From Patescibacteria group bacterium (GTDB lineage: Bacteria > Patescibacteriota > Patescibacteriia > Magasanikbacterales > UBA922), in assembly GCA_038065155.1 (NCBI GenBank), contig JBBTRO010000161.1, positions 1 through 32,704 of the forward strand: a stretch of DNA of 32,704 bases. Reading direction: 5' to 3'. This document shows positions 1 to 32,704 of this stretch, piece by piece. Position 1 is the first letter of the stretch. Every line of letters begins with the position of its first letter. The translations under genes were made by a program, and so were the position numbers. Under the pieces are notes generated by a model. That model saw only the letters and a list, made by a program, of their open reading frames with translations, was not told the DNA's origin and ran no database searches.

Positions 1-1
1 G

Positions 2-1894
2 CTCGTCGCCGGAACAAAATTTCGCGGTGAATTTGAAGATCGCTTCAAGGCAGTCCTAAAAGAAGTAACCGAGTCAGAAGGCAAAATTATTTTATTTATT
101 GACGAACTCCACACCATCGTTGGTGCTGGCGCAAGTGAGGGCGCGGTAGACGCCAGCAATATGCTCAAACCCGCTCTGGCTCGCGGTGAACTTCATACTG
201 TTGGCGCGACAACGCTCAAAGAATACCAAAAGTATATTGAAAAGGACGCCGCGTTTGAGCGTAGATTCCAGCCCGTCATGGTGGTGGAACCGACAAAAGA
301 AGATGCGATTGCCATTTTACGCGGCATCAAGGAAAAATATGAAATCCATCACGGGGTGCGCATTACCGATGCCGCCATTGTCTCTGCTGTCGAACTCTCC
401 AGCCGCTATATTACCGATCGCTTCTTGCCAGACAAGGCGATTGATCTCATCGACGAAGCCACATCGGCTCTTCGGCTTGAGATTGATTCGATGCCGGATG
501 AACTTGATAAAATGAAGCGCACCATGACCAAGCTTGAAATTGAAATGCGCGCGCTCAAAAAAGAAACCGACCCGGAATCTCAGGAGCGATTGAAAAAATT
601 GAAGCAAGATTTGGAAAATTTACGCGAACGGAGCAATGAGCTTGAAGTCCACTGGAAAAATGAAAAAGAGATTATTACCAAGATTCGAGATCATAAAAAA
701 GAGATTGACCGCCTGAAGCAGGAGGCGGATATTGAAGAGCGCCGCGGCAATCTGCAAAAGGTGGCCGAGGTTCGCTATGGCAAAATCCCGATGATCGAAG
801 AAGCGATTAAAAAAGCCGAGCAGAAGTTGATTGAAATCCAAAAAGGCCGATCAATCCTAAAAGAAGAAGTAACCGAGCAGGATATTGCTGGGGTAGTGGC
901 GCGCTGGACTGGCATTCCCGTCTCCAAGATGCTTCAGGATGAAGTGAAGAAACTAGCGCACATGGAGGATGATATTAAACGCCGTGTCATTGGCCAGGCC
1001 GAAGCGATTACTGCTGTCGCCAATGCTATTCGCCGCTCCCGGGCTGGTATTTCCGAAAAGAAACGGCCAATTGGTTCATTCATTTTCATGGGGCCTACAG
1101 GGGTTGGAAAAACAGAGTTGGCGCGAGCGCTCGCGGAATTTATGTTCAACGATGATGAGGCGATTGTTCGGGTGGATATGAGCGAATACATGGAGCGGCA
1201 CGCCGTGAGCAAGATGATCGGCTCCCCTCCCGGTTATATTGGATATGAAGAAGGCGGGCAACTTACCGAAATTATTCGTCGTCGGCCATATTCAGTAGTT
1301 CTTTTCGACGAGATTGAAAAAGCGCATCCGGATGTGTTCAATATGATGCTCCAAATTCTGGAAGATGGCCACTTGACTGACGCAAAGGGCAGGAAGGTTA
1401 ATTTCAAAAATACCGTCATTATCATGACAAGTAATATCGGGTCAGAGATGATCATGGAAATGGGCCGACGCGGAGAGTTTGGTTTTGGCGAAAGTAAGAA
1501 AACGACTGGTGAAAAACAAGAAGAACGGATGCGGGAAAAAGTTATGGAAGCACTTAAAAACCATTTTAAACCTGAATTTTTGAATCGCATTGATGAAATT
1601 ATCGTCTTTCATCCGCTGGATCCAAAACAAATCCGCCAGATCGTCGATCTCCAACTGGCGCAAGTGACCAAGCGCCTTCTTGAGCAAAAAATTACGCTTG
1701 AGGTGACTGATAAAGCGAAGGACTGGCTTGGAAAGAAAGGTTATGATGCCAACTTGGGTGCCCGACCGCTCAAGCGCGTCATTCAAACCGAACTTCTTGA
1801 CCCTCTTTCTCTCCTTATTATTGAAGGCAAAGTTCATGATGGTAGTACTGTTGAAGTAACGGTGGAAAAAAATACTCTTGTGTTGAATGTGTAA
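2..1894 (+). CDS. clpB: ClpB disaggregase (AAA+ ATPase), 5' end outside window
   Basis: The frame is open from nt 2 ([22 protein letters not shown]...) and runs into the listed 161..1894 ORF. It has a coiled-coil middle domain and a second AAA+ module with Walker A GPTGVGKT and Walker [12 protein letters not shown]. The C-terminal GARPLKR motif is present. TAA stop at 1892-1894. Confidence 0.95.
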
Positions 1895-1910
1895 TTTAAA
1901 AAAATCCTTT

Positions 1911-1952
1911 CCCTCCCCTCGTAGGGGAGGGAAAGGGTAGGGTCTCAACGAG
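1911..1952 (+). repeat. Palindromic repeat family copy a (intergenic, 17 nt after clpB stop)
   Basis: CCCTCCCCTCGTAGGGGAGGG hairpin followed by AAAGGGTAGGGTCTCAACGAG tail. Near-identical to the copies at 19601 and 23037 (reverse). Confidence 0.85.
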
Positions 1953-2044
1953 TGTAGGATTGTGATACTTTCTTGAATCGACTAGCTTTTGTGACTTCGA
2001 TAAAAGTTGGCAATCCATTAGATAGACTTCAACCATTACCGGCG

Positions 2045-2082
2045 CTGAGACCCTCCTCTGGCTCCTCCCTACGAGGGAGGAG
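2045..2082 (-). repeat. Palindromic repeat family copy b (intergenic, reverse orientation, 6 nt after ferredoxin stop)
   Basis: The reverse complement reads CTCCTCCCTCGTAGGGAGGAGCCAGAGGAGGGTCTCAG, with the same hairpin-plus-GGGTCTCA layout as copy a. Confidence 0.75.
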
Positions 2083-2088
2083 AATTTG

Positions 2089-2361
2089 TTAAGTATCCGG
2101 AAAAATTTTCTTTCCATCTTCGTCGTATAGATGAATCGCGAGAACTGGACAAGATTGAGCCGCGAGTTTGAGATTCTCATCGTCATCCGCATCGGGATCG
2201 ACAATATACGCCAGGTTTTGATCGTCCATCGCAAAAATCTTTGAGGAAACAAGAACGCAAGATCGCGCGCCAATACAAGCGGTACGGTCAACAACAATCC
2301 GACGTATCTTCCCTGTCTTTCTTTGGGCATCAGCCAAAGGCTCATTGTTTTCTTCGTTCAT
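2089..2361 (-). CDS. Small single-cluster ferredoxin (Fe-S protein)
   Basis: Motifs DRTACIGARSC...SCP resemble single [3Fe-4S]/[4Fe-4S] cluster ferredoxins. The ATG at 2361 is preferred over the TTG at 2391 used by the ORF track. It is the last gene of the suf-like operon. Confidence 0.7.
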   Translation of the reverse strand: MNEENNEPLADAQRKTGKIRRIVVDRTACIGARSCVLVSSKIFAMDDQNLAYIVDPDADDDENLKLAAQSCPVLAIHLYDEDGKKIFPDT

Positions 2362-2397
2362 AAACCTAAACGCTAATCGATAAACGCTCAAATTTTA

Positions 2398-2709
2398 TCA
2401 TATTCCAAGTGCTTCTCGCAAGGCTGGCGGCGGTTGCCACGGCGGCTCAAACGTGACCTCGACTTCTACCGCCGAAAAGCCCAATTCGCGCATATTATCG
2501 GTCACTTCTTGTTTGAGATACTCCCCGACTGGACATAAGGGCGACGTAAATGTCATGAGAATGTAAATCTCCTTTTCACTTTTTATTTTGATATCATAAA
2601 TAAGGCCCATGGTATGAATATCCAAACCAACTTCGGGGTCGAGGATGGTCTCGATCATTTCAATAACCCGATCTTTTTTGACATTTGGATTTTGGATTTG
2701 ATTTGTCAT
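2398..2709 (-). CDS. DUF59/MIP18-family Fe-S assembly protein (SufT-like)
   Basis: The sequence ...VIEMIETILDPEVGLDIHTMGLIYDI...TFTSPLCPVGEY shows the typical DUF59 core with its conserved Cys. The start overlaps the sufC stop (ATGA at 2706-2709). Confidence 0.85.
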   Translation of the reverse strand: MTNQIQNPNVKKDRVIEMIETILDPEVGLDIHTMGLIYDIKIKSEKEIYILMTFTSPLCPVGEYLKQEVTDNMRELGFSAVEVEVTFEPPWQPPPALREALGI

Positions 2710-3449
2710 TGGGATTTTGGCATTAGGAATTCTTCATATCCTTTCTTCTCTACTTCCTCCGCCAACTCTTTCCCACCTGACTTCACAATCTTCCCGCCAA
2801 CCATAATATGTACATAATCCGGCTGAACGTATTGCAGAATCCGATTGTAATGAGTAATCAGAAGCACGCCGTTGTCTTTTGAGTGGAAGCGATTGATTCC
2901 TTCGGCCACGATTTTGAGTGCGTCAACATCCAATCCCGAGTCAGTTTCATCCAGAATCGCGTACTTAGGATTTAATGTAAGAAGTTGCAGTATCTCCATG
3001 CGTTTTTTTTCTCCGCCGGAAAAACCGACATTCAGGTACCGCCCAGCAAAGGCTGGATCCATATTTAATGACTTCATTTTTTCGAGGAGGGCCTGGTGAA
3101 ATTTGACCGGATTCTGCTTTTCACCAGTCATGGCGGCAACAGCCGTGCGCAAAAAGTTGGTAATTGTCACTCCTTCAACTTCCGGCGGGTATTGCATGGA
3201 CAAAAACAAGCCCTTTTTAGCCTTTTCATGGACTTTTTTATCTGTAACATTTTCTCCATCCAACAATATTTTCCCTTCAGTGATAGTATATTTTGGGTGC
3301 CCCATAATCGCGTTCGCAAGCGTCGATTTTCCTGATCCATTTGGCCCCATGATGGCGTGAACTTCTCCTGGCTGCACTTTTAAAGAAACTCCTAGGACAA
3401 TAGGGTTATTTTCTACAGAGATGAAAAGTTTTCGCAATTCAAGTGACAT
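2706..3449 (-). CDS. sufC: SufC Fe-S cluster assembly ATPase
   Basis: Starts MSLELRKLFISVENNPIVLGVSL..., with Walker A GPNGSGKST, ABC signature FSGGEKKR and Walker B ILDETDSGLD. The true ATG is at 3449. The listed 332-aa ORF is an upstream extension that overlaps the preceding gene. Confidence 0.95.
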   Translation of the reverse strand: MSLELRKLFISVENNPIVLGVSLKVQPGEVHAIMGPNGSGKSTLANAIMGHPKYTITEGKILLDGENVTDKKVHEKAKKGLFLSMQYPPEVEGVTITNFLRTAVAAMTGEKQNPVKFHQALLEKMKSLNMDPAFAGRYLNVGFSGGEKKRMEILQLLTLNPKYAILDETDSGLDVDALKIVAEGINRFHSKDNGVLLITHYNRILQYVQPDYVHIMVGGKIVKSGGKELAEEVEKKGYEEFLMPKSQ

Positions 3450-3453
3450 AGGA

Positions 3454-3936
3454 TTAAAAACCGTAATCAACAGGCCCATATCCTGGGACGCTGACATAAC
3501 CTTGAGAATTGTCCTCGTTGTAGTTACCGGCGCCAAAATTACCTTCTGACCAAAAATTGTCTCCACGAACATCTCCTCCCTCAGTTGAGCCTTGTGTAAT
3601 TGCGTACCAATTGCCCAGCGGCGTTGGATTCCCTTCCCGGCCAAAATCACCGTTGACTCGTATCCAGTATGACCCAGGAGCAATATGGCCAAGGACACGT
3701 TCAAATTCAGCTACTTGCTCGATTGTTAATTCTTGGCCATTGAGAAAAATGTTTGTGTTAGTTGATAGTGAAACCGTCGGTTGTTCTTTTGGGGCAGGTG
3801 TTTCTTGTGCAGACGGAAGTGTTGGCGATGCATCTGACACAGGTGTAGGGGCAATATCCTGAGAAAATTTCACCGCACTGATTCCTACCACGACTGCGAC
3901 AGCGCCAACCAATATAATTAAAAGTTTTATTTTCAT
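3454..3936 (-). CDS. Hypothetical exported/membrane-anchored protein embedded in the suf operon
   Basis: Has an N-terminal hydrophobic segment (MKIKLLIILVGAVAVVVGISAV), a Pro/Thr/Ser-rich linker and a Gly/Asn/Tyr-rich C-terminal domain. No family recognised. Confidence 0.6.
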   Translation of the reverse strand: MKIKLLIILVGAVAVVVGISAVKFSQDIAPTPVSDASPTLPSAQETPAPKEQPTVSLSTNTNIFLNGQELTIEQVAEFERVLGHIAPGSYWIRVNGDFGREGNPTPLGNWYAITQGSTEGGDVRGDNFWSEGNFGAGNYNEDNSQGYVSVPGYGPVDYGF

Positions 3937-3943
3937 AGAATTT

Positions 3944-4306
3944 TTAAATACATTTTTGAATTGCCCTCAGCCCTAAAAGAGCACACTGGACTCGTGTTGG
4001 AATAATTTCAGTACCAAGTAAGTCAGTAACATCTTTTAAATTCATTTGTCGAATAGTATTTTTATCTTTTCCATTTACATCGTTTGTCACTAATGATACC
4101 GCAGCGGTAGAAATGGCACAACCGATACCTTGGTGGCCAATACCTAGTACTCTCCCCTCTTTATCAAATTTTATCCGCACCGTAATGTCGTCACCGCAGA
4201 GTGGATTAAATTCGCGCGCTTCAACATCAAAATCCAGTAGCAATTTTTTGTTGAGCGGATGGCGGTTTAGTTCAAGGATAATCTCTTTATAGATTGTGTC
4301 TTCCAT
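3944..4306 (-). CDS. sufU: SufU/IscU-like sulfur-transfer scaffold
   Basis: The motifs NPLCGDD, GIGCAIS and TRVQCALLG give the three conserved Cys of SufU-type proteins. It lies directly downstream of sufS. Confidence 0.85.
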   Translation of the reverse strand: MEDTIYKEIILELNRHPLNKKLLLDFDVEAREFNPLCGDDITVRIKFDKEGRVLGIGHQGIGCAISTAAVSLVTNDVNGKDKNTIRQMNLKDVTDLLGTEIIPTRVQCALLGLRAIQKCI

Positions 4307-4307
4307 A

Positions 4308-5519
4308 TTATGAAAAAATTCTCTTGACCTCTTTTATACCTTCGACCAACCGATCGACATCTTCTCTCGAATTATATATCCCAAACGATGCTCGTGTCGT
4401 TCCCGGAATCCCAAGGTATTGCATCAGTGGCATCGTACAATGATGCCCGGCACGTACCGCAATATTGTACTTGGTATCAAGGACAGAGGCGATGTCATGA
4501 GGGTGCACACAATCAAGTATAAACGATATAACACCGACACGCTTCTCTATGGGGCCAATAATCGTGAGCCCCCCAATCCTTTGTAATTCTTGCATTGCGT
4601 ACAACATGACCTCTACCTCGTGCTCGAGAATTTGCAGCCAACCAATACGTTGCAAATATTGAGTCGCTGTTGCGAGACCAATGGCGCCTCCGATATTGGG
4701 CGTACCGGCTTCGAATCTCCACGGTATGTCATTCCAGATTGCTTTGGCAAATGTTACTTCCTTAATCATATCGCCGCCAAAGAGAACTGGATCCATTTTT
4801 TCGAGCCGTTCTCTTTTTCCATACAGGACGCCAATACCCGTTGGTCCATACATCTTGTGGCCAGAGAAGACGAGAAAATCACAATTCAACGTCTTGACGC
4901 TTACAGAGAAGTGAGCCATCGCTTGTGCCGCGTCTATTATCATAATAGCGCCAACGCTTTTCGCCCGTTCAATAATCGAAGTCGCATTATTTATCGTACC
5001 TAAGGTATTAGACACAAGGGTGAATGAAACAATTTTCGTATTTTTATCAATCAGATTTTTCAAGGTGTCATCACTGGTTTGCAATTCATAATTTTCAAGT
5101 TCAATAAACCGCAGCTCAAATCCATATCGCCTGCTCATCTCCTGCCACGGGATGAGATTGGCATGATGTTCCATTCTAGTAAGGACTACATTATCCCCGG
5201 GCTTTAAATCTTTCCCAAGCGCCTGAGCCAACATGTTTAAGCCTTGGGTTGCACCTGATGTAAAAATAACTTCTTCAAATTTTGCCTCCAAGCTATCGGC
5301 TACTACCTGCCGTGCGACCTCGTACATTTCTGTGGCCTCATTACTGAGTTTGTATATGCCCCGATGAATGTTTGCGCGATATTTTGTGTAATACGCGTCC
5401 ATCACATCTAGGACCACTTGCGGCGTTTGCGTTGTTGACGCATTGTCAAGATAGACCAAATTAGGATGGTTTTTGAAAATTGGAAAGTCAGTTTTAATTT
5501 TTCCTAATTCTTGATTCAT
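4308..5519 (-). CDS. sufS: SufS cysteine desulfurase (class II aminotransferase V)
   Basis: Contains FPIFKN...VYLDNASTTQ, the PLP-lysine region FSGHKMYGPTGIG and the active-site RAGHHCTMP. The ATG at 5519 (MNQELGKIK...) is preferred. The listed start at 5558 would overlap sufB. Confidence 0.93.
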   Translation of the reverse strand: MNQELGKIKTDFPIFKNHPNLVYLDNASTTQTPQVVLDVMDAYYTKYRANIHRGIYKLSNEATEMYEVARQVVADSLEAKFEEVIFTSGATQGLNMLAQALGKDLKPGDNVVLTRMEHHANLIPWQEMSRRYGFELRFIELENYELQTSDDTLKNLIDKNTKIVSFTLVSNTLGTINNATSIIERAKSVGAIMIIDAAQAMAHFSVSVKTLNCDFLVFSGHKMYGPTGIGVLYGKRERLEKMDPVLFGGDMIKEVTFAKAIWNDIPWRFEAGTPNIGGAIGLATATQYLQRIGWLQILEHEVEVMLYAMQELQRIGGLTIIGPIEKRVGVISFILDCVHPHDIASVLDTKYNIAVRAGHHCTMPLMQYLGIPGTTRASFGIYNSREDVDRLVEGIKEVKRIFS

Positions 5520-5532
5520 AATTCTTGATTCT

Positions 5533-6954
5533 TCACCCCACCGCTCCCTCCATCTCAAGTTCTATCAACTTGTTCAGTTCTAACGCATACTCAAGCGGCA
5601 GTGCTTTCACAATCGGCTCTATAAATCCAGCCACCACCAACTGCGTCGCCTGCTCTTCGTTCATTCCACGGCTCATAAGATAAAAAATCTTTTCGGTATC
5701 AATTCTGCCCACGCGCGCTTCGTGCGCGGCCGAGACATCATTCGTATCAATTTTGAGCATCGGATAGGTATCCGCCTTGGAATCTTCGTCGAGAAGCAGG
5801 GCATCGCAGGATTGGTAAGTATCCGCCCCTTTGCCTTTTTTGGTAATGCGGACGAGTCCGCGGAAAATAGCGGTACCACCTCCGACACAAATAGATTTTG
5901 AACGAATCGTGGATTTGGTATACGGCGCCGCGTGAATCGCTTTTGCACCGACATCTTGATACTGCCCTGGGCCGGCAAAGGCCAAACCTAAGTTATCAGT
6001 TCGAGCATACGCACCTCGTAAAATTGAACACGGATACAGCATCGTAACGCCACTGCCCATATTGCCGCTCACCCACTCCATAATGCCGTGTTCATCAACA
6101 AGAGCGCGCTTCGTATTCAGGTTATAGGTATTTTTTGACCAATTTTCAATCGAGTAATACCGCGCCCGGGCACCTGGTTTAACGAAAATTTCTACACACC
6201 CGGCATGAAGCGAGCTTTTGTTATATTTTGGCGCACTGCAACCTTCGATGTATTGCACTTCGGCTCCCTCATCAACGATAATAAGTGTGTGCTCAAATTG
6301 TCCGCCGCGTTCGGCGTTCATGCGAAAGTAGGCTTGAAGCGGCAGATCAACTTTGACATTTTTTGGGATATAAATAAATGTACCACCGCTCCAGACCGCG
6401 GCGTGGAGCATGACAAATTTGTGATCGTTGATGGGAACACACTGAGTCATGAAATATTCTTTTACCATCTCGGGATACTTCTGCAGAGCCACGTCCATGT
6501 TTTCAAAAATCACACCCTGTTTTTTTAAATTTTCCTGAATATGGTGATACACCACGTCGCTGTCATACTGCGCGCCAACACCGGCGAGCGCGGTTTTTTC
6601 GGCCTCGGGAATGCCGAGACGATCAAAAGTCTTTTTAATGTCAGCCGGAACATCTTCCCAGCTCGTTTTTTCCTCTGTGCCGGGGCGAACAAAATAAACT
6701 ATTTCATCCAGTTTTAAACCGCTTAAATTCGGACCAAAATTCGGCATTGGTGCCTCTTGAAACAACGCAAAGGCCTTCAGGCGTTTCTCAAGCATCCAAG
6801 CAGGCTCATTTTTTTGTTTGGAAATTTCGCGCACCACGTCTTCGGTCAAACCTGGCTTTGCCTTGTAAGAGGAATGATCAGCATTGGCCTCTTCGTAGAG
6901 AGAGCGATCGACGAGAGTCACTTGAGCTTTGTTATTTGTTTTTTCTCTTGACAT
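5533..6954 (-). CDS. sufB: SufB Fe-S cluster assembly scaffold
   Basis: 473 aa with typical SufB sequence throughout (e.g. VWSGGTFIYIPKNVKV, FRGLVRI, DALLLDE, HEARVGRI). Confidence 0.95.
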   Translation of the reverse strand: MSREKTNNKAQVTLVDRSLYEEANADHSSYKAKPGLTEDVVREISKQKNEPAWMLEKRLKAFALFQEAPMPNFGPNLSGLKLDEIVYFVRPGTEEKTSWEDVPADIKKTFDRLGIPEAEKTALAGVGAQYDSDVVYHHIQENLKKQGVIFENMDVALQKYPEMVKEYFMTQCVPINDHKFVMLHAAVWSGGTFIYIPKNVKVDLPLQAYFRMNAERGGQFEHTLIIVDEGAEVQYIEGCSAPKYNKSSLHAGCVEIFVKPGARARYYSIENWSKNTYNLNTKRALVDEHGIMEWVSGNMGSGVTMLYPCSILRGAYARTDNLGLAFAGPGQYQDVGAKAIHAAPYTKSTIRSKSICVGGGTAIFRGLVRITKKGKGADTYQSCDALLLDEDSKADTYPMLKIDTNDVSAAHEARVGRIDTEKIFYLMSRGMNEEQATQLVVAGFIEPIVKALPLEYALELNKLIELEMEGAVG

Positions 6955-6984
6955 AAATCATTTTTTTGTTTATTATGAAGGGCT

Positions 6985-7195
6985 GGGTACGCGGGTGAGG
7001 AAAGGGGAAAACTATGGAGAGAATCCGAAGAATTTCTCGATATTCACTCCGGTCTGTCGTTGCGCTTTGGGCGCTGACGACAGTTACTATCGTCGGCACG
7101 ATCTGGCTCGTGCCAGGCGGCCTCTGGAGTCGACTCTCGTCACGTCAAGCAAGACGTGACGAGGTGGGACAAAAATAACTTTCACCCGCGTACCC
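6985..7195. ncRNA. Unclassified GC-rich multi-helix element between nifS and sufB (structured RNA or MITE-like insert)
   Basis: A perfect 14-bp closing inverted repeat pairs GGGTACGCGGGTGA (6985-6998) with TCACCCGCGTACCC (7182-7195). Internal helices lie at 7019-7038, 7046-7052/7124-7130, 7054-7083, 7095-7114 and 7136-7163 (an 11-bp perfect stem). There is no credible ORF. Strand is unresolved. Confidence 0.45.
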
Positions 7196-8450
7196 GCCTT
7201 AATTCTTCCACGATCTTCGGTAAATATTTCATAACATAATCAATGTCTGGTTTTGTTGTCATTTTTCCCAAGGTGAAACGAACACTACTTCTTACATCCT
7301 GTCCCTTCACACCGCAAGCGAGTAAAACATGGGACGCCTCATCACTGGTTGATGCGCAGGCCGAACCGCTGGCCGCCACGATGCCGTAACTGTCGAGATA
7401 GAGTATCAGCGCTTCGGCTTCAATCCCTTTGAAGGTGATGTTGAGGTTGTTGGGGAGCCTGTCGACTTTGACATACGTTGAGACCTCACCCTTCCCTCTC
7501 CTACTAGGAGAGGGATCCATCACTATCGCTGGTCCGTTTAACACCACATCCGGAATCTTTTTCTGAATTTCACCCCAAAAATAATTCCTCAATCGTTCCA
7601 AATTCCAAATTCCAAATTCCAAATTCTCTCGTGTCAATTCCAGCGCTTTTGCAAACCCAATTATCCCCGCCACATTCTCTGTGCCACTCCGGAGTCCTTG
7701 TTCTTGTCCCCCACCATACATGATTGGTTCTAACGGTACGCCACGCCGTTTGTATAAAATGCCAACCCCCTTTGGTCCATAAATTTTATTACCGTTCAGG
7801 CTCAAAAGGTCCACATGGAGCCGATCAACATGAAGGTCCAAGTAACCTGCCGCCTGGCACGCATCGGTATGAAAATACGGGTACGGAGCCTTATTCGCTT
7901 TCCGCCACTTTAAAATTTCTTTTCCAATTTCCACAATCGGTTCAATCGTACCGATTTCATTGTTGGCGTACATGACGGAAACAAGTACGGTGTCTGGCCG
8001 CACTGCTTCCATCACTTGTTCCTTGCTTATTGTTCCTTGTTCATTCACCGGAAGATACGTCACTTCCCAACCCTCTTCCTCTAATTGTCGTATTGGATTC
8101 AGCACTGCATGGTGCTCAATCTGCGTTGTCACAATATGGCCCAATGTTTTAATGTTTTTATGCTTTAATGATTTCATGAGACCAAGGATTGCCAAATTAC
8201 ATGATTCTGTTCCACCGCTGGTAAAAATAATCGTATCTGATTGCGTGTCCAAAATACCGGCAAAAGCATCCCGAGCTTTGTCAATCGCCTGACGAACGCG
8301 AACCGACGCACTTGAGAGTCCTGATGGATTCGCAAACTCATTCGTGAGATACGGTTTCATCGCCTTGAGCACATACGGATCAAGTGGCGTTGCGGATGCG
8401 TGGTCGAGGTAAACCTGCCGCACTGGTTTTGGTTTTTTGGGAAAAGCCAT
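7182..8450 (-). CDS. Class I cysteine desulfurase (NifS/IscS-like) carrying an in-frame repeat insertion
   Basis: Contains YLDHASATPL, HTDACQAAG, SLNGNKIYGPKGVG and the active-site loop SGSACAS. The ATG at 8450 (MAFPKK...) is preferred over the TTG at 8459. Confidence 0.9.
   Translation of the reverse strand: MAFPKKPKPVRQVYLDHASATPLDPYVLKAMKPYLTNEFANPSGLSSASVRVRQAIDKARDAFAGILDTQSDTIIFTSGGTESCNLAILGLMKSLKHKNIKTLGHIVTTQIEHHAVLNPIRQLEEEGWEVTYLPVNEQGTISKEQVMEAVRPDTVLVSVMYANNEIGTIEPIVEIGKEILKWRKANKAPYPYFHTDACQAAGYLDLHVDRLHVDLLSLNGNKIYGPKGVGILYKRRGVPLEPIMYGGGQEQGLRSGTENVAGIIGFAKALELTRENLEFGIWNLERLRNYFWGEIQKKIPDVVLNGPAIVMDPSPSRRGKGEVSTYVKVDRLPNNLNITFKGIEAEALILYLDSYGIVAASGSACASTSDEASHVLLACGVKGQDVRSSVRFTLGKMTTKPDIDYVMKYLPKIVEELRRVRG
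7476..7515 (-). repeat. Palindromic repeat family copy c, in frame inside nifS/iscS-like CDS
   Basis: The sense-strand sequence TCCCTCTCCTAGTAGGAGAGGGAAGGGTGAGGTCTCAACG encodes PSPSRRGKGEVST, just before the conserved RLPNNLN segment. Confidence 0.8.
7598..7625. repeat. Heptanucleotide tandem repeat (CCAAATT)x4 inside nifS/iscS-like CDS
   Basis: Four perfect 7-nt units are read directly from the sequence. They encode NLEFGIWNLE. Confidence 0.9.
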
Positions 8451-8455
8451 AAGTT

Positions 8456-8851
8456 TCAAACAAAATCAACAATACTGGTTTGTTCCATGAGTGAATTTAA
8501 TTTTGTGTGAAAGATGCCCATTCCGGGTTTCAGTGTGCAATTTCTTTCCTTGACGCAAAATTCTCCCCGCAAACACGCAGTCGGACCAGCGTGATCATCA
8601 AGTGCTTCGATAAGTGATTTTAGGCTTATAGATTCAATATCCCTGGCCAAACGATAGCCGCCAGCAGGGCCTTTCGCCGCCTGAATAAATCCGGCCTGTC
8701 GAAGCTGGCGAGCGATTTTTTGCAAAAACAAAAAAGATATGCTACTCTCGGTGCAGAACTTTTTGAGTCCAACGTATTCTTCTTTTTTGGCTTTGGCTAG
8801 GCGCAGAAGGAGTTGGATTGCATAGTCAACTTCCCGGCTGATCTTTATCAT
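8456..8851 (-). CDS. Rrf2-family transcriptional regulator (IscR-like, Cx5Cx5C cluster ligands)
   Basis: Has an N-terminal wHTH (ISREVDYAIQLLL...ISFLFLQKIARQLRQAGFI...GPAGGYRLA) and Cys93/Cys99/Cys105 spaced as in IscR. It lies immediately upstream of the desulfurase. Confidence 0.85.
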   Translation of the reverse strand: MIKISREVDYAIQLLLRLAKAKKEEYVGLKKFCTESSISFLFLQKIARQLRQAGFIQAAKGPAGGYRLARDIESISLKSLIEALDDHAGPTACLRGEFCVKERNCTLKPGMGIFHTKLNSLMEQTSIVDFV

Positions 8852-8857
8852 ACTGAA

Positions 8858-8872
8858 ATAGTATGATACTAT
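8858..8872. promoter_or_regulatory. Perfect 7-1-7 palindrome ATAGTATgATACTAT in the divergent Rrf2/fpr promoter gap (candidate operator)
   Basis: Read directly from the sequence. It begins 7 nt upstream of the Rrf2 start codon, within the 34-nt gap between the divergent genes. Confidence 0.3.
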
Positions 8873-8885
8873 AAACTCTCCCCTC

Positions 8886-9584
8886 GTGTCAACGGCTATG
8901 GACCAAAATACCTGGACAACACATCTGCTTCATAAAGAAACAATTGCCAATCAAATTGTTGAATTGCGTTTTATAAAACCAGCTAGGTTTACATTCCAGG
9001 CCGGACAGTTTGTGCAATTTATTATTCCGAAAGATGGTCAAGAAATCTTGCGTTCATATTCCATCGCTTCACACCCCGCGAGCGACGAAATTGAACTGTG
9101 CGTAAAATTATTACCTGGCGGCGTTGGTTCGACATTTTTTGAACAAGTGACGCCAGAGACCGAGATTCGCTTCATCGGATCGCGCGGACGATTTGTGGTC
9201 GGTGATTCTGCAGAGCCTTTATACTTTGTGGCCACGGGAGCTGGGTTGGCGCCAATCATGGGGATGATTGCTGACGAACTCATTAATAAAAAAAATACCG
9301 AGCCGATTGAGCTATTATTTGGTGTACGAAGCGAAGAAGACATCTTTTGGACTGACCGTCTGGATGCTCTGCAAAAGGAATACTCAAACTTTCACTATCG
9401 CCTTACCCTCTCCCAACCGAGAAGCGCCTGGGCTGGGCTCTCTGGCCGAGTGAGCACACATCTAAATCCAAATATTTCATCTCACTATTTTATCTGCGGC
9501 AGTGCGGAGATGGTGAAAGATGTGCGGGAATTGCTATTGAAGCAAGCTGTGCAAAATGGAAGTATACATTTTGAAATTTTTTAA
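8886..9584 (+). CDS. Ferredoxin/flavodoxin-NADP+ reductase-type FAD/NAD(P)-binding oxidoreductase
   Basis: The RSYSIAS (RxYS FAD motif), GVGSTF and ATGAGLAPIMG (NAD(P) motif) signatures and the C-terminal FICGSAEMV are present. GTG start at 8886, or ATG at 8898. Confidence 0.8.
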   Translation: MSTAMDQNTWTTHLLHKETIANQIVELRFIKPARFTFQAGQFVQFIIPKDGQEILRSYSIASHPASDEIELCVKLLPGGVGSTFFEQVTPETEIRFIGSRGRFVVGDSAEPLYFVATGAGLAPIMGMIADELINKKNTEPIELLFGVRSEEDIFWTDRLDALQKEYSNFHYRLTLSQPRSAWAGLSGRVSTHLNPNISSHYFICGSAEMVKDVRELLLKQAVQNGSIHFEIF

Positions 9585-9617
9585 AATTGTTGAAAGTGTT
9601 ATAGAAAAATAGAATAC

Positions 9618-9661
9618 GGGGGTGGGGGCGGAGTTCTGAACGAACCGACCGCCCCCTCCCC
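9618..9661 (-). terminator. GC-rich hairpin plus U-tract downstream of cassette A gene
   Basis: On the minus strand, GGGGAGGGGGCGG-17 nt loop-CCGCCCCCACCCC is followed by CGTATTCTATTTTTCT. There is no T-tract on the plus-strand side. Confidence 0.55.
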
Positions 9662-9694
9662 GCATGAAATGCCGACCGAACAGTCAGCACACCG

Positions 9695-10153
9695 TCATTC
9701 GTTGTGGATCACGAAGCCGGCGGCGTCGATGGTCGCGACGGCCAGCTCGACGTCCTGGACCGTGACTTCGAAAGATTTCGACCCCTCCCTTGTGATGAAC
9801 TCGATGTTGTGGAACCTGATCCACTTGTTATTGCGTTTGTCTTTCATCACCTCTGCCTCTTGGACATCACGTGGCGTGATCTTGCCCTCGAGGAACAGGC
9901 GGATGGCGATGTTCGGGTTCACCACGATGTGGTGGATCTTGTTTCCGTTGCCGGCGAATACGTCCAAGTCGATGACACACACGATTCCAGGACTCGCCGG
10001 AGCCGGCTCGGCCTGAACGAACATGCCGCCGAGCGATACCACCGACATGATCCAAGAATTCCCGCCGTCACTCACAAAGCCCTTCTGGCCAAAGACGGTA
10101 ATTGCCTTGCCATCGAGCTCCAGAACGACTTTATCGATGTCGCTTGTAGCCAT
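9695..10153 (-). CDS. Orphan protein A (152 aa), GC-rich cassette
   Basis: The ATG at 10153 is preceded by AAGGAGAG (4-nt spacer). The minus frame has strong G/C third-position bias. Promoter-like and terminator-like signals flank it. No family recognised. Confidence 0.6.
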   Translation of the reverse strand: MATSDIDKVVLELDGKAITVFGQKGFVSDGGNSWIMSVVSLGGMFVQAEPAPASPGIVCVIDLDVFAGNGNKIHHIVVNPNIAIRLFLEGKITPRDVQEAEVMKDKRNNKWIRFHNIEFITREGSKSFEVTVQDVELAVATIDAAGFVIHNE

Positions 10154-10196
10154 GATACTCTCCTTCTTCACCCGATCTGGGTGTGATGATGGGTAA

Positions 10197-10225
10197 AAAC
10201 TAACACGCTTTCACCCGTGTGTCAA
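10197..10225 (-). promoter_or_regulatory. Sigma70-like promoter for cassette A (TTGACA-17 nt-TAGTTT)
   Basis: The -35 is the reverse complement of 10220-10225 and the -10 is the reverse complement of 10197-10202, with an exact 17-nt spacer. Confidence 0.35.
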
Positions 10226-10241
10226 TCCAAACAATGAAGAA

Positions 10242-10820
10242 TCAAAACGGCAACGTCAAATTTACCCCCGACGACTGCTGAAGCGCTGTCGTCACAGGCA
10301 GAGGATCAAAATTGACCGCAAATGGCACAAGGTCACCGGTAATTTTGGGATAATACAGCATCTTGTTCTTCCGGCCGTATTCGTAGACTTCTTTGGTTAC
10401 TCGGACATCCTGCTCACAATACTTTTTTACTTCATCGATCTTACCCTCTTTGTACCACTGCATTGCCTGAAGCCCATCAGCGCTTTTTTCGATTTGAAGC
10501 GTGGCTTTAGCAATATCATTGAGTTTGAAACGAGTGCCGGTGGATTCTTTGATGACTTTTAGAAGATCAAGATGCGGAATTCGGCTCAAGTCCCCGGTAT
10601 ATTGCTGTTGCATTATCGGCAAATCGAAATGCGCGCTGTTGAAGCCGACAATCCGTTCGGCATGCTCTAAAATCGGCCAAAGCTCACGAAGTCCATGCTC
10701 ATCAAACGAACGGTAGCGATCATGCTCATATTCGTAAATCGAAACGACGGTAATTTTCATACTGGCGTAATTACGAATATCACCGATAGTTTCGATGTCG
10801 AATACGATTTCCTTTGACAT
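10242..10820 (-). CDS. DEDD-type 3'-5' exonuclease / RNase H-like domain protein
   Basis: Shows Exo I FDIET, Exo II GFNSAHFDLP and Exo III YCEQD motifs in the correct order and spacing. Confidence 0.75.
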   Translation of the reverse strand: MSKEIVFDIETIGDIRNYASMKITVVSIYEYEHDRYRSFDEHGLRELWPILEHAERIVGFNSAHFDLPIMQQQYTGDLSRIPHLDLLKVIKESTGTRFKLNDIAKATLQIEKSADGLQAMQWYKEGKIDEVKKYCEQDVRVTKEVYEYGRKNKMLYYPKITGDLVPFAVNFDPLPVTTALQQSSGVNLTLPF

Positions 10821-10829
10821 ACAGAGTTA

Positions 10830-10901
10830 AGAAAATAGAAAGTAGAAAATAGTAAATAGAATAACGGAAGAAATTCTTCTATTTTCCATTTTCTATTTTC
10901 T
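10830..10901. repeat. Long imperfect palindrome built from AAAATAGAAA-type low-complexity units
   Basis: Arm AGAAAATAGAAAGTAGAAAATAG (10830-10852) pairs with arm CTATTTTCCATTTTCTATTTTCT (10879-10901) at 21 of 23 positions. An inner palindrome GAAGAAaTTCTTC lies at 10867-10879. Confidence 0.6.
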
Positions 10902-10906
10902 AGATT

Positions 10907-11257
10907 CTAAACCTTCTTGAAGCTCACCTTAAACACCGGCTCATACGTATTATCGTACTGATCCTTTACCTCCACCGTCTCCCCCTTCATCATCATACTG
11001 ATCGCCATATCAGTCATCATTTCAGTATCCGAAGCGAGATCAATCGCCATGTCATCAAGTTTGGTAAATTCAGCTGCGAATTGTTCTTTGGTGGTCGCTT
11101 CAATCTGTTTTTTCTTTTCTTTCAAAGTTTTCATCTTTTCCACGATTTCCTGGTATTCCAAAGAGCCGTTCAAAGCCTCTTTGTACGAGGCGCGAAGATC
11201 TTTTTGTTTTTTCTTAAGTTCAATGGTGCGTTGAAAAATTTCTTGCAGTGATTGCAT
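10907..11257 (-). CDS. Hypothetical coiled-coil protein (116 aa)
   Basis: ATG start and host-like AT-rich codon usage. The Lys/Glu-rich heptad-like sequence is LKKKQKDLRASYKEAL...KMKTLKEKKKQIEA. Confidence 0.6.
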   Translation of the reverse strand: MQSLQEIFQRTIELKKKQKDLRASYKEALNGSLEYQEIVEKMKTLKEKKKQIEATTKEQFAAEFTKLDDMAIDLASDTEMMTDMAISMMMKGETVEVKDQYDNTYEPVFKVSFKKV

Positions 11258-11298
11258 AAAAGAAAAATTATGTGGTCAGTATAGTACCACACATCTCC

Positions 11299-11336
11299 AA
11301 AAATAGAAAAGTGGGCAACCGGGCTTGGCTGTCCAC
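11299..11336 (-). terminator. Intrinsic terminator downstream of cassette B gene
   Basis: On the minus strand, GTGGACAGCC-AAGCCC-GGTTGCCCAC (11311-11336) is followed by TTTTCTATTTTT (11299-11310). Confidence 0.55.
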
Positions 11337-11363
11337 TCTTCAGGATTGTTACCAAACTGTGTC

Positions 11364-11888
11364 TCAGCGATACTTGGCCCAGAGCTCCTTGATGTTTCCC
11401 CACGACACACTCACTTCCCGGTTCATCTTGCCTTTGACTTGATTCAGCTTCACGCCACTGGTCGTCACCCCTGCCCAGCGCATATAGGGTACGACCATGC
11501 CGCCTCTCATCCGCAGGTGCATGCGCTCACCGTCCATTACCCGTGTCAGATCCACGATGCTTGCATCCTCAATCACATTGATGATCTGTTTTGGCTCCAA
11601 ATCATCACTCTTTTTCACGAGTACCCGGCAACGTTCACAGACCGTCCGACGACAGTTGAAGGCCGTACCGGCAAGCGGGTAATACACGTACAGGATTACC
11701 CGCAGATGATGCTGAGTATCGGCACATTCGCAGATAGAGTTCCTTGCGAAGAACCCGCACGACTCGGCATCAATATCGGTCTCGAACATTTCCGTGCCCT
11801 CTGGGCGGCCGTAGCACTTGCTCGGCATGTAGCCGAGAACCAATTCCGATTCGTCATCATACACTTCCCCGGCAACAAACACGCCCAT
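11364..11888 (-). CDS. Orphan Cys/His-rich protein B (174 aa), GC-rich cassette
   Basis: The ATG at 11888 is preceded by AGGAGG (8-nt spacer). The frame has G/C third-position bias. Cys/His pattern: C53xC55-x4-H60H61-x16-N78-x5-C84xxC87. No family assigned. Confidence 0.6.
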   Translation of the reverse strand: MGVFVAGEVYDDESELVLGYMPSKCYGRPEGTEMFETDIDAESCGFFARNSICECADTQHHLRVILYVYYPLAGTAFNCRRTVCERCRVLVKKSDDLEPKQIINVIEDASIVDLTRVMDGERMHLRMRGGMVVPYMRWAGVTTSGVKLNQVKGKMNREVSVSWGNIKELWAKYR

Positions 11889-11913
11889 GGTGTTGTCCTC
11901 CTTTCTATTTCCC

Positions 11914-11942
11914 ACTATATGGTAGACAAGGAAAACGGTCAA
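11914..11942 (-). promoter_or_regulatory. Sigma70-like promoter for cassette B (TTGACC-17 nt-TATAGT)
   Basis: The -35 is the reverse complement of 11937-11942 and the -10 is the reverse complement of 11914-11919, with an exact 17-nt spacer. It lies ~25 nt upstream of the RBS. Confidence 0.4.
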
Positions 11943-11951
11943 TGCTACAAT
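11923..11951 (+). promoter_or_regulatory. Candidate folD promoter (TAGACA-17 nt-TACAAT) interleaved with the cassette B promoter
   Basis: The -35 is at 11923-11928 and the -10 at 11946-11951. It lies 18 nt upstream of the folD ATG. Confidence 0.3.
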
Positions 11952-11969
11952 AATCGTGCATTGAACCCT

Positions 11970-12818
11970 ATGGGCCAACTCATCGATGGAAAAGCGATTG
12001 CCCAGAAGATAGAACAAGAAACCGCCGCTCGGGTGGCTGCCTTGAAGCAAACAGGCGCGACACCGAAACTGGCGGTTATTTTAGTTGGCGAGGACAAGCC
12101 GTCGCAAACCTATGTACGGAAAAAGGGCGAAGCGGCAAAAAAAGCCGGAATGAATTTTGCTCTGCACGAGATCAAAGAATCCACTTCCACGCTTGAACTT
12201 ATTGAAAAAATTGAAGAGATCCAATCTGATTCGGAATTGTCCGGGCTGATTGTGCAACTTCCACTGCCGCCGCAGATTGATACGAATGCAGTCCTCAATA
12301 CTATTCGACCCGAGATTGATATTGATTGTTTAACAGAAGTGAACTTGGGAAAACTGATCATGAAAAGTAACCTGATCGAGCCGCCAACACCGGGCGCAGT
12401 CATGAGTATTCTCGAACATCTTCAGGTAGATCTTGTCGGGAAAAATGTTACCATTATCGGAGCCGGGCCACTGGTCGGCAAACCCCTCGCCGTCATGATG
12501 ATAAACGCGCGCGCGTCGGTGACTGTTTGCAACAGTAAAACTCGTGATACCAAGGAAAAATGCTTGGCCGCTGATGTTATTGTAACGGGTGTTGGGAAAA
12601 AAGATGTTCTGCGTGGGGATATGGTGCGAAAAGGAGCAATTGTCATTGACACCGGCGTTGATTTTGTAGAAGGCAAAATGTACGGCGATGTGAATGTTGA
12701 TGAAGTTGTTCAAAATGCTGGCTGGGTAACACCGACGCCTGGAGGAGTAGGACCGATAACCGTGGCACGACTTCTATTGAATACTATCACTTGCGCCGAG
12801 AACAAACTTAAGAACTAA
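11970..12818 (+). CDS. folD: Bifunctional methylene-THF dehydrogenase/methenyl-THF cyclohydrolase
   Basis: Starts MGQLIDGKAIAQKI... and contains LAVILVGEDKPSQTYVRKK, PPTPGAVM, GAGPLVGKP and PTPGGVGPITVA. The ATG at 11970 gives a typical ~282-aa FolD. The listed 497-aa ORF is an upstream artefact through the GC-rich cassette. Confidence 0.92.
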   Translation: MGQLIDGKAIAQKIEQETAARVAALKQTGATPKLAVILVGEDKPSQTYVRKKGEAAKKAGMNFALHEIKESTSTLELIEKIEEIQSDSELSGLIVQLPLPPQIDTNAVLNTIRPEIDIDCLTEVNLGKLIMKSNLIEPPTPGAVMSILEHLQVDLVGKNVTIIGAGPLVGKPLAVMMINARASVTVCNSKTRDTKEKCLAADVIVTGVGKKDVLRGDMVRKGAIVIDTGVDFVEGKMYGDVNVDEVVQNAGWVTPTPGGVGPITVARLLLNTITCAENKLKN

Positions 12819-12823
12819 TTTTT

Positions 12824-14095
12824 ATGCAGGCAAAAATCACGGTTGTGGTGGGCGCTCAATGGGGCGATGAAGGAAAAGGAAAAATCACCGATCTTCTGGC
12901 GGCTGATTCAGATTACGTGGTGCGCTTTCAGGGCGGAAACAATGCTGGGCACACTCTGGCAGTCAGCGATAAAACATACAAACTACACCTGATCCCCTCA
13001 GGTGTTTTGTATCCGCAATGTATTTCTGTCATTGGAAATGGCGTTTTGGTTGACCCAAAAGTGCTTTTGGCGGAAATTGCAGAGTTCAAAACGCAAGGCA
13101 TTGAAGTAAACCTAAAAATCAGTGAACGAGCGCATGTGATTATGCCCTATCACATTGCGATCGATGGCGCTCTTTCCGGACACCAAGGACAACTTGGCGC
13201 CGGCAGTACCAACCGCGGGATTGCACCTGTCTCGGCTGACAAGGTCTATCGGCATGGCATTCGCATGGGCGACCTTTTGGATAAAGAACTATTCAAAGAA
13301 AAGCTGGTCAAAGCCTACACATTTAACAAAGGTATCGTCCAATCTCTCGGCGGCCAACTCGACTGCTCGTTTGAAGATATATACAGTGAATATGTCGCGT
13401 ATGGTGAGCAGTTGCGGTCATATATAACCGATACAGAATTGGAATTGTACCAAGCGTTTAAAGCCGGCAAAAAAATTCTTTTTGAAGGCGCTCAGGGAAT
13501 GTCGCTTGACCCCGACCACGGCATGTACCCGCACACGACCAGTACCAACAATGTTGCGCCGTACGCAGCCGTGGGTTCAGGAGTAGGAATTTTGAACACT
13601 CCCGTTCGAGTAGTGGGACTCGTAAAAGCCTACGTGAGTCGTGTCGGCATTAGTCCGTTTATTACAGAACTCCCTGAAAATGAGGCTAATGTCCTACGCG
13701 ACAAAGGAAATGAGTATGGTACAACAACCGGTCGACCGCGTCGCGTGGGTTGGCTTGATTTGGTTCAGGTGAGACAAGCAGTACGTGTGTCTGGACTCAC
13801 CGATATCGCGCTCACGAAGCTCGATATTCTAACTGGTTTTCCGGAAATTAAAGTCTGTACTGCCTATGACATTGATGGCGTTCAAGTAACCGAAATGCCA
13901 GCTAGTCTAAGCAAGATCCGTAAAGCTAAACCAATGTATAAAATTTTCCCAGGGTGGGACAACCTTGGCTCAACCTATGATACCCTCCCCTCTTCGGTGA
14001 AAAATTATATTGAATTTATTGAGAAAGAAGTTGAATGCAGAGTTTCAATTATTTCTCTGGGGCCAAAACGAGAACAAACGATCATCAGAAATTGA
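12824..14095 (+). CDS. purA: Adenylosuccinate synthetase
   Basis: Contains GAQWGDEGKGK, GGNNAGHT, GTTTGRPRR and TKLDIL. Confidence 0.95.
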   Translation: MQAKITVVVGAQWGDEGKGKITDLLAADSDYVVRFQGGNNAGHTLAVSDKTYKLHLIPSGVLYPQCISVIGNGVLVDPKVLLAEIAEFKTQGIEVNLKISERAHVIMPYHIAIDGALSGHQGQLGAGSTNRGIAPVSADKVYRHGIRMGDLLDKELFKEKLVKAYTFNKGIVQSLGGQLDCSFEDIYSEYVAYGEQLRSYITDTELELYQAFKAGKKILFEGAQGMSLDPDHGMYPHTTSTNNVAPYAAVGSGVGILNTPVRVVGLVKAYVSRVGISPFITELPENEANVLRDKGNEYGTTTGRPRRVGWLDLVQVRQAVRVSGLTDIALTKLDILTGFPEIKVCTAYDIDGVQVTEMPASLSKIRKAKPMYKIFPGWDNLGSTYDTLPSSVKNYIEFIEKEVECRVSIISLGPKREQTIIRN

Positions 14096-14107
14096 AATTG
14101 GCAAACT

Positions 14108-16441
14108 ATGCCATCCGCTTTAGAGACAATCGATTTTTCTCACCTTACCTGGAGCGAAGCAGAGGAGATTTTGAAAAAGAATAATCTCGCTCTCACGGTG
14201 GAGGAAGCGTTAAAAATTCAAAATGAAATTCTCCATCGCCCGCCAACCCTCACGGAGTGTATTTTGTGGTCGATCCAGGGATCAGAACACAGTTCCTATA
14301 AAAGCAGTAGAAAGCACTTAAAGCAGTTCCTAACCACTAGCCAAGACGTCATTTTGGGTCCAGGCGAAGATGCTGGCATTGTGGCCGTGGCAAAAGATAA
14401 TGCGGGCCACCGCTACGGCATTGTGATGAGTCACGAATCGCACAATCACCCATCGCAAGTTGTCCCTTATGAGGGGGCGGCGACTGGAATTGGCGGCAAT
14501 GTGCGCGATGTCTCGTGTATGGGCGCCAAGGTGATCGCCAATGCCGATCCCCTGCGATTTGGCGACATTAAAAGTAATAAAACAAAATGGATTCACGAAG
14601 GCGTCGTCGCTGGCATTGCTGGATACGGCAACCCAATTGGTGTACCAGTTATTGCCGGGGACACATATTACGATGAATCTTACAATGAAAATTGTTTAGT
14701 CAATGTCGTCTCTCTCGGCGTCGTACTTGAAAATGAAGTGATTCATTCACGTGCGCCCAAAAATGCCATCGGGTATGATTTGGTTTTAGTTGGCAAACCG
14801 ACCGATAACAGCGGTTTTGGCGGCGCTAGTTTTGCTTCGCTCGAACTTGACGAAAGTAAACAAGAACAAAACAAAGGTGCAGTCCAGGAGCCTAATGCAT
14901 TCTTGAAACGCCATCTTTTAAAGGCCCACTACACTCTTTTTGAAATTCTCAAAGAAAAAAATCTCATTGATCGTGTCGGATTCAAGGATTTAGGCGCTGG
15001 CGGCATTGCCTGCGCATCAGTAGAGTTAGCTGACGCCGGTGGTTATGGCGCAGAGGTGAACGTGGATTTGATACCAACGAGTATAAAGGGTCTTCACCCA
15101 GCGGTAATTCTGTGCTCCGAGACACAAGAGCGGTATATGTGGGTCGTGCCAAAAGAACTTTCGGCTCTAATTCTCAATCATTACAACCAAACTTTCCGAC
15201 TTCCTGATATTGCCGAAGGCGCATGCGCCGCAGTGATTGGTGAAATTCGACAAGACAGTCAATATATTGTGAAAAGCCGCGGGCAGGAAATTATTCATGC
15301 CAAAGCCAGCGATGTTACTCAGGGTCTTGTGTACGATCGGCCATATCGGAAGCCGGAACGTTCATTCCAAGAACCAACGTTGTCCCCTCCTTCTGAAGGA
15401 GGGGCAAGGGGTGATCAATTCAATGAAACATTTCTTAAAATCCTTTCCCACGAAAATGTTGCCTCCCGCGAACCGATCTACGAAAATTACGACAAACAAG
15501 TGCAAGGGATTACAGTAATTGAACCAGGTGAAGCTGATGCTGGCGTGCTGCGGCCGTTTCACGATGCCAAATATCCAATTGAGATACAGTCGGTTGGAAT
15601 TGCGTTGTCAGTTGACCACAATCCGCGCTATTGCCAGATTGATCCGTATTGGGGCGCGGTGAATGCCGTGGTAGAATCAATTCGCAATGTCGCGGCCGTG
15701 GGAGCCGCCCCAGTTGCTCTCACCGATTGCCTCAACTTTAGTAACCCAGAAAAGCCAGAACAAATGTGGGAATTTGTGGAAGGCACACGGGGTGTTGCCG
15801 AAGCCGGCAAAGCTCTTAATGTACCAATTATTTCTGGCAATGTATCGCTCTACAATGAGACCAAAGGCAAGGCAATCGCGCCTTCACCAGTGATTGCCTG
15901 TTTGGGCACGATGTCTGATGCCAAGCGAGCAATTACTATGCATTTCAAGCAGGTTGGTTCTTTGTTATTTCTTATTGGTGAGAGAAAAGACGAATGCGGC
16001 GGCAGTGTGTATTATCAATTATTCAACCAACTAGGAGCAAACGTGCCAAAGCCTGATTTTAAAGAAGTCGAAAAACAGATGACTGCGCTAACGAATGCAA
16101 TCCAACAGGGCTTAATTCTATCCGCTCACGATATTTCCGATGGTGGCATTGCGACTACACTAGCAGAAATGAGTTTTGGGAATGAAATTGGTGCTGATGG
16201 GGATATTCCTGGTGATCTGCAGAATGATAAAAAGTTATTTGGTGAAACTGGCGGATTTGTGATTGAGGTAGCGTTAGATATGGCTATGAAGATCAAAAAT
16301 TTATTTACCGAAAATCAAGTCCCACTAATTGAGATTGGGAAAACCATTGCAGACAAAAAATTGAAAATGAATAATGTGATTGACGCTGACTTGCTTGAGG
16401 CAAAAAAGAAATGGAAAAATGGACTGAGAGAGAAATTGTAG
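14108..16441 (+). CDS. purL: FGAM synthase II (small PurL) with a short in-frame repeat insertion
   Basis: 777 aa containing ESHNHPS, GGNVRD, DLGAGG and SAHDISDGG. Confidence 0.95.
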   Translation: MPSALETIDFSHLTWSEAEEILKKNNLALTVEEALKIQNEILHRPPTLTECILWSIQGSEHSSYKSSRKHLKQFLTTSQDVILGPGEDAGIVAVAKDNAGHRYGIVMSHESHNHPSQVVPYEGAATGIGGNVRDVSCMGAKVIANADPLRFGDIKSNKTKWIHEGVVAGIAGYGNPIGVPVIAGDTYYDESYNENCLVNVVSLGVVLENEVIHSRAPKNAIGYDLVLVGKPTDNSGFGGASFASLELDESKQEQNKGAVQEPNAFLKRHLLKAHYTLFEILKEKNLIDRVGFKDLGAGGIACASVELADAGGYGAEVNVDLIPTSIKGLHPAVILCSETQERYMWVVPKELSALILNHYNQTFRLPDIAEGACAAVIGEIRQDSQYIVKSRGQEIIHAKASDVTQGLVYDRPYRKPERSFQEPTLSPPSEGGARGDQFNETFLKILSHENVASREPIYENYDKQVQGITVIEPGEADAGVLRPFHDAKYPIEIQSVGIALSVDHNPRYCQIDPYWGAVNAVVESIRNVAAVGAAPVALTDCLNFSNPEKPEQMWEFVEGTRGVAEAGKALNVPIISGNVSLYNETKGKAIAPSPVIACLGTMSDAKRAITMHFKQVGSLLFLIGERKDECGGSVYYQLFNQLGANVPKPDFKEVEKQMTALTNAIQQGLILSAHDISDGGIATTLAEMSFGNEIGADGDIPGDLQNDKKLFGETGGFVIEVALDMAMKIKNLFTENQVPLIEIGKTIADKKLKMNNVIDADLLEAKKKWKNGLREKL
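15384..15414 (+). repeat. Palindromic repeat family copy d (truncated), in frame inside purL
   Basis: The CCCCTCCTTCTGAAGGAGGGG hairpin plus CAAGGGGTGA encodes SPPSEGGARGD. Confidence 0.65.
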
Positions 16442-16505
16442 TTTACAAGAAAAACAAAAGACCGCTCTTTTACAAGCAGTCCTCTGCAGAAAAATTAGAT
16501 TGTTT

Positions 16506-16564
16506 TGTCCACAGCATCCAGCTTCATTTTTCGGAGGAAAAGTGGAGCTAGATCGCCGTGGACA
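16506..16564. other. 59-nt extended hairpin between purL and cassette C
   Basis: TGTCCACAGC/GCCGTGGACA, ATCCAGCTTCA/TGGAGCTAGAT and TTTT/AAAA stack coaxially. The apical loop is CGGAGG on the plus strand (CCUCCG on the minus strand). Confidence 0.55.
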
Positions 16565-16593
16565 CCTCCTTTCTTGTAAGCACGACGATAAAA

Positions 16594-17037
16594 TTAGGGA
16601 TGCCCCTTTCGAATATAGCTGATGAGGAGTACGAGGCCCGTCGCGTTCGCGAGAAAAGTCGCAAACGCTTGAACCAACTCCATGACAGCGTCGGTAATCT
16701 GCGTATCGTCAAAACGAGAAGGCTTCTGGTCTATTTCCAGCTCACCGTTCTGGAGCTGAATAAAAAGCTCCTGTACACCGCTTCCCCGAATACAGGCGCT
16801 GATTTTGCGGCAGGAGTGCTCCGGTTGGCGGATTTGGATGGAAACTGTTACACCTCGTCTTTCCGCGAGATCGCAGAGTGATTTCATGCAGTGCATGAAC
16901 AGAGCATCTACCATCCTCTGATCACGAGCCGCAGTACCGTCCAAAGACAGGTTGTAGGCAGAATCGACCGTGAAGCAAAGATCCTGGCCACTAGATTCCA
17001 TCCGAACGGTCGCCGAGTGCATGACCTTCTTGCTCAT
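16594..17037 (-). CDS. Orphan protein C2 (147 aa), second gene of GC-rich two-gene cassette
   Basis: The ATG at 17037 is preceded by GAGGAGGTGGTGAA. It overlaps the C1 stop by 4 nt (ATGA at 17034-17037). No family recognised. Confidence 0.55.
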   Translation of the reverse strand: MSKKVMHSATVRMESSGQDLCFTVDSAYNLSLDGTAARDQRMVDALFMHCMKSLCDLAERRGVTVSIQIRQPEHSCRKISACIRGSGVQELFIQLQNGELEIDQKPSRFDDTQITDAVMELVQAFATFLANATGLVLLISYIRKGHP

Positions 17038-17420
17038 TTCACCACCTCCTCGAGAACGGCACCGAGCCACTCGAGCGCAGTTTTGATCAATTTCATCCCC
17101 TCCTCTGTGATACGCGCCGGATGGGTGGAAGTGTCCTCCCCACTGAAATGAACCGACAGGATGGTACGGTCCGCAGGCGAGAAAAACATCATGTTACCCA
17201 CATTTATGACTCCAGACATCGGCAACTGACAGGATTCGGGAATCTGTCCGCCACAGATGGCGAGAAGACGCCTGATCACATCGAGTAGAACCAGAATCTT
17301 TATATCCTGGTCAACATGGTAGTCAAGAGAAAATCCACGGTCGGCTCGGACACTGAGCTGGAAGAGCTCCCTATCCCCGTGTTTATGAGTTGTCCACAAA
17401 GAAATGAGTACCCTTTTCAC
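17034..17420 (-). CDS. Orphan protein C1 (~128 aa), first gene of GC-rich two-gene cassette
   Basis: The GTG at 17420 is preceded by GGAGG (5-nt spacer). An alternative GTG at 17447 would give 137 aa. No family recognised. Confidence 0.5.
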   Translation of the reverse strand: MKRVLISLWTTHKHGDRELFQLSVRADRGFSLDYHVDQDIKILVLLDVIRRLLAICGGQIPESCQLPMSGVINVGNMMFFSPADRTILSVHFSGEDTSTHPARITEEGMKLIKTALEWLGAVLEEVVK

Positions 17421-17490
17421 TGTCACCTCCGCAACAGAGTAAATCACTAAAAAAAATATTCGTCAATTACTTCACTTATTGTCAAGTACT

Positions 17491-18525
17491 ATGCCCATAA
17501 ACTACAAAACCGCCGGCGTGGACATTGATAACGCCAACGAAACCAAAAAACAAATGGCTGATGATTTGAAAAGTGATGACAAGCGCGTACTCAACAAACT
17601 CGGCGCCTTTGCTTCGCTTTACGATATTAAATTTCCGGAATACAAACACCCGCTCCTGGTCCTAAAAACCGAAGAGCCCGGCAGTAAACAATTGCTGGCG
17701 ATTCAATATGACAGAATCGAAAGCATTTGTTTTGACATGATTAATCATTTGGTGAATGATTGTATTGTGATGGGGGCAAAACCACTGACGGTTCAGGATG
17801 CAATTATTTGCGGCAAGCTTAAAAAGGAGGTCGTTTTGCGCATGGTGAAAGCAATGTCGAGAGCCTGCCAGGCGCAGGGCTGCAGCCTGACCGGCGGCGA
17901 GACATCCGAACAGCCTGGTGTCCTTGTGGAAGATACCTATATTTTGACATCCAGCATCGTTGGCATCGTTGAAAAAGAGTCTGTCATCGACGGCAGTCAA
18001 ATTATGGTGGGTGACAAAATTTTGGCTTTGGAATCCAGCGGGCTCCATACCAATGGCTATACGCTCATTAGAAAACTCATTCAAGAAAATCCCAGCCTAG
18101 TAAATGAAAAAATCGGCGACACAAAATTCATTGAAGCCGTTCTGGAACCTCACCGCTGTTACTATAATGCCATTAAAGATCTTTTTCCCACAAAAAAAAT
18201 CACTGGCCTGGCTCATATCACTGGCGGCGGCATCAAAGAAAATTTGAACCGTATTTTGCCAAAAAACATGAACGCAAAGGTGGATTTAAGTCTTTATCAA
18301 ATTTTACCGATCTTCAAATTTTTGAAAAGCTATGCCAAACTTGAGGATGCTGAATTGCTCCGAACATTCAACATGAGCGTCGGTCTAACCATGGTAGTAA
18401 AAAAAGAAGCAGTTGGGGAAATAATAATGTTTATCCAGAAAAAAGGCGTCAATTGCTATGAGATTGGAGGTATTGTAGATGGCAATGGCGTTGTAGAAAC
18501 TACTGGCCAATTACGTTATGACTAA
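17491..18525 (+). CDS. purM: AIR synthetase
   Basis: Contains YKTAGVDI, the NHLVNDCIVMGAKPL region and LTGGETSEQPGV. The ATG at 17491 is preferred over the TTG at 17479. Confidence 0.92.
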   Translation: MPINYKTAGVDIDNANETKKQMADDLKSDDKRVLNKLGAFASLYDIKFPEYKHPLLVLKTEEPGSKQLLAIQYDRIESICFDMINHLVNDCIVMGAKPLTVQDAIICGKLKKEVVLRMVKAMSRACQAQGCSLTGGETSEQPGVLVEDTYILTSSIVGIVEKESVIDGSQIMVGDKILALESSGLHTNGYTLIRKLIQENPSLVNEKIGDTKFIEAVLEPHRCYYNAIKDLFPTKKITGLAHITGGGIKENLNRILPKNMNAKVDLSLYQILPIFKFLKSYAKLEDAELLRTFNMSVGLTMVVKKEAVGEIIMFIQKKGVNCYEIGGIVDGNGVVETTGQLRYD

Positions 18526-19879
18526 AATCGCCATCATCCAATTTCCCGGCAGTAACTGTGAATCCGAATCTATCCGAGCGATAGAGCAAGCTGGCATGGA
18601 AGCCGAGGAATTTTTATGGAATCGGAATCCCGAAGACCTCAAACAGTTTGATGGTTATTTTATTGTCGGCGGATTTTCTTACGAAGATCGTTCACGAGCT
18701 GGGATTATTGCCGCGCTTGATCCGCTGATGCCGTTTATCCGAGCCGAAGCGGAAAAAGGTAAGCCGGTCCTGGGGATTTGCAATGGCGCGCAAATTTTGG
18801 TCGAAACTGGCATGGTGCCTGGGCTTGCAGACAATGCTGTGGGTATGGCTCTGGCAGTAAATAAGCGTATCCAAAACGGTAAAGTGCTTGGCACTGGCTT
18901 CTACAACGCCTGGGTACATATTCAGCTAGCAGTTCCGAGCGAATCGTCAGCCTTTAGCCTGCATATGAAGCCAGGAGAATATATCAAAGTGCCGGTGGCC
19001 CATGGCGAGGGTAGATTTATCATTCCTGGTGCATTGCTTGAAGAAATGAAAGCCAAAAATTTAACCTTGTTTAGATACTGCGACGCAAACGGAAGTATTT
19101 CTGAAGAATTTCCAATCAATCCCAACGGTGCAGTCTATAATCTGGCCGCTGTTACCAATGTTCAAGGCAATGTTACGGCCATGATGCCCCATCCCGAGCG
19201 CACCGATGCCGGCCAGCCGATTTTTACATCGATGCGGGAATACATCCAAAATGAAAAAAAAATAAATATAAATAATCCCTCTACTCGTAGGAGAGGGCAG
19301 GGTGAGGTCTCAACGAGTGTCGATCCGACTCCATTTGTATTTACATCATCCATTCTTGAACTCACTCCCTACTCCCCCACCCACCACTCCTTTCAACTCA
19401 CCACCACCCTCAACATCACCGACAACGAAGCTATCACTGTCCGAAATACCCTAAAACAATTAGGAATTGATTGTGAAATTAAGCGTATGACCCACTGGGA
19501 AATCACAGCCCAGCCAAATACAAATCTCCAACAACTTGAAGAACGCATTATCGCTTCTCAAGAGTTATTTAACCCACGGAAGGAAAATATAATCAATTTT
19601 CCTCCCCTCGTAGGGGAGGGTCAGGGTAGGGTCTCAACGAGGGATGGCAGAGAAAATACTCTCCTTATTCGCTATAAAGACGACTTCATCGGCCAACAAA
19701 AAGAACAAGCCCTTCACGATCGCTTTGGCCTTAGTGACATCACTGATCTGAGGCACGGCACCCTCTGGAAAATCTCTGCCCCCCGTGATACCATTGAGGC
19801 CACAGTACAGCGGATTCTCGATACCCATATTTTGTTTAATCCGTACTCACAATCGTGTTTTACCTATGGATTATACTGA
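18518..19879 (+). CDS. purQ: FGAM synthase glutaminase PurQ fused to two tandem PurS-like domains
   Basis: Residues 1-~250 are PurQ (GICNGAQIL nucleophile, MMPHPER). PurS-like unit 1 spans ~19330-19595 (NITDNEAITVRNTLKQLGID...ELFNPRKENI). PurS-like unit 2 spans ~19645-19876 (QQKEQALHDRFGLSDITDLRHGTLWKI...ILFNPYSQ). Repeat copies lie at both junctions. Confidence 0.85.
   Translation: MTKIAIIQFPGSNCESESIRAIEQAGMEAEEFLWNRNPEDLKQFDGYFIVGGFSYEDRSRAGIIAALDPLMPFIRAEAEKGKPVLGICNGAQILVETGMVPGLADNAVGMALAVNKRIQNGKVLGTGFYNAWVHIQLAVPSESSAFSLHMKPGEYIKVPVAHGEGRFIIPGALLEEMKAKNLTLFRYCDANGSISEEFPINPNGAVYNLAAVTNVQGNVTAMMPHPERTDAGQPIFTSMREYIQNEKKININNPSTRRRGQGEVSTSVDPTPFVFTSSILELTPYSPTHHSFQLTTTLNITDNEAITVRNTLKQLGIDCEIKRMTHWEITAQPNTNLQQLEERIIASQELFNPRKENIINFPPLVGEGQGRVSTRDGRENTLLIRYKDDFIGQQKEQALHDRFGLSDITDLRHGTLWKISAPRDTIEATVQRILDTHILFNPYSQSCFTYGLY
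19277..19317 (+). repeat. Palindromic repeat family copy e, in frame at the PurQ/PurS-1 junction
   Basis: CCCTCTACTCGTAGGAGAGGGCAGGGTGAGGTCTCAACGAG encodes PSTRRRGQGEVSTS. Confidence 0.85.
19601..19641 (+). repeat. Palindromic repeat family copy f, in frame at the PurS-1/PurS-2 junction
   Basis: CCTCCCCTCGTAGGGGAGGGTCAGGGTAGGGTCTCAACGAG encodes PPLVGEGQGRVSTR. Confidence 0.85.
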
Positions 19880-20843
19880 TCAAATCAGAAAACAATTACA
19901 CAATTGCCTTACGGAAACCAACTTCGAAGTCGGCAAAAAGCGAGTCGGAAAAGTCAGGGATACCTATGAACTACCTGATAAACTTATTTTAATTACCACA
20001 GATCGCCAGAGCGCTTTTGATCGCGTCCTCGCCGCCATCCCGTTCAAAGGTCAAGTTTTGAATCAGACGAGCGCCTGGTGGTTCGAGAAAACGAAACACA
20101 TTGTACCAAATCATGTCCTTTCCGTCCCCGATCCAAATGTCACCATTGGCAAAAAATGCACTGTGTTTCCAGTTGAATTTGTCGTACGTGGTTACATCAC
20201 CGGTACTACAAGTACATCAGCCTGGGTGAATTACCAAAATGGCATGCGTGATTACTGCGGCAATCTTTTGCCAGAAGGACTCAAAAAAAATCAAAAATTT
20301 GCAGCGCCTCTTGTGACACCAACGACGAAAGATGACAAACATGACCGTCTCATTAGCCCAGCCGAGATTGTAAAGGAGGGACTTATGACCCAAGCAGAGT
20401 GGGATTATGTGAGTAAAAAGGCACTAGAACTTTTCACTTTTGGCCAAGAGGTTGCGGCTAGAAACGGTCTTATTCTCGTGGATACGAAATACGAGTTTGG
20501 TAAAGATGCCAATGGTGTCATCACAATTGTCGACGAGATGCACACACCAGATTCCAGTCGCTACTGGATTGCCAAAAGTTATACTGAACGTTTCGCGGCC
20601 GATCAAGAGCCGGAAAATATTGATAAAGAATTTTTACGGCTGTGGTTCAAAGACCACTGTGATCCATATAATGACAAGGAGCTACCGCCAGCGCCGGAAG
20701 AATTGGTTATTGAGTTGTCACGACGGTATATCCAGTTGTACGAGATGATTACGGGAGAAAAATTTTTATTTCCGGATGAAGAGCTTCCAATTGAGAAAAG
20801 AATTAAAAAAAACCTACTCCAAGGCGGCACTTCAATAATATGA
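19866..20843 (+). CDS. purC: SAICAR synthetase (long form)
   Basis: Contains GKVRDTYELPDKLILITTDRQSAFDRVL and LVDTKYEFG. The ATG at 19866 overlaps the purQ-S end by 14 nt. Confidence 0.92.
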   Translation: MDYTDQIRKQLHNCLTETNFEVGKKRVGKVRDTYELPDKLILITTDRQSAFDRVLAAIPFKGQVLNQTSAWWFEKTKHIVPNHVLSVPDPNVTIGKKCTVFPVEFVVRGYITGTTSTSAWVNYQNGMRDYCGNLLPEGLKKNQKFAAPLVTPTTKDDKHDRLISPAEIVKEGLMTQAEWDYVSKKALELFTFGQEVAARNGLILVDTKYEFGKDANGVITIVDEMHTPDSSRYWIAKSYTERFAADQEPENIDKEFLRLWFKDHCDPYNDKELPPAPEELVIELSRRYIQLYEMITGEKFLFPDEELPIEKRIKKNLLQGGTSII

Positions 20844-20867
20844 AAGAAGCACCAGAGGGTAAAATGA

Positions 20868-21185
20868 GTGAACAGGAAAAAATGTGGCTCGGAAAAAAAA
20901 ATTGACGACGTTATTGAAGCGTATTTGGCTGCCTACATTGCAGAGGCTGGTGAACCGCTTGAAGTGTATCTTATAGGCAGTAGCCTCAAGAAAACGACCT
21001 ACGACGGTGGGGACATTGATTTGGTCTTCATAACAAATGGCCCCTTGACAACATCGCGGCAAAAATTTACTTCACCTTCAGACTTCGCTCGTTTTCTGGG
21101 AATTATTCATGAGCAGGAAGTACAGTCAACCGATGAAGAATATAAAAAATTTTTATTAGCCAGAGGTTATAAAAAAATTAAATAA
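20868..21185 (+). CDS. Small Pol-beta-type nucleotidyltransferase-domain protein (start uncertain; see A9 tract)
   Basis: LIGSSLKK...GGDIDLVF fits the GS...DxD minimal NTase signature. The GTG start at 20868 is as listed. The upstream ATG at 20864 is out of frame by one base across an A9 run. Confidence 0.5.
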   Translation: MNRKKCGSEKKIDDVIEAYLAAYIAEAGEPLEVYLIGSSLKKTTYDGGDIDLVFITNGPLTTSRQKFTSPSDFARFLGIIHEQEVQSTDEEYKKFLLARGYKKIK

Positions 21186-21192
21186 AACAGGT

Positions 21193-21582
21193 ATGAAAAT
21201 GATCCTCATCTTAGGCTCAACCAAAGACGAAGAGCACGCCAAAAAAATTACTGACGCACTCGATGCATTCGGTATCGAACACGAACAGTATGTCGCCTCC
21301 GCCCATAAACAAGCTCGAGAAGCATTGGCGATTTTGGATAAGTATAAAGACGAAAAAGTTATTTATATTACGATGGCTGGGCGATCCAACGCACTCTCCG
21401 GATTTGTAGCTGGCAACTCGGACAAAGTCACCATTGCCTGTCCCCCATTTACTGACAAAACTGATCTGCTGGTCAATATCCACTCCACGATCCAAATGCC
21501 AACCAATGTGCCAGTAATGACCATTTTAGAACCTGCGAATGTGGCATTGTCGGTGAAAAGAATAATGGGACTTGTTTCCTAA
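21193..21582 (+). CDS. purE: PurE-family AIR carboxylase/mutase, short divergent form
   Basis: Contains ILGSTKDEEHAKK...VASAHKQ...ITMAGRSNALSGFVAG...IQMPTNVPVMT, which is collinear with the PurE core motifs (GS.SD, SAHR, AG.AAHLPG, VQMP.GVPV). Confidence 0.8.
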   Translation: MKMILILGSTKDEEHAKKITDALDAFGIEHEQYVASAHKQAREALAILDKYKDEKVIYITMAGRSNALSGFVAGNSDKVTIACPPFTDKTDLLVNIHSTIQMPTNVPVMTILEPANVALSVKRIMGLVS

Positions 21583-21584
21583 AT

Positions 21585-22937
21585 ATGAACCCCCTCGAAT
21601 CGATTTCCCCTATTGATGGCCGCTACCACGACAAAGTAAAAGAACTCTCGCCCTATTTCTCCGAAATGGCACTCATGAAATATCGCATGATGGTCGAGGT
21701 GGAATATTTTATTGCGCTTGGCGAAGCACCAGGGGTAAAGGAATTAAAACCACCATCGCCAAAAATCAAAAAACAGCTTCGTTCGTTTTACGAACAATTT
21801 TCCGAAAAAGACGCAGAGGCAGTAAAAAAAATTGAGGCAGTGACGAATCACGATGTCAAGGCGATTGAATACTTGATGAAAAAAAAGCTTTCAGCTATCG
21901 GCTATCAGCAATCGGCTGAGTTTGTTCATTTTGCTTTAACCAGTGAAGATACCAACAACCTCGCTTACTCACTTATGTGGCGTGATAGTCTGCAAAAGAT
22001 TATTCTTCCAGAACTCGGGACACTTCACAAAACTCTTCTTTCTTTCGCGAAACAGTACAGAGGTCAACCCATGCTGGCTTTGACCCATGGCCAACCGGCA
22101 ACACCAACAACTATCGGTAAAGAATTTGCTGTCTTTGCAGCGCGGTTAGAAAGAAAAATAGAGCGATTCAAAAATCACCAATTGCTTGGCAAACTAAATG
22201 GTGCTACAGGCACATACAGCGCCATGGTGATAGCCTATCCAAACGTTAACTGGCCGAAATTAAGTCAAAAATTTGTAGAATCACTTGGACTCATCTTTAA
22301 TCCATTGACAACACAAATTGAACCGCATGATTCTTTGGCCGAAAATTTTCGTCTCATCCAACATACTAATACAATTCTTCTGGATTTCACACGCGATGTG
22401 TGGCTCTACATTTCCCGAGGCGTTCTCGGCCAAATAAAAAAAGACGGGGAAGTAGGATCTTCTACGATGCCACATAAAATCAACCCGATTCAGTTTGAAA
22501 ACGCCGAGGGAAATTTGGGACTTGCCAACGCAATTTTTTCTCATTTGGCGGAAAAATTACCAATGTCTCGCATGCAAAGAGATCTAACAGACAGCACTGT
22601 GCTTCGCAATCTCGGTGTGCCGCTCGGTCACTCACTTTTGGCGTACAAAAGTATCTTGACCGGCATGTCGCGACTTACTATAAACAAAGAAAAGTTAAAT
22701 GAGGAACTTGAAGATCATTGGGAAGTCCTGGCCGAAGCGATCCAAACCATCTTACGCAAAGTTGGACATGAAAAACCGTATGAGAAGTTGAAGGAATTGA
22801 CGCGAGGAGAAAAGGTAACGAAAGAGGATATACGAAAGTTTATTAAAGGACTTGATATTCCAGAAGAAGAAAAAAAGAAGTTGTTAAAGCTGACACCACA
22901 GACGTATATAGGATTAGCAAGTAAACTCGTAAAATAA
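21585..22937 (+). CDS. purB: Adenylosuccinate lyase
   Basis: Contains SPIDGRY, HFALTSEDTNN and the signature loop GSSTMPHKINP. Confidence 0.95.
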   Translation: MNPLESISPIDGRYHDKVKELSPYFSEMALMKYRMMVEVEYFIALGEAPGVKELKPPSPKIKKQLRSFYEQFSEKDAEAVKKIEAVTNHDVKAIEYLMKKKLSAIGYQQSAEFVHFALTSEDTNNLAYSLMWRDSLQKIILPELGTLHKTLLSFAKQYRGQPMLALTHGQPATPTTIGKEFAVFAARLERKIERFKNHQLLGKLNGATGTYSAMVIAYPNVNWPKLSQKFVESLGLIFNPLTTQIEPHDSLAENFRLIQHTNTILLDFTRDVWLYISRGVLGQIKKDGEVGSSTMPHKINPIQFENAEGNLGLANAIFSHLAEKLPMSRMQRDLTDSTVLRNLGVPLGHSLLAYKSILTGMSRLTINKEKLNEELEDHWEVLAEAIQTILRKVGHEKPYEKLKELTRGEKVTKEDIRKFIKGLDIPEEEKKKLLKLTPQTYIGLASKLVK

Positions 22938-23036
22938 ATTTTCAATTTTAAAATAAAATTCTCCTATTTAATTGATTACTAACTTTTCTTGAAGTCACCA
23001 AAGCGGTCAATTCAATAAACGAATTAGGATTCTTCC

Positions 23037-23078
23037 CTCGTCGAGACCCTACCCTAACCCTCCCCTACGAGGGGAGGG
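23037..23078 (-). repeat. Palindromic repeat family copy g (intergenic purB-purF, reverse orientation)
   Basis: The reverse complement reads CCCTCCCCTCGTAGGGGAGGGTTAGGGTAGGGTCTCGACGAG. Confidence 0.85.
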
Positions 23079-23115
23079 GAAATAAAAAACTTGAAAACTG
23101 AAAACTTTCAATCGT

Positions 23116-24585
23116 ATGTGCGGAATAATCGGAATATTTAGTCACAAACCCGTTGCGACCGAAATCTACGACGGCTTGATTCACCTCCAGCACCGCGGCC
23201 AAGACGCGGCCGGTATTTTGACGTACAATGGCGGATTCCACCTGAAAAAAGGAGCTGGACTGGTTCGTGATGTGTTTGACCAATATAACATGGAGCTTTT
23301 GGATGGCAACTGGGGCCTAGGCCATACTCGCTATCCAACAGCTGGCTCCAAACACGGCGCCGAAAACGCACAACCTTTTACGATTTCTTCACCCTATGGC
23401 ATTGCCATGATCCACAATGGGGATCTTACGAACTACAAAGAACTTAAAGAGGAACTGATGGTAAAAGATCGACGTCACTGCAATTCTTCCTCTGATCTCG
23501 AAGTGATCATGCATGTCTTTGCGGCTAAGTTAACTGAGTTATCGGAATCCAATGATTTTTTTGAAAACATTTGCACCGCGGTTGAATCGGTCTTTGAACG
23601 CACCCGGGGAGCGTATTCCGTTCTTGGTATTATTGCAGGCAAAGGGATGATTGCGTTTCGTGATCCACACGGTATTCGTCCATTTGTCTGCGGCACCCGG
23701 CGCAATAGTGATGGAACAGTCGATTATATTTTTTCTTCGGAAAATACCATGTATTACCCGCTTGGCTTTAAATATGAAGGCAATGTACAGCCCGGTGAAA
23801 TAATTTTTATTAATACCAAGGGTGAGATGCAGAGTCGAGTCATCAGGAAAGAACTTTTTACCCCGTGTATTTTTGAATATGTCTACTTGGCTCGGCCAGA
23901 CTCGATGATTAACCAAGTCAGTGTGTACCGAGCACGACTGCGCATGGGACAAAATCTGGCAAAGCGTTGGAAAGAAAAATACCCAGATATTATTCCGGAT
24001 ATTGTTATCCCGATCCCCTTTTCTTCAAATACTGCCGCACTCTCGATGGCCCACGAACTTGGCGTGCGCTATTCCGAAGGTTTGTACAAGAATCCTTTCA
24101 TTGGCCGTACCTTTATTATGCCCGGACAAGCGAAACGAAAAAAATCAATTTTACAGAAATTATCGCCACAAGAAACAGAGATTCGCGGTAAAGATGTCCT
24201 ACTTGTAGACGATTCTATTGTGCGGGGCAATACCAGCCAGGAAGTGGTAAAGTTGGTCCGCAACGCTGGCGCCAAAAAAGTTTACTTCGCCTCGGCGTGT
24301 ACGCCGGTCAAATTCCCGGATTTTTACGGAATCGATCTCCCGACCCGAGCCGAACTTATCGCCGCGCACAAAACTGAAGATGAAATTCGTGAATTTATCG
24401 GTGCCGATATCCTTTTGTACCAAAACATTCCTGACCTGGTCGAAGCCGTTACCCGCCGCGGTGAACATAACATTGACCGTCCGTCTATGCCGTATCTTGA
24501 TGGCTGGTATGTGACGGGAGATATTGATGAAAAAAGGATGGGAATGTTGGAAGAAGAAAAAGGTACTGTTGCTCATGCCTGTTAA
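23116..24585 (+). CDS. purF: Amidophosphoribosyltransferase
   Basis: Has the N-terminal MCGIIGIF nucleophile, HRGQDAAGI, and the PRTase loop VLLVDDSIVRGNTS. Confidence 0.95.
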   Translation: MCGIIGIFSHKPVATEIYDGLIHLQHRGQDAAGILTYNGGFHLKKGAGLVRDVFDQYNMELLDGNWGLGHTRYPTAGSKHGAENAQPFTISSPYGIAMIHNGDLTNYKELKEELMVKDRRHCNSSSDLEVIMHVFAAKLTELSESNDFFENICTAVESVFERTRGAYSVLGIIAGKGMIAFRDPHGIRPFVCGTRRNSDGTVDYIFSSENTMYYPLGFKYEGNVQPGEIIFINTKGEMQSRVIRKELFTPCIFEYVYLARPDSMINQVSVYRARLRMGQNLAKRWKEKYPDIIPDIVIPIPFSSNTAALSMAHELGVRYSEGLYKNPFIGRTFIMPGQAKRKKSILQKLSPQETEIRGKDVLLVDDSIVRGNTSQEVVKLVRNAGAKKVYFASACTPVKFPDFYGIDLPTRAELIAAHKTEDEIREFIGADILLYQNIPDLVEAVTRRGEHNIDRPSMPYLDGWYVTGDIDEKRMGMLEEEKGTVAHAC

Positions 24586-24604
24586 ATTGAAGCTGGAGAA
24601 TGTT

Positions 24605-25924
24605 ATGAATATCCTTCTTATCGGATCTGGCGCTCGTGAACACGCCATTGCCAGAGCGATTAAGCGATCAAAAAATAAGACCAATCTTTTTTGTTTTGGC
24701 TCGAACATTAATCCTGGCATTAAGGAACTCTGCGCTAAATATACAGTAGATAGAGTAACTGATGTTTCAGTTATTGTTTCATTAGCTCAAGAAAAAAAAA
24801 TTGATTGGTGTATCGTCGGGCCGGAGAATCCCCTCGAAGCTGGAGTAGCTGATGCTCTACAAAACATTGGTATCGCCAGTATTGGACCAACCAAAAAATT
24901 GGCGCAACTTGAGACGAGTAAATCGTTCACACGCGATCTTTTGACTGAATACAATATACAGGCTTGCCCAAAGTATAAATTTTTTACTTCTATGGTGGGA
25001 GTAGAAAATTTTATTGAATCTTTGGACGGAAATTATGTGGTGAAGTGCGACAGCCTCATGGGCGGAAAAGGCGTAAAGGTATCAGGCGACCACCTGGCTA
25101 CCATTGAAGAAGGGCTCGAGTGGTGCGAAGAGTTAATACAGCAGGATAAAACGTTTCTTATCGAAGAAAAACTTATCGGTCAGGAATTTTCCCTCATGAG
25201 TTTTTCTGATGGCACACACTTAGCCCACATGCCCGTCGTGCAAGATCATAAACGAGCTTTCGTGGGTGATACTGGTCCAAATACCGGCGGGATGGGAAGT
25301 TATTCGGATAGTAACCATTCACTCCCCTTCCTTACCGACGACGATACCCAAACGGCACAAGCGATAAACCAAGCAACCATTGCGGCTCTGAGGGATAAAT
25401 TTAGCGAAGGCTATAAGGGTATTCTTTATGGCGGCTTTATGGCCACAAAAGATGGGGTGAAACTTATTGAGTATAACGCTCGCTTTGGTGATCCGGAATG
25501 TATGAATGTTATCGCAATTTTGGAATCAGATTTTGTGGAACTTTGCCAGGCAATTATGAGCGGTAATCTCACGGAGGACCATGCTAGTTTTGTTCACAAA
25601 GCTACAGTATGTAAATACGCTGTGCCGGAAGGATATCCGGATGCTCCAATAAAAAATCAAAAAATTGATGTGGCAAATGTGCAAAATAAGGAACAATTAT
25701 ATTTTGCCGCGGTTGATGAGCGAGAAAATGGACTGTACGAGACCGGATCACGCACAGTGGCGGTCGTTGGTATTGCCGATACCATTGCCGAAGCGGAAAA
25801 AATAGCAGAAGACGAAATTCAGCGAGTACAAGGACCGCTGTTTCATCGGGAAGATATTGGCACCGCAGAGCTTGTTAAAAAGAGAGTGGAGATGATAAGA
25901 CAATTGAAAAATCCTAAATCCTAA
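24605..25924 (+). CDS. purD: Phosphoribosylamine-glycine ligase
   Basis: Starts MNILLIGSGAREHAIA and has an ATP-grasp core (GPNTGGMGSY, IEYNARFGDPE). The ATG at 24605 is preceded by GGAGAA. Confidence 0.93.
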   Translation: MNILLIGSGAREHAIARAIKRSKNKTNLFCFGSNINPGIKELCAKYTVDRVTDVSVIVSLAQEKKIDWCIVGPENPLEAGVADALQNIGIASIGPTKKLAQLETSKSFTRDLLTEYNIQACPKYKFFTSMVGVENFIESLDGNYVVKCDSLMGGKGVKVSGDHLATIEEGLEWCEELIQQDKTFLIEEKLIGQEFSLMSFSDGTHLAHMPVVQDHKRAFVGDTGPNTGGMGSYSDSNHSLPFLTDDDTQTAQAINQATIAALRDKFSEGYKGILYGGFMATKDGVKLIEYNARFGDPECMNVIAILESDFVELCQAIMSGNLTEDHASFVHKATVCKYAVPEGYPDAPIKNQKIDVANVQNKEQLYFAAVDERENGLYETGSRTVAVVGIADTIAEAEKIAEDEIQRVQGPLFHREDIGTAELVKKRVEMIRQLKNPKS

Positions 25925-25930
25925 ATCCAG

Positions 25931-26527
25931 ATGACAAATCAAATCCAAAATCCTAAGCTAAAAATTGCTGTGCTAGGCTCTACCCGCGGCACAGATATGC
26001 AGGCCATCATCGATGCGATTAAAAATGGTGATCTTGAAGCATCTGTTGAAGTTGTTATCAGTAACAAACCAGACGCTTATATTTTGGAGCGGGCAAAAAA
26101 TCATGGTTTAGATACCATTTTCATTGATTCAGCAGGCAAAACACGAGAACAGTTTGACTTTGAGGTGATGGAAATGCTTGATAAAAAGAAAATTGATCTC
26201 GTGCTCCTTATTGGCTACATGAGATTTATTTCCAAATCCTTTGTCGACAAATGGCGCGGCAAAGTCATGAACGTCCACCCGTCGCTTCTTCCTGCTTTTG
26301 CCGGCGGTATGGACAAAAATGTGCATCAAGCCGTTCTTGATGCCGGAGTAAAAGAAACCGGCTGTACGGTTCATTTTGTCGACGAAGGAGCTGATACCGG
26401 TGAAATTATTGTGCAAAAAAAGTGTACGGTTGATCCGGGTGAGACTGTAGAAACGCTTAAGGCTAAGGTTCAAAAATTAGAGGGTGAAGCGTTAGTTGAG
26501 GCGGTACAGAAATTTCATGTAACATGA
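25931..26527 (+). CDS. purN: GAR formyltransferase
   Basis: Contains IAVLGSTRGT, MNVHPSLLPAFAG and HFVDEGADTGEII. Confidence 0.92.
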   Translation: MTNQIQNPKLKIAVLGSTRGTDMQAIIDAIKNGDLEASVEVVISNKPDAYILERAKNHGLDTIFIDSAGKTREQFDFEVMEMLDKKKIDLVLLIGYMRFISKSFVDKWRGKVMNVHPSLLPAFAGGMDKNVHQAVLDAGVKETGCTVHFVDEGADTGEIIVQKKCTVDPGETVETLKAKVQKLEGEALVEAVQKFHVT

Positions 26528-26554
26528 AGCACGTAACATGTAACAACTTTGTAT

Positions 26555-27370
26555 ATGAAAAATAAACTTTCAATCATTAGCCTCACCAGCGACTTTGGTG
26601 TCCAAAGCCAGGGAGTCGGTATTATGGAAGGAGTAATCGCTGGCATTAACCCAAAAGCGCGAGTGATCCATCTCATGCACGGATTGCCTGATTTCGACAT
26701 TCGCTCCGGCGCCAGAACCATGGAAACAGTGATCAATTTGCCGATTGGCATACACGTCTGCGTCGTTGACCCAGGCGTCGGCACAAAACGCCTGGCGCTC
26801 ATTATCCAAACGAAACGTGGAGATTATTTGGTCGGTCCTGACAACGGCGTTCTTCTTCCGGCCACCAACCTTCTTGGCGGAATAAAAATGGTAGTCAAAA
26901 TAACCAACCAGAAATTCATGCGCCACCCAGTTTCGCCTATTTTCCACGGACGAGACATTTTTTCGCCAGCAGCAGCCCATTTGTCCAAAGGCGTCGAAAT
27001 AAAAAAATTTGGGCCAACCATTGATCCGACATCTCTTGTCCGTGCACCCTATTCCGAGGCGACTATTGAAGAGAACAAAATTGTTGCTCAAGTCATCCAC
27101 ATCAATAAATACGGCTCTTTGCATTTGAACATTTTAAATACTCAATGGGATAAATTTTCAGTTGAGAGGAATAATGTGGTACGATTGAGTTTTGGCAATG
27201 GCCAAAAACTAGACGTACCGTTTGTGACAACCTTTGGAGAAGCCAAGGAGAACGCGCCACTTATTCTCAAAGATGATTATGGTCGAGTTGAAGTTGCCAT
27301 AAACATGGAAAATTTTTCTTTTATTCATAAAATTAAAATCGGTGATACCTGCATTATTGAAAAAATATGA
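26555..27370 (+). CDS. DUF62-family SAM hydrolase (SAM hydroxide adenosyltransferase-like)
   Basis: Contains LTSDFG...GVGIMEGVI, CVVDPGVGTKR, GPDNGVL and FHGRDIF. The ATG at 26555 is used. The stop overlaps the purH start (ATGA at 27367-27370). Confidence 0.8.
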   Translation: MKNKLSIISLTSDFGVQSQGVGIMEGVIAGINPKARVIHLMHGLPDFDIRSGARTMETVINLPIGIHVCVVDPGVGTKRLALIIQTKRGDYLVGPDNGVLLPATNLLGGIKMVVKITNQKFMRHPVSPIFHGRDIFSPAAAHLSKGVEIKKFGPTIDPTSLVRAPYSEATIEENKIVAQVIHINKYGSLHLNILNTQWDKFSVERNNVVRLSFGNGQKLDVPFVTTFGEAKENAPLILKDDYGRVEVAINMENFSFIHKIKIGDTCIIEKI

Positions 27371-28938
27371 ACCAAACAACTACACTCATCAAACGCGCAC
27401 TCATTTCCGTCTCCAACAAAACCGGCATTGTGGAGTTTGCCAAAGGATTACACGGGCTTGGAGTAGAAATTATTTCCACGGGAGGAACAAAAAAGGCTTT
27501 ACTTGAAGCAGGAATTCCTGCTCGAGATATTTCTGATTACACCGGATTCCCCGAAATGATGGACGGACGAGTAAAGACGCTCCACCCCAAAGTCCATGGG
27601 GGGATCTTAGGTCTTCGTGATACTCACAAAGAGGTAGCGGAAACTCATGGTATTCAATGGATTGATTTAGTTATTTGTAATCTGTACCCCTTCTCCGAAA
27701 CAATCCAAAAACCAGGCGCCACCGAAGACGAAGCGATTGAGAATATTGACATTGGCGGACCGACCATGATCCGAAGCGCGGCGAAAAATGTGGGGTGGGT
27801 GGGAGTCGTTGTTGACCCGTCGGATTATGCCGCTCTTTTGGATGAATTAAAGCAGGGTGGACTATCATACGAAACTCGAAAACGTTTGGCGATCAAGGCA
27901 TTTGGGCATACGGCACAGTATGATGCAATTATTCATAATTATTTTACAGATTTGTCATCTCGAGCGAAGCGAAGCGAAGTCGAGAGATCTGGGCTGACAG
28001 AGGTGCTTAATCTCACCTACACAAAACTTTTCGACCTTCGCTACGGCGAAAACCCACATCAACTAGCCGCTGTGTATACAGAACCAAACAACAAAGGAAG
28101 CAACATTCTGAATGCAAAAATTTTGCAAGGCAAACAATTGTCCTACAACAACATCAACGATGCCGATGGCGCCTTGTCACTACTTAAGGAATTTACTGAC
28201 CCGGCCTGCGTGATTGTTAAACACGCCAATCCATGTGGTGTGGCTGTCGGGGACAATCTACCTGAAGTGTTTGAGCGAGCGTACCAGGCTGACCCCTTGT
28301 CTGCCTTTGGCGGCATTATTGCTTTGAACCGCCCGTGTACCAAAGATATTGCTGAAGCAATCAATAAATTCTTTGTTGAAATTGTAATTGCCACCACATT
28401 TGAATCTGACGCTCTGACCGTATTCGCCCAAAAGAAAAATCTCCGCCTGTTGGAAATTAGCTCAGTGACCCCACATGAACCGCATACGGAATATAGATTT
28501 GTCGACGGCGGTCTGTTGGTGCAAGATGCGGATACGAAAAGGATTGAGACGCATGAATTGAAAACAGTCACCAAAAAACAATCGTCTCAAGCCGAAATCA
28601 AAGATATGCTATTTGCCTGGAAAGTACTCAAACACATGAAATCAAACGCGATTCTGATTGCGAGAGATAACACAACAGTTGGCGTGGGGGTGGGGCAAGT
28701 TTCACGCGTGGATGCGGTAGATATCGCAATAAAAAAAGCTGGAGTTAAACTCCAGGGCTCAATCCTTGCTTCCGATGCCTTCTTCCCCTTCCGCGACAGC
28801 ATTGATCACATCGCCAATAAAGGGATCACCGCCATTATCCAACCCGGTGGATCAGTCAAAGATGAAGAAGTCATTGCCGCGTGCGATGAACATGGCATTG
28901 CGATGGTGTTTACGGGTGTGAGGTGTTTTAAGCACTAG
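27367..28938 (+). CDS. purH: Bifunctional AICAR transformylase / IMP cyclohydrolase
   Basis: Contains [42 protein letters not shown] and QPGGSVKD. Confidence 0.95.
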
Positions 28939-29009
28939 CGGGAACATTGTTAATCATTTTTACTTTCAATGGGACCAAATATGCAGGCTATATTAGAGAT
29001 TTGAAATTT

Positions 29010-29318
29010 TTAGTCGCCATTAAACTTAATGTATTCATGTACGCTAATTGTTTTTAAAAATTCAATGAATTGATAAATTAAGTTTTGCGTATCTTGGCTC
29101 ACTTCATTTTTTAATTTTTCTAGCTCTGCAACTACAATTGGAATCTGGAGGGAGTTGAAAACTGTGTCTCCATATTCATCTATTGCATGTAACCATTTAT
29201 ATCTCTTTTTTGCATCAACATCCCATAAAATTTTCTTTATTAATGCAAAATTTAATTCAGAATCTTTAATCAGCTTACCATTTTTATCTTCAAGTCGACA
29301 TCCAATATGTTGAGCCAT
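29010..29318 (-). CDS. AT-rich orphan protein (102 aa)
   Basis: ATG start and a clean ORF, but very AT-rich (16/60 G+C at 29041-29100). No family recognised. Confidence 0.5.
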   Translation of the reverse strand: MAQHIGCRLEDKNGKLIKDSELNFALIKKILWDVDAKKRYKWLHAIDEYGDTVFNSLQIPIVVAELEKLKNEVSQDTQNLIYQFIEFLKTISVHEYIKFNGD

Positions 29319-29369
29319 ACACTGAATTTAAAAATACCTCACCTAACCAATCGCTAAACACTAGCCGCT

Positions 29370-30845
29370 TTACCCTTCCACACTATAGTTCGGCGCACTT
29401 TCCATTTGATCCAAATCATGCGGATGACTCTCTTTGAGGCTCGCATTGGTAATCCGAACAAACCGCGCTTTCTTTTGCAACTCTGGAATTGTCAAAGCGC
29501 CGCAGTATCCCATACCGCTTTTGAGTCCACCGGCGAGCTGATACAAAATCCGCTGTACTGGTCCTTTATACGCCACCCGACCAGAAACCCCTTCTGGGAC
29601 AAATTTCTTCTTCTCGTCCACATGAGCCTGGCCATAGCGGTCTTTACTCCCCTGCTCCATAGCCTCTAGGCTTCCCATGCCGCGGTAGACCTTGAACATC
29701 CGGCCATTCAAAAATTCTACCCGTCCGGGCGTCTCATCTGAGCCAGCAAACATATTCCCCATCATGACCGCTGAGGCGCCAGCGGCCAGGGCTTTTACAA
29801 TATCACCCGAGGAAGTGATGCCGCCATCGGCGATAATCTGTACTTTACGCTTTTGTTTATTTACGCCTTTTACCACTTCCAAAATTGCCGACAGTTGTGG
29901 CACACCAATCCCAGAAACTATACGAGTTGTACAGATACTTCCCGGTCCAATCCCCACTTTTACCGCATCAACACCAGCCGCAATGAGGGCTGCTGCGGCT
30001 TCGGCGGTAGCAATATTTCCAGCGATCACCTGAACTTGCTTTTTTGCTTTCTTGATTTCTTGAACCGCTGAAATCACACCTTTCGAATGTCCGTGCGCTG
30101 TGTCAACTACCAAGACGTCAACGCCGGCACCTATAAGTGCTTCAGCGCGCTCAATCCCAGCATTTCCTACCCCAATCGCCGCACCGACCCGTAATTGTTT
30201 CAGTTCATTTTTAACGGCCTGTTCGTATTCAATATTTTTTTCAATATCTTTGCGTGTGACGATGCTTGTAAGTTTATTTTTGGCATCAACGACGCAGAGA
30301 ACCCGTAACCGATGATCATGAATCATTTTATTCGCCTCAACGAGGCTGATGCCAGCGCGACCAAGGACCAAATCTTTCTTCGGGATCATACGCTCTCTTA
30401 CCGGAACATCCTTATGGTCTGGCATGAAGTAATCAACGTCCGAAATCAGCCCCAATAGTCTGCCTTGAGAATCCACCACCGGGACTTTCTTGTACCCATG
30501 AGCTTCACGAATTTTCACTACATTCACAATCGGATCGTCCGGTCCGACAGTCATTGGGTCTTCGATAAACCCATTTTCAAATCGCTTCACTTTCTTTACT
30601 TCTTCTACCTGTTCATCGATTGAAAGATTTTTATGAATTACGCCCAGGCCGCCAGAGAGTGCCAGCGCGATTGCCATCTTGTGCTCGGTCACAGTATCCA
30701 TGGGCGAGCTTAAAAACGGCAAATTCAAAGTAATGTCCTTTGTCAATTGAGTTTTAAGAATTGCATCCTTAGGAAGAATTTTAGAGGCTTGAGGGACGAG
30801 GAGAACGTCGTCGAAGGTGAGGGTTTGCTCAAAAGGTTTGAACAT
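29370..30845 (-). CDS. guaB: IMP dehydrogenase (with CBS pair)
   Basis: Contains LTFDDVLLVP, the CBS insert, the catalytic loop GIGPGSICTTR and GGI.SSGD. Confidence 0.95.
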   Translation of the reverse strand: MFKPFEQTLTFDDVLLVPQASKILPKDAILKTQLTKDITLNLPFLSSPMDTVTEHKMAIALALSGGLGVIHKNLSIDEQVEEVKKVKRFENGFIEDPMTVGPDDPIVNVVKIREAHGYKKVPVVDSQGRLLGLISDVDYFMPDHKDVPVRERMIPKKDLVLGRAGISLVEANKMIHDHRLRVLCVVDAKNKLTSIVTRKDIEKNIEYEQAVKNELKQLRVGAAIGVGNAGIERAEALIGAGVDVLVVDTAHGHSKGVISAVQEIKKAKKQVQVIAGNIATAEAAAALIAAGVDAVKVGIGPGSICTTRIVSGIGVPQLSAILEVVKGVNKQKRKVQIIADGGITSSGDIVKALAAGASAVMMGNMFAGSDETPGRVEFLNGRMFKVYRGMGSLEAMEQGSKDRYGQAHVDEKKKFVPEGVSGRVAYKGPVQRILYQLAGGLKSGMGYCGALTIPELQKKARFVRITNASLKESHPHDLDQMESAPNYSVEG

Positions 30846-30863
30846 AATCCTTAATTTCCTCGA

Positions 30864-32639
30864 TCATATCATATTTGTCAAAAACCCGCCAGCCTGAATT
30901 TGCCACAAACGACGATAGAGACCGTCAGGCTTTTCAAGCAGTGTCTGGTGCGTGCCCTCCTCAACAATCTTTCCGGAATCGATAACAATGATTCGATCCA
31001 TTTTCATAATCGTAGAAAGACGGTGAGCAATCACGATTACAGTTTTGTCCTTCATGAGTACACTCAACGCATCTTGAATAAGACGCTCGGATTCAGAATC
31101 AAGACTTGAAGTGGCCTCATCGAGTATCAAAATCGGAGCATTACGTAGTATCGCTCGGGCGATGGCCACGCGCTGCCGCTCTCCACCTGAGAGCTTGACT
31201 CCGCGCTCTCCGACATACGTCTCATACCCATTGTGGAACTCATTGATAAATTCATCACAATGAGCCAGTTTGGCTGCAGCAAACACTTCTTCATCACTCG
31301 CTCCGGGCTTACCATAGCGGATATTTTCCAGAAGCGTTCGATGAAAAAGAATCGGGTCCTGGGGCACGTAACTAACCGCCCCCCGCAGACTGTCTTGGGT
31401 CACAAGATGCAATGGTTGATTGTCAATCAAAATCTCGCCAGCGGTAGTGTCGTGTGCGCGTAGAAGTAGTTTCACAATCGTAGATTTCCCCGCGCCGCTT
31501 GGCCCGACCAGCGCCACTTTTTCTTTTGCAGAAATAGTCAAATTGAAACGTGAGAGTATTGACCTAGTTTCATGATAATTGAATGAAACTTTTTTCATTT
31601 CAATGTTTCCATGGGGGACGGCCAGAGCTTTGGCGCCAGGTGCATCAATAATTTCGTGTGGTGCGGTCAAAATCTTTGTCATATCTTCCGCATCACCAAA
31701 ACTTTCGTAAATATCCCGGATTACGCCGCCAAAATCCCACACCCGATTGAAAATGCGAAATAGATACGTTTGAATCAAAACAAAATCACCAACCGTCAGA
31801 ATCCCGCGGCGCCATAGATAAAAAGCAAGGACCAGCATCCCCGCCTCAAGCGCAGTTGTTAAAAAGCCTTGTACGCCATCAAAAAGAACATTCAATCGCC
31901 AAGTGATAAGGCGTAGCCGACGCGTGTCACCAATGGCTTCTCGGTACAATTGCCGTTCAGCATCATAGCCGCAAAATAGCTTCACATTCGCATTGTTCGT
32001 AATGGTATCAGCCAAAATTCCGGTCGCTTTTGACTCAGCGGCACTGCGCAAAATAACGTACTGATAGCGATAGAGAGAAATAAACCAGCTTACGAACAGA
32101 AAAAGCACTAGCCAAGCCGCTGCCAAGATGCCCAGCCGAACATCTAGAACCCACAAGACAATGATGGCCATTGTCGCCTCAATCGTGAGCGGAATGAGTT
32201 GATTCACGACACGTTCGGAAATAACCTCAAAGCCGCGAATAAAATAGTTCACTTGTTTCACGAGAGAACCAACGAAATTGTTGTTGAAAAACGTGAAAGA
32301 ATGTTTGTGAAGATACGCGAAACAACTGTTCGCAATATCTTCCATGATACGGGCACGAAAGGTAATAGTGGCAATATCCCCTAATCGTCGCAAAAGAAAA
32401 CGAAAGAGAAGTGCCAAGACAATGAGAATGATCATGATCCGAATGAGCAGAAACACAGTCTCTGGAGACGTCGGTGTTCCCGCCGCCAGAACATCGAAAA
32501 ACTTTTTATAATAAATCGGAACGATCATGCCGGCGACAGACCAAAGAACGCTAAATGACAGCATCCATATAAACAAAAAACGATACTGCTTCGCGTGTTG
32601 CCAATAAATTGTGAGCGTCTGCCGCGTTTGGTATTTCAT
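30864..32639 (-). CDS. ABC exporter, fused permease/ATPase (MsbA/multidrug-type)
   Basis: Has an N-terminal six-TM-like domain, then Walker A GPSGAGKST, signature LSGGERQR and Walker B ILILDEATSSLD. Confidence 0.9.
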   Translation of the reverse strand: MKYQTRQTLTIYWQHAKQYRFLFIWMLSFSVLWSVAGMIVPIYYKKFFDVLAAGTPTSPETVFLLIRIMIILIVLALLFRFLLRRLGDIATITFRARIMEDIANSCFAYLHKHSFTFFNNNFVGSLVKQVNYFIRGFEVISERVVNQLIPLTIEATMAIIVLWVLDVRLGILAAAWLVLFLFVSWFISLYRYQYVILRSAAESKATGILADTITNNANVKLFCGYDAERQLYREAIGDTRRLRLITWRLNVLFDGVQGFLTTALEAGMLVLAFYLWRRGILTVGDFVLIQTYLFRIFNRVWDFGGVIRDIYESFGDAEDMTKILTAPHEIIDAPGAKALAVPHGNIEMKKVSFNYHETRSILSRFNLTISAKEKVALVGPSGAGKSTIVKLLLRAHDTTAGEILIDNQPLHLVTQDSLRGAVSYVPQDPILFHRTLLENIRYGKPGASDEEVFAAAKLAHCDEFINEFHNGYETYVGERGVKLSGGERQRVAIARAILRNAPILILDEATSSLDSESERLIQDALSVLMKDKTVIVIAHRLSTIMKMDRIIVIDSGKIVEEGTHQTLLEKPDGLYRRLWQIQAGGFLTNMI

Positions 32640-32704
32640 ATAACTTGGAGTTTGTTATTATAGGGTATTTTATTTAACAATTCCGGTGGCTATTTTTAAA
32701 ATTA

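What the first reader, a model, noticed from the sequence alone, without database searches (positions are those of the whole stretch)
9589..17490. Three compositionally foreign, self-contained minus-strand cassettes (four orphan genes) wedged between housekeeping genes
The cassettes are A (about 9618-10225), B (about 11299-11942) and C (about 16506-17466).

They share one architecture that differs from the host genes:
- **G+C content.** Spot counts per 60-nt line are 38/60 at 9721-9780, 39/60 at 11461-11520 and 34/60 at 16621-16680. The folD line at 12181-12240 gives 22/60.
- **Codon bias.** G/C-ending codons fall specifically in the minus frame.
- **Ribosome-binding site.** Each start has AGGAG/GGAGG 4-8 nt upstream. 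The starts of purA, purL, purB, purF, purM and sufB in this window have none.
- **Promoters.** Each has -35/-10 hexamers with exactly 17-nt spacing: TTGACA/TAGTTT, TTGACC/TATAGT, and a weaker TTGACG/TTTACT.
- **Downstream hairpin.** Each has its own.

B and C are antisense to the flanking pur genes and physically interrupt an otherwise collinear plus-strand purine cluster. None of the four proteins resembles a family I can name.

The pattern is what recent horizontal insertions of small autonomous modules would look like (defence, toxin-antitoxin or selfish-gene-like). The four products might even work together, but that is inference only.
Basis: partly seen in the sequence, partly recalled or inferred. 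Interest (0 to 1): 0.7.

Follow-up and report, generated by a model that had tools for sequence, protein, structure and literature searches.

The report
GC-rich orphan gene cassettes in Patescibacteria
Four small genes of unknown function, each with its own start and stop signals and a ribosome-binding site that the neighbouring housekeeping genes lack, sit between core genes of an uncultured groundwater bacterium; they are real and gained or lost as single units, but they are not all recent imports and nothing shows what they do.

Summary
The window is a Patescibacteria MAG contig (Magasanikbacteria-like relatives, 45% G+C).

- **Composition:** the four minus-strand ORFs A, B, C1 and C2 have GC3 0.59-0.76, against 0.23-0.52 for core genes. 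They have the four least host-like codon usages of 34 genes.
- **Ribosome-binding site:** their Shine-Dalgarno (SD) sites pair with the anti-SD more strongly than those of any of 41 core genes.
- **Terminators:** each cassette ends in a stable hairpin followed by a T-run.
- **Assembly:** four other assemblies carry junctions they span, so this is not an assembly chimera.
- **Fifth case:** a fifth gene of the same type lies about 8 kb beyond the window.

- **A:** absent from the same exonuclease/fpr junction in a sister genome.
- **B:** absent from the folD/cc junction in the closest relative. However, B belongs to a four-member family. One homologue (29% identity) sits upstream of the same neighbouring gene in another sister genome, with host-like composition, and every member keeps a TTGACA-type -35 box and an SD. 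B is therefore an old, fast-evolving resident, not a recent arrival.
- **C:** its junction could not be tested.
- **Homology:** A, C1 and C2 have no detectable homologue. No defence, toxin-antitoxin, phage, plasmid or RNA-family match was found.

Best reading: moron-like autonomous accessory cassettes, function unknown.

The parts
10197..10225 (-). Cassette A promoter-like site: TTGACA (10225-10220), 17-nt spacer, TAGTTT (10202-10197), with TGT just before the -10 box. The spacer also forms a terminator-like hairpin directly after the exonuclease gene.
   Evidence: Sequence read. The hairpin at 10220-10203 was flagged. The -10 box matches only 3 of 6, so this is a weak prediction.
10160..10165 (-). 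Cassette A Shine-Dalgarno site AAGGAG, 6 nt before the ATG at 10153
   Evidence: duplex energy -8.8 kcal/mol
9695..10153 (-). Orphan gene A, 152 aa, G+C 0.56, GC3 0.76. Annotated as a hypothetical protein (locus tag AAB408_05380).
   Evidence: (only itself among 5.8 billion proteins). AlphaFold2 on the single sequence gave pLDDT 35. The gene is absent at the syntenic junction in L086.
9600..9665 (-). Cassette A intrinsic terminator: a G+C-rich hairpin (9665-9614) followed by a T-run. It could also terminate the convergent fpr gene.
   Evidence: the 97-nt stretch folds at -51.1 kcal/mol, z = -5.9
11914..11942 (-). Cassette B promoter-like site TTGACC-17-TATAGT. It overlaps a divergent folD promoter-like site (TAGACA-17-TACAAT, 11923-11951, plus strand).
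   Evidence: 10 of 12 matches. B homologues in L086, L084 and L085 each have TTGACA upstream.
11897..11903 (-). Cassette B Shine-Dalgarno site AAGGAGG, 8 nt before the ATG at 11888
   Evidence: -11.6 kcal/mol. An SD is present in all four family members.
11364..11888 (-). Gene B, 174 aa, GC3 0.67. Member of a four-member family with a CxC...CxxC motif. Predicted as two beta-rich domains; the short SH3-like-barrel matches probably fall in the C-terminal one.
   Evidence: invariant C53, C55, C84; pLDDT 78.8, pTM 0.75; no fold match with E <= 0.001
11299..11341 (-). Cassette B intrinsic terminator: hairpin followed by TTTTCTATTTTT
   Evidence: z = -2.55
17438..17466 (-). Cassette C promoter-like site TTGACG-17-TTTACT (weak -10 box). 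It shares the 70-nt spacer with the purM start at 17491.
   Evidence: Sequence read. Not reported by the consensus scan.
17426..17430 (-). C1 Shine-Dalgarno site GGAGG, 5 nt before the GTG at 17420
   Evidence: -10.8 kcal/mol
17034..17420 (-). Orphan gene C1, 128 aa, GC3 0.59. Its stop codon overlaps the C2 start (ATGA).
   Evidence: (only itself found)
17045..17050 (-). C2 Shine-Dalgarno site AGGAGG, inside the 3' end of C1, 7 nt before the ATG at 17037
   Evidence: -13.1 kcal/mol
16594..17037 (-). Orphan gene C2, 147 aa, GC3 0.60, with a hydrophobic C-terminal segment (residues about 121-139)
   Evidence: (only itself found)
16445..16564 (-). Cassette C 3' region: two stable hairpins (16564-16506 and 16487-16454). 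The second is followed by a T-run and abuts the purL stop codon.
   Evidence: -58.9 kcal/mol, z = -6.3

Best explanation
The four ORFs are real protein-coding genes. They belong to a dispersed class of small accessory genes in a Magasanikbacteria-like Patescibacterium.

**How the cassettes are expressed**
Each cassette is an autonomous, moron-like expression unit: a sigma-70-type promoter, a short leader with a strong SD, one ORF or two translationally coupled ORFs, and an intrinsic terminator. The cassettes sit in spacers between core genes. The core genes start translation without an SD, in an A/T-rich context with T at position -1. The cassettes therefore carry their own transcription and translation signals and do not depend on their neighbours.

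**How they came to be there (inferred)**
They are gained and lost as single units within this clade. The most likely source is a G+C-richer, SD-using gene pool, such as mobile elements or phages of the clade or other bacteria. Once resident, they diverge very quickly. A looks like the youngest arrival. B is an old resident family.

**What they do (inferred only)**
- All four appear to be cytoplasmic small proteins.
- B is a Cys-cluster (probably zinc-binding) beta domain followed by a second beta-rich domain (short SH3-like-barrel matches probably fall here), which suggests a binding or regulatory protein rather than an enzyme.
- C1 and C2 are a translationally coupled pair that probably forms a complex.
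- Fast turnover suggests conflict or host-interaction roles, but nothing tested here shows that.
For: **The genes are real and the contig is not an artefact**
- GC3 periodicity in the minus frame, an SD plus start codon, and terminators all agree.
- B is conserved at the protein level in three distant homologues (E = 1.5e-11 to 2.8e-7) and gives a confident AlphaFold2 model from only four sequences (pLDDT 78.8).
- Four other assemblies are nearly identical to the window over the junctions they span (three at over 99.7%, the low-coverage L003 at 96.6% with many gaps).

**They form a distinct class**
- Their codon usage is the four lowest of 34 genes.
- SD pairing is stronger in five of five orphans than in any of 41 core genes.
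- A fifth member (71 aa, G+C 0.58, AGGAGG, hairpin terminator) lies just outside the window.
- In sister genome L086, the only two of 13 genes with a GGAGG before the start are the B homologue and a 423-aa orphan.
- A more distant relative (Candidatus Magasanikbacteria, L088, 42% G+C) carries a 65% G+C, GC3 0.87 orphan with its own promoter-like site.

**They are gained or lost as units**
- A is missing between the exonuclease gene and fpr in L086, where the gap is 7 nt against 657 nt here.
- B is missing between folD and cc in L091.

**B is an old resident**
- A homologue lies upstream of cc in L086. A second, in L084, is followed by a glutaredoxin gene; in L086 glutaredoxin lies one gene further on, after cc.
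- B is 29% identical between the window and L086, while the flanking genes are 74-90% identical. B therefore evolves much faster than its neighbours.
Against: - No donor or mobile-element signature was found: no integrase, no transposase, no flanking direct or inverted repeats, and no hit in IMG/VR, phage or plasmid collections.
- GC1 and GC2 are almost host-like. Only synonymous sites are G+C-enriched. Selection on native genes could produce that pattern as well as foreign origin could.
- The SD and the -35 box are conserved across B homologues that are only about 28% identical. This argues that the signals are functional in this clade and not relics of a donor.
- In L086 the B homologue has host-like GC3 (0.51), so the G+C excess is not a constant property of the family.
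- The promoter predictions for A and C are weak.
- A, C1 and C2 were searched only with the word-indexed tool. B's homologues are at a level of identity (27-31%) that it may not reach and were found with exhaustive HMMER. 'No homologue' is therefore not proven for A, C1 and C2.
- Function is entirely inferred.
Confidence: 0.55

Rival explanations
1. The cassettes are a native special regulon. The clade's ribosomes can still use an SD, but reserve it for a small set of its own G+C-rich (more structured) mRNAs. These are translated conditionally or very efficiently. The closest analogy is the few SD-led genes of Bacteroidia, whose anti-SD is normally masked. High GC3 would then reflect selection at synonymous sites, not foreign origin.
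For: - The SD and the TTGACA -35 box are retained in all four B-family members despite about 28% identity.
- B is syntenic in L086.
- GC1 and GC2 are host-like and only GC3 is raised.
- The preferred codons are C-ending pyrimidine pairs (ATC, AAC, TTC), which are typical of translational selection.
- The core genes show a uniform non-SD start context.
Against: - A and B vary in presence between close relatives.
- A, C1 and C2 have no detectable relatives.
- A GC3 of 0.87 in a 42% G+C genome (L088) is too extreme for translational selection.
- The B homologue in L086 has host-like GC3.
- No highly expressed native gene was available for comparison.
Confidence: 0.25
2. A, C1 and C2 are young genes that arose de novo, or diverged beyond recognition, inside intergenic DNA of this species. 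They are not imports.
For: - Only self-hits were found among 5.8 billion clustered proteins.
- AlphaFold2 gave no confident fold for A (pLDDT 35).
- No donor was found.
Against: - Intergenic DNA here is A/T-rich, whereas the ORFs are the most G+C-rich stretches of the window.
- The syntenic spacer for A in L086 is only 7 nt, so about 650 nt would have had to appear first.
- Complete promoter-SD-terminator sets and 128-152-codon ORFs with strong codon periodicity are unlikely to arise from noise.
Confidence: 0.1
3. The cassettes are known conflict systems. C1-C2 is a type II toxin-antitoxin pair, and A and B are single-gene anti-phage defence or anti-defence proteins.
For: - C1 and C2 are small, adjacent and overlap by ATGA, with an SD for C2 inside C1.
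- The cassettes vary between strains and B evolves fast.
Against: - No match in PADLOC, Pfam, NCBIfam or PHROGs.
- No sequence match in the PDB.
- No neighbouring defence genes.
- At 128 and 147 aa, both proteins are large for a classical toxin-antitoxin pair, and neither shows a recognisable DNA-binding domain.
- This is a statement about function. It is compatible with the main explanation and does not replace it.
Confidence: 0.12
4. The cassettes are artefacts: chimeric assembly, contaminating DNA, or non-coding G+C-rich structured RNAs mistaken for genes.
For: - The composition differs sharply from the flanks.
- The MAGs are of low coverage.
- Antisense shadow ORFs exist.
Against: - Four other assemblies, including a 275-kb contig, carry the junctions they span (three at over 99.7% identity, L003 at 96.6%).
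- No Rfam family matches, even at E <= 1.
- Codon periodicity, SD and start codons are all present.
- B is conserved at the protein level.
Confidence: 0.03

Closest known systems
Phage 'morons' (the concept of Hendrix and colleagues; recalled from my own knowledge)
   Same: - A single gene is flanked by its own sigma-70-type promoter and a factor-independent terminator.
- Its base composition differs from that of its neighbours.
- It sits between two genes that are adjacent in related genomes.
- It is usually of unknown or accessory function.
   Different: - Here the flanks are chromosomal housekeeping genes (Fe-S cluster assembly, folD, the pur operon), not a prophage.
- No phage relative of any of the four proteins was found.
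- The cassettes also differ from the host in how translation starts (SD against no SD). That is not part of the moron concept.
SD-led minority genes in lineages that otherwise avoid the SD (Bacteroidia such as Flavobacterium johnsoniae, from my own knowledge; Parcubacteria lacking the anti-SD motif, PMC9297842)
   Same: - Core genes start translation without an SD, while a few genes keep a strong one.
- In Parcubacteria the 16S anti-SD motif was detected in only 48% of genomes (PMC9297842).
   Different: - In Bacteroidia the SD-led genes are native regulators such as rpsU.
- Here they are orphan accessory genes with foreign-looking codon usage.
- Whether this organism has an anti-SD could not be checked.
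Type II toxin-antitoxin operons (relevant to C1-C2 only)
   Same: Two small co-oriented genes with overlapping stop and start codons, their own promoter, and an accessory distribution.
   Different: - No homology to any toxin or antitoxin family.
- No recognisable DNA-binding domain.
- Both proteins are longer than typical pairs.
Integron gene cassettes and miniature transposable elements
   Same: Small single-gene units found between unrelated genes, each followed by a hairpin.
   Different: - These cassettes carry their own promoters.
- There is no integrase and no attC-type conserved site.
- There are no terminal inverted repeats or target-site duplications, and the cassettes share no end sequences.

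Membership tests
Moron-like autonomous cassette | Own promoter upstream and own intrinsic terminator downstream | tested here: met
   - Terminators: (z = -5.9, -2.6, -6.3).
- B's promoter matches 10 of 12.
- The promoters of A and C have good -35 boxes at 17-nt spacing but weak -10 boxes.
- This is sequence prediction only.
Moron-like autonomous cassette | Base composition differs from the flanking genes | tested here: met
Moron-like autonomous cassette | Inserted between genes that are adjacent in related genomes | tested here: met
   - A: the exonuclease gene and fpr are 7 nt apart in L086.
- B: folD and cc are 79 nt apart in L091.
- C: not tested, because no sister purL/purM junction was obtained.
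Moron-like autonomous cassette | Resides in a phage or prophage genome | tested here: not met
   - The flanks are the suf/isc genes, fpr, folD and the pur genes.
- No PHROG, IMG/VR or phage-collection hit.
- The only phage link is that a 49% homologue of the neighbouring cc gene sits in a phage-like recombination module (L089).
Type II toxin-antitoxin (C1-C2) | Two small adjacent co-transcribed genes with translational coupling | tested here: met
   ATGA overlap at 17034-17037, and the SD of C2 lies inside C1
Type II toxin-antitoxin (C1-C2) | Homology of either partner to a known toxin or antitoxin family | tested here: not met
   Pfam, PADLOC, NCBIfam and PHROGs give no significant hit. No PDB sequence hit.
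Type II toxin-antitoxin (C1-C2) | One partner is toxic and the other neutralises it | not testable with these tools
   Requires expression experiments
Known anti-phage defence systems (PADLOC-DB) | Match to a model of a defence-system protein | tested here: not met
   0 families at E <= 1 for all four proteins
Insertion sequence, MITE or integron cassette | Terminal inverted repeats, target-site duplication, attC site, transposase or integrase | tested here: not met
   No flanking repeats beyond short chance-level matches. No transposase or integrase ORF within the about 50 kb examined.
Structured non-coding RNA | Match to an Rfam covariance model, and absence of coding signal | tested here: not met
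   No Rfam hit in the cassettes at the gathering threshold or at E <= 1. Codon periodicity is strong.
B family (new; four members) | CxC...CxxC (or Cys3-His) cluster, HLR..G motif and C-terminal W..I.E.W motif, over about 170 aa | tested here: met
   Alignment A2: invariant C53, C55, C84, H124, R126, G129, W163, E168 and W170. E-values.

The most novel reading that the evidence does not exclude
This Parcubacteria-type lineage runs two translation-initiation regimes side by side. Core genes start without an SD. A dispersed set of G+C-rich, self-contained orphan genes, about one per 10 kb here, keeps a canonical SD that selection preserves even across 28%-identical orthologues.

If true, SD pairing would be reserved for a special gene class. 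These genes might be translated conditionally, as happens with masked anti-SD ribosomes in Bacteroidia. Alternatively, they might be built to be expressed by a different translation apparatus, for example that of a phage or of the bacterial host of this presumed episymbiont.
Probability: 0.15. Interest if true: 0.75.

Novelty: new variant of a known kind. Interest (0 to 1): 0.45.

Why it matters
Patescibacteria genomes are small and full of unannotated genes, and little is known about how they acquire and express accessory functions. In this genome the accessory genes can be recognised from sequence alone: high GC3, a strong SD, and their own terminator, against a core that uses no SD.

- **Practical use.** This gives a simple handle for listing the flexible gene pool of the clade.
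- **A testable question.** Part of the Parcubacteria is reported to lack the anti-SD motif. If SD pairing in this lineage is used only for these genes, that would be a second example, after Bacteroidia, of an SD reserved for a minority of genes.
- **A new small family.** B also defines a small protein family: a Cys-cluster domain followed by a second beta-rich domain (with only short SH3-like-barrel matches), with no sequence or fold relative in the libraries searched.

If the cassettes turn out to be ordinary horizontally acquired orphans, the result is modest.

Tried and rejected
**Protein family libraries.** Pfam, PADLOC, PHROGs and NCBIfam gave nothing significant for any of the four proteins.

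**Homologue searches**
- The word-indexed search of 5.8 billion proteins returned only self-hits for A, C2 and C1.
- PDB sequence searches found nothing significant.
- tblastn against the phage and plasmid collections found nothing.
- IMG/VR scans with A, B, the B alignment, C2, C1 and the cc alignment found nothing.

**Similarity between the cassettes.** The four proteins show no mutual similarity and have no other copy in the window.

**Structure**
- AlphaFold2 on A alone was uninformative (pLDDT 35).
- Foldseek searches with the B model against the PDB and BFVD gave no match with E <= 0.001, only local hits of about 55 residues to SH3-like barrels.

**Mobile-element and RNA signatures**
- The repeat search found no transposon-type ends.
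- Rfam found nothing in the cassettes.

**Sister genomes**
- The GTDB genome scan with purA returned no close relative. The best hit was 61% identical and had a different gene order.
- The metagenome scan with the cc alignment returned four loci, none covering purL/purM.

**Strain variation.** Substitutions between the near-identical assemblies are too few to estimate selection, and many look like low-coverage errors (G>T and C>A).

**A false lead.** A weak C2 match at the end of L086 (E = 0.009) lies in what looks like a GIY-YIG remnant and was treated as chance.
Full report
**Origin of the window.** Exact look-ups show that the window is a 32,704-bp contig of a 'Patescibacteria group bacterium' MAG (proteins MEK76240xx). 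The same sequence lies on a 275-kb contig of GCA_964360825.1 and on several contigs from Hainich groundwater assemblies. These other assemblies are nearly identical over the junctions they span: three differ at only 3-6 positions (over 99.7% identity) and the low-coverage L003 is 96.6% identical with many gaps. A chimeric assembly is therefore excluded. A more distant relative found through a neighbouring gene is annotated as Candidatus Magasanikbacteria.

**Check of the observation.**
- The three cassettes have 56.2%, 52.5% and 50.7% G+C, against 44.7% for the rest of the window. Each contains a 600-nt stretch richer in G+C than any of 563 such stretches outside the cassettes.
- The excess lies at third codon positions of the minus-strand frames. 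GC3 is 0.76 (A), 0.67 (B), 0.59 (C1) and 0.60 (C2), against 0.23-0.52 for core genes. GC1 and GC2 are nearly host-like.
- A leave-one-out codon-usage likelihood ratio ranks the four orphans as the four lowest of 34 genes. They prefer ATC, AAC, TTC, GAG, CAG, AAG and CTC.
- Every orphan has a strong SD at 5-8 nt from its start codon. None of the core gene starts has one.
- Predicted pairing with the anti-SD is -8.8 to -13.1 kcal/mol for the four orphans plus a fifth one just outside the window. For 41 core genes the mean is -1.95 and the best is -7.7 (Mann-Whitney U = 0, p = 1.6e-4).
- Core gene starts are A/T-rich and have T at position -1 in 29 of 41 cases.
- All three cassettes end in stable hairpins followed by T-runs.

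- C1 starts at the GTG at 17420 and is 128 aa long.
- Only B's promoter is a strong consensus match. Promoter-like sites as a whole are not enriched over shuffled sequence.
- The spacer of A's promoter doubles as a terminator-like hairpin after the exonuclease gene.
- B lies at the edge of the pur cluster, divergent from folD. The real folD start is probably 11970, because relatives align only from residue 18. Only C interrupts the cluster.

**Are these genes?** Yes, with good confidence. The cassettes combine SD, start codon, ORFs of 128-174 codons, codon periodicity and terminators. No Rfam family matches them, even at E <= 1. For B there is direct evidence. The exhaustive HMMER search of 1.84 billion representative proteins found three homologues at 27-31% identity (E = 1.5e-11 to 2.8e-7). 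They share invariant residues, including a CxC...CxxC cluster and a C-terminal W..I.E.W motif. With only four sequences, AlphaFold2 gave pLDDT 78.8 and pTM 0.75 for a two-domain, beta-rich model.

**What the proteins resemble.** Nothing known.
- Pfam, PADLOC, PHROGs and NCBIfam returned no significant family.
- PDB sequence searches found nothing.
- tblastn against 50,697 phage and 72,556 plasmid records found nothing, and IMG/VR scans found nothing.
- Foldseek with the B model gave no match with E <= 0.001 in the PDB or BFVD. It gave only local matches of about 55 residues to SH3-like barrels such as NdhS, the C-terminal domain of retroviral integrase, RimP and Tudor domains. These probably fall in the C-terminal domain.
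- A, C1 and C2 returned only themselves from 5.8 billion clustered proteins. That tool needs shared 5-residue words and may not reach homologues as distant as B's, so the absence of relatives is not proven.
- The four proteins are unrelated to one another. All are mildly acidic, and none has a signal-peptide-like N-terminal hydrophobic stretch. C2 has a hydrophobic C-terminal stretch.

**Comparison with sister genomes.**
- *L086* is a 51-kb contig. Its cc, exonuclease, SufB and fpr proteins are 74%, 80%, 90% and 51% identical to those of the window. It carries a B homologue directly upstream of cc, in the order B-cc-glutaredoxin-115 aa-exonuclease, with fpr convergent. The exonuclease gene and fpr are 7 nt apart, so cassette A is absent there.
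- The L086 B homologue, read from its internal ATG, is 174 aa long, the same length as B here. It has TTGACA, a GGAGG at 6 nt and a hairpin terminator, but host-like GC3 of 0.51.
- *L084* is a 972-bp contig with a B homologue (GC3 0.67, GGAGG SD) followed by a glutaredoxin gene.
- *L085* has a B homologue preceded by a coupled 37-codon ORF. Both ORFs are SD-led and lie behind a TTGACA box.
- *L091* is the closest relative (cc 93% identical). There folD and cc are divergent neighbours 79 nt apart, with no B between them.
- *L087* (cc 83% identical) has a co-oriented gene end plus a hairpin terminator just upstream of cc. It also has a G+C-rich stretch right after the exonuclease gene, but the contig is too short to identify either.

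The simplest history for B is an ancestral, clade-restricted gene next to cc that diverges far faster than its neighbours and was lost in L091. Re-insertion at the same site cannot be excluded. A is a strain- or species-level insertion, or a deletion in L086. No sister sequence was obtained for the junction of cassette C.

**The pattern extends beyond the window.** Walking about 10 kb past each end of the window on the 275-kb contig added 13 core genes without an SD. It also added one more orphan (71 aa, G+C 0.58, AGGAGG at 8 nt, strong hairpin), lying between convergent genes. In L086, the only genes with a GGAGG before the start are the B homologue and a 423-aa protein with no Pfam or PHROG match. 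In the Magasanikbacteria contig L088 (42% G+C), a 220-230-aa orphan has 65% G+C and GC3 0.87, behind its own promoter-like site and a structured leader. G+C-rich orphans therefore recur across this clade, and those seen in this genome are also SD-led and self-contained.

**Interpretation.** The architecture is that of phage 'morons': promoter, gene, terminator, deviant composition, and a position between genes that are adjacent elsewhere. Here, however, the setting is chromosomal housekeeping DNA, and there is an added contrast in translation initiation.

I favour the reading (0.55) that these are accessory cassettes exchanged and lost as units within the clade, drawn from a G+C-richer, SD-using gene pool. 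They keep their own signals because the host context supplies none.

The main rival (0.25) is a native class of SD-dependent genes. Its supports are:
- conservation of the SD and -35 box across very divergent B orthologues;
- nearly host-like GC1 and GC2;
- a preference for C-ending codons.

A published survey reports that the anti-SD motif was detected in only 48% of Parcubacteria (PMC9297842).

A defence, toxin-antitoxin or cooperative function has no support beyond gene size, the coupling of C1 and C2, and variable presence.

**Verdict.** 'Compositionally foreign, self-contained cassettes' is a fair description. 'Recent horizontal insertions' fits A, is contradicted in part for B, and is untested for C. 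Function remains unknown. Novelty is moderate: a chromosomal, SD-marked variant of moron-like accessory cassettes in a lineage whose core genes lack an SD, together with one new small protein family.

Noticed in passing
L092 1968-2183 (+), about 8 kb beyond the right end of the window on the 275-kb contig: A fifth orphan of the same type (71 aa, MEK7623067.1). It has G+C 0.58, AGGAGG 8 nt before the ATG and a strong hairpin terminator, and lies between convergent genes.
   Followed up: partly
L088 6788-7450 (-), Candidatus Magasanikbacteria contig (OGH88213.1): A 220-230-aa orphan with 65% G+C and GC3 0.87 in a 42% G+C genome. It sits behind a TTGACA...TAAAAT site and a long hairpin-containing leader. 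No hit in Pfam or in the phage and plasmid collections.
   Followed up: partly
window 29010-29318 (-): A 102-aa orphan with the opposite bias (G+C 0.29, GC3 0.23), between purH and guaB. It is an A/T-rich outlier with no significant family match.
   Followed up: no
window 10907-11257 (-) and L089 4090-4440: The coiled-coil protein next to B is highly conserved in the clade (74-93% identity). A 49%-identical homologue sits inside a phage-like recombination module (Erf-like annealing protein, exonuclease, NinB/Orf, HNH, C5 methylase, DnaB).
   Followed up: partly
window 10823-10908: An A/T-rich inverted repeat (30-nt arms, 83% complementary) fills the spacer between cc and the exonuclease gene. 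It produced a spurious mir-1252 match. The motif CTATTTT recurs here and in the terminator tails of A and B.
   Followed up: no
window 11892-11910 and 11301-11319: B's SD-containing leader is 84% complementary over 19 nt to the descending arm and T-run of B's own terminator. This could allow 5'-3' pairing that masks the SD, or it could be chance.
   Followed up: no
window 11919-32639 and L092: A nearly complete de novo purine pathway is present: purF, D, N, L, Q, M, E, C, B, H and A, plus folD, guaA and guaB. From my own knowledge, this is unusual for Patescibacteria, which mostly lack nucleotide biosynthesis.
   Followed up: no
about 41 core gene starts in the window, L092 and L094: Core genes have no SD, have T at position -1 in 29 of 41 cases, and sit in A/T-rich, G-poor upstream sequence. 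Several have a -10-like box only 7-15 nt before the ATG, which suggests very short leaders or leaderless mRNAs.
   Followed up: partly
window 11919-11969: The annotated folD start (11919) is probably 17 codons too early. Relatives align from residue 18 (MGQLIDGKAIA), and a TG-extended TACAAT box lies just upstream of 11970.
   Followed up: partly
window 32672-32704: The last 33 nt of the window disagree at 22 positions with the 275-kb contig and with another assembly. This is probably a contig-end assembly artefact.
   Followed up: partly
window 20868-21185 (+): A 105-aa gene inside the pur operon has weak matches to minimal nucleotidyltransferase domains (PF01909, E = 0.001, below the curated cut-off).
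   Followed up: no
L085 840-1190: Directly after the B homologue's terminator there is a consensus promoter (TTGACA-17-TATAAT), then about 300 nt without an obvious ORF, ending in a hairpin and T-run. No Rfam family matches. This may be an unknown small RNA.
   Followed up: no
L086 10696-11967 (+): A 423-aa protein with no Pfam or PHROG match. Apart from the B homologue, it is the only other gene in that sister locus preceded by GGAGG (7 nt before the ATG).
   Followed up: no
L087 1045-1115: In a 39.5% G+C relative, the 71 nt after the exonuclease stop codon are G+C-rich and form a hairpin. This hints that another cassette occupies the junction where A sits here. The contig ends too soon to tell.
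   Followed up: partly

Follow-up and report, generated by a model that had tools for sequence, protein, structure and literature searches.

A lineage-restricted pair of coupled orphan ORFs inserted antisense between purL and purM of a Patescibacteria purine cluster

The spacer between purL and purM on a contig from a groundwater Patescibacteria MAG (32,704 nucleotides; this whole stretch is called the window) is occupied by ∼1.05 kb of DNA carrying two ORFs, C1 and C2, on the strand opposite to the pur genes. With moderate confidence, this DNA is regarded as a horizontally acquired bicistronic accessory operon in a Peribacteria-like member of the Patescibacteria. The surrounding locus is a plus-strand purine cluster in which folD, purA, purL, purM, purQ, purC, purE, purB, purF, purD, purN, and purH were recognized by Pfam. 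Both flanks of the insertion, purL (14108–16441, stop codon at 16439–16441) and purM (from the ATG at 17491 to 18525), were established by their Pfam domains and by alignment with relatives, the latter also giving the true start of purM. This confirmed that an orphan pair splits the two genes, as had been claimed in the original prediction, which was made from the sequence alone. The whole insertion, which is lineage-specific, extends from the purL stop to the purM start ATG (16442–17490, ∼1049 bp). Outside its own small clade, the closest relatives of this purM belong mostly to Candidatus Peribacteria MAGs. Peribacteria are a CPR class and among the few CPR lineages reported to retain their own nucleotide synthesis (PMC4736985).

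The purL-cassette-purM arrangement was found in five independent, near-identical assemblies from different samples, which are at least 99.96% identical, except for one error-ridden contig (L001, with 97.6% identity, a 1x-coverage assembly full of indels). Differences between the assemblies amount to 4–5 bases per 10–20 kb, most of them being singletons of the G>T or C>A type that resemble sequencing errors; because the assemblies barely differ, and because what differs looks like error, no evidence of selection can be obtained from them. When genomes and metagenomes were scanned for relatives via purM, the same pur synteny was encountered only in L004, L005, and L017. In L005 and L017, the purM of which is 70% identical, purL and purM are ∼10–19 bp apart and the cassette is absent. 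It is also absent from L004 (purM 78% identical), where the spacer holds an unrelated, co-oriented ORF with an NYN domain. Since the block 16442–17490 is missing from two of these relatives and another gene is present in the third, it was gained in the lineage of this species. Judged by these comparisons, the insertion is real, recent, and lineage-restricted, and in a sister lineage the purL–purM spacer has been filled in an independent event.

Another small ORF of the window, o105 (20868–21185), encodes an MNT-like nucleotidyltransferase and lies between purC and purE. The cassette does have the antisense site within a biosynthetic cluster that was predicted, but the description of this site as unusual has to be softened, as the operon hosts other small inserted genes, namely, the NYN ORF of L004 and o105. 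No other copy of the insertion was present in the 32.7-kb window or in the fetched loci of the relatives, and no integrase, transposase, tRNA, bounding repeat, or target duplication was detected around it in the window. Neither at the DNA nor at the protein level did any collection searched contain a match indicative of the donor. An inverted repeat flanking the insertion (I1; 25 nt, 76%) was dismissed as a chance occurrence, being located partly inside conserved purL/purM coding sequence.

The inserted DNA is foreign-looking, as its GC content, its use of A at third codon positions, and its use of Shine–Dalgarno (SD) sequences all deviate from the host. GC content of the ORF-containing part is 0.518 compared with an average of 0.453 over the window (sd 0.026), that is, +2.5 sd, and the sign of the GC skew flips across the insertion. 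A occupies 0.12–0.13 of the third codon positions in C1 and C2, compared with 0.25 in host genes. Within the window, an SD-like motif was observed for all four GC-rich orphans but for only 2 of 22 host genes (hypergeometric p ∼0.001). GC-rich orphans with a strong SD also include o152 (9695–10153, a strict ORFan) and o174 (11364–11888), both on the minus strand; no similarity of C1 or C2 to the other orphans of the window was found. Of the five GGAGGTG heptamers that the minus strand of the window contains, three fall into the ∼1-kb insertion.

C1 (17034–17420, minus strand) encodes 128 amino acids, or 137 if translation started at the first GTG (17447), up to which the frame is open; C2 (16594–17037, minus strand) encodes 147 amino acids from its ATG, with the frame open upstream to 17070. 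Both are ORFans, and their NCBI loci (AAB408_05420 and AAB408_05415) are annotated as “hypothetical protein.” The predicted coordinates of the two ORFs proved correct, and so did their overlap: in the ATGA at 17034–17037, the stop codon of C1 (TGA) overlaps the start codon of C2 (ATG). The strong ribosome-binding site that had been proposed for the second ORF inside the end of the first was also found, at 17043–17049 (minus strand; GGAGGTG-GTGAA preceding the ATG), with GAGGAGGTGGTGAAATG located ahead of C2. The SD of C1, again GGAGGTG, is at 17424–17430 (minus strand; GGAGGTG-ACA), 3 nt before the in-frame GTG at 17420. Each of the two genes is thereby equipped with a perfect SD 5–7 nt from a start codon. 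This second GGAGGTG, together with the fact that gene callers picked GTG 17420 in three assemblies, makes 128 amino acids the more likely length of C1. The evidence supports the view that the two orphan genes form one compact unit with translational coupling, lying antisense within the pur cluster.

The layout of the two ORFs is beyond chance. When the 1049-bp insert was shuffled 2000 times with dinucleotides preserved, a same-strand, non-overlapping pair of ORFs, both of at least 128 amino acids, arose in 0.1% of the shuffles, and a lone ORF of at least 137 amino acids arose in 9%. In their own frames, C1 and C2 display 3-base periodicity (p = 1.3e-4 and 2.8e-4, respectively), and their codon position 2 is low in GC. 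Scored by host codon usage, the two ORFs reach 0.11–0.12 bits per codon, well below the 0.30–0.33 bits per codon of the host genes.

Between the stop codons of purL and C2 lies a structured 3′ element of 140 nt (16442–16582), in which a closing stem of 10–12 bp surrounds two hairpins; TTACAAGAAA at 16443–16452 pairs with TTTCTTGTAA at 16570–16579, and the inverted repeats of the element correspond to I5 and I9 of the repeat scan. Folding gives a minimum free energy of −55.7 kcal/mol (z = −5.9) for the plus strand and −61.9 kcal/mol (z = −7.0) for the minus strand, and none of 200 shuffles folded as well. No Rfam match to the element was obtained. It contains, on the minus strand and downstream of C2, a terminator-like hairpin followed by a T-run (16454–16487; 14 pairs, tail TTTTCTTGTA); thus, the 140-nt double-hairpin element probably ends the C1-C2 transcript. 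On the plus strand, the interval 16200–17700 showed no terminator-like site, so that transcription could run through from purL into purM, antisense to the cassette.

Two other identities of the 3′ element were considered. An integron attC site was rejected, because the ends lack the RYYYAAC/GTTRRRY core sites and no integrase domain is found among the neighbors. A MITE or IS-type element is less favored: a second copy would be expected, and neither the 32.7-kb window nor any of the fetched loci contains one; it is only the 140-nt element that has terminal inverted repeats (10 nt, perfect), and no flanking duplication was seen. The element also comprises a third extended SD-like sequence, AGAAAGGAGGTG (16563–16574, minus strand), which is not followed by a usable start codon or ORF. 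Its plus-strand complement, CACCTCCTTTCT, resembles the 3′ end of 16S rRNA. AGAAAGGAGGTG may be the remnant of a truncated third gene. At the other end of the cassette, a candidate C1-C2 promoter was spotted by eye (17438–17466, minus strand; TTGACG, 17 nt, TTTACT). It is weak and falls below the criteria of the promoter scan, which returned no consensus promoter upstream of C1.

Neither protein could be assigned to a family. C1 and C2 have no match in Pfam, NCBIfam, PADLOC, or PHROG, nor any sequence match in the PDB. Domains of type II toxin–antitoxin (TA) systems (PIN, RelE, MazF, and HEPN; RHH, HTH, and AbrB) gave nothing beyond noise at E ≤ 1 in Pfam, NCBIfam, and PADLOC, and the PADLOC defense models returned no families at the same threshold. 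A word-index search of 5.8 billion clusters recovered, for C1 and C2 alike, only their own near-identical cluster (six members in the case of C1), and an exhaustive phmmer search of 1.84 billion representatives with C2 yielded C2 as the sole match. Thus, beyond the 90%-identity cluster of each protein, the searches revealed no homologue, by word index for both and exhaustively for C2 only. In viral contigs, there was no match to either protein or to two patterns derived from the hairpin element; in phage genomes and plasmids, blastn and tblastn produced no match to the cassette. In these searches, then, no conserved pairing of C1 and C2 was seen outside one species. By sequence comparison, neither protein appears related to the other or to any publicly available sequence.

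Structures were modeled with AF2 from single sequences and are of low confidence (pLDDT 43 for C1 and 46 for C2). Foldseek searches with these models found no match with E < 0.01, and TM stayed below 0.5. The weak top matches of C1, RNase-H-like and UvrC-like, were not considered credible, the protein having no acidic residue at the position of the first catalytic Asp. C1 is predicted to be a soluble alpha/beta protein. C2 has a hydrophobic stretch free of charged residues near its C terminus (approximately residues 121–142; Kyte–Doolittle 19-residue maximum of 1.89 at 121–139), and its AF2 model places a helix at 114–143 (pLDDT 46). According to this model, the C-terminal hydrophobic helix could serve as a membrane anchor.

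For a horizontally acquired accessory operon, the following course of events is proposed. About 1.05 kb of foreign DNA would have been inserted, at the level of the species, into the purL–purM spacer, bringing along, in minus-strand order, a short leader with an SD, C1, C2, and the 140-nt double hairpin. Transcription of C1-C2 would start at the weak promoter-like site in the 70 bp shared with purM and would be terminated at the 3′ hairpin, and translation of C2 would be coupled to that of C1 via the ATGA overlap and its own SD. Expression of purM and the genes downstream of it would persist either through read-through from purL or from a new promoter within the 45–70 bp before purM. What speaks against an acquired operon is the lack of selection evidence, of a homologue, of a toxin, antitoxin, or defense domain, of a mobility gene, and of a consensus promoter, as well as codon scores that are far below those of host genes and barely above those of the shadow frame.

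The main rival to a live accessory operon is that the block is silent, that is, a non-functional relic of donor DNA (host, neighbor, or phage) that arrived by illegitimate recombination, and in which the ORFs are intact only because the event was recent, being neither expressed nor selected. Restriction to one species with essentially zero divergence, from which no selection signal is obtainable, fits such a relic, and so do the third perfect SD-like site without an ORF, suggestive of a larger operon that was truncated, the absence of a consensus promoter, and the poor codon fit to the host. However, there is no damage to either ORF, to either SD site, to the coupling overlap, or to the 3′ hairpin, the boundaries of the fragment are neat around a complete two-gene unit, and the block is unchanged in five assemblies from different samples; a relic is considered rather improbable.

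If, instead, C1-C2 is a live accessory operon, the presence of the hydrophobic helix in C2, the arrangement of the genes, and the other small selfish-type genes in the operon invite, as the preferred one for its function, the guess that it acts as a conflict or addiction-type module, with C2 as a membrane-targeted effector kept at a fixed ratio to C1 by translational coupling. This guess is considered unlikely to be right. The original prediction had likened the layout of the pair to that of TA modules, defense pairs, and heterodimers. Beyond the gene layout, no positive evidence for any of these emerged, as no similarity between the two proteins and no homologue outside one species was detected.

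That C1 and C2 are paralogues, both containing a duplicated beta-beta-alpha-beta-beta-beta-alpha domain and forming a stoichiometric heterodimer, is very unlikely. The claim had been based on an alignment by eye, and a heterodimer would agree with the translational coupling, with the order of secondary structure in the two low-confidence models (strands, helix, strands, and a long C-terminal helix in both, which is only a loose likeness), and with a short I-T-x-x-x-M-x-L motif common to both at the start of the last helix. Against it, BLASTP gave no alignment between the two proteins at E ≤ 100, the best Smith–Waterman score (23) was lower than the mean of shuffled sequences (26.5; z = −0.74), and profile comparison by hhalign returned a probability of 0.3% (E = 0.19, 19 columns). 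The two segment pairs picked by hand in the original prediction do score higher (z = 2.0–2.4), but this z is uncorrected for their post hoc choice. With pLDDT values of 43–46, the topology of the models is unreliable. On the basis of the BLASTP, Smith–Waterman, and hhalign results, paralogy is not supported; neither mutual similarity nor conserved pairing elsewhere was detected, which is the outcome that the original prediction had named as refuting its claim.

It is just as improbable that C1 and C2 are the two parts of one gene for a protein of ∼275 amino acids, split by a frameshift, be it as a pseudogene or as a programmed shift. Ahead of its ATG, the C2 frame does continue without a stop for another 33 nt, as far as 17070, so that it overlaps the end of C1. 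However, a perfect SD and an ATG are positioned exactly at the junction, in a classic ATGA overlap; all assemblies that cover the junction cleanly agree on it (L002 and L003 are without mismatch there), and neither half has a homologue that could reveal a fused form.

Regarding the choice of strand, two plus-strand ORFs (16558–16881 and 16891–17151; 107 and 86 amino acids) are codon-aligned with the minus-strand ORFs and are to be expected as their shadows, since C1 and C2 are nearly devoid of TTA, CTA, and TCA codons. The coding signature resides on the minus strand, and the minus-strand ORFs are supported as the likelier genes: their length is greater and takes in almost all of the insert, they possess SD sequences and starts, their codon position 1 contains more G than C, like that of host genes (the plus reading has more C than G), their host codon-usage scores are higher (0.12 and 0.11 bits per codon, vs 0.07 and 0.04 for the shadow frames), and they were called as genes in five of five assemblies. 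The plus-strand ORFs, by contrast, were called in none of these and do not occur in any protein collection. That they are nevertheless the true genes, transcribed with the pur operon, has a very low probability: although they share the orientation of purL and purM and their codon scores are just slightly below those of the minus frames, they are shorter, their start contexts are poor, without a properly spaced SD (the sole GGAGG is ∼20 nt before the GTG of the 107-amino-acid ORF, which is too far), their codon position 1 is atypical, and they have no Pfam or PHROG match.

Compared with known systems, C1-C2 resembles type II TA modules and two-gene defense pairs in consisting of two small, co-oriented genes that overlap by 4 bp (ATGA), with an SD located internally, in being accessory, patchy, and compositionally foreign, and in encoding one hydrophobic helix that possibly acts at the membrane. 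Unlike those systems, it contains no toxin, antitoxin, DNA-binding, or defense domain in Pfam, NCBIfam, or PADLOC, it lacks homologues and conserved pairing, and antitoxins are typically smaller than either of its proteins. With an integron cassette, it shares the absence of a consensus promoter and an imperfectly palindromic element of ∼140 nt at the 3′ end; however, this element is composed of a closing stem and two internal hairpins rather than the single bulged hairpin of attC, and the 32.7 kb contain neither an integrase nor an array. The NYN ORF of L004 and o105 occupy the same or similar pur intergenic slots and are likewise lineage-specific genes of 100–150 amino acids, but they run in the direction of the operon, match the host in being AT-rich, and can be placed, if weakly, in families, whereas C1 and C2 run antisense to it, are rich in GC, carry SD sequences, and have no family.

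Horizontally acquired ORFan islets, such as the “morons” of phages, also share several features with the cassette: it is self-contained, bringing along translation signals and a hairpin at the 3′ end, deviates in composition, is absent from sister lineages, and has no detectable family. It differs from them in that no prophage, integrase, transposase, tRNA, or repeat boundary is nearby, and in that it is situated inside a housekeeping operon. C1-C2 adds one more example to a well-known kind of locus, the lineage-specific ORFan islet; mildly notable are its site inside an essential operon and its contrast with the host in SD use and GC content.

At present, C1-C2 is an ordinary pair of “hypothetical proteins,” for which the claim of a paralogous heterodimer is unsupported. 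A more far-reaching reading, which is speculative and held to be a long shot, is that they form a functional, family-less toxin–antidote or anti-phage pair with a tail-anchored C2, one among several GC-rich, SD-bearing ORFan cassettes seeded in housekeeping operons of an SD-poor CPR genome, perhaps via uptake of host or phage DNA. If the reading as a conflict module or ORFan cassette were true, it would represent a way of gaining genes that has yet to be described in Peribacteria. If C1-C2 is functional, it would constitute a protein family without relatives among billions of sequences that was acquired very recently. Together with o152 and o174, C1-C2 offers a small but concrete case of how reduced CPR genomes may gain and tolerate foreign genes.

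Within the window, use of Shine–Dalgarno (SD) sequences is confined to the GC-rich orphan ORFs, whereas host genes are almost devoid of them. When the region from −18 to −4 was inspected across the whole window, an SD motif preceded only 2 of 22 host gene starts, and the sequence upstream of these genes is AT-rich. Beside the cassette (the orphan pair C1 and C2 between purL and purM), two further orphan ORFs combine cassette-like composition with an SD: one of 152 aa (9695–10153) and one of 174 aa (11364–11888), both, like the cassette, on the minus strand. They share its signature, with a GC content of 0.54–0.56 and A at 0.11–0.14 of third codon positions, and are preceded by strong SD sequences (GAAGGAG and AAAGGAGG). 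No relatedness of either to C1, to C2 or to one another was found, and a word-index search of a large protein database with the 152-aa orphan returned only itself. The 174-aa orphan is overlapped on the opposite strand by the 5′ part of a 497-aa "folD" ORF (11325–12818, plus strand) from the mechanical ORF list; that ORF is overextended, the real folD being ∼299 aa long and starting at ATG 11919.

A third, extended SD-like sequence, AGAAAGGAGGTG (16563–16574, minus strand), lies inside the 3′ structured element, the double-hairpin block between the stop codons of purL and C2, and no suitably spaced start codon follows it. Read on the plus strand, its complement CACCTCCTTTCT resembles the 3′ end of 16S rRNA. 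The site may be the leftover of a truncated third gene, or may have a role in RNA stability.

Comparison of the window with L002 and L003, independent assemblies of the same species, shows differences at positions 9953, 12408, 15514, 16850, 17135, 22020 and 24301. Most of these few within-species changes are transversions of the G>T or C>A type, and among them are three separate Asp-to-Tyr singletons in members of the C1 and C2 clusters. The G>T/C>A signature fits sequencing error or oxidative damage rather than true polymorphism.

The purQ ORF (18518–19879, plus strand; 453 aa) matches GATase_5 at residues 2–229, and its C-terminal extension of ∼220 aa has no Pfam match. Because the ORFs at the purQ position are similarly long in the cassette-free relatives L005 (449 aa) and L004 (476 aa), the extension is likely conserved across the clade; it may constitute a fused PurS-like region.

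Other small ORFs are also lodged in the pur operon of this lineage. At the purC–purE junction of the window, a 105-aa ORF (20868–21185, plus strand), absent from that junction in L005, weakly matches MNT-like nucleotidyltransferases (NTP_transf_2/Polbeta; E ∼1e-3, under the Pfam cut-offs). Among the relatives that share this synteny, the closest, L004, carries in its purL–purM spacer a 120-aa NYN-domain ORF (L004 2609–2971, plus strand; Pfam E = 1.6e-6), whose ATG overlaps the purL stop codon as ATGA. The purL–purM slot is thus occupied there independently of the cassette.
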